Source: Octopus sinensis (Eukaryota). Taken from it: 64,000 nucleotides of DNA. The stretch spans positions 135,718,001 through 135,782,000 of the forward strand of contig NC_043000.1 of assembly GCF_006345805.1 (NCBI RefSeq), given 5' to 3'. Below the pieces are notes generated by a model, which saw only the letters and a program-made list of their open reading frames with translations, was not told where the DNA came from and searched no databases. The translations under genes and the position numbers were made by a program. Shown here one piece after another: positions 1-64,000 of the stretch. How positions within the stretch are numbered: the stretch's first letter is position 1; each line of letters starts with the position of its first letter.

Positions 1-63
1 CCTAATTAGATGCACCAAAAAACTATACGGTTTTAAACCATACAGTAATGTGGGGTGATTAAA

Positions 64-470
64 GCGAGACAGAAGCAACAAGAATGGATAAGTTTTTAGT
101 ACAATCGTTTCATACAAAGAAAGGCTTTATTAAAAGTGCAAAAATTGCAGCATATAAACGTGTCCCGTACTCATCAGCAATACATGTGAGTTTCTCTAGA
201 CATCTTAGTGGTTGAGGCTATACTCATGAAGTAATGTGATAATTAAGTAACATAAACAGATTTCCAAATCTGTTTATGTTACTTAATATCTACATTACTT
301 CATGAGTATAGCCTCAACCATTAAGAGGTCTAGAGAACTCACATGTATTTTAGCTGATGAGTAGGTACGGGACACGTTATATGCTGCAATTTTTGCAACT
401 TTTAATAAAGCCTTTTTGGTATGAAACGTTTGTACTAAAAACTTATCCATTCTTGTTGCTTCTTTCTCGC
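64..470. mobile_element. Fold-back HHR-bearing PLE/retrozyme-like insertion (~200-bp inverted arms)
   Basis: Arms mirror around AACAGATTT-CC-AAATCTGTT (centre 264-265); each arm carries an HHR core; right end abuts (TA)n. Confidence 0.75.
348..440 (+). ncRNA. Type I hammerhead motif with long stem II insert
   Basis: TTTTAG-CTGATGA(354-360)...GAAAC(423-427)-GTTT-GTA-CTAAAA; stem I TTTTAG/CTAAAA; minus-strand copy at ~93-180 has stem II GTAC/GTAT. Confidence 0.65.
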
Positions 471-487
471 GTATATATATATATATA

Positions 488-783
488 GTGGAGGCGCAAT
501 GGCCCAGTAGTTAGGGCAGCAGACTCGCGGTTACGATTCCCAGACCGGGTATTGTGAGTGTTTATTGAGCGAAAACACCTAAAGCTCCACGCGGCTCCGG
601 GAGGGGGTGGTGACGATCCCTGCTGTACTCTTTCGCCACAACTTTCTCTCACTCTTTCTTCTGTTGGCCTGCTCGCTTAGCCAGCGGGGTGGCGTCACTT
701 GAAGGTTAAAACAATGTGAAGCACATTGTGACCAATGATGTGTAGCACCGTCTGATAGCCTGGTCGGTCACGTGATCACGTGA
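488..783 (+). mobile_element. tRNA-derived SINE, family C (GGAGGCGCAATGGCCCAG head)
   Basis: A-box-like TGGCCCAGTAG, partly deleted B box; homologous heads at 3576, 5872 and 26990(-). Confidence 0.8.
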
Positions 784-785
784 TA

Positions 786-821
<36 letters not shown>

Positions 822-825
<4 letters not shown>

Positions 826-1103
826 AAAGAAAAATAGGATGCAAAGGATTTAGCAGTACATATGTTTCTGGCTTTATGGGACAGTTTATATCAATGCATA
901 ATTGATGTAACATGTATGTCGATAGCCTTCTTCAGCCGCGCACAATTACCACACCAAAGACATGTAATACATGCATTGATATAAACTGTCCAATAAAGCC
1001 AGAAACATATGTACCGCTAAATCCTTTGCATCCTATTTTTCTTTTGATAAATATACCCTATCACCTACACCACTAACTGGCATATACAGGTGCTTACAAT
1101 TTT
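822..1103. mobile_element. Inverted-arm HHR-bearing element between (TA)n tracts
   Basis: Arms ~822-898 and ~971-1049; minus-strand GCGG-CTGAAGA-AGGCT...AGCCA-GAAAC-ATAT-GTA-CTGC at ~852-940. Confidence 0.7.
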
Positions 1104-1126
1104 ATATGTATATATATATATATATC

Positions 1127-1761
1127 CTATCTGTGTTCGGTTTGTCCTTACACAGAGGCCATCCGGATTCCCGTTTGCGCCGTGAACAGGAATTAATCTT
1201 CTCTCTCGCTCTTATACGCCATTTGGTCTCAATCCTCCCCCTCCTCATCTAACCCCCTCATCCCACTCCTCACCTATCCTTTCTCCCCGACCCTTATTCT
1301 TCAGTCCTTATCCTTTCACCCTACTCCCCTTCCCTTCTTCCCTCTTTGCTCCCTCCCTCTTCCCCTTTTCCTCTGCTCCCTCTCTCCCCTTCCTTCTCCC
1401 CCATCCTCTCCTCGTCCCCTTCTCCTCCCCCTCTTCCCCCTCCCACCTCTCCCCCCATCTTCCCCCCTCTTCTCCTCACTACACCACATGACTTTACACA
1501 TCACATCACATATGATGTGCCATACTAATACACACACCAACTAATACATACTAATACGTACTAATACATACTAGTACATACTAATACTTACACCAACCTA
1601 TACATACACACGTCACGACCCCGCATACGCACTTATACTCTCTCACACACACACACACCTAAATACATACCAATACGTACTAATACATACTAATACATAC
1701 TAATACAACACAACCCCATACATACGCACGTCCAGACCAATCCTACGCACTAATACTCTCT

Positions 1762-1800
<39 letters not shown>

Positions 1801-2165
1801 ATACATACTAATACATACACCAACCCTATACATACACCACATGCAGACCCCTCCCATGCACTTTTAGCTGGTCCCTCAACCCTTTTATCAACCTATTATC
1901 TCCCCTTATTTCGCTCTCGCGTCTCATGTTTGATCTTTGACCTCTGGCCGAAATCAGATCGCCATGTTGATTCGTTAGCTACTGCACGCATTTTTTTTCT
2001 CTCCTTCTTTCTGTGTTTTTCTCTCTCTCTGTATCTTTCTGTTGAAGAGCGTGGCTCGAAACGTTAAAGACTTGTTTTATTATATTTCCTGAGCGCCATA
2101 CTAATACAATTGTTCGTTTGTTTTCCACTGCCTTCGTTTTGTTTATTTTCATAAAGCTTCCCGTT
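1127..2165 (+). mobile_element. 5'-truncated Penelope-like element (GIY-YIG C-terminus, low-complexity 3' region, HHR-bearing end)
   Basis: 1127-1233 reads LSVFGLSLHRGHPDSRLRREQELIFSL then, after one frameshift, SYTPFGLN; HHR-like motif at 2034-2070; (TA)n on both sides. Confidence 0.65.
2034..2070 (+). ncRNA. Minimal type I hammerhead motif (one core substitution)
   Basis: TCTTT-CTGTTGA-A-GAGC-GTG-GCTC-GAAAC-GTT-AAAGA; palindromic AACGTT at stem III. Confidence 0.6.
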
Positions 2166-2380
2166 ATATTATATATATATATATATATATATATTTATTA
2201 TATATATTATATAATTTATATATATAATTATATATCGTGTCCGAAGTGTGAAAATGTTGCAGTAGTATGTTGGAATTTGCTGGAAGTCATGTAATAAGTG
2301 GACATGCTGCTTTTGTTACATAAGTTTGTGCTTACTTATTATGTATGAATGTATGTGAGTGAAGTTTGTTTGCCAACGTT

Positions 2381-2617
2381 AAGTGACAGTCCTGATTAGG
2401 ATGAATGTTACTACGATTTGGCCCCAGGAAAACATCTTCTCCAACTGGCTATCGACACACTAACTGCATCCTTACACTTCGAATAAGGGAGCTAGTGTCT
2501 CAGCTCAAAGCTTGTTTGAAGTAGAAGGACGTAGGTAGTGCGTCGATAGCTAGCTGGAGAAAAGGTCTTCCGGGCGCTAAAATGTAGTAACATTCGTCCT
2601 AATCCCGACTGCCACTT
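2381..2617. repeat. Degenerate fold-back / MITE-like inverted repeat
   Basis: AAGTGACAGTCCTGATTAGGATGAATGTTACTAC... mirrors ...GTAGTAACATTCGTCCTAATCCCGACTGCCACTT over ~90 bp. Confidence 0.65.
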
Positions 2618-2832
2618 TACTCTAAAGTACTGTTGCTGCATGCCTCTCGTTCAGAGATTTAGAACTAATAGTTTTTCTATTCAATGTATGTATTATCGAT
2701 GTATATGTAACATGGACACATCATGATCATTTCATGCTCTTTCTATGAGACTTGAATGGAGGCTCTATTGCCAAGACAAAAGAAATAATAGTTTCGAAGA
2801 AGTAGTAGTAGTAGTAGTAGAAGAAGTAGTAA

Positions 2833-2885
<53 letters not shown>

Positions 2886-3004
2886 ACAGCAGCAGCTCAT
2901 TCTTAAACTTTAGACGAGTAATTCCATATCCGCATGGCACCCGACCTCTACACATGGTCTGTGCATGTGCATGTACAGACACACATATGTATATACGTAC
3001 ACAT

Positions 3005-3400
3005 TCTTTTACTCTTTTGTGCATTTCAGCCCAAAGGCTGCAGCCATGCTGGGACACCGCCAGCGTTATCACCTCTTCAAAGGCTATTCTTAAGCGATTG
3101 GCGTTTTGGTAAAGGAGGGAGTTCAATATGTCCCCCTTCTTTTGAGTTTCTTGCCGTGTTGCTTTATCTGGGACCTTGGACAGCAGGAAATCAAGTCGTT
3201 TCTTGAAAACATCTACTCCTTATTCCATGTAGGTCCCTAAGATGTTTTGGTAAAGTATTAAATAACCGTGGGTTTTTGAACCCCGGGCTATTGCAGTACA
3301 TGAGCCTCACCCTAGTCAAGATATTGAGACCTTTTGAACTGTGACGTCCAGTTCGGAGACTGGTAAAGCTGTTGAGGCTATGATCAATGTCTATGTGAAC
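3005..3400 (-). mobile_element. Degraded 3' fragment of CR1-group LINE
   Basis: Minus strand reads CNSPGFKNPRLFNTLPKHLRDLHG, matching the LINE C-terminus near 14440-14510; ends in GGTGTCCCAGCATGGCTGCAGCC tail. Confidence 0.7.
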
Positions 3401-3411
3401 AATATAAAGAA

Positions 3412-3448
<37 letters not shown>

Positions 3449-3449
<1 letters not shown>

Positions 3450-4160
3450 TTTCCTTTTCACTTGTTTCAGTCACTAGAATGCAGCCATGCTGGAGCAATA
3501 CATTGGAGAGTTTTTAGTCGAACGAAAATACCACAGTACTTTTTTTTCGTTTTAGGTCTGGTACTTATTCTATCGTGGAGGCACATGGCCTAGTGGTTAT
3601 AGCAGCGGACTCACGTTCGAGGGATCGCGGGTTCGAATCTCAGACCGGGCGATGTGTGTGTTTATGAGGGAAACACCTAAGCTCTACGCGGCTGCGGCAG
3701 AAGTTAATGGCGAACTTCTGCTGACTCTTTCACCACAACTTTCTCTCACTTTTTCCTCCTGCATCTTGCAGCTCGCCTGCAACGGACCGGCCTCCCGTCC
3801 AGGTGGGTAACCTATACGCCAAGGAAACCGGGAAACCGGCGCTATGAGCCAGGCATGTCTTGAGAAGGAACAAACAACAACTTATTCTATCGGTAACTTT
3901 TGCCGAACCGTTAACTTAGTGGGGACGTAAATAAACCAACACCGGGAGACAAACGCAGACACAAAGACACACACATAGATACATATATAGATAGATGTAT
4001 ATACGACAGGCTTTTTTCAGATTCTGTCTACCAAGTTCTCATGAGGCTTTGGTCGGCCCGAGGCTGTAGTTAAAGACACTTGTCCAAGCTGTCATGCAGA
4101 GGGACTGAACCCGGAACTATGTGACTGAGAAGCAAACTTCTTTCCACACAGCCACGCTTG
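3449..4160 (-). mobile_element. SINE family A interrupted by a family C SINE
   Basis: Reverse complement of family A; split at 3575/3880. Confidence 0.8.
3576..3879 (+). mobile_element. SINE family C with 13-bp TSD
   Basis: A/B boxes TGGCCTAGTGG / GGTTCGAATC; TSD ACTTATTCTATCG at 3563-3575 and 3880-3892; V-domain-like CTGCAACGGACCGGCCTCCCGTCCAGG. Confidence 0.85.
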
Positions 4161-4665
4161 TTTTTATCTATATAGACAGACACACACACAGATAGACAGA
4201 CAGGTAGATCGATAGATGCACACACATACATATGCATATCTATAAGCTTGTGTCCATGAAGTTTCAAACAATCAGCCGAAATATTTGGACAACAGCTTCA
4301 GTACTTCCCAAGTTTTCTCGTGTTAAGGTTCAGGCCTAAAAATTCGTCTTTTCTTTATTTTTTTCACCCACTTACAGGAATACGGACTTAAACTCGGAAA
4401 ATATGGAATTGAAACATAAACCACAAAGCATATATTCAGACGCTCTAACAAGCCTCGCTAACTCGGAACCACAGAAACACACATATACAAAACACTTATA
4501 AATATGGGGTATATATATATATGTAAACAGTAAAAAATAAATACAAACATGGACAAGAACAGAAACACCAAGGAGACGACACAAGAACCACAGGACGGGA
4601 CATTCGAAGCCCTCAGTCATCAGTCAGAACCAGATCATCTTCGCAATTTCGGCTGATTAATCTTG

Positions 4666-4760
<95 letters not shown>

Positions 4761-5181
4761 GTGTGCATGCTTGTAGTGTGTATATATATAATATATATAA
4801 TATATATATATACACACACACTACACGCATGCACACATACATGTATATATATATATATGCATATATCTATTTAGATAGGTATAATACATGCCTATATATG
4901 TATGTATGTATACATGTATGTATGAAGGTGTGTGACTGGTACATGTATTCGTTACATGAGCTGGAAAATTCAGGAAACTTCCATATTTACTCACCTGGTT
5001 TCTTATCCTCATCCAGTTTTTGTTATCTAACAAATATTTATAGATGTGTATAATACATTAAATGCAAAGAATTAATAGAAATGTATAAGTAAACATGTAT
5101 TAACATGTTTATACACACATTGTAAATTTGTGTTTGTGTGTATGTTTATATACTTGTATGTGCATGTAAGTATATATATAT

Positions 5182-5216
<35 letters not shown>

Positions 5217-5871
5217 TGTATATATATATATATACATATATACATATATACATATATACATATACATATCATACATACTATGTTACATATACATGTACAC
5301 ATATATTGATGGATATGCATATATACACTCGTATACCTATATATATATATGTACTATATATGCAGGTATATCTGTCATGAATTATCAAAAAATCTTATCT
5401 ATTTTCTCCTACAAAGCATGAAATAACCAGCGATAAGATTATATATATACATGTGTATATATATATATATGTGTATGTATGTATATATGTATACACATAT
5501 ATATATATATGTATGTGTATGTATGTATGCATGCATGTATGTATGTATGTATGTATGTATGTATGTATGTATGTATGTATGTATGTATGCGTGTATGTAT
5601 GTATGTATGTATGTATGTATGTATGTATGTATGTATGTACAAAGGTGTAGGTACAGGAGGTGGTCAAACTCTGCATAAGGAGTAGACAACCACCATATAT
5701 ATGTCTATATATATACATACAGACATATACATACACACACACGTATGTTTAATGAAGGTATAGGAGCCAAACATATATATTGCATGTATACATGCATACA
5801 TACATACATACATACATACATACATACATGCATACATACATACATATATATATACTAGTATGTGTATATGT

Positions 5872-6222
5872 GTGGAGGCACATGGCCCAGTGGTTAGAGC
5901 AGCGGCCTCGCGGTCGAGGAATTGCGGGTTCGAATCTCAGATCGGGCGTATGTGTTTATGAGCAAAACACCTAAGTTCCATGCGGCTCCGGCAGAAGGTA
6001 ATCGCGAAGTCTTTCGCCACATCCAGCAACAGGACCTCCATAATGCTATGATGGACCGTGAAGTCTGGCGTAGCATGGTAAATTCCATTGTCTCGACCAC
6101 GGTCGAACAATGATGATGACAACTTTCTCTCACTCTTGCAGCTCACCTGCAACGGACTGGCGTCCCGTCCAGGTGAGAAACCTATACGCCAAGGAAACCG
6201 GGAAACCGGCCCTACGAGCCAG
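5872..6222 (+). mobile_element. SINE family C carrying a ~100-bp RTE 3'-end insert (6019-6119)
   Basis: tRNA head; insert matches the 3' end of the RTE at 49226-49740 and ends in (TGA)n. Confidence 0.8.
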
Positions 6223-6280
6223 GCGTGTGTGTAGGAACATGTGTGTAGGTATGTACATATATATTATAAATGTACATATT

Positions 6281-6345
6281 TGGTGCCCCAGCATGGCTGC
6301 GGCCTTCGGGCTAAAACCATTTTAAGGATTTAAGGATTTAAGGAT
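6281..6345 (+). mobile_element. Tail-only copy of the CR1-group LINE
   Basis: GGTGCCCCAGCATGGCTGCGGCCTTCGGGCTAAAAC plus (TTTAAGGA)n, as at ~14684-14740. Confidence 0.75.
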
Positions 6346-6838
6346 ACAAAAGTGTGTAAATGTATATACCTGTATATGCATATGAACCCGCTCTTTATGT
6401 ACACGTATAATACATACACGTGCTTTTGAAAAACAACGATGACAATTTGTATAGGCATGGAATATCTTAAATAACGAATGTTCAATATCTGAATATATAA
6501 AAAAAGAATCCTGATTCATCCTGTATTTACGTACAACATGAGCGCATGCGTGTGTGAATGTTTACATGCAAACGTACACAGATGATTTGGTCTATATTCA
6601 GAGAAATACTGGAGAGTAGCAAAAGGTCTGAAAATCAGATTAAGGTATAACTTCGTGGGTTAGATCATATATTGATATAGACGCAGGGTGTGGCTGTGAG
6701 GTAAGAAGTTTGCATCCCAACCATATGGTTCTGGATTCAGTCCCACTACGTGGTACCTTGGACAAGTGTCTTCTACTATAACCTCGGGCCTACCAAAGCC
6801 TTGTGAGTGGATTTGGTAGACGAAAACTGAAAGAGCTC

Positions 6839-6879
<41 letters not shown>

Positions 6880-7152
6880 TATATAATATATATATATATA
6901 TAAAAATTAAGGGTAGAAATTGATATTAGTCAATTAAAACCAGTGGTCTAGCACATTAAAAAGAATCCGAAGATTAAAATATTTATATATACCAATTAAG
7001 GACTGAACACGAAAAGGTGGACAGTCAACATGCTAGATAAAGACGTCAAATCGCCATTCTCCACAAAGATTTTGTTCTCAAATAAAAATAAAATTCAGCA
7101 CAACCTAAAGCAATGGATGAGACAAAAGAAATATACTAAATGGAATAATCAC

Positions 7153-7214
7153 CTACGTACCGTACAGTTTCAGCTATTAATATCACAAGGATATCTGTAG
7201 CTTCGTCAGCGTAG
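7153..7214 (-). ncRNA. Canonical type I hammerhead ribozyme (inverted copy)
   Basis: Reverse complement of 7522-7583. Confidence 0.88.
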
Positions 7215-7521
7215 TTTGTGTTCAGTCCTTAATTGGTATATATAAATATTTTAATCATCGGATTCTTTTTAATGTGCTAGACCACTGGTTTTAATTGACT
7301 AATATCAATTTCTACCCTTAATTTTTAAATATGAAATATATGTTCTCAAACCGATAAATTGACTGCTGCTAATTATTAGCTGCAGGCTGGTTTTTCGATT
7401 ATCAGCGCGCCAAAAGTAGAGGCATTTGAAAGATACATCCGAACGTAATAAGTTGTACTTTTTGCATGCGGGACTCCGGTACCGTTTTTCATCTAGTACA
7501 GCATATTATGCTCATAACAAA

Positions 7522-7583
7522 CTACGCTGACGAAGCTACAGATATCCTTGTGATATTAATAGCTGAAACTGTACGGTACGTAG
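7522..7583 (+). ncRNA. Canonical type I hammerhead ribozyme
   Basis: CTACG-CTGACGA-AGCTA...TAGCT-GAAAC-TGTACG-GTA-CGTAG; all three stems pair; predicted cut after 7578. Confidence 0.88.
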
Positions 7584-7768
7584 GTGATTATTCCATTTAG
7601 TATATTTCTTTTGTCTCATCCATTGCTTTAGGTCGTGCTGAATTTTATTTTTATTTGAGAACAAAATCTTTGTGGAGAATGGCGACTTGACGTCTATATC
7701 TAGCATGTTGACTGTCCACCTTTTCGTGTTCAGTCCTTAATTGGTATATATATATATATATTATATAT

Positions 7769-7802
<34 letters not shown>

Positions 7803-8473
7803 AATATATATATATATATTTGTGTGTGTTTGACAACAGATTTGGTGTGCCTATGTCCCCGAAACTTAGCGGTTCGGCAAAAGAGACCGATATAATAAGT
7901 GCTAGGCTTACAAAGAATAAGCCCTGGGGTCGATTTGTCCGACTAAAGGCGGTGCTCTAGCATGGCTGCAGTCAAATGATTGAAATAAGTAAAAGAACAG
8001 AAAAACAGAAAATACTACAGGGTAACAAAATAATATTGCTCGTTAGCAGAGTACAACATAAATATGGATTTCACGAGAGAACCTATATATGATGATTCGA
8101 TCTACAAGAAATAGCATCAAGATGTTCCCCAAAGTTCAACCTTGATATTTTATAGTAAGAGGAACACATTGGTTGATGCTGTCGTAGAAAACCCCCAAAC
8201 GGAGGATAATTAAACATGGAACTTTTTTCTATCAAGTTTAAACTAGGTTGGTGATGGTGAACCGATAAAACGCATGTTTGCAGTGACATGCCACGGTCTT
8301 TTAGGTGATACACTGTGTACTTTGAGAAGAAAAAATGCAAGTGATACACTAATAACAGGTTTATTAAAGCAATTAAAATTTCAACATGATGGGCTAAAAA
8401 TGTCCACCTTTCCTGACCTAGGGCTAAACAACAGCAACAAAGGACACAGTGGATGATATTAGCTTTGTCAAAG

Positions 8474-9270
8474 ACGTCGAGCTGGCAGAATCGTTTGCAC
8501 GCCGGGCGAAATCCTTAGCGGTATTTCGTCTGCCGCTATGTTCTGAGTTCGAATTCCGCCGAGGTCAACTTTGCCTTTCACCCTTCGGGGTCATCTAAAT
8601 AAGTACCAGTTACGCACTGGAGCCGATGTAATCGACTTAATCTGTTTGTCTGTCCTTATTTGTCCTCTCTGTGTTTAGCCCCTTGTGGGTAGTAAAGAAA
8701 TAGGTATTTCATCTGTCGCTACGTTCTGAGTTCAAATTCCACCGAGGTCGACTTTGCCTTTCATCTTTCGGGGTCGATAAATAAAGTACCAGTTACGCAC
8801 TGGAGCCGATGTAATCGACTTAATCTGTTTGTCTGTCCTTATTTGTCCTCTCTGTGTTTAGCCCCTTGTAGGTAGTAAAGAAATAGGTATTTCGTCTGCC
8901 GTTACGTTCTGAGTTCAAATTCCGCCGAGGTCGACTTTGCCTTCATCCTTTCGGGGTCGATAAATTAAGTACTAGTTACACACTGGGGTCGACGTAATCG
9001 ACTTGATCCCTTTGTCTATCGTTGTTTGTCCCCTCTATGTTTAGCCCCTTGTGGGCAATACGAAATAAGAAATAAGAATCGTTAGCACGCGGTGCAAAAT
9101 GCTAAGCGACATTTCGTCTGTCTTAACGTTCTGAGTTCAAATTCTGCAGGGTGTCAACTTTGCCTGTTATCCCTTCAGGGTGGATAAAATAAATGCCAGC
9201 TTAACAGTGGAGTTGATTTAACTGATTTATCCCCTCCCCAGAACTTGCTGACCTTATGCCAACATTTGAG
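8474..9270 (+). mobile_element. SINE family B (Nin/Deu-like domain) tandem array
   Basis: One head and three ~183-bp bodies with GCCTTTCATCCTTTCGGGGTCGATAAATTAAGTACC-like motif, then a degenerate copy. Confidence 0.8.
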
Positions 9271-9338
9271 GTTTAAACTACAATAGCAAAACTAACATGA
9301 AACACATAAACGAAACACGCAATCATACTGTATAATAA

Positions 9339-9777
9339 TCTCTCTATATATAAACGGCAGTTTGTCTGTCTGTGTGTCTGTGTGTCTGTCAGGTTGTACC
9401 CTCACCCTGACCACGGCTTTCAACCGATTCTGATGAAACTTGACACACACATAGCCCAATGTCATAATTCAAAACTAACGCAGCGAAAATTTTGAAAAGT
9501 TCCCCCAGTTCTGAAAAAAATTGATAAATTCGACATGGGGTCGAGAATCTAAGCTTTTTATATGCAACACATTTTCTATCTAGGGGACACAACTCGACCT
9601 TTTTATCGCCCAAAGGGACAGCTAGGAACATCGTATACACAGAAGTATTCGAGTGAAGAGAAGACATTGCAACCTACACATGCCCTTCGTTCCCTAGAGG
9701 GAAAGGACTAGATTGGGATTAGTCGTTGCCTACTAGGGGCTCTTACATACCCGGGCAACGCCGGGCTATGCTGCTAG
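9339..9777 (+). mobile_element. Non-autonomous Helitron
   Basis: A|TC start, subterminal hairpin CCCGGGCAACGCCGGG (9750-9765), CTAG|T end, no TSD. Confidence 0.8.
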
Positions 9778-10150
9778 TTATCTATAATATTGGATGGTTA
9801 CGTTCACACACATGCACCCATGACATACACTTCAGACATACCTGGTACTCACGCATTCCTGCTGTAGTTAGTGTTTTGCTTAGCGTATATAACAGAGCAC
9901 AGTCCGCTGTATAAAAAAAAATAAAGGGCTCATGTTTTTGTTGTGTGCAAGTTGTTTTGGGTATTTTTTCTCAAATTTTTATTAGAAGAGAAAGTTGTGC
10001 CTATAACTAATTACATGGGCTCTGAGATAGGTGACAGCGAAGGACGGAGGAAGCTTTCTTCAAACCGGAGTGTGAAATCCTCTAAGGCAGTGGTTCTCAA
10101 CCGGGGTCCATATAATTTTTAGGTGGTATTTTAATTAAATTTTAATAGAT

Positions 10151-10314
10151 AGGCGCAGGAGTGGCTGTGTGGTAAGTAGCTTGCTTACGAACTACATGGT
10201 TCCGGGTTCAGTCCCACTGCGTGGCACCTTGGGCAAGTGTCTTCTAAGATAGCCTCAGGCTAACCAAAGCCTTATGAGTAGATTTGGTAGAGGGAAACTG
10301 AAAGAAGCCCGTCG

Positions 10315-10345
<31 letters not shown>

Positions 10346-10581
10346 GCGTGTATATGTTTGTGTGTCTGTGTTTGTGTGTCCCCCCCAACATCGCTTGACA
10401 ACCGATGTTGGTGCGTTTACGTCCCCCGCAACTTAGCGGTTCGGCAAAAGAGACCGATAGAATATGTACTTAGCTTACAAAGAATAAGTCCTGGGATCGA
10501 TGTGCTCCACTAAAGGCGGTGCTCCAGCATGGCCACAGTCAAATGACTGAAACAGGTAAAGTCGTAAAAGAGTAAGAGTAA
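10151..10581 (+). mobile_element. SINE family A (tRNA head, CORE-like region, internal microsatellite, GTAAAAGA tail)
   Basis: GGCGCAGGAGTGGCTGTGTGG...GGTTCAGTCCC head; about ten copies in the window. Confidence 0.85.
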
Positions 10582-10727
10582 ACGGGGTGCACAGTAGCAT
10601 TTTAATAAATTTTGTTTTAAATGTATTTATTACAAGGAACAGTTAGGTTTCTTTCTCTAACCTTTTACATAGTTCAGCCTACAAAAATAATTGTGATAAA
10701 CAAAATGGGAACTTTAAAAGAATTATC

Positions 10728-10892
10728 TGAGTGGCTGTGTGGTAAGTAGCTTGTTTACCAACCACATGGTTCCGGGTTCAGTCCCACTGCGTGTCACCTT
10801 GGGCAAGTGTCTTCTACTATAGCCTCGGGCCGACCAAAGCCTTGTGAGTGGATTTGGTAGACGGAAACTGAAAGAAGCCCGTCGTATATATG

Positions 10893-10939
<47 letters not shown>

Positions 10940-11167
10940 TGTGTGTGTGTGTGTCTGTGTCTGTGTTTGTCCCCCGCCCACCATCGCTTGACAACCGATG
11001 CTGGTGTGTTTATGTCCCCGTTACTTAGCGGTTCGGCAAAAGAGACCGATAGAATAAGTACTAGGCTTACAAAGGAATAAGTCCCGGGGTCGAGTTGATC
11101 GATTAAAGGCGGTGCTCCAGCATGGCCGCAGTCAAATGACTGAAACAAGTAAAAGAGTAAAGAGTAA
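10728..11167 (+). mobile_element. SINE family A
   Basis: Near-identical to other copies. Confidence 0.85.
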
Positions 11168-11494
11168 AACTAGTTTCTAAACATCGAATGTCTATGGGGA
11201 ACCACCAGAATAAAATAATAATAATAAAGGCCCATTGAGCTAAAGCTACCCAAGCAAGATGGTGACGGTTTTTGAACACAGAACGCAAAGAACCGGGATA
11301 AATGCAGCAGGTTCGAGGTTCTTATAGTTCCGCCAACCCACTTCGCAGATTGTTAATTTTTTTATCGACTCCGAGAGAATGAAGGGAAAAGTTGATCTCA
11401 GAGGAAATTGAACACAGAGAGCAAAGAATCGGAACAGATACCGCGTGGCATACAGACCGACGTTCTAATCACTGTTACAATTCACCGCCAATGT

Positions 11495-11656
11495 TCTAAA
11501 TTCAAATTCCGCCGGGGTCGACTTTGCCTTTCATCCTTTCGGGGTCGATAAATTAAGTACCAGTTACGCACTGGGGTAGATGTAATCGACTTAATCCCTT
11601 TGTCTGTCCTTGTTTGTCTCCTCTATGTTTAGCCCCTTGTGGGCAATAAAGAAATA
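11495..11656 (+). mobile_element. 5'-truncated SINE family B with 18-bp TSD
   Basis: ACAATTCACCGCCAATGT at 11477-11494 and 11657-11674. Confidence 0.8.
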
Positions 11657-12259
11657 ACAATTCACCGCCAATGTAATCAGAGAAACAAAAAAGACAGGAA
11701 GGTCATGGTTGGTAATGCTTTTCATCATAGGTCGACAAGGTCAATTCTAACATATGACTTTGCAGCCAGAACATTGCTACAATCTCCACCGCCGCCACGT
11801 CGATAACACCAGCTTATCTAACTTACAATCTAAATACAGTTCTATATCAATACTTTACTTTATGTTGTACTCGTACAACCAGTAATGTAATATTATAAAC
11901 TTAATAACACACCAAAGCCTTTCAAACCTATCAACGCTGAGAGGGAAAAGATTATTACATATGAACTAATGATTATATTGTATTTAATTTATCATAACAT
12001 CATGTTACCGAACCCATGGTATTACATTTCTGTTTATAGTCATTCACATATATACATAATACATACACATAATACATACATATATACATACATACATACA
12101 TACAAACGTACGTTCAAACATACATACATATAAATATATAATCGTGTGTGCGCGTATATGTGTGTGTCTGTGTGTACCTTTTCGTATAGCCAGATGAAGT
12201 TCCGGTGAACAAAACTAATTCCCATATTTAGTCCCCTAATTGATGTTTATTTATACATA

Positions 12260-14740
12260 CAAACAATATGGATATTATCAAACAATATGGATATTGTTTG
12301 CTTCACAAACAATATGGATATTATCCATAATGTTAATGTGATGCCGACAATGATCTCGGATCACAACATAATAGAGCTGTCTATGTATGGAACAAAAGCC
12401 CCCGCAGACACACAGCCTATACGAAGCACCCACCATCTCTCCAACTTAAACTTTCATAAAGCCAACTGGAAGTCGATTGAGAAAGAGATCCTCAAACAGG
12501 ATTGGCCTGAATGTCCTCCTCACCGGACATAAACATGAAACACAAACACTTCATGTCCATAATACAAGCCATATGTGACAAAATGTCCCAATGTGCAGGG
12601 CCAGCACACACAAGAACAAAAACAGGATCCCTAGAGAAAGGAGGATTCTTATGAGACGACGGACAAGGATTGCAAACCGCCTGAGCAAGCACACCAAAAG
12701 TGGTGAGAAGTCTCGGCTCGAAAGAATGCTAATGGAAACTGAGAAAAGTCTACATCAGTCCCATGAAAAGGAGAGAGCAGATAAAGAAGCTTGGGTAATA
12801 GAAAATATAAAATCAAACCCTAAAGCTTTCTTTAAGTTTGCCAAAGAGACAGCCACAGTGCACCAGAGAATAGGACCTCTCTTCCAAAAAGATGGCTCTC
12901 TCACAGGAAATCCCACGAGGATAAGTGAAATACTGAACGAACAGTTCCAAAGTGTGTTCACTACACCTCTAGGACACAGGCAAGTAAACAACCCAGAAGA
13001 ATTCTTTGCCACTTTACCAGCGGCCAAAGAGACAAAAATTGAGTACATCAACATCGAAGAAGATGATATCACACTAGCCATTGATGAGATTGACACAAAC
13101 TCAGCTGCTGGACCTGATGGATTCCCAGCGATCCTTCTCAAATCGTGCAAACGAGCCCTTGCAAAACCGCTACAGCTTCTTTTTCAGAGCTTTCTTGCAA
13201 GTGGTAAGCTCCCAGTCAAACTGAAAGAGGGGGTAATATGCCCTATCCATAAGGGAGGTAGCAGAGCAGATGCTAAAAATTATAGGCCTATCTCTCTGAC
13301 CTCACACATCAGCAAAGTCATGGAACGAATAGTCCGTAAGAAACTAATGTTCCTTGAAGAAAATGACTTACTGTCTGACACCCAGCATGGATTTCGACCA
13401 GGTAGAGGCTGCCTAACACAGCTCCTGCAACACTATGACTGGGTGTTGAAACAGCTACTAAATGGCTCAAATGTGGATGTAATATATCTTGACTTTGCAA
13501 AAGCCTTTGATAAAGTCGACCATGGTATGATCTGTCACAAACTGCGTGGTCTCGGCATAGGCGGGAAACTTGGAGAGTGGCTGCACAACTTCCTAAAAGA
13601 CAGAAAACAGGCAGTTGTGAGCAATGGAGCCACCTCCAGGGAAACGCAAATAACAAGCGGTGTCCCACAGGGCACTGTCTTGGGGCCACTGATGTTCATA
13701 GTGGCCCTTTCAGACATGCCTTCAGTTGCTACGATGACCACCCTTGCTAGCTATGCAGATGACACAAAAGTCTCCCACGCAATACAAACCCTGAAATATT
13801 GCGCATCTGCAACATGAGCTGGACACAATATACAGGTGGGCTGAGGACAACAACATGCAGTTTAATGCAGGTAAGTTCCAGGCCCTGCGCTACTGGCACA
13901 CAAAGGTAAATGACGTGAAGACTGGATACACTGGCCCAGGAAGAATTGCAATCCCTGAGTCAAAATCAGTGCGTGACCTGGGCATTGACATGAGCAATGA
14001 TGCATCTTTCCAAATGCATATTGCTAATCTGGTGATAAAATGCAGACGGCTAGCTGGATGGATTCTCCGAACTTTCAGAACAAGAGAGAAGGAGACACTG
14101 ATGGTCCTATGGAAAACATTTGTCCTCAGCCGCTTGGACTACTGCTCCCAACTTTGTCACCACACAATATAAAACAAACAGCAGAACTCGAAGCAACTCA
14201 GAGAAGCTACACAAAGAAAATCGTCTCAATGCAAAATGTCAGCTACTGGGAAAGACTGAAGGTATTAAACCTCTTCTCCCTGGAGCGGAGGCGGGAGAGA
14301 TATGCAGTGATATACATCTGGAAAATCCTGGAGGGTCTTGTCCCAAACTTTGGCATTCAAAGTTACTCCAACCGCAGAACGGGGCGCCGCTGCGTGGTGC
14401 CAAGGATTCCAACATAACATCAAAATACAGGTCCAGATACTGCAACAGCTTGGGTTTCAGAGGACCACAGCTCTTTAACATCCTCCCTAAATGCCTGAGA
14501 GACTTACATGGTGTGGATGTGGGTTTCTTTAAAACTAAACTGGATCTCTTCTTGTTGGGAGTCCCAGATGAACCTACCTCACGACAGGAGACACGGATGC
14601 GGGCAGCAGCATCGAACTCCCTTGTTGATCAAGTGCCACATATCAGAGGTGGATTCACAAACTAGTGTAGCTCATTCAGCGGTGGTGCCCCAGCATGGCC
14701 GCGGCCTTCGGGCTAAAACATTTTTAAGGATTTAAGGATT
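12260..14740 (+). mobile_element. 5'-truncated CR1-group LINE (APE C-terminus plus reverse transcriptase), frameshifted
   Basis: SDHNII, AGPDG, NYRPISLTS, QHGFR, YLDFAKAFDKVDH, GVPQGTVLGP, YADDTK; tail (TTTAAGGA)n; probable TSD ATTTATACATA at 12249 and 14738. Confidence 0.92.
12591..13817 (+). pseudogene. LINE ORF2 reverse transcriptase fragment (408 aa)
   Basis: RT motifs through YADD; continues in other frames to 14665. Confidence 0.9.
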
Positions 14741-14835
14741 TATACATATATATGTACATACATAAAATATCTACATATATATGTATATATATGTACGCAT
14801 ATGTACGTATATATATATATATATATATATAATAA

Positions 14836-15066
14836 GACGGCGCACTGGCAGAAACATTAGCACGCCGGGCGAAATGCGTAGCCGTATTTCGTCTGTCGTT
14901 ACGTTCCGAGTTCAAATTCCGCCGAGGTCGACTTTGCCTTTCATCCTTTCGGGATCGATAAATAAAGTACCAATTTCGCACTGGGGTCGATGTAATCGAC
15001 TCAATCCCTTTGTCTGTCCTTGTTTGTCCCCTCTATGTTTAGCCCCTTGTGGGTAGTAAAGAAAAA
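14836..15066 (+). mobile_element. SINE family B, full length
   Basis: CTGGCAGAAAC head, GAGTTCAAATTCC B-box-like motif, Nin-like domain. Confidence 0.85.
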
Positions 15067-15088
15067 TACATATATATATATATATTAT

Positions 15089-15129
<41 letters not shown>

Positions 15130-15176
15130 TGTGTGTGTGTGTATGTATACTCCTTTTTATATACATATATATCATC

Positions 15177-15366
15177 GGCGCAGGAGTAGCTGTGTGGTAA
15201 GTAGCTTCCTTCCCTAGCACAGGGTTCTGGGTTCATTGCCACTGCGTGGTACCTTGGGCAAGTATCTTCTACAATAGCCTCGGGCCGACCAAAGACTTTT
15301 GAGTGGATTTGGTAGACGGAAACTGAAAGAAGCCCGTCGTATGCACGGGCACACATACACACAGAT

Positions 15367-15402
<36 letters not shown>

Positions 15403-15603
15403 TTGTCCCACCACCATCACTTGACAACCGACGCTGGTGTGTTTACGTCCCTGTAACTTAGCGGTTCGGCAAAAGGCACTGATAGAATAAGTTCTAGGCT
15501 TGTAAAGAACAAGTCCTGGGGTCGATTTGTTCGACTAAAGGCAGTGTTCCAAAATGGCCGCAGTCAAATGACTAAAACAAGTAAATAAAAGAGTAAAAGA
15601 GTA
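15177..15603 (+). mobile_element. SINE family A
   Basis: Homologous to other copies. Confidence 0.85.
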
Positions 15604-15655
15604 TATACATACATATATATATATATACATATAATATATATATATATATTATATA

Positions 15656-15688
<33 letters not shown>

Positions 15689-15737
15689 ATATATCAATAC
15701 ATACATGCATGCATGCATACATACATGCATACATACA

Positions 15738-16705
15738 ACAGGGTGCGATGGGTAGATTGTCGCCATTTTATTTTTTTTATTTTGTACATGCGCATTCTTT
15801 TACTCTTTTACTCTTTTACTTGTTTCAGTCATTTGACTGCGGCCATGCTGGAGCACCGCCTTTAATCGAGCAACTCGACCCTGGGACTTATTCTTTGTAA
15901 GCCCAGTACTTATTCTATCGGTCTCTTTTGCCGAACCGCTAAGTGACGGGGTCATAAACACACCAGCATCGGTTGTCAAGCGATGTTGGGTATACAAACA
16001 CAGACACACAAACACACACACACGCATATATACATATACATATATACGACGGGCTTCTTTCAGTTTCCGTCTACCAAATCCACTCAAAAGGGTTTGGTCA
16101 GCCCGAGGCTATAGTAGAAGACACTTGCCCAAGGTGCCATGCAGTGGGACTGAACCCGGAACCATGTGGTTGGTAAACAAGCTACTTACCACGCAGCCAC
16201 TCCTCGACTACATAGTATAGTAGGGTCAGTTCGGCACCGTCTGTAAGAAAAACAGCACCATGACGCAATTCACTCGGCCAGAAATTTGGAAACACCATGC
16301 TGTACTGCTTGGCATTCGCGCTGGAAGCTTCAATGTGAACGTTTCAGTGTTTAGGTGTCAATCCGAGGACAGTGCAGTATGACGACATGTACCGAGAGTG
16401 ATAAAAATCAAATATTCAGTCAACCTCATGGTGTTTGGAATTATTACTAGTGAAAGCGACGTTATGCCTCCATTCATCTTCCCACACTGCCTCAGACTCA
16501 ACATAGAAGCTTTCTTCAAGTGCCTGGACGTCAAAAGGTTGGCTGTTGGAAGACCCTATGTCTTGCAACCGGACTCTGCACCATTCCACACTTGCAAGAG
16601 GACCCAGCCATGGCTGTCAGACAATTTCTACGACCATATCTCCCCTAACAACAGGCCACCTAACTCCACAGACTACAACCCCCTTGATTATTATGTGTGG
16701 GGCCT
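15738..16705 (+). mobile_element. Tc1/mariner maT-type (DD37D) transposon remnant, internally deleted, interrupted by a SINE
   Basis: QPDSAPFH...PPNSTDYNPLDYYVWG with 37 residues between the last two Asp; N-terminal MTQFTRPEIWK at ~16260; TA-CAGGGTG candidate end. Confidence 0.75.
15797..16204 (-). mobile_element. SINE family A
   Basis: Reverse complement of family A. Confidence 0.85.
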
Positions 16706-16809
16706 CTTTTGGATTCGTGACCGCTACATCTTATCACACTTCGATAGCTATACATTTGCAATCCAAGAAGAGGTTACTACTACGAAATACCTAATAATAA
16801 ATATTTATG

Positions 16810-16915
16810 TGGAAGACATCACACATGTGATTAGCTGCTGCCCAGAAATATCTTCAACGCATTACTTCCATATGCGACACAACGGCGCAAAATCAATTTA
16901 CAATGCCATTCTATA
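16810..16915 (+). pseudogene. RLE-type LINE zinc-knuckle fragment
   Basis: EDITHVISCCPEISSTHYFHMRHN resembles CCHC plus RHN/RHD motif. Confidence 0.5.
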
Positions 16916-17439
16916 TCCAGATTATAAATTCATATTTATACCAATAATTATTGCCTAAGTGACAAACTGGATAAGCTAGAGTTTTCAGAAAAAGAAACCA
17001 ACAAACTCGCATATTACAATTGCAAATTGTAAGTAGAACAGTAAAAATGTGTAAGACGTTGCTCGAGTATATAATGTGACATTGCTTTTGTTATCTACAT
17101 TCCAACAATGGAGCTTTGTATCTTTGTTAGAAATCATCTCCTTCCTCGGAGGAAGAATTTAGATGATTAATAACAGGAGACAACAAAATTATACTCATCG
17201 GCTATTTACAATGCTATCTGCAGGAAGGATTGCCCTAGCGTTTACATCAAAGGCATATCAGAACCAGAATGTATTCACACCTTTCAAAGCAACTATTCGA
17301 CCTTTCGGAATCGATAAAATAAGTAGCAGTCAACAAGTGGGGTTGATGTAATCGACTAACACCCGGCCACCAAAATTTCAGGCCTTTTGAGCTTACAGTA
17401 GAAAGGATTATTACTTCTATTGTTTTTCTTTTTTTTTAT

Positions 17440-18640
17440 CTCAGGTTTTGTTGTAACTCCTGGAGTGTCGCATGCACAGCGAGCTTGCTGCCTGCAGCCT
17501 ACGGTGCTCTGCTATCTGTTCTTTCCAACTATCCAGTTCATTCCTGATTATTCTGGCTGTGCCAAGGAGGTAAACCTTTTGTAACAGTTCTACTGGGCAC
17601 TCTATTCCGATTTACTTTATATTCCTCTTGATGCCTTCTGATACTGTCCCCGATGATCCAGCAATAACTGGCACTATCTTCACCTTCTTCATTTTCCGCA
17701 GCCGGGCTATTTCGTACTTAAAAGGATTGTATTTATCTATTTTTCGCCTTCTTTCTTGACTATTCGTGGGTCAAAGGTACACGCAACATCGACTATATAA
17801 TACATGTGGTGCATCTTGTCGACTACCCCCAGGTCCAGTCTGTTATGCTCTAGCGCCCGATCTGTTTGGATTGGGATTTTGAAGGGGATTTTGCAAGTCT
17901 CCGACTCCGCCTTTTGTGTAGTTTGTGCCTTTCTCTAGCCCCCACTTTTCGCACAGTTCCCAATGTAGCACTTTCGCTACCTCATCATGACGCCACAAGA
18001 TGTAGTGGCTTTGGGCAAGTCTAGTGTATTCGTTTGCGATATGGGCAATGGTTTCGTTCCCTCTATTACAGATGCAGCTCAGCGGACATATTTGCTCATT
18101 CCTAAGGTTGACCACCCATCAATTCGTGGCCAGTATAGTGTTCTTAGTTTCTTTTTTCAGGGTTCCTTTCTTCAGCAGTCCCAGCAACTTCTGTTGTGGC
18201 TACATAGAACTGATTGTGTAGTTCTTTGCTGCGTAATGCTTCTTCATGTCCTTTTTGTACTTCTTCCTTTGCTTTTCCTTTCTTCTCTGCTTTCAATACT
18301 CCCTCATTCCTAACTGACACTAGCAAGGTCTCCTTGCTTTGGGATAGGTATCTCATTAAGCTCCCGAGTTCGATACGTACGCAGTCTTCCACATTTGCTC
18401 TTTTCGTGTATAGGCAATCAGTGTCTGCACATGGATGATGGGCTCCATGCATCGTTAGGAGCTTTCCTGACTTCCTGCCCATGTCCTTTAGCTCCTCTTC
18501 TGTCCACTTCAGGATTCCAGCGCCATACCGCACTATTGCGACTGCGCGTGAGTTTTTATAGCTGAAATTATGTTTCTGGCATTCAGCTTTGAAGCCAATA
18601 TTTTTCTCACTCACCACAGGTACTCTTTCTTAGCCACATT
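17440..18640 (-). mobile_element. Degraded R4/Dong-like LINE 3' part (RT C-terminus, CCHC, RLE endonuclease)
   Basis: RYGAGILKWTEEEL; CICNRGNETIAHIANE...RHDEVAKVLHWELC; TDRALEHNRLDL...DVAC; next to (TAA)n. Confidence 0.8.
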
Positions 18641-18685
18641 GAGATAAGTGAGCAACGGTTTATTATTATTATTATTATTATTATT

Positions 18686-19145
18686 GAGTGAGAGAGCAGT
18701 GCATGCCATCAAAGTGACACTGGGGTAAAATATACGAAGCCCAATATACCCATCATGACTACCCGTCTGATAAGGGTACACTAGGCACATGCATCACAAC
18801 AATATGTGCGTGACATGGTGATCTCATATCAAGATAAACAGCACATGACCTTGCAAGTGGGGCCCAGTTAGAATTTTCTTCAGGTTGAGTAGCTCATCCC
18901 GCTCAAAAGGTCCCTGAATAAGGGTTGTTTAAGGATGTTGAAAGAACCACCTATGTTTCCAGAGGTGAATTATTCAAACCCCAAAGAATCCCTCTCAACA
19001 CATGGCTATGATGCTCCCCCACTACTTCTGCTCGTGATCAGAGATGCACATATCGTCAGCCACTAAGGGACATGCTCAACTGGTTAAGGTCAAACAACTG
19101 ACAAGCAAATCTGTGGTATTGAGCAGAATATTTGCTGTAGCCCAT
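18686..19145 (-). mobile_element. Non-coding (TAA)n-embedded repeat family
   Basis: Reverse complement of the 61454-61950 repeat; both ends in (TAA)n. Confidence 0.8.
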
Positions 19146-19153
19146 TATTATTA

Positions 19154-19195
<42 letters not shown>

Positions 19196-19196
<1 letters not shown>

Positions 19197-19512
19197 GTGA
19201 TGAAAACTTATAGAGGATTTTGCTGGGTATGATGGGAAGCGTCATCTGTCCACAGCCAGTAGACTAAGGTGACACTTGCTTACTGGTCATGCTTCAAGAA
19301 CCCTGAGAAGAATTCTTGCAGTTCCAAGCAATGCTGATTTTTGTAGGTGTTCTACCTGCACACTTGCACCAATCTTTTTCAGCCTTCACACTTGCACCGA
19401 TCATTGAATCCCACAGGATTTTGCGATTCTCATTCTCGGTGACTCCTACTGGAGTTTGTTCATACCACGTCTTTGCTCTTTGTAGAATGATTCATTATTG
19501 CATCCCACAAGA
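19196..19512 (-). mobile_element. Internally deleted R4/Dong-like 3' end
   Basis: TWYEQTPVGVTENENRKILWD and LQKSALLGTARILLRVLEA*, short 3' UTR, (TAA)n tail. Confidence 0.75.
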
Positions 19513-19520
19513 TTATTATT

Positions 19521-19564
<44 letters not shown>

Positions 19565-19982
19565 ATTATTATTATTATTATTATTATTTAGTTTCTCTTT
19601 GCTAATTGTTCAAGCCTCTGAACAATCAGCCCCTAACTAATGATTCAAGAAGTTTCAGTTTCTAATAAAATATACAAGCTCTACTTTTATGCATTGAGTA
19701 CTTTTTTGTGAACAAAAGCGTTCAGATATCCACTTATATGCGTGTGTATGAGCGTATACATACAGTACATATGTATGTTTATATACTAATAGAAATATGA
19801 CTACAGTATGTGTGTGTGTGAGTATGTGTGAATGTATTTGTTTGTGCATGTGTGTGTAGGACAGTTCAGTATAGCGCTACGATTATTTACACACAGACAC
19901 AAATGTATATGTTTGTGACTGCGTATGTATGTATATATGTATACGTGTATGTATGTATATATATATATATATATATGTGTGG

Positions 19983-20015
<33 letters not shown>

Positions 20016-20160
20016 CAAACATAGGTACATATATACATGTGCGCATACAACTGTTACAGCAATTATAGTTTTCGCGGTATGTTTTCTAGATTAAAGCTAA
20101 TCAAGAAACTTGAACCGACTTAATCTAAACACTGTGAAAGGTTGTGAAATGCTACGATAT

Positions 20161-20193
<33 letters not shown>

Positions 20194-20606
20194 CAGTAAG
20201 AGAAGGGAGGGGGAAAGACACGTACAGACAGACAGGCCAACAGACAGAGCAGAGAGGAAATAGCGAGAGATAGAGAGGGAGTCTCTGTCCGTATCATCTC
20301 GTTGTCTCAATGTCTGACACGTTTCATTCATTCTGAAAAGCCATAGGCGGTCGTATGACATGCTAACACAGAATCTATAATAATTATTTATAGATGATAT
20401 AATAAACCTGACGATGTTGTGCTAATTCTGTGATAGCAACTTTACGATGTCTTTCCAATAATATTTTATTCTCTTTCTCTCTTTCTTCTTTTCACATTTC
20501 CACATCATGCCTTCTTTGATCCCACAAACGCCCACATACAGACGAGCCAAGAAGGTTGTATGCTTTCTATGGTCATTCGATTGTCAAGAATAGTAGCAAA
20601 ATTCCG

Positions 20607-21024
20607 AAGGTGGTGAGCTGGCAGAAACGTTAGCACGCCGGACGAAATGCGTAGCGGTATTTCGTCTGCCGTTACGTTCTGAGTTCAAATTCCGCCGAGG
20701 TCGACTTTGCCCTTCATCCTTTCGGGGTCGATAAATTAAATACCAGTTACGCACTGGTGTCGATATAATCGACGTAATCCGTTTGTCTGTCCTTGCTTGT
20801 CTTCTCTGTGTTTAGCCCCTTGTGGGCAGTAAAGAAATAGGTATTTCGTCTGCCGTTACGTTCTGAGTTCAAATTCCGCCGAGGTCAACTTTTCCTTTCA
20901 TCCTTTCGGGGTCGATAAATTAAGTACCGGTTACATACTGAGGTCGATGTAATTGACTTAATCCCTTTGTCTGTTCTTGTTTGTCTCATCTGTGTTTAGC
21001 CCCTTGTGGGTAATAAAGAAATAA
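20607..21024 (+). mobile_element. SINE family B dimer with TSD
   Basis: Head plus two bodies; AAGAATA(G/A)TAGCAAAATT on both sides. Confidence 0.85.
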
Positions 21025-22067
21025 GAATAATAGCAAAATTATCTTTAAATCACACCCTAACATGTTAAAAAGATGGAGCACAGGCTGGACATTCTAACAC
21101 TTGATATGCAAAAGAATGATTTGGTCATTGCTGGAATTACAAAAATCGATTCCAGGTGAGAATGCGATCGATAAAGTGAATAAAATCGTTTTTCTTTGAA
21201 ATAGAAAAGAAGTCTATCTTTATTTCTTCTTTTGCTGGTGTCTCAAATGTAGATTAAATCAGTGTTTCTCAAAGGGGAGGCCTATGGGATGGTCAACCAA
21301 GTGTTTTGAGAAAATTTGGTTTAAATGTTTGACAACTCAGCACCGTCCATTGGACGGGGGGGGGGGCGTTTTGCTCGTATATTATATAAAGTTTATTTTT
21401 ATGGCTCAAATAAATGATTAATTTGACGCTAATGCATCAGCAGTATTTATAGTATGAAAGAAATACGAAGCCTTTGTGAACTGAGATCAGAAACTAAAGT
21501 TACCGGGCTATAAACGACAAACGATGTAATTAAGTTAAATATGTGTATTTCTTTGATCAACTAACGTGATACGAATGATAAAATATGAACGGCACATTGC
21601 ACATTCTAATGCGAGATATGCAAAAACGACAGAATGCTCACGGCTGGAATCATATCTTTACTAATTCACTAGCTGACCTAGGGGCCAAACAATTACAACA
21701 GTTACTGTGAAAAGTAGTGAGCAAGGCATTTCAGAGAGTTATCCAAAAAGTGTGATTAACCTGCATATTATACACACACACATATCTATATATATAGACA
21801 CATCCCCCCCACACATATACATTCAAACATACACATAAGTGTGTGTATGTGTGTATGAATGTATATATATGTGTGTGTGTGTGTGAGAGAGCATAAAATG
21901 TGCGTGCGTGCATAAAATGTATGTATATGTGCATATTATCCCAGATATTTGGGAACAAGAAAATCAGCAAGCAAGGGAGACGACTTCAGTGATATCAGTT
22001 AATTGAAATTTTTGGACACTATATATAATACTGACTGATGCGGGTCTGGTCTTTAAAAACAACTACC

Positions 22068-22280
22068 CTTCCAAAATGTCTAAAAGATCTTCATGGTGCG
22101 GATGTAGGTGTCTTTAAACGAAAGTGGATCTCCAGATGAGCCTACCTCACGGCAGGAGGCACAGACGAGGGCAGCAGTATCAAACTCCTTCATTCACAAA
22201 ATGCTACATAGCAGACGACGTTTCAATTTATGAAGGTGTAGCTCAGCCACGGTGGTGCCCTAGCATGACCGCAACTTTAA
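22068..22280 (+). mobile_element. 3' fragment of CR1-group LINE
   Basis: LPKCLKDLHGADVGVFK and GGTGGTGCCCTAGCATGACCGC tail. Confidence 0.75.
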
Positions 22281-22608
22281 AGTTTCACGTTCCCGTTCGT
22301 CGGACGAACGAGAACGTGAAGCTCTGAATAACAGTTTTTGTGATATCCTTGGAGATTTATTAATAAAGTATATATATATATATATATAATCAATATAGGG
22401 AGGCAAAAAAATTTTGTAGAATTCTTTTGCCCCCAGCGGCCTAGTGGAAAAAATTAAATAGTCATAAACCATTTTTAAGTTCAATATCACAATCAAGGAA
22501 CGGCCATAATAGGCCATTCACCCACTAGAAATAACAGCCAAAAAGCTTCAACCGCAAATACATTAATTCTGTAAACCAGGAGAAAATTAAAAAAAATTTA
22601 CCCTGAAA

Positions 22609-22712
22609 TTCCTTATACGATGCACCGTTTCGTCTACTGTTTAATGGTAAACTATCCTGATTAATTAAATCAAGCCAATCTACCATAGGCCCTTAGATTC
22701 ATCAGTAAGGAA
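22609..22712 (-). ncRNA. Type I hammerhead ribozyme, extended stem II
   Basis: TTCCTTA-CTGATGA-ATCTA...TAGAC-GAAAC-GGTGCATC-GTA-TAAGGAA; 7-bp stem I, near-palindromic stem III. Confidence 0.82.
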
Positions 22713-23097
22713 TAGCCAAATCGGAACAGATATTTTTCACGAGGCATTCACGTCCATGCCTCGCCAATATCTGACCTAAAATTTTCAAATCGTCGCACTC
22801 GCGCCAAATTTATCGGCAGCAAATAAATATAAGCCGCCGATTCCATTACGGAACTAACCAGAAAATTCATAATTAATCAATATAGGGAGGCAAAAAAATT
22901 TTGTAGAATTCTTTTGCCCCCAGCGGCCTAGTGGGAAAAAATTAAATAGTCATAAACCATTTTTAGTTCAATATCACAATCAAGGAACGGCCATAATAGG
23001 CCATTCACCCACTAGAAATAACAGCCAAAAAGCTTCAACCGCAAAATAACATTATTCTGTAAACCAGGAGAAAATTAAAAAAACATTTACCCTGAAA

Positions 23098-23202
23098 TTC
23101 CTTATACGATGCACCGTTTCGTCTACTGTTTAATGGTAAACTATCCTGATTAAATTAAATCAAGCCAATCTACCATAGGCCCTTAGATTCATCAGTAAGG
23201 AA
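23098..23202 (-). ncRNA. Type I hammerhead ribozyme (second tandem copy)
   Basis: Same as 22609-22712. Confidence 0.82.
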
Positions 23203-23380
23203 TAGCCAAATCGGAACAGATATTTTTCACGAGGCATTCACGTCCATGCCTCGCCAATATCTGACCTAAAATTTTCAAATCGTCGCACTCGCGCCAAATT
23301 TATCGGCAGCAAATAAATATAAGCCGCCGATTCCATTACGGAACTAACCAGAAAATTCATAATTAATCAATATAGGGAGA

Positions 23381-23478
23381 CTGATGAATCTAAGGGCCTA
23401 TGGTAGATTGGCTTGATTTAATTTAATCAGGATAGTTTACCATTAAACAGTAGACGAAACGGTGCATCGTATAAGGAA
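23381..23478 (+). ncRNA. Truncated hammerhead lacking the 5' strand of stem I, at the inversion junction
   Basis: Inverted copy starts at CTGATGA (23381); GAAAC 23456-23460; GTA 23469-23471. Confidence 0.65.
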
Positions 23479-23603
23479 TTTCAGGGTAAATGTTTTTTTA
23501 ATTTTCTCCTGGTTTACAGAATTAATGTTATTTTGCGGTTGAAGCTTTTTGGCTGTTATTTCTAGTGGTGAATGGCCTATTATGGCCGTTCCTTGATTGT
23601 GAT

Positions 23604-23646
<43 letters not shown>

Positions 23647-24537
23647 ACACATACACACACACACACGCGCACACACACACACCACACACACACACACACA
23701 CACAACACACACACCACCACACACAAACATTATATATATATATATATATATATATAATCACGCAGACATATATGCAAAGATTGCATAAATGTGTGTTTGT
23801 ATCATGCTCTACAGATCGTGCATCTGTTTATGTTATATTAGTATGTGAGAAATTACTTTTAAGTATATATTTGTATACACGCATACTTCTCTCTCTCTTT
23901 CTCTCCCTCTCTCTCCTTATATACATACATACATACACACACACAGACACACACACAGACATATATATATATATATGTATATATATTATATACATACATA
24001 CATACATGTATGTAGACATGCATACACGTATATATATATGTGTGTGCATGTGTGTATATTTGTGTGCGTGAGAGATAGTGTGTGTGTGTGCATGTGACAT
24101 CATTAAATGTGTCTGCATGTTGCTGGGAATATTATTCTTTACGTGGAACAGATCTGGCTATAAATATGGTAGGTAGCGGAGTCTTTATTTTAATTACAAC
24201 AAAGAAAATGTTTACATCCTTTGAAAAATAAAATGGGAAAGTCATCAATTATATTTGCATGTGTGTATGTGTGGGAGTGTATATGCGTATGCGTGTATAT
24301 CTACGTGTGTGTGTATGGTATTTGTGTCAGTGTCTGGGATTATACATATGGTTATATACACTATGTATGGCTGGTTGACTACACACCACGACACACATAC
24401 ACATACACACATATAAATATATATACATATATACATTATACATACATATATATATATATACATTCATGCAAGTGTGAGAGTGTGTGTGTATGAGCAAATG
24501 CATACGCATATACGCATATGTATATATATATATATAT

Positions 24538-24574
<37 letters not shown>

Positions 24575-24753
24575 GTATATATATATATGTATATGTATAT
24601 ATGCATATATATATATACATTATATGTTATATATATATATACATATATATATATACATATATGTATATACATATACATACATATATATATATACACACAC
24701 ATATATACATTTATATATATATATACATATATATACATTATATACATATATAT

Positions 24754-24799
<46 letters not shown>

Positions 24800-25458
24800 A
24801 AGACACATGTGTGCGTGTGTTATATATGTGCATACACATGAATATTTATATTATATATGTATGTATGTGAGTGTGTATGCGTGTGTCTATGTGTGTGTGA
24901 GTGTGTCTTTGTGTGAATGTATTTGGGTATATGTACTATATGTACGCGGGAGTTTATGTATATTTTCATGATGTATATAAATAAATATTTTTAGGGAAAC
25001 GACGTAAGTGAAGACATGCTCACGAGTCCCTATTTTACATACCCTTATATTTTATTTATACGATCTGCTTGTTAGCAAACGTTTACTTTACGTTTCTTTC
25101 AGATCCTTACATTTGTTCCTTATTAAGGGCCTTTCTGCTACGCTTGTTTCATTTACATGACCAACCACAAAGGTACCTACCCTGTTTGAAGTGTTACCTT
25201 ATTTAAATATATTCCTTTCTTTGATAATATTTTCACAATTCTCACCAAGAAAATATATATTTACACATACATAAATATATTTCTATATGTATATATGGAT
25301 ACATTTGTGTATGTGTTGGCATCCATACATTTATACATACATAAATATATACATACCTACATTATTATATATTTTCTTGGGGAAAATTGTGAAAATATTA
25401 TCAAAGAAAGGAATATATATACATATGTGTGTGTGTGTCTGGTGTGTATATATATATA

Positions 25459-25650
25459 AAGTTAATCCAAACAAGAAAGCACAAAAAAACACAACAAATA
25501 TAGTATTATTGGACGCTCAGGAAAGAAGGAAAGAAGGAGGGTTTAACGTTTCGAGCGGAGCTCTTCGTCGGAAACATAGGAGAAGGAAAAATCCAGAGAA
25601 GGGAAGACAGAGGAAAAAAATCGCCAACGGTACACACGAGGTCACATACA
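25459..25650 (-). mobile_element. PLE pLTR-like fragment with minimal HHR (25541-25575)
   Basis: GTTT-CCGACGA-A-GAGC-TCC-GCTC-GAAAC-GTT-AAAC; downstream TTCCTGAGCG..TAATAC shared with ~2086-2108; ends in (TA)n. Confidence 0.65.
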
Positions 25651-26632
25651 CACACAGATACATACACCAAACATATATATATATATACAAAATAGTTATA
25701 TATTACAGTAAAATCTACCTATAACAACAAATTCACAGTAAATTTTGCTTGAGTTAGTGCCTAAGTTATTGTCAAGTCTTCACATTTTTAGTCTTGACCC
25801 AATGCCTATTTTTTACATAATGAATTTGCTTACCATATATACTATTCTACTTTGCATAAAACTTTAGCTATATTGGTACTTCTGGATCATATTTTTTAAG
25901 TATTCTAGTGTGTCAATATTTTATCAAAATGATGGTACCTATTTTTAATTATAACGTTACTTTGCAAATTGAAGTCAAATGATTTTTAATATTCAAATTT
26001 TATCCTTAGCTGCAATATTTTAAGTAAAAATTTGTTTGTTCTGTACTTTACCAGATGTAATAAGTTGTCCTGAACTTTTCCACTTGTAATAACTTGTCCT
26101 GTACTTTTCCAGGTTTATAAATTTAAGAATATTATTTCTCTTGCTCGCATTTTCCCATGTAACCCATGTTTTTCCAGGCTTTGCTATTATGCTAATTAAT
26201 AATATGTCATTTTTTCTTCTATATTTAGCTTTTCTTCATTTCTTCTTCATCCAATTGATTACCCCTTTATCATAATTTTTATCCTTTTTTATTAATCCCA
26301 GGTCCCAAGTTCAATTCTACCCCACCAATAGCGAGTAACATTAAAATTAAAGCATGCAAGCGATATTTATTATAAAAAATTGAGTGCTTGCTATGTGTTA
26401 ATATATAGTTATTATTATTCGGGCCTTGTGCCTAGAGTGGATAAGAATATATATTGAAACTAATTTTTTAAAAATGCGCAAAAAGTATAATGTGATAATT
26501 CATCTTAGAAATATATTCTTAATTAATTAAAATTAATTCTAATATAAAGAATAGTTTCAAGATTTAAAAAAAACAACCTTTTATAAATTGCAGAAGAAAT
26601 CGTACTATGACCTATATAGTACCAAGCCAAGT

Positions 26633-26990
26633 CGTGGCACTCCGTCGGATACGACAACGAGGGTTCCAGTTGATCCGATCAACGGAACAGCCTGCTCGTG
26701 AAATTGACGTGCAAGTGGCTGAGCACTCCACAGACACGTGTACCCTTAACGTAGTTCTCGGGGATATTCAGCGCAACACAAGGCTGACCCTTTGAAATAC
26801 AGGTGCAACAGAAAGAAATTTGTAGTGAAAGAGCACAGCAGGGGTCGCCACCACCACCCCCTAACGGAGCCTCGTGGAGCTTTAGGTGTTTTCGATCAAT
26901 AAGCACTCACAACGCCCGGTCTGGGAATCGAAACTGCGATCCTACAACCTAGAGTCCGCTGCCCTAACCACTGGGCCATTGCACCTCCAA
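26633..26990 (-). mobile_element. SINE with family C head and a different 3' part
   Basis: GGAGGTGCAATGGCCCAGTGG...GTTTCGATTCCC head; 3' part has a degenerate homolog at ~55690-55880. Confidence 0.7.
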
Positions 26991-27573
26991 CAACAAGCCT
27001 AGTAAGAAGAAAGACAAATGAAGTGAAAAATAGAGCAATTAACAGGCAACTGATTAAAATGCGAATGTAATTAACTGTCAATGAAATTGTGAAAGTGAAA
27101 GATTTATGAGTATATTTAATTTAATGAGACGAAACCTATGAAATTCCTCGTGATGTCGTTGATAATTTTTCCCTTACCTCAATGATGCCCGTGGCATATA
27201 TAAAAGTCCCCTAAGAATAAAAAAAAGTGTAGAATTATATTATCACACTCAAATTAGAGAAGCAAACACTCAACTTTTTTTTTCCTTTTAGAACTTCATT
27301 GTATGAGATTGATACCATGAAATTCCTCGAATTGAGCTCTATCATTTAAACTTAATTAAAATATAGTTTGTTTTTAAAATTAAACAAAAAGTGATTTATA
27401 CTTAAATCCAATGTTTCGCCTTATTTATATTTTTTCGTGATATTTTACCTCACAACTTTTTTGATACAAACTTTTGTTGCATGGGACAAAACTATGAAAT
27501 TTTTCACGCTTTCTTCTATCATTGAAGCTAAGATGAATATATTTTTCTTTTAAAATTAAAAAGATATTTAGAT

Positions 27574-27759
27574 AGGCGCAGGAGTGGCTGTGTGGTAAGT
27601 AGCTTGCTAACCAACCACATGGTTCCGGGTTCAGTCCCATAGCGTGGCATCTTGGGCAAGTGTCTTCTGCTATAGCTCCGGGCCGACCAATGCCTTGTGA
27701 GTGGATTTGGTAGACGGAAGCTGAAAGAAGCCCGTCGTATATATATATATATATATATA

Positions 27760-27791
<32 letters not shown>

Positions 27792-27997
27792 GTCTGTGTT
27801 TGTCCCCCTAGCATTGCTTGAAAACCGATGCTGGTGTGTTTACGTCCCCGTCACCTAGCGGTTCGGCAAAAAAGAGACAGATAGAATAAGTACTGGGCTT
27901 ACAAAGAATAAGTCTCCCGGGGTCGATTTGCTCGACTAAAGGTGGTGCTCCAGCATGGCCGCAGTCAAATGACTGAAACAAGTAAAAGAGTAAAATA
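27574..27997 (+). mobile_element. SINE family A
   Basis: Homologous to other copies. Confidence 0.85.
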
Positions 27998-30900
27998 GAT
28001 CTAAACTTGACTTATGGCGTTACTTACGCTCCTATAACGTCGCTACAAATTTTGATGTAAACTTTTTTCTACTGGACTAAATCTCAATTTCTTTATGCCA
28101 AAATGTAGCTAGGTACCATTCCTCTTCAAAAATGTCAATGGTATTCCATTTAGTTAAGAACTGAATTAGCGACAAGCATTAAAAGATGCTGCGTGTGAGA
28201 AAATCGCGGCTTTAAGAATATTATTCAAATACGGCAGTAGTTGAATGATATATTAAAAACATGCATGTACGCATTTGAACGCCCACATACGCAATGAATG
28301 GTTTTTCATATTACTTAAATCGCGTATATGTCAATTTACATGTTGTACACATTCTCAACTGACTAACGAATATAAGACCACTGGGTCTTTCTTATGGGAT
28401 ATATACCGGATTACCTTCTCAAGCTATTTAATTAAATGGTTAAGAATTTCTTGCAGACTACATCCCAAATTAGAATGTTGGAGTTGTACTTTAGCAAGAA
28501 TCTACAAAGTTTTAATTCAGTATTCAATGTCTGCTGAATTAGAGTTTGATTGCATTCCACGTCTGTTGTAAGTAAGTTATGAGAAAGAGGCTGAACAATT
28601 ACAAAAGGTTTACTTACTCCAAGATTAATTACTTACGTTGATCTTAGAAACCCAGACTGAATTATTTCGTACTACGCCCATGTTGATTGATAGATTTATG
28701 CATATACAATATATTACTTCGAGATAAACTAAAATATGTTTCTCCATTATTCCCGCTTTTCTTGCTTTTTTTTTCCTACCTTTTTAACCTATTTGTCTTT
28801 CTGAAGAAAAATTTAATCCCGAAAGTCAAAGGCACTTCTATTTCCTTCCATTTCCTTAAGCAAAAGTCTGATGGTTGCACATTGTTTTCACTTTGACTTT
28901 CATGTTAATTTCGTCGTTATTAATTTCCCATATTATATATATATATATATATATAATATATATATAATATATATATATATATAATATATATATATATATA
29001 TACATACATACATACATACATACATACATACATACTACATACATACATACATACATACATACATACATACATACATACATGCATACATACATACATACAT
29101 ACACAGAGATATACATCTAGATAAACACCAACACACCAACACACACACATATATCTATACACACACATTTAAAAAATTAAAGTCTGTCACGAGCCTACTA
29201 ATCAATATACCAGAGCTTATTCCAGTTTCAATCGCATCTAAATAAATGAAGTTCCAAGATTCTGAAGCGGGCCTCCATCAGTCGCTTCGCTGCCACTAGT
29301 ATTTATTTTCAGTCGAGTGAACTGAAGCAGGGACACTTCAGACTGCTCGTTCCAAAAATTGAACCTACGACCCAACGATCGTGAAGGCAACACTTCTATG
29401 ACAAAATTCTGCAGAATGAAGCTATACACGTCAAATTTTTATTAGTACACATAATCCACTCCCTATATATATCACGGAGACAAAAGACGTCTACTGGTTT
29501 ATTTATACTTAGCATTTGAGTGACTTCAGCGGAGTCTATTTTGTTACAAATATTCAGACCAGGACTTCGATCTCACAATAAATTGATGTTTTCGTCCACT
29601 GCTTCCTACAGCAGCAGTCATTAAGTCGTGCTTTCTTCCTAAATGTCTCCCAACCAGTTTCAGAAGCCCAGGATTGTCTCATTCGATGCTTTTTCTCTAC
29701 TAGCTAAAGCACTGAAATACCCTTTCTCTTTTGAATACAGGCATACATACATACATATATACGCATCTGCATACATATAAAATATGTATGTAAGTATGTA
29801 TATATATGTGTGTATACGAGTGTGTAAATGCATAGTCTATTAGCTATAGAATTTAAATTACTCTAAACTGTAATGTTTCATATACTTTAAAAAGTTGTGC
29901 CGGATGTTGTAGATGTCATACCATTTTTGGATAATATGGTTTTTAAAAAAGTCTTTGGTTTAATTATACATCAATAAACGTTATATAAATTATTGCTGTC
30001 TTCAGATTCTTATCACTAGGTTTATGTTGCCAATAATGAAAAAAAAAACACTATCTAATTTGGGTTTATTTATATGAATGTGAGTTAATGTATTTACACA
30101 TGTGTGCATTCACACAAACATACATTATGAAACACTCCGTCAGTTCATCTAGCCTCGGATATTTGTCTCGCCTGTTTGAAAGTCGATTAAATCCAACCAT
30201 AGTACTTGACTAGTTAGTACTTTACTTTATCAATACCCGGATGTGGGTGATAAAATAAAGAACTAGTCAAATACTGTGGATTAGTACTTGTCCTATATAT
30301 CAGAACTTTGTATTAGTAGATGTCTAACATAAGTAAACTGCCAAAAAGTTTGAGATAAAGGTATAAAGGAATACATCGACCCAATGTGTTTGTCATAGTG
30401 TGTCGATTTATTTGTTTCCGTCTCTCCCAGAAGGGTGAAAGGAATTCCAAACTTGATTTCGGCGAGAATTTGAACTTAGACGCAAGGTGACGTAATTAAA
30501 TTTTGCAAGCCTAAACCTCTAACTAATCTGCTAATACACCACCGTTATATTATTAAGCTTCACTTGCTGGGACTTGAACTCAGAACGTAAAGAACTATCT
30601 CTGAATATCACAAGTCGTTTTGTCCGACACTTTAATGATTAAGTCAACCCACCACCTTTGTGATCTTTATATGAGCTTTTGATTTCTTTCTTTTGACTTG
30701 AGCCTTGAAAGTAGACGAGGTAAGCTTATGGACAGCCGATTAGAGCCCAGATTTTTGTTGCATGTGTTCAACTCCAAGTCGGCCCTGACTGAACAGACTT
30801 GATCAAATACTTTCCTGATTTATTCTAAACCTGAGATACCTTTTCTAGTATATATTTTCTTTAGTCGTTAAAGTAGTTGTATGGTAGAGTCGTTAGATCG

Positions 30901-31879
30901 TCGAATAGAATGGCTTACTATCTATCCCCTGAGTTCAAACCCCGGTGAAGCCTTCCGGGAATCGATAAATACAATACCAGCCCAATGTTAGCATAGTATC
31001 TTTCTCTGTAGCTATCATGTCCAGGATGATTCACTAGATTAAGACCGGAAGGATCGAAATAGTGTTTATTATATGTGCTTCTGACTACATGATCATCTAA
31101 AGCAAATAGCGAAGCATGGGATGTTACCAAGTTATTCTCAAATGTGAATAAGATGTGATTTCAAAGCTGTTTTGCTGCCATTTCTAGCAGATCAAGCGAT
31201 CACATACAGTCTCTTTCATTAGCTCACGATCCAATTTTGATTACTAACAGCAACAACTTTTCCATCATTAAAATACTTTGAAATATTATGACTATGAGAG
31301 TTATCCATTTCTCTTCCGCCATAAATTTAAGTGTGTTGGCAGAATCATTAGAGCGTCGAACAAAATGCGTTCTGTATTTATTTATGAGAATATATTTTCT
31401 GAGTTCAATTTTAGCTATCGTCTTCCTGAGGTCGATTTGATCGGTTTACTATTCCTTTAAAACATAATTGGTGTAAATGGAATTATAACAAAAGCCTGAA
31501 ACTAAGACGTTATACCTACTGCAGGCATCAAACTTCTAAATAAAGAAATAAAGATGAACCGAAGAAAGATTAAAAAACTATCAAATCTTTATATCCAACA
31601 CGAGCCATCATAAACAACCTCACCTTATATGGCAAAATAACAATTCTGATCTTAGATACAATACATCTAGAAAAGGAAAAGAGAACAAAGGATATGAGGT
31701 TATCACAGCTGGAGTGTTTTTGCTCATATTGTCCATAAAATCTGAGCTGACCGAGGGTTAAACAACAACAACAACAAGATCAACTTCAAGTAATATATTT
31801 CTATTTTAACATGAAGGAAACTCTCCCATCAAATTCTTTTCCACACAAAGAGACACTGAAAACATAAGAAACACACCTT

Positions 31880-32190
31880 GTACTTGACCTATCTTAACCT
31901 CTTCTTTTCATCAGACATCAGAAAAGCAATAGAGAAACGCAAGCTCTGAAAGGCCTCGGGGGCTTGCCAAAATCACAAGTTGCACCTAATATCTGGAACC
32001 CGACGGAATTATTGCACTCACTAACATCTTTAACTACCCATAAATTACCCGCCGCCAAATCCCCTTGAAACTAAATACCGAGCAGATTATAGCAATTCTG
32101 AAACCAAACGAAACCCTAACCTAAGTAGTATCGTACATACTCATCACTTCCTATGCACACCCACCGTATATATAATCGAGGATTTACTAC
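31880..32190 (+). pseudogene. Ancient LINE RT remnant
   Basis: GIIALTNIFN...IP...IIAILKPN resembles early RT domains; stops and frameshifts present. Confidence 0.5.
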
Positions 32191-32902
32191 ATCACCAGCG
32201 ACAATAACAACAACAACAACAATAACGAAACAATGCTTTCTTTCGAAATATTATTTTATCCTTTAATAGTTTAGTCGGCCATATCGATCCCTATTCTTAA
32301 GGCTTCGTTTTTATTTTCTCGATATCTATTTGTCAAACCACTAAGTTACATAAAGATACGCATTAAAATGTCTTCTTTTACACTGCTTTTAAACATAAGC
32401 ACAGTCTCTCTCTATCTTCCCCTCTCTCACACACACATACATACACGCGCGCATAAATTCATACGCACACAACCCCCCACCCACACACACACACACACAC
32501 ACACGCATTCGAGCACGTACCTTAGATAGTCCTAACTCTCAACTCTTATCAGTCCATTCTTCTATCAACAGCTGGCTAGCGGCTCCTTTTATGTTTATAA
32601 GCATGTACTTTACGTATGCGTGCATGCGTATGTCAGAATATATCTTCGTATGTGAGAGGAAAGTTTTTTCTATATCCTTCCTTCAAAATCAACCGTATGT
32701 AAGAGTTTGTACGTGTGCTTGTACATTCGTCAATCCTTCTTCTTCACGCTGTTTTTCTCTATAGACACCGACAAAACAATTGACTTTTAAGTTCAACAAA
32801 TCTTGTGTCATCGTCTATCCAACGTCACGACGAGATGACTTTACCTACCATCCGATATTTCATTGTCTTAACAAAAGGTTATACATTGGGGAAACTCTAG
32901 AT

Positions 32903-33228
32903 TACGGGTTCTCAACCATTTTTTATCAATGGACCGCTTTGTTTACTATTTTATTCGGGTAGACCCCACCCCCCATAGCCATTCAATGTTTAAATTCTAG
33001 TTTTATAAAAACTACTTTCAAAATTCATATTTTGTTTTACCGACATTCATTTATGTAGGTTACCTAACTGTTTCTTGCAATATATACCAATAATATATCT
33101 AGAGCAAAATTATCTCAGGGGCTCTTATTATACTGTTAAGGATCCCAAATTTGCTGTTGTGTTACGTTGACCCCCAAAATTTTATATGAACACTCAGAGG
33201 TCATATGGACCACCATTGAAAACCACTG
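32903..33228. mobile_element. hAT (Charlie-like) MITE
   Basis: Imperfect TIRs TACGGGTTCTCAAC / ATTGAAAACCACTG; flanks CTCTAGAT / CTCTGGAG. Confidence 0.65.
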
Positions 33229-33280
33229 CTCTGGAGTAATAGGCTACTTATTGGTTCAACCTAAATAAACTTCTACACAT

Positions 33281-33689
33281 AGGCGTAGGAGTGGCTGTGT
33301 GGTGAGTAGCTTGTTTACCAACCACATGGTTCCGGGTTCAGTCCCACTGCGTGGCACCTTGGGCAAGTGTCTTCTACTATAGCCTCGGGCCGACCAAAGC
33401 CTTGTGAGTGGATTTGGTAGACGGAAACTGGAAGAAGCTCGTCGTATATATGTATATATATATATGCATGTGTGTGTTTGTGTGTCTGTGTTTGTCCCCC
33501 TAGCATTGCTTGACAACCGGTGCTGGTGTGTTTATGTCCCCGTTACTTAGCGGTTCGGCAAAAGAGACCGATAGAATAAGTACTGGGCTTACAAAAAGAA
33601 TAAGTCCCGGGGTCGAGTTGCTCGATTAAAGGTGGTGCTCCAGCATGGCCGCAGTCAAATGACTGAAACAAGTAAAAGAGTAAAAGAGT
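33281..33689 (+). mobile_element. SINE family A
   Basis: Homologous to other copies. Confidence 0.85.
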
Positions 33690-34358
33690 ATACACTACAT
33701 AGAATTGTATACATTTTCCCGTTCGTTAGTAGCAATATATAAGTATATATCCGTATAGTTTTTGTTTGCCTCCACACATACATACATACATACATACATA
33801 CATACATACATACATACATACATACATACATACATACATACATACATACATACATACTTACATACATAATTCAAACGTTAGGTGTGACAGAGTAAACATT
33901 TTTAGGATCGTCGTTAATGTTGTATATAAATGACAAAAGTATGTTACCAAGTTTATGAACTGGAATAACTCAAAGAGCTGAGTTTTCCAGTGAAGGAATA
34001 AGGTGGAGTACAGAAAATATTCAGCCAACCGCGACGAATATTTTCGTCGGAAGTAGAAACTAGAACTGGGACACTCGAGATTGAAATAGCTCCGTGTAAT
34101 AAAGTTTACGAGAGACTCGTTTGTTTAATCCGAAATCCCTTGAGTCTTAATCTGAATGAAGGGTGTATTTACAAATACACAGACACATCGACACACCACA
34201 CGTATACACACAAACAAAGATTAAAAAACAAACAAACAGATTCACATATGTGCACATAGATAATGTTTATTAATACACCCACACATATACATTTACATGT
34301 AGGTATATATTATGTACGTATATGTATATGTATGTATGTATGTATGTATATATATATA

Positions 34359-34411
<53 letters not shown>

Positions 34412-34509
34412 GAGCGTGCGGGAGAAGTAGGATGGAAAGAAACAGACCAACTACATAGATTGCTAGATATATAGACAGAGAAGATATTTCCAGTGATATA
34501 TGTATGTGT

Positions 34510-34564
<55 letters not shown>

Positions 34565-34913
34565 GTGTGTGTGTGTGTGTGTGTGTGTGTGTTGTGTGTG
34601 TGCATACACACACACACACTCACACACATATATATACACATAGTTATAGATAGATAGATAGATAGATAGATAGACAGATAGATACATATGTATATGTATA
34701 CACATATACATATGTGTAAAAGCAAAACTACCCATATTCACACGCATTTATATGTAGATACACACAATATATACATCTCAGTTTATGTTTTGTGCGTATA
34801 GAGTAGAGGTTGTGTTAATGTGAGGGTTATTAAGTTATAAAGACATAAAATTCAACAAGCATTTGCTATAAAGAATCATCTACTATAAGTAGGGATAAAT
34901 TTATTATATATAT

Positions 34914-35129
34914 TCTTTTCTACGCTAGGTACAAGGCCCGAAATTTTGGTGGAGGGGGGGCAGTCGATTAGATGGACCGCAGTACGCAACTGGTACTTAA
35001 TTTATCGACCCTGAAAGGATGAAAGGTAAAGTCGACATCGGCGGAATTTGAACTCAGAATTCAAAGACAGACGAAATGCTGTTAAGCATTTCGCCCGGTG
35101 TGCTAACATTTCTGCCAGCTCGCCGCCTT
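34914..35129 (-). mobile_element. SINE family B variant with TSD
   Basis: Nin-like domain; TAAATTTATTATATATAT on both sides. Confidence 0.8.
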
Positions 35130-35159
35130 AAATTTATTATATATATATTGAGTTGACTA

Positions 35160-35745
35160 AGATCTCATCTTTCGCATTAAAGTGGCCATTCTAGGGATGT
35201 TACAGTTTCAGATGTGCGAGCAGCAATCTAAAGTAGTTCTCACATAAGCTTTGTAGTTTTAAGGGACGAAATATCTTCTGGCTCTGCAGATAAAGCCCCA
35301 TGTCTTAGTGATAGAGTATTTGTCTTACTAGAGATAAGCTTTCGCCTGGAAGGAAGCTTTCCAGTAAGAGTAAAGCTTTGCATTTGAAGCAATTGTGAGA
35401 TTTCTTGAACGAATGCTGTTCAAGCAAATGGGGGCAGTGCGGTAGTGCTTTCTTGATATGTGCAGTGTTTGTGTCTATTTGTCACTGAAGAGAATGCGAT
35501 TACTACCCACCTGCTCCACCGTTGGAGAATATATATGATGTCTTCGTACTGGAAGTCAATACAGGTGTGTGTGGAGAGTGTGTGATGGAAAGAGGATCGT
35601 TGATATATAAGAGGAAGAGCGTGAAGGACAAACCCGAATGCTTGGACACACATGAATTGTTAGACGGTAGATGAAAGTGTGCTGCTTTCAGAATAGTCTG
35701 ATAGGAACCTGAGATTCAAAAGACGAAGATAGATGGAACCCACAC
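35160..35745 (-). pseudogene. Ancient LINE RT remnant
   Basis: NSCVSKHSGLSFTLFLLYINDP resembles GVPQGSVLSPTLFLLYINDL. Confidence 0.5.
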
Positions 35746-35754
35746 ATGTAAAGT

Positions 35755-36024
35755 TTTACATTATTTACATTATTTACAATTGACGAATATTTGTCTTCAT
35801 CTTGTTTGTTGTTAACACAACGTTTCGGCTGATATACCCTCCATCCTTCAACAGGTGTCTTGGGGGAAATTTCGAACCTGGGTTCTCATTCCTAAGGTAT
35901 TTTTCGATGTTGTTGTTGTTGTTGTTATTATTATTATTATTATTATTATTAGTCATGTCACTGCCTGGAATCGAACTCGGAATCTTGGGGTTAATAGCCC
36001 GCGCTCTTAAGCACTACGCCATAT
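35755..36024 (-). mobile_element. tRNA-headed SINE-like element with HHR-bearing 3' part
   Basis: A box TGGCGTAGTG, B box GAGTTCGATTCC, (AAT/AAC)n linker, HHR at 35815-35858, (AATGTAAAT)n end. Confidence 0.6.
35815..35858 (-). ncRNA. Minimal type I hammerhead motif (mutated core)
   Basis: ACAC-CTGTTGA-A-GGAT...AGCC-GAAAC-GTT-GTGT. Confidence 0.6.
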
Positions 36025-37867
36025 ATCAGTCGAAAAGTTTGCTGATGTTGAGGACAATATGACTGCTTTCAAAAATTCCTCAAAATAGGTTATGACTGAG
36101 TACTGGATCGATTAGATCCAGTGCCCAGTCTCTGCCTCTTTCTCAAGGATTTTGTCTTGTAAGAAAGTAAGAAATCTTAATTTTATTGCCCCAGAAAGAT
36201 AAAAGCCAAAGTTGATACTGAGATTTGAACACTGTGTAATAAAAGTAATGGCGGCAAGAAAAATATACGAAGGAAAAACAAAAACGGTAACTTAAATTGT
36301 AATTTGCTTTCTTAGTCCGCTCTATAAACTGTATGTTTAATGACAATGTCTATGGCAATTCAGTTAAATGTTCAAGAGATAAAAAGCTGTGTATTCGTGA
36401 TGTAATTAGAATTGAATATAACCGGAAGTTACTCAAGTATATAAAAATCGAAATCAGAATAGGAATAAAATATAGTGAAGAAGCAGTATTTTCATTAACG
36501 ATTGGTATTTATCAGAAGTGTATGCCTTATCGTGTTTTCCAAAAATGTTTATCATTCGACCATGACGTCTCCGTTGCTTTAGAAATGTTGAGTCAAGTAT
36601 TTTTGCTCACACACATATAATGTAGGTATATATACATACAAACATACACACACACACACACATATGTATGTACGTATGTATGCATGTATGTGTGTATGTT
36701 CTTTTTACTTTTGCTGACTATGACCGTGATAGATCTTCGCCGCTATCAGATTTTACATTCTCATAGTTATCACAGTACGCATATACAGAAGTTAAACGTC
36801 GACTTATTGAATATTCTATGCAAAACATCTCCATGTCGAAAAAAATGGAAGAAAAACAAAGCTACAAATGTTAGCGACTTAAAAAAAAAGGGGGTGCAAA
36901 TAATTTCAAGAAAATAAAACAATATCTGCATGCTAAGTAGAAGGCAAATTCAATTCTACTTTCTTCTTTTTTTTTCTTTTTTGCATCCAAGAGATGGCGA
37001 TGAACATATTTCGGTCTCTGAGGCCTAATTATGGTCTCATGAAGCCTGTTAATTAATTCATATAGATTTTTACGCATATCAAAGGACTTTTGGTAAGTAC
37101 AATATATTTCTAGGAATTAGCCCCCCCTTTCTTTGACAGTCACTGGCTTCGTGTTTTCCTTTCCCACCTGTGAAGTAAGTTTCAATTAAGAAATTTGGGA
37201 GTACGATAATTATATATATATTTAGTATGGGGAACGTTCTTCTGTGGCTTTTTTCTTCGCCATATTGTCGTTGATTTATACAGATCAAGACCAAGAGACG
37301 AGAGGAAATCGCTGCAGCTTAGTGATATCCAGCAAGATGGTTACCCAAATCTAACAGTTACCATCAAACATCTGCAAAAAATAGGTTTCTTAAAGAGGTT
37401 CCCGTTTACCAGAATATTAATTAAAAAATTATTAATCATGCATTAGTTTATGGTTCTACGCCAAAAAAGGCATCACTTTCAAAGTTTGCATTTCATAACA
37501 AGAGTTTTACTAAATGCATACTTATGACTGGTATTCTTCTATGTTGTTCTCAAAAAAATATTCGTCATGTGCGTAATCCTATATTTGAATTATCAATGTG
37601 TAGGTAAAATATGTATAGGTTTATTTCAGTTTTATATGCAAGGTTAAAAAATATGCATAGTGTTAAAACTTTAGAGACATTCTTACACACACATGCATTC
37701 ATACGCAAACATGCATGTATCATATATACATATATACATATAAACACACACACACGGAAAGACAGAGCGATAAACTGACAAACGTGCACACATACTCACA
37801 GACAGACAAATGTGCATACATACATACATACATACAAATACATATATACTTATATACATACAAACAT

Positions 37868-38162
37868 CCGTCGTATATATACACACACACACACACCACA
37901 CACACACACTCACACATATGTATATATATATATATATACATATACGTGTGTGTGTGTGTGTACGCTTGTATGTCTGTGTTTGTCGCTCGCCTACCATCTC
38001 TTGACAACCGATGCTGATGTGTTTACGTACCTGTAACTTAGCGGCTCGGCAAAGAGACCGATAGAATAAGTACTAGTCCTACAAAGAATAAGGCCTGTGT
38101 CGATTTGTTCGACTGCAGCATGGCCACAGTCAAATGACTGAAACAAATAAAAGAGTAAAAGA
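37868..38162 (+). mobile_element. SINE family A, 3' half
   Basis: Internal microsatellite plus tail. Confidence 0.75.
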
Positions 38163-38949
38163 ATATATATATATATATATATATAAATATATACATACAC
38201 ATAATATGCATATATATATAGATACACATACATATACATAAATATTACACTCACAGATTCACACACGGACACGCACGCACACACACATGCTCAGACACGT
38301 GGTGCTATTAAGCTACACTTGGCCTGGACCAATCTTTGGTCGAAACATATCAAAGTTATTTAAGTTATCTAAGTTATATATGTAAATGTATTCTGTATAT
38401 CGTTTTAAATCAACTTGCTATCAGTTCGAGTTAATCTAGTAAAGAGAAATGCTCCGTAAAATTAGATCTAATTAGCAATTACATAGAATAAACACTGATA
38501 AAGAGCGACTTAAAGACTTTAAAGAAACCTCGTTGCATAAAAGTCTGAGATATTCATTGTATTGGTGCCGTAGCTACCACCACTGACAGGACGTATCTGA
38601 GTACTATAAAGATAGGGCAATCTGTTGGTGTTCTTTGTGTCTCTCTGCTATTCATTACATTTCATGTTAATTTCTAGTTATTTGATCAATGACGCGGAGC
38701 AAAGACACGGAGTCTCGGTTCATAAATCATGATATGAACTACGCAATTTACGGGCCAAACTTTATTACATATACACAACGTCGTGTGCTTGTGGGAGAGA
38801 CATTAAAATGTACGATGCTCATGACGTTTACGTGATTTTGAATGAATTAAGACCGCTGAATAGACCAATATCTGACTGCAAGACATTAGAGTTATCTTGT
38901 TATAGTTGGGAAAAGTCATTTTTGAAAACAACTATAAATCAATCTCACC

Positions 38950-39182
38950 TATTTCTTTACTACCCACAAGGGGCTAAACACAGATGGGACAAACAAGGAC
39001 AGACAAACGGATTAAGACGATTATATCGACCCCAGTGTGTAACTGGTACTTATTTAATCGACCCCGAAAGGATGAAAGGCAAAGTCGACCTCGGCGGAAT
39101 TTGAACTCAGAACGTAACGGCAGACGAAATACGGCTACGCATTTCGCCCGGCGTGCTAACATTTCTGCCAGCCCGCCGCCTA
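38950..39182 (-). mobile_element. SINE family B with 16-bp TSD
   Basis: ATAAATCAATCTCACC on both sides. Confidence 0.85.
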
Positions 39183-40040
39183 ATAAATCAATCTCACCGG
39201 TTATTGTTTGTCTATATTTCACTTTTTCTTTCTCTGTACCGGTTGATGTTTGTTTATACCCTAAAATAATAAGCAAAAAAACTACTGATTAATAGAGTGA
39301 AAATATTTTTTGTAACATAAAAAAGCTGCAGTTGTTTTGAGAAAATGAAGAGAATAGAAAAACAGACAAATAACAAGTTTATAGGTTTTAGAAATTATAA
39401 CTCTTCCTAAATATAACAGTATTGGTTTCAACACACGTTTCGAGATCCAAACTTTTGCAAAACAAATTTTTTAAAAAATACAATTATCATTTTCCTTCGT
39501 TACTGTGTGACGTCAATATATGTGAAATAGAAGGTTTAGTTAACAAAACTTTACTACCACGCATACATATCTACACCAGGTATTACACAGAAGTCGCTTG
39601 ATGAAGACCGACGCATTATATGCATATATGTACATGAAATATCTACTCACATATATCCACACACATGTATAAATACGTGTATATATATATATATAATATT
39701 ATATATAGGATATATATATATATATATATATATAGATATATATATATATATATATATAGAATATATATATATATCGAATATATATGGGATATATTGTATA
39801 TATATGTTATATATATATATTATATATATATATATATTATAATATATATATTATATACACACGCATACATACATACATACATACATACATACATACATAC
39901 ACATACTAGTATCACTTAAGTGGATACTCTAACAACGATTTGTGAGCAGGTATATATAAAGCATATATTTATATATGTATATATATATACAGACGCGCAC
40001 ATATATATATGTAGATATATATATATATGTATGTATTATA

Positions 40041-40121
<81 letters not shown>

Positions 40122-40129
40122 CATACATT

Positions 40130-40384
40130 ATACATTTGACTCAACTCGAAAATTCGGGTACCATGCATCACTTCTTAGCGTAACATGAAATATATGAAAT
40201 AGACTCACACACACATATATATATATACAAACACACACGTATATATGTGTGATTGTGTGTGTGTGTGTATGTGTGCGTGTATATGATTCTCTGTGTGTGT
40301 GTGTGTGTGTGTATTTCATATATTTCGTGTTACGCTAAGAAGTGATGCATGGTACCAGAATTTTCGAGTTGAGTCAAATGTATA
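40130..40384. repeat. Inverted duplication, ~70-bp unique arms within mirrored microsatellites
   Basis: TACATTTGACTCAACTCGAAAATTC...ATATATGAAATA mirrored at 40312-40384. Confidence 0.8.
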
Positions 40385-40386
40385 TG

Positions 40387-40422
<36 letters not shown>

Positions 40423-40696
40423 CATATATATATATATCTACATATATATATGTGTGTGCATATATATATATATATATGTGTGTATATATATATATACATA
40501 TATAAATATATGCATTATATATATATATATATTTTATATGCATACATGCATATATAGATATAGATATATATATACATACTTACATACATATATCAGTTTC
40601 TGCTACTCTCTTCCACTTTATCTCTATACCTCCTGTCTCTGTCACGTAAGAACACGTATAGGCACATATATTTCATAATTTACAGAGGTATGTACA

Positions 40697-40742
<46 letters not shown>

Positions 40743-41768
40743 CATACATACATGTATATATTAGATATGTGTGTGTGTGCGGATGTGTGAACTTATAATG
40801 CGATATTAAGGAGGTTAAGAAAATGAGCAATATTCGTTGAATAAACGTTAACTGGGCGGAGTAGTATAATATAAGCAATTTGAACGTCGTTAGTATTTGG
40901 TTAGAGTTTACTATGTTATCATTCATCTCCCTCGTGTAAAACCTTACACCCATCTACGGCTCTTCAGCTGTTTTGCTAACCCCCATCGATTGATTGTTGC
41001 GTATACACAAAGCTCCAATTTCATTTATGATTAGTTAGATTCAACACCGCATGAAGCTCAGAGTTCGTTTTCTCAAACAATTTAACCAAAATAAATATTT
41101 CCAGTAGATTGGTCTCAGTCCGATCCATATTAGATCGGATCGGATCAGTGCTGGACAATGGGAGGTCAATATTATAAGTCCTCTTTAGAATATGAATAAA
41201 TACTGAGGTTTAAGGTTTGTGGTCTGTGACGACTACTAGTCTAAAAACAACCAGGAATATGGATATAATTATTATAAGCTATCCTTATCACTGATTTCCT
41301 TGGCAAGTGTTCGCACAAACACTCATATATATTATATACACACACACAAGCACATACATAAACAAAGGTATACATATACGCATAAATACATACATACAGA
41401 CAGACATACATATATGTGTTGTGTGTGTGTAAATACACAAAGAGAGAGAGAGAGAATTCTCAGTTTCAGTTCAAATTCATTTGAGTACTACAACGTGTTT
41501 TCTATACTGAGCAAATCTAGCTCTCACCTATTGTGTGTGTGTTTCTGTGTCTGTGTCTATCTATCTGTGTGTCTGTATAAATTGATGGAATAAGATACAC
41601 ATTCAAAGAATCGTGTGGCTATCACAGAATACTCCTCTTATTTCTTCCACAGTGAAATAATTATAAATACAAGAACAAAGCAATGAAACAGGTGTAATCC
41701 TAAGGATGTTAAGTGGTTAAATAAATATATTCACCTCTCATTCCTCCTGACTCTTTATGGTATATATA

Positions 41769-41846
<78 letters not shown>

Positions 41847-42681
41847 TATACACATATATATATATATATATATACATACACACACATACACAACACACAT
41901 TCACACACACACATATATATGCGTATGTTGGTTTATGTCGAACGAACGAGAGGAATACTCAATATAGGTTGTAGGGGATATGGTGTTTTTTTTATTAAAA
42001 ATGAAACTGAGTTTGCGTCATGATTTGAGTTTCAGTTTCAGTAAAAACTCTGTGTGTGCGCAGTGTGTGTGTGGTGTGTGTGTGTGTGTGTGTGTTACAG
42101 GTTCTCAGCGAAAGAGAAAGTTAGTTCTAAATATATAGCGTAGAGTATATAACGGACCTAAAGTCGGGGAGTTCTGCTATTTTACAGCGTCGTGCATTAA
42201 GCCGTATAGAGATAAATATTTTGATCCCGTGATACTTTGTAACATTTGTTACAGAACACCATCTGCCAGCCCTGTAGTTTATCAATCACATTGATTACTG
42301 ACCCCTTTCGCTGTGAAGTTTGGCACTCACGTACCTAATAGCTTCGGGTACTCTGTTATATTTATTGAGATAAGAGACACTTGGGACAAAAACCGAACAA
42401 CGTTTACGTTGCTGTTAAGGTCTGATTTGAAGTGGCTCTTGAGTTAGACTATAGCATGGCGGCTGGTTTGCAGGCTGGTTGATAGCATGGGAACTGACTT
42501 GGTGGCACCAGAGCCTCAGTTGTGGAAGAGCCAAAGGACCTCGAAAGTTAAATACTGCAACCAATGAACCCTCAATCAAGTGAAGACCGCACTGATAAAT
42601 AAGTCATGCACGTGTTGCACGTGAATATTGTTACATGACGAGGACAGCGACATCAGTGATACTTTTGAGTGGTGGTGGTGG

Positions 42682-42781
42682 NNNNNNNNNNNNNNNNNNN
42701 NNNNNNNNNNNNNNNNNNNNNNNNNNNNNNNNNNNNNNNNNNNNNNNNNNNNNNNNNNNNNNNNNNNNNNNNNNNNNNNNN
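42682..42781. other. Assembly gap (100 N)
   Basis: Run of n. Confidence 0.99.
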
Positions 42782-43384
42782 AAAGAAGACAGCTAAAACT
42801 AAATTGATCTAAGTTCAATACAAACCAAATATTGATAAACAAAAGAAAGACAGAAGAGAATAAAGAACACAAAGAGAAGAACAAATGAATTAAAGAATGA
42901 AGGACAGAAAGAAAGCAAGAGCGAAAGAAAGACGAACAAATATAAAAGAATAAAAACAAAAATGCAAGGATAAAAAAATAATGAAAAGAAAAACTAAAGA
43001 AAGCAAAAGAATGTGATACCATATAATCTCACCGTTTTTAGATGCTAGCAGTATACTAAAGTTAATTCCTAAACCCAAATGCTACATAGAACATGACTCT
43101 GGGGCTGTAATGTATAGACAGAATAAAGCGGCATTCAGTATTCAACAAAGAAAACAGAAGGAAAAAAAAAATAGTTTATTTCTCAAGACGCAGGAGATTT
43201 AATATTGAGGCATTATTTACCGAAGTTAAATATTAGGTGGTCATCTAATAAGAATCCTAATGCTTTGAACAAACAATGATATTTCTAAGACACAGCCAGA
43301 CACAAGAGTGCAGGCGTCAGCAAATCATGCACATCCTGATTTGCCAATATGTTCGGAACAAGTTGACTAATGTTTTACTGAAAG

Positions 43385-43433
<49 letters not shown>

Positions 43434-43434
43434 T

Positions 43435-43555
<121 letters not shown>

Positions 43556-44752
43556 ATATATATATATATATGTATATACGCCATTTCATCGACAGATAAG
43601 AAAATGAGAGAATTTGAGAAGATAAATAATTAAAAATAAAGATATAAATATAATTTAGATAGCAATTTTATCAGCCGTTCATTCACTATATTAGAAGATT
43701 TCGTCTATTTATTCGCTTGTTCGATAACATAAGTACCAGCAACACTGTTGGGGGCGAAGTAATCGATAATATTGATTTATTTCTTTATGGTAAGCCATCG
43801 GTTGTCACGACAGCATCACTCCCAGTGTAGCACTGTTACTTATTCCATTGATTTTGAGCTTTAATAATAATAAAACTTACTCAAAAGTAAAAAAAAAAAC
43901 AACTTAAAATGTTTTATGCGGAAAAAGGTTTTTCCTCTCGAAAACTTCCAATACTTAAAACCAGATAAATCTTTTTGAATTTCCACCAAGGTTACTTAGT
44001 TAAATATCCAAGAACTAGTATTTGGGTCACGATTCAAACAACCAGTACCTACTCCTTGAGCTGGTTAGAGCTCAATCACTAAATCTTTCAGGGCTTGTGA
44101 TTAGTGATAATTTCTGTCTCTTGCTCACACGTGACTACAGGCCAGTTCTCTCGCTTCTTTCTTTTCTGGATGAGATGTCTATTTAGATGGACGTCATTTC
44201 TCTCGCCTCTCGAAGTTTTTCTCTTCTAATATTTTCTTCCCTTCTTTTTATTCTATATCCTTTCAAAATTTCTCCCAGGCGTTATCCATTACAATTCGTA
44301 TTGGCCTAACGGCCCTTAATGTTTCTTTTCATCGATTGTTTACTCAGTACGTCCACTCTGTTGTTGTTTGTTCATTCGAAGCCCTAACTCTCCACAAATT
44401 TTATATTTTAAAAATTTCTGGATGCTTCTGTCTTATGAAGTTTTTCTATCTTGTCGTTGAAAGCAGGAAATTGGGAGCAGTAAAACAATCGACAACTGAT
44501 GAGGAGTTATCTTCTTTCGGTATTTTGTCCTATAATTATCTCTCGTGTCTTATGTAATTTTCACTCGTTGGTGATGTCCTGTTCTTAATGTGTATATTTT
44601 AATTATTTATAATTGAGCGCCACGTAGCCTTGTCCACAGTAAGTTCTTACAGACACACACACAGACACATAGTCACAGACACAGACACAGACACATAGAC
44701 ACAGACACACACACACAAATATATATATATATATATATATATATCAGAAAAG

Positions 44753-45053
44753 CAGAGTCCTTGGTACTTTGAGTTTCCAGCACGTAGCTAGTCTTCGGCC
44801 TTTAGATTCTGAATAAGAGATTGATTGAAGAGAGTCAATGTTTATTACTGGAAGTCGAGAAAGGTCACGCCGCATTAATGTCGGTATTTTAGTTTTTTAG
44901 CGACTATCGACATTAATATCGCGTGACCTTTCTCGACCAATCGCAGGCTAACGTCCAGTAATAAACACTAACTCTCCTCAATCGATCATTAATTTAGACT
45001 CCAATGGCCGAAGACTATCTACGCACTTGAAATTCAGAGTACCTAGAATTCTG
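44753..45053. repeat. Degenerate ~300-bp fold-back
   Basis: GTCGAGAAAGGTCACGC / GCGTGACCTTTCTCGAC, TGTTTATTACTGGA / TCCAGTAATAAACA, GTCTTCGGCC / GGCCGAAGAC. Confidence 0.7.
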
Positions 45054-45234
45054 AATCAAACTGCCTTGACCTATACATGTGACACCCAATAGCGTAAGCT
45101 CGAAAATTAAAAGACTTTTACATTTTTCAGAGCGTCAAATTAATACACTTGCTTGTTGTTCATACACCTATCTTCGTCTTTTGATTTTCTGTAAATTTCA
45201 ACTATATATATATATAAATTGCTGAGATTGAGAA

Positions 45235-45815
45235 AGGTTGTTGTTGCCGTACACTCGCACATCAGTCTCAGACGAACAAAATTATAGTGAAAACATGAGA
45301 GGTTGGCGGAAGGAATAGGAAAGTTAGTTCCACGAAAGTTATCATCTTCAGACACAGTGTAAATTTTGACTTAGTTAAAAAGGGGTGATAGAAGAGGGGT
45401 TTTTTTTTTGCTACATATATACATATCGATACTTTATAATGATTATTATCAGATGTCCGCAAGTACAGTAAACAACTCCATGTTCTTAAAATTCGTCAAT
45501 AATATTCGAAAAAATTACAGAAATAAAGGGTGTTATTTTTCGAAGATAGGTTGTTGTTGCCGTACGTTCCCACATTAATTTTAGATGAAGAAAATTATAG
45601 CAAAAACATGACAGGGTGGCAGAAGAAACAGGAAAGTTTGTTCCACGAAAGTTATCACATTTGGACACAGTGTAAATTTTGACTTAGTTAAAAAAGGGTG
45701 ATAGAAAGGTTTTTTGTTTTAGCTACATGTCTGCAAATACAGTAGACAACTCTGTGTTCCTAAAATTCGTAAATAATATTTGAAAAAAATTACAGAAATA
45801 AAGGGCGCTATTTTT
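45235..45815. repeat. Diverged tandem duplication, period ~313 bp
   Basis: AGGTTGTTGTTGCCGTAC and GACACAGTGTAAATTTTGACTTAGTTAAAA each occur twice. Confidence 0.75.
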
Positions 45816-46203
45816 CTTTTACATCAACTTAAATTTTCTCGATTTTAAAATGTTTTCAACCTTATACAAGAACTGGAATACGAGATTGACGGTGACATAT
45901 TAGAATTTCCCTAAACAACAACACACGAAATAAAATACTGACAAGGGAAATCTTTTTAGATTTATTAGATATTTAGCATTTTCTTTTATTTTTTCCCCAG
46001 CTTATTTTTAATGGAATTTATATTTTTTGTGTATATAGCTTTAAGAATAATTATCGGCTTTTAAAAAGGTGTAGAAATGGAGGTTAAACAGCTGAAGGTA
46101 TCTGTTTGTAAGCGAGTGTATATTTTATTTTTATTGATGTTCAAAACGAAATAATAAAAGAGGAGATAAATTGATGCATACATATAACAATATGTACATG
46201 TTT

Positions 46204-46234
<31 letters not shown>

Positions 46235-47121
46235 ATGTATTATGGGTATGAATTATAGGTGTGTGCAGACAAACACATGTACGTATATGCATTCATATAC
46301 GTACATGTTAAGTAGAAGAGGAAAGGAAAAAGAGTTCTTGGTATATGTAACAGAGATTATTTATTACGATGAAGGTGATGACTCAGTCTGTGGCTGCCCT
46401 GAATTCATCTATATGAGCAGTTGGTCATGTCACGAAGGATTTAACTACTCAGGGTTTCGCCCGGGGTTTTGCTGTTCATGAACTTATCTATTTACTCTAC
46501 CGAACGTATTGAGTTTTATGTCAGATGAAAATTTGCACAATGTAAAATATGGTTGAATATACTTTAGAACACTTAGATCATATGCATGGATAGATACATG
46601 CGCACACATGCGCATACATACATACATACATACATACATACATACATACATACATACATACAGATACATACATACATACACACGCATACATACATACATA
46701 CATACATACATACATACATACATACATACATACACACACATACATACATACATAAATACACACACACACACACATACACACATACATGCATACATACATA
46801 CATACATACATACATACATACATACATACATACATACATACAAAAATACCCTATTGTTGATGTTGAAATTCCAATGAAGGAGTCTTCGATCTAGGTTAGG
46901 AACCGGTTCCTTCTCTATTGGCAAGAAATTTGGAAATAAAAACTGAATAATGGCACATACATATATACATACACACACACTTACATACATGCATACATGT
47001 ATACATACATCCACACACATACACACACGTGCACACACACACGCACACGTATATATGAAGGCGCGTAACTTTGTGGCTAAGGTAGTTTACTCACGATCGC
47101 GAGATCGTGTTTCGATTCCCA

Positions 47122-47173
<52 letters not shown>

Positions 47174-47174
47174 A

Positions 47175-47241
<67 letters not shown>

Positions 47242-47732
47242 ATATATATTTATATAATGTATATATATCTATGATCCGCTGACCCTCAGGCAGTTTCTGT
47301 GTATGACTCTGCACTCTGAAACCTTCTGCACAAGGTCAAGGTGGAGGTGGCATGAGACATGATGAATCTGCTGCGCTGTAGGATTGAACCCTCACATTAT
47401 GAATACACACCAAACTTCATAACAGTCGTAAACCATAAAAATATTGAAACCAGTTCAAACACTGCACTATACTTGTGGTTTTTCTATGCCAAAATATTCG
47501 GCCATTGCTATATCATCGCACTTATCTACAGTACGCTACACTAAACTGCACTCCAATTACGTTATGCATAAAAGAAAGAAAGCAAATGGCAAAAATCAAA
47601 AAACAAAAACACAAAAAGCAAAGAATGCGTAACACGACTCTAAAATATTTCAAAGCTGTCACAACTCATTATTTCATATATATCTTTTCCATAAAGCTGT
47701 TAACAACAGCTGCATAGCAATAGCACCAGAGA

Positions 47733-47748
47733 CAACAACAACAACAAC

Positions 47749-47783
<35 letters not shown>

Positions 47784-47858
47784 TAATAATAATAATGATG
47801 ATGATGATAATAATAATAATAATGATGATGATAATAATAATAATAATAATGATGATGG

Positions 47859-47890
<32 letters not shown>

Positions 47891-47929
47891 ATAATAATAA
47901 TAATAATGATAGTAATAATAATAATAATA

Positions 47930-47988
<59 letters not shown>

Positions 47989-48119
47989 GTAATAATAATA
48001 ATAATAATAATAATGATAGTAGTAATAATAATAATAATAATAGTAATAATAATAATAATAATAATAATAGTAATAATAATAATAATGATGGTAATAATAA
48101 TAATAACAACAACAACAAC

Positions 48120-48211
<92 letters not shown>

Positions 48212-48215
48212 TGAC
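47733..48215. repeat. Long (AAT)n-type microsatellite
   Basis: About 480 bp of TAA with TGA/TAG/CAA variants. Confidence 0.95.
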
Positions 48216-49225
48216 GATTAGTAGTAGTGGTGGTATAAAACAGCTACTATAACAATAACAAATTTGCCCTGTATTTTTTATCATTGCATCGTGACATAAA
48301 AAGATAGATAACACCAACTTCGTTTTGAATTATGCAGAGATTTATTAAAGATATTTGGATCAAACTAAGATCAAATGAAACAGAGGACGGAAGAATTATA
48401 TACTGTTTTGAATCGATTCTTAAACTATAAAATACTAAACTCACTAGTACATGTAGATAGGCAATATATTTTTATACAAATACTTACACACATGCAAAAA
48501 CTGAGGCACTGGTTTATTAAAAATAAGCATATGAATAAAGATAAGATATTCTTACGTCGCACGACGAGAAACCAACCGAACTAAATCGGCACTTTTGAAA
48601 GACCAGTGCCAAGCAATAACAAAATAAACACCAGAACTACACAAATTGACCTTCATGGGAACCCTGAAACCATGCACACTATATGTAGAGATGAACCTTA
48701 AAAATGAAACAACGTTTTGGATTACTAAAAAAGTTTCTTTTTAGCCACCCAAAACGTTGTTTCGACTCAAAGCAAGATGAAATGAATGAACATGATGTTG
48801 AAAGAACAGTACTTTTATTCGGGAATCAATATGAAGCAAGCAAAGGAATACACATACGCACATGCACTCTTTCACGCACGCATGCACACACGCATGCGCA
48901 CACACGCATGCGCACACACGCATGCGCACACACGCACACACACACACACACACACAACACACACACACACACATACACACACACACACACACACACATAC
49001 ATACACATTCACACAAAGTTGTATGTATACGTACACAAATGCAAATACATATTTGTGTATAGACATAAGTGCTGAAGCAAACACGCCGAAACAGACTAGT
49101 ACATTGATTCACTAATAATATTAGATTTGCATTAAGAAAAAAACAAAACAAACACAAAAAAGAAAAGGCAAATTTATTAAACAACATTGAGTCGCTTTGA
49201 CTTTTTGAGTGTAAGATCTCTCTAT

Positions 49226-49740
49226 CATCATCATCATTGTTCGACCGTGGTCGAGACAATGGAATTTACCATGCTACGCCAGACTTCACGGTCCATCATG
49301 GCATTACGGAGATCCTGTTGCTGGATGCCTGTATCCCTGGAGATTACATCAGGGTAGGAGATTGTGCGCCCTCTGGTATTGCGAGTAGATGGCTTCCAGA
49401 GGAGAAGAGTAGAAATTACCTCTTTTTCAGCTCTACAACAATGTCCAGCAAACTGGACTCTCCTACCTTTCACAAGAGATGACACAGGTGGTAGTTTCCC
49501 ATATATTTGCATTTTGGTTGGATGGCACTTCCACGAGAGATTTTGAGCTCTCATAAGGAGGCGAGTGTAGGTTCCATCCAACCGCCTCTCAAACTTCTTT
49601 GATAACGCCCAGGTTTCTGAGCCATATAGTAGAATTGGTTCGACTGTGGCTTTGAAGATTTCAAGTTTGAAGTCTCTACTTAGATTTGATGACCAGATCT
49701 TATGCATGTCATTACAGGCTGACCAGGCCATACCCTTTCT
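49226..49740 (-). mobile_element. Young 5'-truncated RTE-group LINE
   Basis: Open frame with LLYGSETW, RRVQFAGH and AMMDREVWR; (TGA)n tail at the stop codon; TSD AGATCTCTCTAT at 49214 and 49741. Confidence 0.85.
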
Positions 49741-50264
49741 AGATCTCTCTATAGAATATACACCCTCAAGTATACACACATATGCAGACTCGCACATAGG
49801 ATAAAATGCGTGCAGACAAACGGTTAGTTAAGCTATAAACCATGACTGTTATAATTCAAGTAACTTGTAGTTCTTCGGAATTGACGGTGATTTCGGACGA
49901 TTCCTGTTCCTATCAGCATATATGTATACAATTATGTGCTTTGAATACAGTATTAGAGCATTTCTGACAACGTTGATTTTTCTAACACCCAAGTCAGATT
50001 TAGTGTAGATGATAGTTTACTTGCTCGAAATACGGATTAGAAAAACAGCCGACAACTGATGAAGGATCGTTCTTTGTGTTGTTTGTCTTGTTTTCCATTT
50101 GTTTCTTTCGTTGTTCGCAAAAAGTCCATATTCCATGTCCTTGCACTTCGTAGTTTTCGTTGTTTATGTTTTGTGACGTCCTGTGCCCACATATGCAAAT
50201 GTATGTACGTAAATATCTAAGTATGTACATATACGTATGTATATATGCATATATATATATACAT

Positions 50265-50295
<31 letters not shown>

Positions 50296-50448
50296 GATAT
50301 ATTACTAAATACCATATATATATATAGATAGATATAGATATATTACTAAATACCAACAATATAGTTAATATCGTCCACGTGCACAACTTCACCTTTCGGT
50401 GTCTATTATGCACACACATACACACACACACACACATGCACACACACA

Positions 50449-50498
<50 letters not shown>

Positions 50499-51212
50499 GG
50501 CATACGCACAAATCGTTTCGTCTTACGTAGGCACCAACCCTCTAACATTAGCAAACTTTAAAAAAAACCTCAAAATTACGAATTCTATTTTTTTACTCAT
50601 GTATTACATGTTAAATCAAAACCTTCGCTCACTTTATTGTTGAGTAATGATCAAATCAATACTATAACACAATGCTTCTCATTACATAAAAATTAGTTAT
50701 CTTTCTGTCACCCTTTAGCATTATATAATATTTTAAAGATAAATATGAAAGTTTTGTTTGAAATTGCTTAGTGTTTTGTCATCATTCATTGTTTCTTATT
50801 TCTTTAAATATCAACATCAAAATATATAAATTTTAATATATTGAATTTCTGATATAAAATATTTCACCATATATTACACATTAACTGAAGAATTCTCCCT
50901 TCCATTCGTTTCTCATTCTTTATCATTAATAACAAATGTGTTTTTTTCATCATACTTTATCTCTTTAATATGAGAAGATATTTTTGGAAAAATTTTGAAT
51001 GCTGGTTACAATTATTTCCTCTTGAATTGCATGTCAACTTGAGACTTCTTCCTATCTAAATTGCCCAATAATTATCGACTTAAGCACATCGTTATGATGC
51101 TCAAAATGGGCTTTATCATAGACCATTCCTTTTAACATCAGACAATTCTTAAACAGTCGAAATTCTGCCCAAAAATTCTTCGTTAATTTAATAACCGTTA
51201 AATTCACATCTA

Positions 51213-51241
51213 TCATCTATCTATCTATCTATCTATCTATA

Positions 51242-51326
<85 letters not shown>

Positions 51327-51337
51327 GTCTATCTATC

Positions 51338-51427
<90 letters not shown>

Positions 51428-51446
51428 CATAAACACACGAATACGC

Positions 51447-51521
<75 letters not shown>
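51213..51521. repeat. (TATC)n and (TA)n microsatellites
   Basis: Direct reading. Confidence 0.95.
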
Positions 51522-51525
<4 letters not shown>

Positions 51526-52269
51526 TCCCGCCATGTTCAGCTATATATGTGGATATATGTAAATATATGTTATGTCATAGTTTGTGCCTGTGGGTATGCA
51601 CTGATAGTAGTAGCAGTGATACAAGCAATTGAGTTTGTTTTACTAGTAATAATGTCGATGGGGACAGTGCTTTGGTGATATTATTTAAATGGTGTTTCTG
51701 TTCAGTTATAGCTCTCGGATAAACGTCATAATGATAACCGTGGGTTATAAAATTGTCCCTGGGATATATGATGTTGCCAAGATAAGATTTACATCGTTTC
51801 AGTATTAAATTACACTAAAACTATATATGAAATTGTATTAAATATGAAAATATCTGCGTTCTTCTGTTCTTATTTTTCCCTTTTCTCCCTTTTCTTCCCC
51901 ATTTCGTTCGTTATTTCTTACTCGTAATTTTTTAAAATACGTTATTTCTTACGCGGTGTTTATTAAAATACACGAAGGAGGTGTTGCCTTCGTGTATTTT
52001 AATAAACTTCGCACATAAATTCTGGAGAAACAATCAAATTTTGTCTGAAACAGCAACAATATCTGATATAACAATAACTTCGAAAGTATTCCTGAAAAAA
52101 ACTAAAACTAAAAATTTGCAGCAATGATAAAAATTCAAACAATTTCTGTTTAAAGTAAGAAATATTGAAGGCGTTGATGACATCTCGAAAAATGTAAATT
52201 AAACCAGTAGAATAATTTGTTGCTTAGTTTCAGTGAAAGAAAGTTCAAGCAAACGTACAATAAAGAAAG

Positions 52270-52860
52270 CTTTACATATTTGTGTTTACTTTCTGGATCT
52301 GGAAGAAAGAGCAGTGTTCATGGCTTTCGCATGTACATCTCGAGAGGTGAGACTGATACCATTAATGCTCCTTTGTAAGCCAATACTCGCGGGAAAGACA
52401 TGAGCAGAGAAGAACATTCAGAGGACGACATCATGCAAGGAATGGATTAGCTGTCGTGATTAGTGCGGGGCCTGGAGTGCTGGCCACAAGGTTAATGAAA
52501 GGAGTGGAGACGAGTGGATCGAGAATGTCTGAATAGAGATAGCTTCAGACCAAACAGTAACGAAGATCAGTGTTCATTGTAGTTGTGAAATAAAAAGTAG
52601 AGAAAGAAGAGACAGCACACCAGTAGGATATGTCTGTGAATAAATTGCTGCCAAATTTGGGTGGTTCTGACCATTCTGAAATTTGGTGTACCTAGGACTA
52701 TATTATCCCACATGAATTCTTGTTTATGAAAGCAGAGTTTGGTTGCATGTAAATGTAGATGCCATTTTTTTTCAAGATGGACGAATACATTGAGGTTACC
52801 TTTTCGAATAGCGTAATTCTTTTTCTGGAAGCTATAAGTCAACAAGCACAGATTGAAAAT
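52270..52860 (-). pseudogene. Ancient LINE 3' remnant
   Basis: Patches such as CLFFLYF, RST and SAHVFPASIGLQ resemble L2/CR1-group C-termini. Confidence 0.4.
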
Positions 52861-54946
52861 CGGGATTTAGAAAAATTAAGGTCTTGATTTTAATAACTTT
52901 AATTTAAATTAGACAAAAGCGCTTAGCATTCTTTAATTAATAAACTTTGACGTAATTATTACATTATTAGTGCAGTGCATTTTTTAAAATTTGCCCTCAA
53001 ATAATACAAATCATATTAAGTTCTTATAGTTTTAATTCAATCATTATATTTTTAAATATTTTATTTTGTTACACAGTTGTTGTTTAACTTAATTCAACCC
53101 TTATGATCAAAAGCATTCCATCTACAAACTTATTGGCTTCTTCCTTATATACAAGAAAAGCCAAACCACATCCAACAAGTCCTTTTTTATTAAGGTGGCA
53201 TGGTGAAACTTGAGAGAGATTTGTTATTATTACTAGCACGCCGAGCGACAATGTGGAAGCTTCTGGAAGTGGTTGAGCAGTGAGTATGTAAAAAATGGCA
53301 ACTACCGAAATGTCTTTCCTCATATTTAAGCTCAAGTAGAGAGAATAACAGGGGAGAATAACAGCTAAATGCTTTGTGGTACTTAATTACTTTCATATAT
53401 GTATGTCATTGGTGCACTAGTATAGATAATTCAATCATCTGCAACTTCCTGCATCTAAAATTAGTTGTTGCCGTAGCTGATGTTACTATATAGCTTAGCT
53501 TGGGTCGTATTCACAGCCCCACGAACGTAGGCCGTTGGTTGAACAACTAGAATTAGTCCACAGATTCAAAACTCCACACATGCAATTTCTCCATTCAGAC
53601 ATTCACATGTTAATTGTATGTAGCACGGTGTGACAGTCTGGACATGATGCATTTACTGCACATTTCAGTTAGTTTCTGCATATCCGTAATTTGTTGTGTC
53701 AAAGTTGATTATTAAATAAGAAAACAAACACTATTCTAATTACTTAATAAAAAAAAACAATGATATTTCGTAGAACGATTGTTGTATTCATTGAACCTGG
53801 TGATAGCCATTGAACTCATAAACAAATTTAAACTTCTATAGAAGTGATTATTGTGATAAGGTTACGTTTTCTAGTTAATGCTGCTTTATTTAATTTAATT
53901 ACCATCATTGAAAAGAAAAATTTCAGGAACATTTCGCAATCTTATTATAATTATAAACTGATAGTTTTCTGTCTCAAAAAGAAATCAGGTTTATTTTAAT
54001 TTCAACATGAGAAGTGAATGGAACAAAATAAAATAAAATAATGACAAGTTAAAGATAAATGTTCCTCTAAAGTTTGGTTAACAACAGCAAGTTGTAAGCC
54101 TATCTATATCTTCCTATTGAGCTTCGCAACCGAGCTCACGAATTTGGCAGCTAGACGCCTGCTCGAGGTTACCATAAATTCTTTATTGGAGAATTGCACA
54201 AATTCTATTGCCCAAAGTGTCATGTTTATTATCAGGTAGTTGTCAAATGATGTACCCAAGACAATGCAGCCGTTTTGTCATGATTTTCTTTGACAGCAGA
54301 ATCACCAATGAATCTGTCGTACAAATGGTTATTGTTGATTATGTAATCGCAATGTTCTATACAATAAACTTGAGTAGCAGTCATCTAATTGCTTATTTGA
54401 CTGCAGTTGCATTAGTTATATATAAGAGGCGTAAATCCTTTTTGGCAGTATCAATGTGTAAAACATTTACAGCTTTGTTGAGGTGATTTTATACAGCTGC
54501 AGCGACATCTGTACTAAGATGGCCTTTCGTTTTCTATATGGGATGCCATCCCTATTATTGCTATCGATCGAGTTCAATTGCATGAAAGTTTTTGTAGTTT
54601 TGTTGGTATATTTTAATTAAATGCTAATAAGATAGCATTTGACAGCTTTTGCAACCATAATGATATCAATATTTTCTTTCTTTTTTTTTTATTTGTATTG
54701 AACTTCAAACCAGCAAATTCTGCCTTCTGTAAATTCATAGTTGAGGTATTGTTGAATACCAATGATAGAATTATCAAGCCAAGTATATTAAAGAAAACGA
54801 AGGAAGGAACCGATGGCGACGGTGGGGGGAGATAAAGGAATACGAAATAAAGAACAAAAATAACAAAGAAGAAGTAAACACCACACATATTGATATCTTG
54901 GCAGATTCAGGGTGAGTTTTGTAGGGAAGAAAATAAAAAGGACGAT

Positions 54947-54997
<51 letters not shown>

Positions 54998-56814
54998 GAG
55001 AGAGAGAGAGTGAGAGAGAGAGAGAGAGAAAGACAGAAAAAGTGAAAGAGAGAGTAAGAGTGAGTAAGTTAAAGAGGGGAGAAAAAGAGAGAAAGAAAAG
55101 CCCTATATATAAACAAATACAAAAAAAAACCCAAATAATTAAAGATTGATGGAGGTTGTTTTTGTAGTGGTTCTAGAAGATGGAAAAGAAGAAAAGAAAT
55201 AAGATGTTGAAAGAAGAGAAAAAGTAAAAGAGGATGCTATATAAGAAGCTATGATAACAATAAGAGTTTCTATTTCGTCCCCCACTACCTTGAAATATCT
55301 GAACTACCTGCTAACATAAATGCAGCATGTATAATTTCCTTTCAAGCTGTGTAACACTTGCAAACGTCTCCTATTAAGACTGTAATTATATTTCCCAGAT
55401 ATCAATATAGCTTTCAAAGAAGCATTGATATAAATCATGTGGTTCAATCGACAGGGTTTAGAAAAGAGCAGCATTGTGTTGAATGTCAGTAGTAATTTAA
55501 TACCTTGGCTAATAAAAAAAAAAAAAATGCGCGAGACCTTCAATTTCCAAGAGTATACCAACACATAGATATAGATTATCAAATTTTTGCTGCACAAATA
55601 TTTACATAACGTATTACATATGCAGTCACGTCCATTGGAAACATAACCCAGAGATGTATTATGTATGCCTATCCCTTTAAACACTCACACACACATATAT
55701 GGATCTTCGACAGTTTCGACGATGACGATTCAGTTGTTTGATCAACTGAATTGTCTGTCCATTGAATTAGTGAGTAACCGGCCGAACATTCCACAGTCAC
55801 ATGTACCATCAACACGAATATCAAATGGAATCGAAGTCACACAATGCATGATGATGCGATACATTTGAAATACAGATAAAATTCATCAGACAGGCTTCCA
55901 CATAATTTTTCTAAACCCAATGTCAAACACAAGGCAATAGTAAAAGCCAATGCATGAGATTCCACGCAGTGGAATCGAACTCGAGATCTAGTGATTGTAA
56001 CGCGAACTTCTTACACATTCAGCCATGCCGTGTCCTATATGCATGTTATGTATGTATGTATGTATGTATGTATGTATGTATGTATGTATGTATGTATGTA
56101 TGTATGTATGTGTGTGTGTGTATGTATGTATGTATGCATGCATGCATGCATGCATGTATGCATGTATATACGCATACACGCATACACATACATATACAAA
56201 CGTACATGTTCACACGAGCAAGCATGTATGTCACTGTACATACGGATCTTGCTGCATGCTAAACTTCTTGAATGATTTACATATTTTGACAGTGAATTTG
56301 ATGGCTTGCAGTTATAATCTTATGATTTTGTGAAAGCAAGCTTCACAAGACTTGTACGAGGCAGTTAGTCACGTAACCAAGTAGTCTAATAATTATTGAT
56401 AGAGATATAGGACTATAGTTCAATTTGATACAGATGTATACTTTTCACTAGCTTTAACATGAATATATGAAGGGTTGTAGGTATGTATACGTTCATATAC
56501 TTATGTATGAATATTTATATGTATGTATTGATGTAGGTATGCATGAATGTATACCTACATCAACGTTGAGTACTAATCTGCCTTCTCAACCTAAATTATA
56601 CAAATAGTACTTAGTAGAAGCGAAATGAAAGCTGCTTTTGACGAAGTCCATGCTGCAGCAAGCATTTGAATAAGGACTTCGGTCTGATAACAACTTGATC
56701 GACGTTTTGATGCATTATACTCAAGAACAGTAGCATACAAGTCGTGATTCCTAACCCTGCTTCCAGTTACGCAGGCTTTGCAATGATTATAACCTCTGCT
56801 TTTCTTATAATGCT

Positions 56815-57150
56815 GAGACCCCTTCGGTCATGACTGACCGTGGGATTGCACCTAGAAAGTTACCCTCCCAGGTAAAAGTCCGGGCAAGGTTGTTTATGGA
56901 AGACCAGCAGTCGCCCATGGATACCGACCTCCCCTCTCCATGCCACCAGTGTTATCCAAGGGAAAGGCAACAGCAGATACAGCTTGGCACCTGTGACATC
57001 GCAACTCATTTCTACAGCTTATTGAACTGGAGCAACGTGAAATAAAGTGTCTTGCTGAAGAACACAATACACAGCCCGGTCCGGGATTCGAACTCACAAC
57101 CTCACGATCGTAAGCTGGACGCTCTACCCACTGAACTATGCGTCTTCACT
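56815..57150 (-). mobile_element. tRNA-derived CORE-like SINE (family D)
   Basis: TAGTTCAGTGG / GAGTTCGAATCC boxes; CAGCAAGACACTTTA CORE-like motif. Confidence 0.75.
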
Positions 57151-58220
57151 TCTTCTAATAAGCTATGAGAAATGAAGCAATTCAAACGCAGAAATATTGA
57201 GAACACCCTAGGATATGCAGTCGAAAGTCATCCCTTTATTTTGATAGCTTCTTTCCTTGAACTGTTGCTCTCTGAAACTAGCAACCAACGTCTTCTTCCC
57301 CTCTAGTCTATTATATTCAGTCTTTTAAGTTTTCTGTCGATCGACGCATTTTCGTTCTTTGTAGTCTCTACCATTACAGTGGCTTCAATCATTGTTTGCA
57401 ACAAAATCGAGTAAAAAATTATGCGAAACACAGTATGCAAGTTTGAAGAGGTTTCATTGATAGCCAGATAGCTGAATCCAAGAAAAAACGTCTTTCATCA
57501 TTCTGTACAACTCCTCCACATATTTCTTAAGAGTTGAAGCTTGACACTAATTCCTAAGATAGGAATCTTTTGACCTGACTTACGCGACATTTTGAAAATG
57601 ACAACGTAGTGATGACGTTAATGGTAATACTAAGGAGGATTTGTAAAGCAAAGTGATTGGAAAACTGTTACTTATGTATTACACACACACACATTCACAC
57701 ACACACACATTCACACACACATGCATGCACACACACAAACACACACATGTGTGTATGTGCACAAACACATATTGTGTGTGAAGGCTCAAAATTAATGACG
57801 GGAATAGCAAAACAAAAGAAAGGTAAAAAGTGTAATCATTAGCGTGAAAGATTAAGAAAGTGGAAGTGTCATTGACATTTTGAGCTTAAGCTCTTCTTCA
57901 TTAAGTTAAATAGTTACAAGAAGGAAAATTGTCCAGGAAAGAAAGAAAACTGGAGTAACGGTCAAATATAGGTTGTTTTGTGTAAAGTAATGTTGAAAAT
58001 AGAAATCAGATGACCGGCAGTGATTCACAATGAATTAGGCTCCATTAATGCAAGAGCAACATAGGAAGTATTTGAATTATGTATGTAAACGAAGTTTGTG
58101 TGTGTGTGTACGTGTGTGTGCATGTGTGTGCGCGCGATATGTGTGTGCTTGTATGCGCATGTGCAAGTCCGTGGATGTGTTTTTCAGTGTTAGTTACTAT
58201 CAACGTATGTCTGTATGTAG

Positions 58221-58332
<112 letters not shown>

Positions 58333-58672
58333 CATGTGATACTTTGATGCGACTCGAGTCATATAATAACGAAGTCAAAGTAATGATATTTTGAATGCAT
58401 TTAATACGCACATTTCAGATCATTGTAAAATAGCTAAAAAGGGAATTCCATCTTAGACGCAAGATCTTCCTCAAATAAGACATATTTCAAAATATAAAAA
58501 ATTGATGGAAATCACTTGCTATATATATATATAATTCGCAGATGGGATCCAGAGATTCTAAGTTTAGAAGACAGTAGTGCTCAAAAAATTCAAACTAAGA
58601 TTCCGATGTCTTTACAGGGGATCATCCCACAAGGTAAAGAAAGGCTATGAGAGGGAATAAGTTAATCATATA

Positions 58673-59513
58673 TAAATGGACTGATCAATAACGGATTTAA
58701 AGTACGGAGAATGAAGCCGCTCGGCAAAAATTGACCTTGAACAATAAGTTTTAACGTTCTAGCTTACTTCCGCTGTGTACAGCAGTGCTTGGAAGGAAGG
58801 TGTGTAGCGTGTGACCATGACAGAGAAAACTGAGCAGAGAATCTGCATCAAATTTTGCCAAAATCTTAGCGATACATGCCCAGAGGCCTATGCAAAGTTT
58901 TCAAAAAATTTTCATCGTTCTCGACACAATCAAGATTTTGTGCAGCTGAAACCCGAGTGTATTCTTGGTCAACTGAAAGCAGTTTTGGCACAAACTTGGC
59001 AGACACGTGTCTCGTACCTAAATCTTCAGTGATAATGGACTGAAGTGAACCGTAACTAATCTGCACATCCTCTGATAAATCACGGATAGTGATTCGACGA
59101 TTTCCCCTCATAGCTGCACGCACATCTGCGATGTTTTTCTCAGTTCTGCTGGTTGCAGATCTTCCAGAATCTTCGTTAAAATCGACATATTTTCGGCTAT
59201 CTTGGAAACGTCTGAAACACTCGTACACTTGTGTGCGGCTCATACACTTCTCTCCATACACTTTGTGCAATTTTGCGCTGACCGCTGAGCAGGTATCACC
59301 ATGATAACTCACTCTGTCACGGTCAAAGCGGTGATCACACGCTACACACCTTCCTTCCAAGCACTGTTGTAAACAGCAGAAGTGGGATAGAACGTTAAAG
59401 CTTAGTGCGCATGGACAGTGGAGTTAAGGCCAATTTATGCCAAGCAGCTTTACTTTCCGTGCTTTAACTTTGTTACTATGGCAACAGTGCGGATACTTAT
59501 TGATCAGACCTCG
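58673..59513. mobile_element. Mariner derivative built from two convergent 5' ends
   Basis: Plus strand MTEKTEQRICIKFCQ; minus strand HTH region through SAKFVPKLL; TIR CGAGGTCTGATCAATAAG next to TA; no catalytic domain. Confidence 0.8.
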
Positions 59514-59809
59514 TATGTGTGTGCATATATTTATGTGTGTGTATGTATATGTATGTATACGTATACATTTTGTGCATGTTTGTATTGTGTCAATGTATTC
59601 AAGTCTGATGAATCAGTAATCAGGTTCAATCCAATGAACTTAGTAAGACATCTGACAGAATAATGAGACACATTCTTCTGGGACTGAACTCTTTCGATAT
59701 CAATTAAAACCGAAACTAATAGGTATGTGTGTATTTGTGTGTATACATACATATACATGTTTATATATAAGTATGTGTGTAGCTGTTATCAAAACTTTTA
59801 TATATATAT

Positions 59810-59953
<144 letters not shown>

Positions 59954-59964
59954 TATATGAATGT

Positions 59965-60396
59965 AGGAGTGGCGTAGTAGTGGCTGTGTGGTAAGTGGCT
60001 TGCTTACCAACCACATGGTTCCGTGTTCAGTCCCACTGCGTGGCACCTTGAACAGGTGTCTTCTACTATAGCCTCGGGCCGACCAAAGCCTTGTGAGTGG
60101 ATTTGGTAGACGGAAACTGAAAGAAGCCCATCGTATATATGTATATATATGTATATATGCATATATGTATGTATGTGTGTGTATATTTGTGTGTCGGTGT
60201 TTATCCCTCCAACATCGTTTGATGCTGGTGTGTTTACGTCCCCGTAACTTAGGGGTTCGGCAAAAGAGACCGATAGAATAAGTACTAGGCTTACAAAGAA
60301 TAATTCCTGGGGTCGATTTGCTCGACTAAAGGCGGTGCTCCAGCATGGCCGCAGTCAAATGACTGAAACAAGTAAAATAGTAAAGAGTAAAGAGTA
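59965..60396 (+). mobile_element. SINE family A
   Basis: Homologous to other copies. Confidence 0.85.
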
Positions 60397-61182
60397 GATG
60401 TGTGCATATATGTGTGTAAGTATGCAAGGATGTAAGAATATGTTCAGTGCTTTTGTATTTAGTTTTGTTCTTTTATTACGACTCTTAGTGTGTTAGCGTA
60501 CATGTTGGTTACACTGTGGATCCATGCATATATGTATTGTATATATGATTCCATGCGTCTATTACATTAGCATTTAAAACTGCATGTAATTTGCTTTGAA
60601 CAATGTGCGTGTTGATTGACTTCGTAACAAAGAACGAAAGAACCAATCCAAAGAATGCAGAAACGCATATGTTCCACAACCCATTGTCGCTTCATTCACA
60701 GCCTAATATGTGTTTTCCTCACGTCTAGGACGAGAATTTTTCTCTCAGGAATATTTCCACAGCGGATAATCTTTTCACATCTGAATGCACGCAAACCTGT
60801 TAAATATGACATTACTCACATAAACACACAGATACGCAAATATATTCACACTCACACACACAAATACGCAAATATATTCACAAACACACACTTGCACATT
60901 TGAATTAAAGCTAATATTAAGCAATTGGTAAAATGCTACACATCTTCATTAATAGCTCTTGATATTACGCCTGTTCGTTTCAGTTTTAATTGATATTGAA
61001 AGAGACCAGTCCCAGAAGAATGTGTTTCATTACTTTGTCAGATGTCTTACTAAGTTCATTGGATTGAACCGGATTACTGATTCAACAGACACGACTACAT
61101 TGACATTATTTATGTAACATTTTGAGAACGTTTAAGGCGATCGTATTCATCAAAATATTTTATAATAATGATAATAATAATG

Positions 61183-61221
<39 letters not shown>

Positions 61222-61385
61222 TAATAATAATAATAATATAATAATGATAATAATAATAATAATAATGATAATAATAATTTGTTTCTTTATTTCCCACACG
61301 GGGCTAAACATAGAGGGGACAAACAAGGGCAGACAAACAGATTAAGTCGATTACATCAACCCCAGTGCGTAACTGGTACTTAATT

Positions 61386-61452
<67 letters not shown>

Positions 61453-61453
61453 G

Positions 61454-62513
61454 GGTTATCATGTACATTGTTTTGTCTTGGTATAAAAGATGGGCTACAG
61501 CAAATATTCTGCTCAATACCACAGATTTGCTTGTCAGTTGTTTGACCTTAACCAGTTGAGCATGTCCCTTAGTGGCTGACGATATGTGCATCTCTGATCA
61601 CGAGCAGAAGTAGTGGGGGAGCATCATGGCCATGTGTTGAGAGGGATTCTTTGGAGTTTGAATGGTTCACCTCTGGAAACATAGGTGTTTCGTTCAACAT
61701 CCTAAAGCAACCCTTATTCAGGGACCGTTTGAGCAGGATGGGCTACTCAACCTGAAGAAAATTCTAACTGGGCCCCACCTGCAAGGTCATGTGCTGTTTA
61801 TCTTGATATGAGATCACCATGTCGCGCACATATGGTTGTGATGCATGTGCCTGGTGTACCTTTATCAGACGGGTAGTCATGATGGGTATATTGGGCTTCG
61901 TATATTTTACCCCAGTGTCACTTTGATGGCATGAACTGCTCTCTCACTCAATAATAATAATAATAATAAATGCCCTGATGCAGTACCAAGCAGTGGCTCT
62001 CGTGGCTTCTGATTTTAACTGACTGGAAGTGTTATCATGTACATTGTTTTGGCTTGGAATAAAAGATGGGCTACAGCAAATATTCTGCTCAGTACCACAG
62101 ATTTGCTTGTCAGTCGTTTGACCTTAACCAGTTGAGCATGCCCCTTAATGGCTGACGATATGTGCATCTCTGATCACAAGCAGAAGTAGTTGGGGAGCAT
62201 CATAGCCATGTGTTGAGAGGGATTCTTTGGGGTTCGAATAATGCACCTCTGGGAACGCGGGTGTTTCGTTCAACATCCTTAAACAACCCTTATTCAGAGA
62301 CCTTTTGAGCGGGATGGGTTACTCGACCAGAAGAAAATTCTAACTGGGCTCCACCTGCAAGGTCATGTGCTGTTTATCTTGATATGAGATCACCATGTCG
62401 CACACACATGGTTTTGATGCATGTGCCTAGTGTACCCTTATCAGACGGGTAGTCATGATGGGAATACAAGGCTTCGTATATTTTACCCCAGTGTCACTTT
62501 GATGGCATATACT
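61454..62513 (+). mobile_element. Two tandem copies of the (TAA)n-embedded repeat (61454-61950, 61971-62513)
   Basis: First copy ends CTCTCTCACTC-(AAT)n; the copies have different 5' endpoints. Confidence 0.8.
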
Positions 62514-63348
62514 GCATACGTATGCATTGTGTTTGATAAAAAGAATAAGCTAAAATGCATTTATATACGATGCAAAGTTTATTGCATATAAGGCGTGCAT
62601 ACAAATGTTAATTTACTGAGGAGGAATTTATTATCAAAATTATACATGTACACACACACAGCAATGTAGCTATGCATGTATGTAAGTATGTATGTATGTA
62701 CGTATACATATATATATATATACAAATACAGACCTGCATACACATATACACACACACATATATATATGTAAGTATTTATATACATACAAATTTATGTACA
62801 TACATACTTACATGCATACACACAGACATAAAAACACACACATATACATACATACATACATACATTTATACTGATATATATTTATACTCATATATTCGAT
62901 TAAATATATATTTGCGTACATGCATATAAAAAAATAAGTTTGCATAATATTTGCTGACGATTCAATTTCAAGCAAAACTATGCTTGTACCCAAGAACATA
63001 CTCGTGCCTATATACATACACGCATTGTAATATTCGCACAAACTAAAAAAAACCTCTACTCCTCTCCTAACTGTACATGTTTATACGCGTATGTGCGTAT
63101 ATTTATACAAACATCAATTCTTTTAATTTCATAGATATACGTAAATATATTTATGCAAACATATGTGTGCGTTTCTAAATACATTTAAATATAATTCTAT
63201 GTATATGAGATTCTTATAGAGACACTCCTATTAGTATATTGTGTATTGTATATATATGTGTGACTAGATTTGCATTCGCTTTTATTATTCGAATCGAACA
63301 GTTGATAAAATGGTGAACATTTATTATTTTGAATGTACACACATGCGC

Positions 63349-63980
<632 letters not shown>

Positions 63981-64000
63981 CAGTTGCTGCAAAGTGTGTC

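What the first reader, a model, noticed from the sequence alone, without database searches (positions are those of the whole stretch)
6902..7750. Second retrozyme family: 508-nt permuted monomer with a canonical HHR, nested in a SINE
Seen: the plus-strand part begins and ends with the same 25-mer (7218, 7726). The inverted arm reads through that junction, so the template was circular or tandem. The HHR is fully canonical and identical in both arms. The element lies in the internal (TA)n of a family A SINE. Inference: SINE-borne TA tracts act as landing sites, and this element is younger than the SINE.
Basis: partly seen in the sequence, partly recalled or inferred. Interest (0 to 1): 0.8.

Follow-up and report, generated by a model that had tools for sequence, protein, structure and literature searches.

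The report
Penelope-style insertion of a ribozyme retroelement
A short mobile element with no protein gene but a hammerhead-ribozyme motif sits as two head-to-head copies in the TA repeat of a SINE and was likely pasted there by the enzymes of a Penelope-like retrotransposon, which makes it a new family of a known kind (animal retrozymes).

Summary
The direct arm (7218-7750) is one 508-nt unit plus 25 nt. The inverted arm (7219 to 6902) reads through the unit junction. A type I hammerhead motif is identical in both arms, and the whole lies in the (TA)n of a SINE.

The unit is therefore a family trait.

Best reading: a solo copy of a non-autonomous PLE-type (non-LTR) retrozyme, likely copied in trans from RNA not cut at the ribozyme. 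The target is (TA)n in general; only 1 of 3 hammerhead elements in the window is in this SINE.

Leads: the 8-mer CCTTAATT precedes both ends, and in two unrelated families the direct arm is whole units plus 16-25 nt, which fits a circular template. Cleavage, expression and the partner PLE are untested. New member of a known kind.

The parts
6684..6840 (+). 5' half of the host SINE (start approximate)
   Evidence: 79-89% BLAST matches to 8 other window places; alignment
6841..6901 (.). left (TA)n target tract, inside the SINE's internal microsatellite
6902..7219 (-). inverted arm: unit positions 7517 to 7725, then 7218 to 7327; reads through the unit junction; its 3' end faces the left TA tract
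   Evidence: alignment to the doubled unit, 4 internal differences
7153..7214 (-). second copy of the type I hammerhead motif, identical to 7522-7583
7218..7219 (.). head-to-head junction; 2 nt belong to both arms (microhomology)
7218..7750 (+). direct arm: one 508-nt unit (7218-7725, 35% GC, no ORF over 66 aa) plus 25 nt
7218..7242 (+). first copy of the terminal 25-mer
7227..7234 (+). CCTTAATT ahead of end site 1 (repeated at 7735-7742 and, in the arm, at 6994-7001); candidate initiation signal (inferred)
7243..7327 (+). tail: the roughly 85-90 nt between the two recurrent 3' ends
   Evidence: loose ends into (TA)n behind 7249 and behind 7320-7332 in other copies
7316..7323 (+). CCTTAATT ahead of end site 2 (in the arm at 6905-6912)
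7328..7516 (+). internal segment, where an autonomous PLE would have its ORF; predicted to pair with 7600-7663 in the circle
   Evidence: contiguous with the tail in contigs of 3 of 4 runs; circular fold
7522..7583 (+). type I hammerhead motif: helix I 7522-7526/7579-7583, core 7527-7533 and 7565-7568, helix II 7534-7538/7560-7564 extended, helix III 7568-7577 self-complementary; predicted cut between 7578 and 7579
   Evidence: helix II change on both sides among other copies
7726..7750 (+). second copy of the 25-mer; its last 6 nt merge with the TA tract
7745..7819 (.). right (TA)n target tract
7820..7996 (+). 3' half of the host SINE; about 25 nt seen after the microsatellite in other copies are missing here

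Best explanation
This is one copy of a repeated, ORF-less 508-nt element with a type I hammerhead motif, likely a non-autonomous Penelope-like retroelement (non-LTR retrozyme) inserted in trans by a PLE reverse transcriptase-endonuclease. Inferred steps: (1) the enzyme nicks both strands of a (TA)n tract; (2) each target end primes reverse transcription inside the RNA, at one of two sites about 89 nt apart that both follow CCTTAATT; (3) one cDNA runs 533 nt (a full unit plus 25) and the other about 318 nt, both through the ribozyme cut site, so the template was not cut there, and I put it at about 55:45 for a re-ligated circle over an uncut tandem transcript; (4) the two products are joined head to head over 2 nt of microhomology. 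At tandem source loci the ribozyme would cut multimers to unit length, likely as a dimer through its self-complementary helix III. This copy has a single sense ribozyme and is likely a dead-end offspring. Shown: the anatomy, the nesting, the closed unit in other copies, recurring ends. Inferred: enzyme, template form, cleavage, expression.
For: Anatomy. Closed unit in other copies: 7326/7327 is bridged with 31 or more letters on each side in 3 of 4 runs (X4 record 25, 7226-7571, 8 differences; X12 record 11; X1 record 1, 20 differences), and one X2 contig goes back 508. In all 4 runs the whole depth at 7257 carries a letter other than the direct arm's, so contigs over that place come from other copies. 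Recurrent ends: loose ends behind 7320-7332 with mixed flanks (18 and 14 contigs in X1, agreement about 0.6; 9 in X2 with a TA-run consensus) and behind 7249 into TA (2 in X2, 1 in X12). No ORF: longest stop-to-stop frame 66 aa, no Pfam family at its cut-off for 6 of the 19 frames listed. Circle fold -125.8 kcal/mol, 0 of 40 shuffles as low, z -3.75. Helix II changes on both sides (7536 and 7562, equal depth in X12). Helix III palindrome cofolds at -12 kcal/mol. The same layout occurs in two unrelated window elements. Literature: inverted 5'-truncated copy, tail and (TA)n bias are PLE traits (PMC8557442, PMC3846280); a PLE protein cuts and extends both strands, starts internally at two sites and prefers uncut RNA (PMC11167929).
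Against: No autonomous partner was identified, so the enzyme is assigned by layout only. The tail is 85-90 nt against 30-40 nt in described PLEs. Only one contig, in one run, shows the tandem joint, and no listed piece spans the whole stretch. Summed contig depth is about 100 times higher over 7668-7725 and 7218-7325 than over 7415-7520 in X1, and a 1094-nt X4 contig shares only 7271-7332: the end segment is shared with other, possibly longer, elements. This copy's ribozyme is predicted to misfold as a monomer (-16.1 against -13.6 kcal/mol) and Rfam does not recognise it. Selection on the RNA is only weakly seen: 12 of 39 variants break a predicted pair against 17.1 expected (P 0.04), and 0 of 10 hammerhead variants fall in the 11 core positions (P 0.12). 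The antisense strand also folds better than shuffles (z -2.9). In one study 8 of 9 predicted Xenopus retrozymes did not cleave in vitro (10.64898/2026.07.22.740005).
Confidence: 0.75

Rival explanations
1. Same element and same PLE enzyme, but the template is a linear, uncut tandem transcript from a genomic source locus; the hammerhead is a passenger inherited from the pLTR and no circular RNA is needed. (This overlaps the best explanation and differs only in template form.)
For: In vitro, ribozyme mutants do not impair PLE insertion and unprocessed RNA is the main substrate (PMC11167929). The monomer is predicted to misfold. Core conservation is not significant. A stop next to the initiation site could be a pause at that structure or endonuclease resolution.
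Against: The direct arm equals whole units plus 16-25 nt in both closed-unit elements of the window. The unit folds as a self-paired circle that leaves the hammerhead accessible at a cost of 2.5 kcal/mol. Helix II changes on both sides among copies.
Confidence: 0.35
2. The locus is only the debris of an autonomous PLE: two 5'-truncated end pieces joined by chance at 7326/7327, so that the 508-nt monomer exists in this copy alone.
For: The inverted arm stops at 7327, so within the window that junction is seen once. The terminal segment has far more contig depth than the internal one, and a longer contig shares only 7271-7332.
Against: The junction is bridged in three different sequence variants from 3 of 4 runs and two organism codes. 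The segment after it is predicted to pair with 7600-7663 and shows no coding remnant.
Confidence: 0.05
3. The RNA was mobilised by a LINE, SINE-fashion, and the inversion is LINE-type twin priming at a microsatellite.
For: LINE reverse-transcriptase-like remnants are in the window (12579-13817, 49234-49827, recognised by eye). LINE twin priming gives inverted 5' segments (recalled).
Against: No poly(A) or simple-repeat 3' tail of its own; both ends are internal sites of a closed unit; the arms overlap by 109 nt of template; both end sites recur in other copies.
Confidence: 0.1
4. The inverted arm is a later DNA-level event (fold-back repair) or an assembly artefact.
For: Long TA tracts on both sides are fragile and hard to assemble (general knowledge).
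Against: The arm holds the 25-mer-to-tail read-through, which the direct arm cannot supply at its right end. The arms differ at 4 places, two where the arm and two where the direct copy agrees with the other contigs. Two unrelated elements in the window have the same head-to-head layout.
Confidence: 0.04

Closest known systems
Metazoan non-LTR retrozymes (Cervera and de la Pena 2020, PMC7229834; Li, Clavereau and Pollet 2026, 10.64898/2026.07.22.740005)
   Same: Type I hammerhead in a non-coding repeated unit, GC under 50%, predicted self-paired circle, solo monomer copies dispersed beside tandems.
   Different: The unit (508 nt) exceeds the 150-450 bp of the first paper but lies within the 51-972 bp of the second. 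The main text of neither paper describes head-to-head arms ('inverted' occurs 0 times in the first and once, in a reference, in the second). Expression and cleavage are untested here.
[quoted passage not shown]
   Same: Hammerhead in the terminal repeat, adjacent inverted 5'-truncated copy head to head, tail at one end only, (TA)n target with no discernible target duplication.
   Different: No RT or GIY-YIG ORF: about 275 nt stand between the repeats. The tail is 85-90 nt, not 30-40 nt. Naiads lack canonical hammerheads.
Poseidon from Anolis carolinensis, studied in vitro (PMC11167929)
   Same: Two internal 3' end sites downstream of the hammerhead; both target ends extended; template not cut at the ribozyme.
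   Different: There the start sites lie in an AC-rich stem-loop without homology to the target. Here both ends fall at a TA that matches the target and follow CCTTAATT.
Non-autonomous Chlamys PLEs such as MRC1 (PMC8557442)
   Same: [quoted passage not shown]
   Different: Green-algal, and Chlamys elements mostly lack canonical hammerheads.

Membership tests
non-LTR retrozyme | type I hammerhead motif in the unit | tested here: met
   core and three helices at 7522-7583; not recognised by Rfam; A-U at 10.1-11.1
non-LTR retrozyme | no protein-coding capacity | tested here: met
   longest frame 66 aa over the doubled unit; 6 frames scanned, none at a Pfam cut-off
non-LTR retrozyme | unit of a few hundred bp, GC under 50%, no LTR/PBS/PPT layout | tested here: met
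   508 nt, 34.8% GC; PBS and PPT not searched for separately
non-LTR retrozyme | multi-copy family with a closed unit | tested here: met
   1144, 12, 419 and 102 contigs laid in 4 runs, most 90-99% alike; 7326/7327 bridged in 3 of 4 runs; one contig goes back 508
non-LTR retrozyme | tandem arrays somewhere in the genome | tested here: inconclusive
   one X2 contig and the window's own inverted arm read through the junction; contigs are too short to show arrays; no genome is held
'active' retrozyme locus (Li et al. 2026) | two or more consecutive units, each with a complete hammerhead | tested here: not met
   1.05 units with one sense hammerhead; filed as a solo monomer copy, not as an active locus
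non-LTR retrozyme | predicted highly self-paired circle | tested here: met
   64% paired, z -3.75, 0 of 40 shuffles; antisense z -2.9
non-LTR retrozyme | self-cleavage and accumulation as circular RNA | not testable with these tools
   needs assay and RNA data; the runs laid were contigs only
autonomous Penelope-like element | RT plus GIY-YIG ORF | tested here: not met
   not filed as an autonomous PLE
PLE-type insertion | adjacent inverted 5'-truncated copy, head to head | tested here: met
PLE-type insertion | 30-40 bp tail at one end | tested here: inconclusive
   a one-sided extension exists and both ends recur, but it is 85-90 nt
PLE-type insertion | (TA)n or AT-rich target | tested here: met
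   both flanks; TA-run loose ends in X2 and X12
non-autonomous PLE derivative | 3' end homologous to the pLTR of an autonomous family | not testable with these tools
   no genome held; no match for 3 short motifs in the PMC8557442 supplement; a 1094-nt contig sharing 7271-7332 could not be read

The most novel reading that the evidence does not exclude
The locus records a PLE enzyme reverse-transcribing a ribozyme-made circular RNA: two target ends prime at a sequence signal (CCTTRATT, seen before three of the four ends of two unrelated families), one cDNA stops just after completing whole turns, and the other stops just past the ribozyme core. This would be insertion-level evidence for the proposed circle-to-genome step of animal retrozymes and would name a cis signal that makes a small RNA circle a substrate for PLE integration.
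Probability: 0.3. Interest if true: 0.68.

Novelty: new member of a known kind. Interest (0 to 1): 0.42.

Why it matters
That PLEs mobilise animal retrozymes has been argued from shared hammerheads, co-occurrence and pLTR phylogeny (PMC7229834; 10.64898/2026.07.22.740005). A young, ORF-less copy with the full PLE insertion signature, two recurrent end sites and a shared 8-mer gives exact predictions for an existing in vitro PLE assay (PMC11167929): where priming starts, whether a circle is used, and why head-to-head arms form. Apart from that it is an ordinary dispersed repeat with no sign of host function.

Tried and rejected
No whole genome is held, so the genome-wide survey and the empty-site check could not be run.

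Exact-pattern scans found nothing: metagenome contigs, viral contigs, prokaryote genomes. This is expected for an animal repeat and is no evidence.

Rfam: 0 matches at gathering score in the window; 6 matches up to E 10 over 6500-8200, none a hammerhead.

No RNA holder was listed. X12 is only guessed to be RNA and is not used as evidence of expression.

A 66-aa antisense frame (7536-7736) with a stretch that reminded me of an RT motif (recalled) gave only a sub-threshold DUF382 hit, E 0.033; rejected as chance.

No other copy of the unit lies in the window, and the 490-nt sister aligns no better than shuffles.

Earlier scan notes: 3 look-ups, nothing returned.

Summed contig depth was not converted to copy number, as the tool warns against it. 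The relaxed hammerhead scans missed the sister's motif, so they are not a census. A constrained dimer energy was not obtained (crashed); only the helix III duplex was scored.

Paper searches for hammerhead ribozyme with octopus or cephalopod listed no cephalopod retrozyme paper. The host taxon is my recalled guess from SINE and microsatellite make-up and was not tested.

Full report
OBSERVATION. The direct arm 7218-7750 begins and ends with the same 25-mer, 508 nt apart; the last 6 nt of the 25-mer are TA repeat and merge with the right flank. The minus strand from 7219 to 6902 aligns to the unit taken as a circle, from 7517 through 7725/7218 to 7327, with 4 differences in about 318 nt. The arms meet head to head and share 2 nt. 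Each arm's 3' end faces a TA tract. A type I hammerhead motif (7522-7583) is identical in both arms. Its core is complete, but pair 10.1-11.1 is A-U, helix III is weak and self-complementary (10-bp duplex between two copies, -12 kcal/mol), and the isolated motif is predicted to prefer a misfold by 2.5 kcal/mol. Rfam does not detect it.

NESTING. The two flanks are contiguous in 7 other SINE copies of the window, with only 66-112 nt of microsatellite between them. The host SINE is 84-89% identical to those 7 copies, while the arms are 98.7% identical, so the insertion is likely much younger than the SINE (gene conversion between the arms is not excluded). No target duplication can be read in (TA)n.

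IS THE UNIT REAL? Within the window 7326/7327 is seen only once, because the inverted arm stops there, so the direct arm could have been two truncated pieces joined by chance. No genome is held. One search listed 24 runs, of which 20 rows from 11 studies and 5 organism codes hold sampled words; I laid 4 of them (X1, X4, X2, X12; contigs only) on 7218-7750. Of the 32 pieces shown (1656 not shown), three bridge the junction with 31 or more letters on each side: X4 record 25 (7226-7571, 8 differences, 1 gap), X12 record 11 (7282-7419, 4 differences) and X1 record 1 (7282-7437, 20 differences). The X2 piece across it has only 23 letters on one side and is not counted. One X2 contig goes back 508. 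At 7257 the whole depth in all 4 runs shows the letter of the inverted arm, not of the direct arm, so contigs over that place come from other copies. The unit is therefore a family trait. Against a simple picture: summed contig depth (not a copy number) is about 100 times higher over 7668-7725 and 7218-7325 than over 7415-7520 in X1; loose ends show diverged subfamilies; and a 1094-nt X4 contig shares only 7271-7332. The end segment is thus common to many truncated or related elements, one of which may be the autonomous partner.

RECURRENT ENDS. Of 23 loose-end rows shown (91 not shown), several lie behind 7320-7332 (18 and 14 contigs in X1 with agreement about 0.6; 9 and 5 in X2; 1 each in X12 and X4) and behind 7249 (2 in X2, 1 in X12); the X2 rows at 7249 and 7320 and the X12 rows at 7249 and 7323 run into TA. 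Both ends of this copy are therefore preferred sites, about 89 nt apart. Both follow CCTTAATT, which occurs exactly twice in the unit; two random places of the unit share an 8-mer within 14 nt in 294 of 238,252 pairs (the motif was chosen after seeing it). CCTTRATT has 10 matches in the window against 6.1 expected, which is not an excess; 8 lie in this element or the sister, where it precedes one of the two ends.

RNA LEVEL. The unit has no frame over 66 aa and no Pfam family at cut-off in the 6 frames scanned. Folded as a circle it gives -125.8 kcal/mol, z -3.75, 0 of 40 shuffles; the antisense strand gives z -2.9. Among 39 listed variants, 12 break a predicted pair against 17.1 expected (P 0.04), one pair in helix II changes on both sides, and none of 10 hammerhead variants lies in the core (P 0.12). 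This is weak support for selection on the RNA. Cleavage and expression were not tested.

CONTEXT. The 490-nt element at 22387-23601 is unrelated in sequence but has the same layout on the minus strand: two units plus 16 nt, an inverted arm that begins 1 nt before the hammerhead core, TA on both sides. A third head-to-head hammerhead element lies at 64-470 and ends in TA on its right. Neither lies in this SINE family. SINE-borne tracts are 5 of 47 TA tracts once the two flanks of this insertion are counted as one. The target is (TA)n, not the SINE.

MECHANISM. The layout is the published PLE signature: an adjacent inverted 5'-truncated copy, a tail at one end, microsatellite targets (PMC8557442, passages; PMC3846280, passages). 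A purified PLE protein cuts and extends both strands of AT-rich DNA, starts inside the RNA at two sites that bound the tail, and uses mainly uncut RNA (PMC11167929, parts 1-2 of 4). I infer that a PLE enzyme acting in trans primed two cDNAs from the two target ends at the two sites and that they were joined head to head. Both arms cross the predicted ribozyme cut (7578/7579), so the template was an uncut multimer or a re-ligated circle. In both closed-unit elements the direct arm ends 16-25 nt after whole units, which is where a polymerase on a circle would meet its own start. With two cases, noticed after the fact, and a pause or endonuclease cut at the same site as alternatives, this tips the odds only slightly (about 55:45). 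The circle model itself was proposed in PMC4209133 (parts 1-2 of 4) and PMC7229834 (parts 2-4 of 6).

WHAT IT IS. It works like, and meets the testable features of, a non-LTR retrozyme, as a solo monomer copy. It fails the two-unit rule for an active locus (10.64898/2026.07.22.740005, parts 1-3 of 5) and is not an autonomous PLE. Non-autonomous PLE derivatives are known (PMC8557442). Word searches of the two retrozyme papers' main texts found no account of inverted arms; their supplements were not read (those of the preprint are closed) and may bear on this. Searches listed no paper on this family; the library lacks most subscription journals and repeat databases were not available. The host looks octopus-like to me (recalled, untested). 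If so, recently active Penelope families are reported in O. vulgaris (PMC13282606, passages and supplement list only).

VERDICT. A real, young insertion and a new family of a known kind. Its value lies in tying an ORF-less ribozyme repeat to PLE insertion anatomy and in giving exact predictions. Interest 0.42.

Noticed in passing
window 22387-23601: Sister element, unrelated in sequence: 490-nt unit twice plus 16 nt on the minus strand, inverted arm 23380-23601 starting 1 nt before the hammerhead core, TA on both sides; circle fold z -5.9 (antisense -5.8); its helix II starts with an A-C mismatch.
   Followed up: partly
window 64-470: Third head-to-head hammerhead element: arms about 205 nt, 87-92% complementary, long helix II, right end in TA 472-487; the left arm continues 63 nt to the window edge, possibly a tail.
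   Followed up: partly
run X4 record 26, matching window 7271-7332: A 1094-nt contig shares only part of the tail (8 differences in 62 nt) and runs on with other letters on both sides: a related longer element, perhaps the autonomous partner.
   Followed up: no
run X2, window 7576 and 7706: One contig switches strand between 7576 and 7706; 7576 is within 3 nt of the predicted ribozyme cut. Possibly another inversion junction; orientation not given.
   Followed up: no
window 7570-7575: Helix III variants in other copies tend to keep a self-complementary segment (a change at 7570 makes it a perfect palindrome; a 2-nt deletion gives a shorter one), as expected of dimer-type hammerheads; a change at 7573 does not.
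   Followed up: partly
window 7517 and 23380: In both closed-unit elements the inverted arm's 5' end lies just upstream of the hammerhead core (10 nt and 1 nt). Unexplained.
   Followed up: no
window 7237-7246: The end-site-1 sequence is TATA-box-like and is itself a short TA run, so it could serve as promoter element, priming microhomology, or target for the element's own kind (inference).
   Followed up: no
window 8520-9055 and 20656-21023: Tandem arrays of a 183-184 nt SINE-like unit, 2.9 and 2.0 copies.
   Followed up: no
window 12209-14665 and 49234-49827: Frameshifted LINE-like reverse transcriptase remnants, recognised by eye.
   Followed up: no
window 16383-16958 and 58866-59423: Transposase-like fragments (Tc1/mariner-like by eye).
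   Followed up: no
window 22276-22328: A 26-bp head-to-head palindrome just left of the sister element's TA tract, possibly the junction of another small inverted insertion.
   Followed up: no

Follow-up and report, generated by a model that had tools for sequence, protein, structure and literature searches.

A non-coding hammerhead retrozyme family of Octopus sinensis with two-ended, inverted insertions, likely mobilised by a Penelope-like retrotransposon

Two monomers and an inverted arm within a (TA)n microsatellite

Two tandem copies of a non-coding repeat, each with a hammerhead ribozyme motif and followed by a third copy in inverted orientation, raise the question of how such an arrangement is copied and by which enzyme. 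We examined this question at a locus in the genome of Octopus sinensis, starting from a stretch of 64,000 nucleotides (contig NC_043000.1, positions 135,718,001 to 135,782,000; here, the window, whose coordinates are used throughout). The element is best explained as a non-LTR retrozyme whose mobility was likely supplied in trans by a Penelope-like retrotransposon of the Neptune type, a reading to which we assign a probability of roughly 0.8.

TRF reports a tandem repeat with a period of 490 and 2.0 copies at 22387-23379. The original prediction, made from the sequence alone, had described two near-identical non-coding monomers on the minus strand. Global alignment bears this out, with 7 one-base indels and 0 substitutions between monomers 1 and 2. 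The RNA between the two predicted cuts has a GC content of 37% and a longest stop-to-stop frame of 58 codons, and is non-coding. Counting 23379 as monomer position 1, the locus is composed as follows.

22369..22387, unstranded: (TA)n target microsatellite, left flank (sequence)
22388..22402, minus strand: first 15 nt of a third monomer, with the fixed 3' end of type B (tail end, monomer position about 15-25); the same end is seen family-wide
22403..22889, minus strand: monomer 2, 487 bp (TRF, alignment)
22608..22713, minus strand: type I hammerhead 2, predicted cut 22616/22615 (core letters, fold)
22616..23104, minus strand: monomer RNA predicted from cut to cut, with an assembled length of 489 nt (cut positions, fold)
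22890..23379, minus strand: monomer 1, 490 bp, at whose 5' end arm B is truncated (TRF, alignment)
23097..23203, minus strand: type I hammerhead 1, predicted cut 23105/23104 (core letters, fold, covariation)
23203-23196 with 23104-23097, minus strand: helix I of hammerhead 1 (predicted fold)
23195-23189, minus strand: core of hammerhead 1 (predicted)
23188-23121, minus strand: helix II of hammerhead 1, 68 nt (predicted fold)
23117-23106, minus strand: palindromic helix III of hammerhead 1 (predicted fold)
23380..23605, plus strand: inverted arm A, monomer 184-409, 5'-truncated and ending at the fixed 3' end of type A (alignment)
23602..23647, unstranded: (TA)n target microsatellite, right flank, sharing the last bases of arm A (TRF)

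The inverted arm is 226 bp long and begins one base ahead of the hammerhead core, in agreement with the start at CTGATGA that had been proposed for it. Without the 5' strand of helix I, this arm cannot form a ribozyme. The insertion is flanked on both sides by (TA)n, where a target-site duplication is unreadable.

Plant LTR retrozymes are recognised by a type III hammerhead in LTRs and a 4-bp target-site duplication; the topology here is type I, and there is no LTR-internal-LTR layout. A search of the window with ARAGORN found no tRNA, and thus no sign of a tRNA-derived head. At the sequence level, the element has the defining features of a non-LTR retrozyme, namely tandem hammerhead units that are non-coding, low in GC, self-paired and dispersed. 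As a circle, the monomer RNA would fold with a minimum free energy (MFE) of -145.6 kcal/mol (z -5.1 against 60 shuffles).

An assembly artefact could produce either the tandem or the inversion at the window locus, and the indel-only differences between the monomers do resemble long-read errors; in addition, no contig from the 4 public runs examined (of 20) spans the whole stretch. We nevertheless consider this highly improbable, given that the same anatomy is found at more than 100 independent loci with differing junctions and that the window locus obeys the A+B rule described below. Among young copies, the cut-to-cut spacing peaks at 491 (25/89), with 489 in 16/89, and given this peak the spacing of 489 in the window may reflect homopolymer errors.

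Several other repeats lie in the window. A palindromic two-arm element at 100-490, with hammerhead-like cores at +354 and -177 and a helix II of about 60-65 nt, ends rightward in (TA)n and has a related motif at another genomic locus, L262. Type I hammerhead-like motifs with a palindromic helix III are found at 7527 (+) and 935 (-), with a helix II of 31 and 60 nt, respectively, and both are upstream of (TA)n. A frameshifted non-LTR reverse transcriptase occupies 12209-14665 (412-aa piece at 12579-13817). Tandem copies of a 183-184 bp repeat, which we take to be SINE-like, are present at 8520-9055 and 20656-21023.

Structure and covariation of the hammerhead

The CTGATGA cores begin at 23195 and 22705 on the minus strand, each within a hammerhead architecture of an 8-bp helix I, CUGAUGA, a helix II of 67-68 nt, GAAA, a 12-nt helix III and a GUA cut. 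Recomputed positions place the predicted cuts after 23105 and after 22616, and the 489-nt spacing matches the RNA release that had been predicted. The extended, internally paired stem II was also recovered: helix II measures 68 nt in hammerhead 1 and 67 nt in hammerhead 2, and folding gives it an inner hairpin. The 12 nt of helix III form a quasi-palindrome that has a 2-nt loop. The two hammerhead cores had been called intact, which is correct for the core letters but not for position 10.1-11.1, where the window copies have an unpaired A·C. This position is A·C or A·A in 34/34 young insertions (at least 96% identical) and A-U in 10/10 old ones, and its state in the young subfamily may lower cleavage.

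The Rfam hammerhead families gave no match in the window at the gathering score or at E<=10, and weak hits were microsatellite noise. The long helix II is probably responsible for this miss, and the family suggests that hammerheads of this kind have been undercounted.

To assess covariation, we used 27 selected, deliberately diverse sequences, in which 95.4% of cells pair. Nine pairs changed on both sides, five of them in helix I, two in helix II and two in helix III, including its in-trans centre. The covariation score was reached in 0 of 500 shuffles, a count that is not a probability because the sequences are related. Helix II's inner hairpin, although conserved, has one-sided changes only, so that its pairing is less well supported. 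The compensatory changes in helices I, II and III across subfamilies show that the hammerhead structure is kept under selection.

Helix III is palindromic across the family, a feature that in other animal hammerheads goes with activity as a dimer (PMC4209133, PMC7229834). When a dimer transcript is folded, the double hammerhead (-313.0 kcal/mol) lies 1.6 kcal/mol above the MFE (-314.6) and two single ribozymes (-304.2) lie 10.4 above it; in the fold of the circle, helix III has a probability of only 0.01-0.02. These models predict that helix III works only as a dimer.

A dispersed family with two fixed ends

We searched the host genome (2.72 Gb, microsatellite-rich) with the monomer as a DNA query and obtained at least 233 matches (40 scored of 1,127 candidates), the best of them 97-100% identical, with many in arrays and on many contigs. 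A single-copy locus is thus excluded. The core pattern matches the genome 3,691 times and its reversed control 0 times, so it does not arise by chance, and it fits 315 of 342 motif-spanning units. One sequence variant alone accounts for 459 exact A ends, and the B-end pattern has 781 matches on the forward strand; reverse-strand matches to it were counted several times, so the family size, ~1,500 insertions, has been estimated. Between sampled copies and the window copy, identity varies from about 80% to 100%. The window insertion is one young copy of this dispersed, non-coding, high-copy family, and the earlier description of it as a young, multi-copy retrozyme holds on the strength of the matches, the arrays and the covariation.

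For the anatomy of the insertions, we examined 138 loci picked by best match or by an exact A end or B end, mostly on contigs C1-C3. These contain 111 inversion junctions, or 109 after dropping two duplicated insertions, and both arms of each inversion point outwards, with no exception. End A lies at about 409 and end B at about 17-25 of the following monomer, 102 nt further. A script found an A end paired with a B end in 96/109 junctions and exact A+A or B+B pairs in 0, leaving 13 unclassified. Inspected by eye, six of these are A+B variants and one is a chimera; in two (L091, L178), a near-A end (394, 419) faces an A, and in four an odd or interrupted end faces a B. Some seemingly one-armed insertions retain a tiny remnant of the other end.

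Insertions of the family target (TA)n, and junction microhomology is 0-4 nt in most. A arms are up to 3.9 kb long and B arms up to 6.5 kb, and an arm holds up to 13 monomers. The cut site is crossed by 142/192 arms, and 41/96 insertions have at least two full hammerheads within one arm. The 5' ends of arms are scattered over the whole monomer, and we therefore rejected a functional cause for the inverted arm starting at the core; at the window locus, that start is coincidental.

This anatomy also bears on the idea that the insertion was copied more than twice around a circular or multimeric RNA. Copying across the cut site, up to 13 times in one arm, agrees with it, but the third copy does not belong to the same run. 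It is a separate arm with the other fixed end (409 vs 17-25), it carries the inverted-plus-tail signature of Penelope elements, and its start at the core is one of many scattered truncations.

Other arrangements were seen during this survey. In L147, a deleted unit is repeated in higher order; in L202, L129 and L094-L096, whole insertions were duplicated after inserting; and at L080:1569-2568, on a short contig, a 59-bp satellite adjoins the 5' end of a retrozyme array. Other hammerhead families, with a helix II of 43-64 nt, are present at L062:6264-7360, L065:6786-7728, L168, L297 and L262. The L062 element has a 535-bp period and two outward arms, one end of which is like the B end of the 490-bp family.

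A candidate Penelope-like driver and the form of the template

The genome holds several families that combine reverse transcriptase (RT) and GIY-YIG domains with a CX4CxxC linker, a mark of Neptune or Nematis elements (PMC8557442). Intact RT + GIY-YIG frames of 775-777 aa and of 781 aa each occur in several near-identical copies. The 775-aa family has intact frames, a unit of about 4,273 bp, copies that are 97-100% identical, a 3' hammerhead and (TA)n ends. It shows a two-end rule of its own, with a 28-nt tail, in all four inverted insertions that have both ends in view among 16 loci (L252, L255, L258, L266). Young Neptune-like families were noted at L061-L064 and L067 (781-aa frame, degenerate 3' hammerhead core) and at L065 and L267-L296 (intact 775-777-aa frames), and additional Penelope families in the genome have about 57-61% protein identity.

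A tail and an inverted arm are Penelope signatures (PMC8557442, PMC3846280), and the octopus family resembles non-autonomous Penelope elements in its tandem plus inverted, 5'-truncated copies, its tail at one end, its (TA)n target and the presence of an intact partner in the genome. What it lacks is homology to the pLTR or 3' end of the sampled partners. Compared with autonomous elements, the monomer gave short weak matches only, in 39 GIY-YIG loci and 50 RT loci; these searches scored 150/5,029 and 150/9,835 candidates, and a parent may be among the remainder. The partner is therefore inferred from the insertion anatomy together with a single chimera. A 44-nt match in L060 and L049 was rejected as a monomer-bearing element, being part of a small palindromic element of another kind. 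In L002/L072, L080, L176, L179 and L181, five one-armed insertions whose 5' flank is not TA, no junction with a Penelope ORF was found.

L145:4990-8170: chimera of one Penelope arm and one retrozyme arm

In this chimera, a truncated arm of the 775-aa family, ending at that element's long end, is joined with 2-nt microhomology to retrozyme sequence running from 109 to 4. The retrozyme arm on the opposite side extends from 112 to end A. No second chimera was found in 30 further loci of the 775-aa element or among 40 scored candidates, and L145 is possibly a later deletion or a mis-assembly.

We propose that arrays would be transcribed as multimers, in which neighbouring hammerheads would pair through the palindromic helix III and cut; the resulting monomers, about 490 nt long, may be circularised by a host ligase. 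A (TA)n tract would then be opened by a Penelope RT-endonuclease acting as a dimer, and from each DNA end a cDNA would be primed on a multimeric or circular RNA template, one at the internal AU-rich site A and the other at B. The two cDNAs would stop at variable points and join by microhomology, and the product would be an inverted insertion of which one end alone has a tail. For the RNA circle itself, we see about even odds that it is made. In its fullest form, which we offer tentatively, a Penelope RT dimer would copy a single ~490-nt circle, made by the ribozyme, through twin rolling-circle reverse transcription that starts at two fixed sites; the hammerhead would be active only in multimers and silent in the circle, the element would share no sequence with its driver, and it would be one of several families with a helix II of 43-68 nt that Rfam-type searches miss.

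Biochemical work on Anolis PAc touches this proposal on both sides. In vitro, the tail is located between two RT start sites (PMC11167929), and by analogy two priming events would fit the octopus insertions. The PAc start sites, however, were not homologous to the target (PMC11167929), whereas A and B are AT-rich here, and this counts against the model. Activity of the ribozyme is likewise called into question by Xenopus retrozyme dimers, of which 8/9 were uncleaved in vitro (10.64898/2026.07.22.740005).

We next compared the two arms of each insertion. Arms differ by 0.48%, units within an arm by 0.51% and loci by a median of 4.7%; the nearest other locus is equally close (median 0.5%), so that arms of the same variant are no proof of the same molecule. 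Both 5' ends fall within 12 nt of each other in 23/96 junctions (shuffles: mean 5.9, maximum 16), and in 20 of these 23 pairs B exceeds A in length by 85-115 nt, the difference that one RNA should give. An inverted arm made by self-priming of the cDNA, with the shorter end left by endonuclease resolution (PMC3846280, PMC8557442), would suit several cases where a short palindrome lies at the junction and the two arms share their start position, and 67/96 insertions are compatible with such a fold-back. We regard it as unlikely, since the arm lengths of the other 29/96 cannot come from a single fold-back and the two arms of L145 stem from different RNAs.

The arrays might also have grown with no RNA step, as minisatellites expanded by unequal crossover from single Penelope terminal repeats, an origin proposed for animal retrozymes (10.64898/2026.07.22.740005). 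Shared or periodic variants within the arrays of L070, L141, L147 and L210, and the whole-insertion duplications of L202 and L129, are what this would produce. Most arrays of at least four units, however, are without a shared minor variant, arrays occupy both arms of the inversions, each bounded by an exact A or B end, and no parent pLTR was found among the sampled loci (39 GIY-YIG, 50 RT), all of which make this origin quite unlikely.

More weight falls on the state of the template. Under the same Penelope mobility, the RNA could always be an uncut linear multimer that never yields a circle, its ribozyme having little or no activity in the young subfamily; this is a serious possibility, if a somewhat doubtful one. 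It accords with the uniform A·C or A·A at 10.1-11.1 in young insertions, with the many arms that cross the cut site and with a read-through transcript including the inverted arm, in which folding buries hammerhead 1 in a 226-bp duplex. In vitro, moreover, insertion needed no hammerhead cleavage (PMC11167929). Arm lengths are correlated (Spearman 0.58) and the arms stop at the same place in 22/96 insertions, for which a linear RNA having a 5' end is no worse an explanation than a circle. Set against this are the compensatory changes that keep helices I-III across subfamilies, and the 13-monomer arrays, which exist despite 5' truncation of every arm and imply that something must regenerate length.

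The distribution of 5' ends also speaks against an uncut template, since 49 lie in the 60 nt 3' of the cut and 18 in the 60 nt 5' of it (2.7x, p 7e-4, rank 3 of 490). This step is a hint only: its p ranges from 0.0007 to 0.17 over seven window sizes and two counting ways, and comparable steps occur near 184-188, 246 and 441-443. The 5' ends do not pile up sharply at the cut site, where 12 were counted at 274-285 against 5.1 expected. Within-array variants do not separate a rolling circle from a homogeneous multimer.

Among the public sequencing runs, the one on record as RNA, a faecal metatranscriptome, contains a single 208-nt family contig at a depth of 2.7, too little to count as expression. 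A 521-nt contig from X7, another organism's run whose RNA status is a guess, holds a permuted full monomer (490 plus 31), which we read as a closed assembly loop compatible with tandem or circle alike. Contigs of runs X1 (RNA by guess), X6 and X7 gave no usable sign of expression or of a circle.

Among known systems, the non-LTR retrozymes of coral, mussel and axolotl (PMC7229834) share with the octopus family tandem non-coding units that each have a single type I hammerhead, a GC content below 50%, a self-paired monomer, thousands of copies and co-existing Penelope elements; the dimer-dependent helix III and the basal mismatch in helix II are reminiscent of the axolotl motifs. Their monomers are 170-400 nt, whereas the octopus monomer has about 490 nt and a 68-nt helix II; inverted two-arm insertions, fixed A and B ends and (TA)n targeting are absent from the main text of that paper. 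Circles have been demonstrated for those retrozymes, and the octopus family is known here from genomic sequence. Vertebrate retrozymes, described as non-autonomous Penelope derivatives (10.64898/2026.07.22.740005), have the Penelope link in common and a size range (51-972 bp) that includes ours. Their link rests on co-occurrence and pLTR homology and ours on insertion anatomy and a chimera, without homology; tails or inverted arms are not discussed in the available part of that source.

Neptune/Nematis-type elements and the Anolis Poseidon element PAc combine a tandem with a 5'-truncated copy in inverted orientation and have a tail at only one end (PMC8557442, PMC3846280, PMC11167929), AT-rich or (TA)n targets and a hammerhead with a palindromic helix III (PMC4209133), as seen here; the octopus family differs in having no ORF, a tail of 102 nt (30-40 bp there) and arms of up to 13 units. 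The MRC1-like elements of Chlamys (PMC8557442) are likewise non-autonomous, with multiple copies inserted head-to-tail and a Penelope-like driver, but they generally resemble their partners at the 3' end, and in most Chlamys no canonical hammerheads were detected.

A repeat annotation for octopus includes Penelope families with recent activity and, in its available part, leaves ribozymes unmentioned (PMC13282606). Neither cephalopod retrozymes nor inverted retrozyme insertions with tails were described in the literature that we searched, which excluded repeat databases and most subscription papers; supplements may list cephalopod families or long-helix motifs. The retrozyme class and the Penelope hypothesis are already in print; new here are the 68-nt helix II, the 102-nt tail, the strict two-end rule and a chimera that points to a driver. 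The enzyme that mobilises animal retrozymes and the origin of tandem, inverted and tailed Penelope insertions are stated as open questions (PMC7229834, PMC8557442, PMC11167929). The octopus family ties a retrozyme to the Penelope machinery through insertion anatomy and a chimera instead of homology, and its ~1,500 natural products, 490-nt template and intact candidate enzymes provide the material for an in vitro test.
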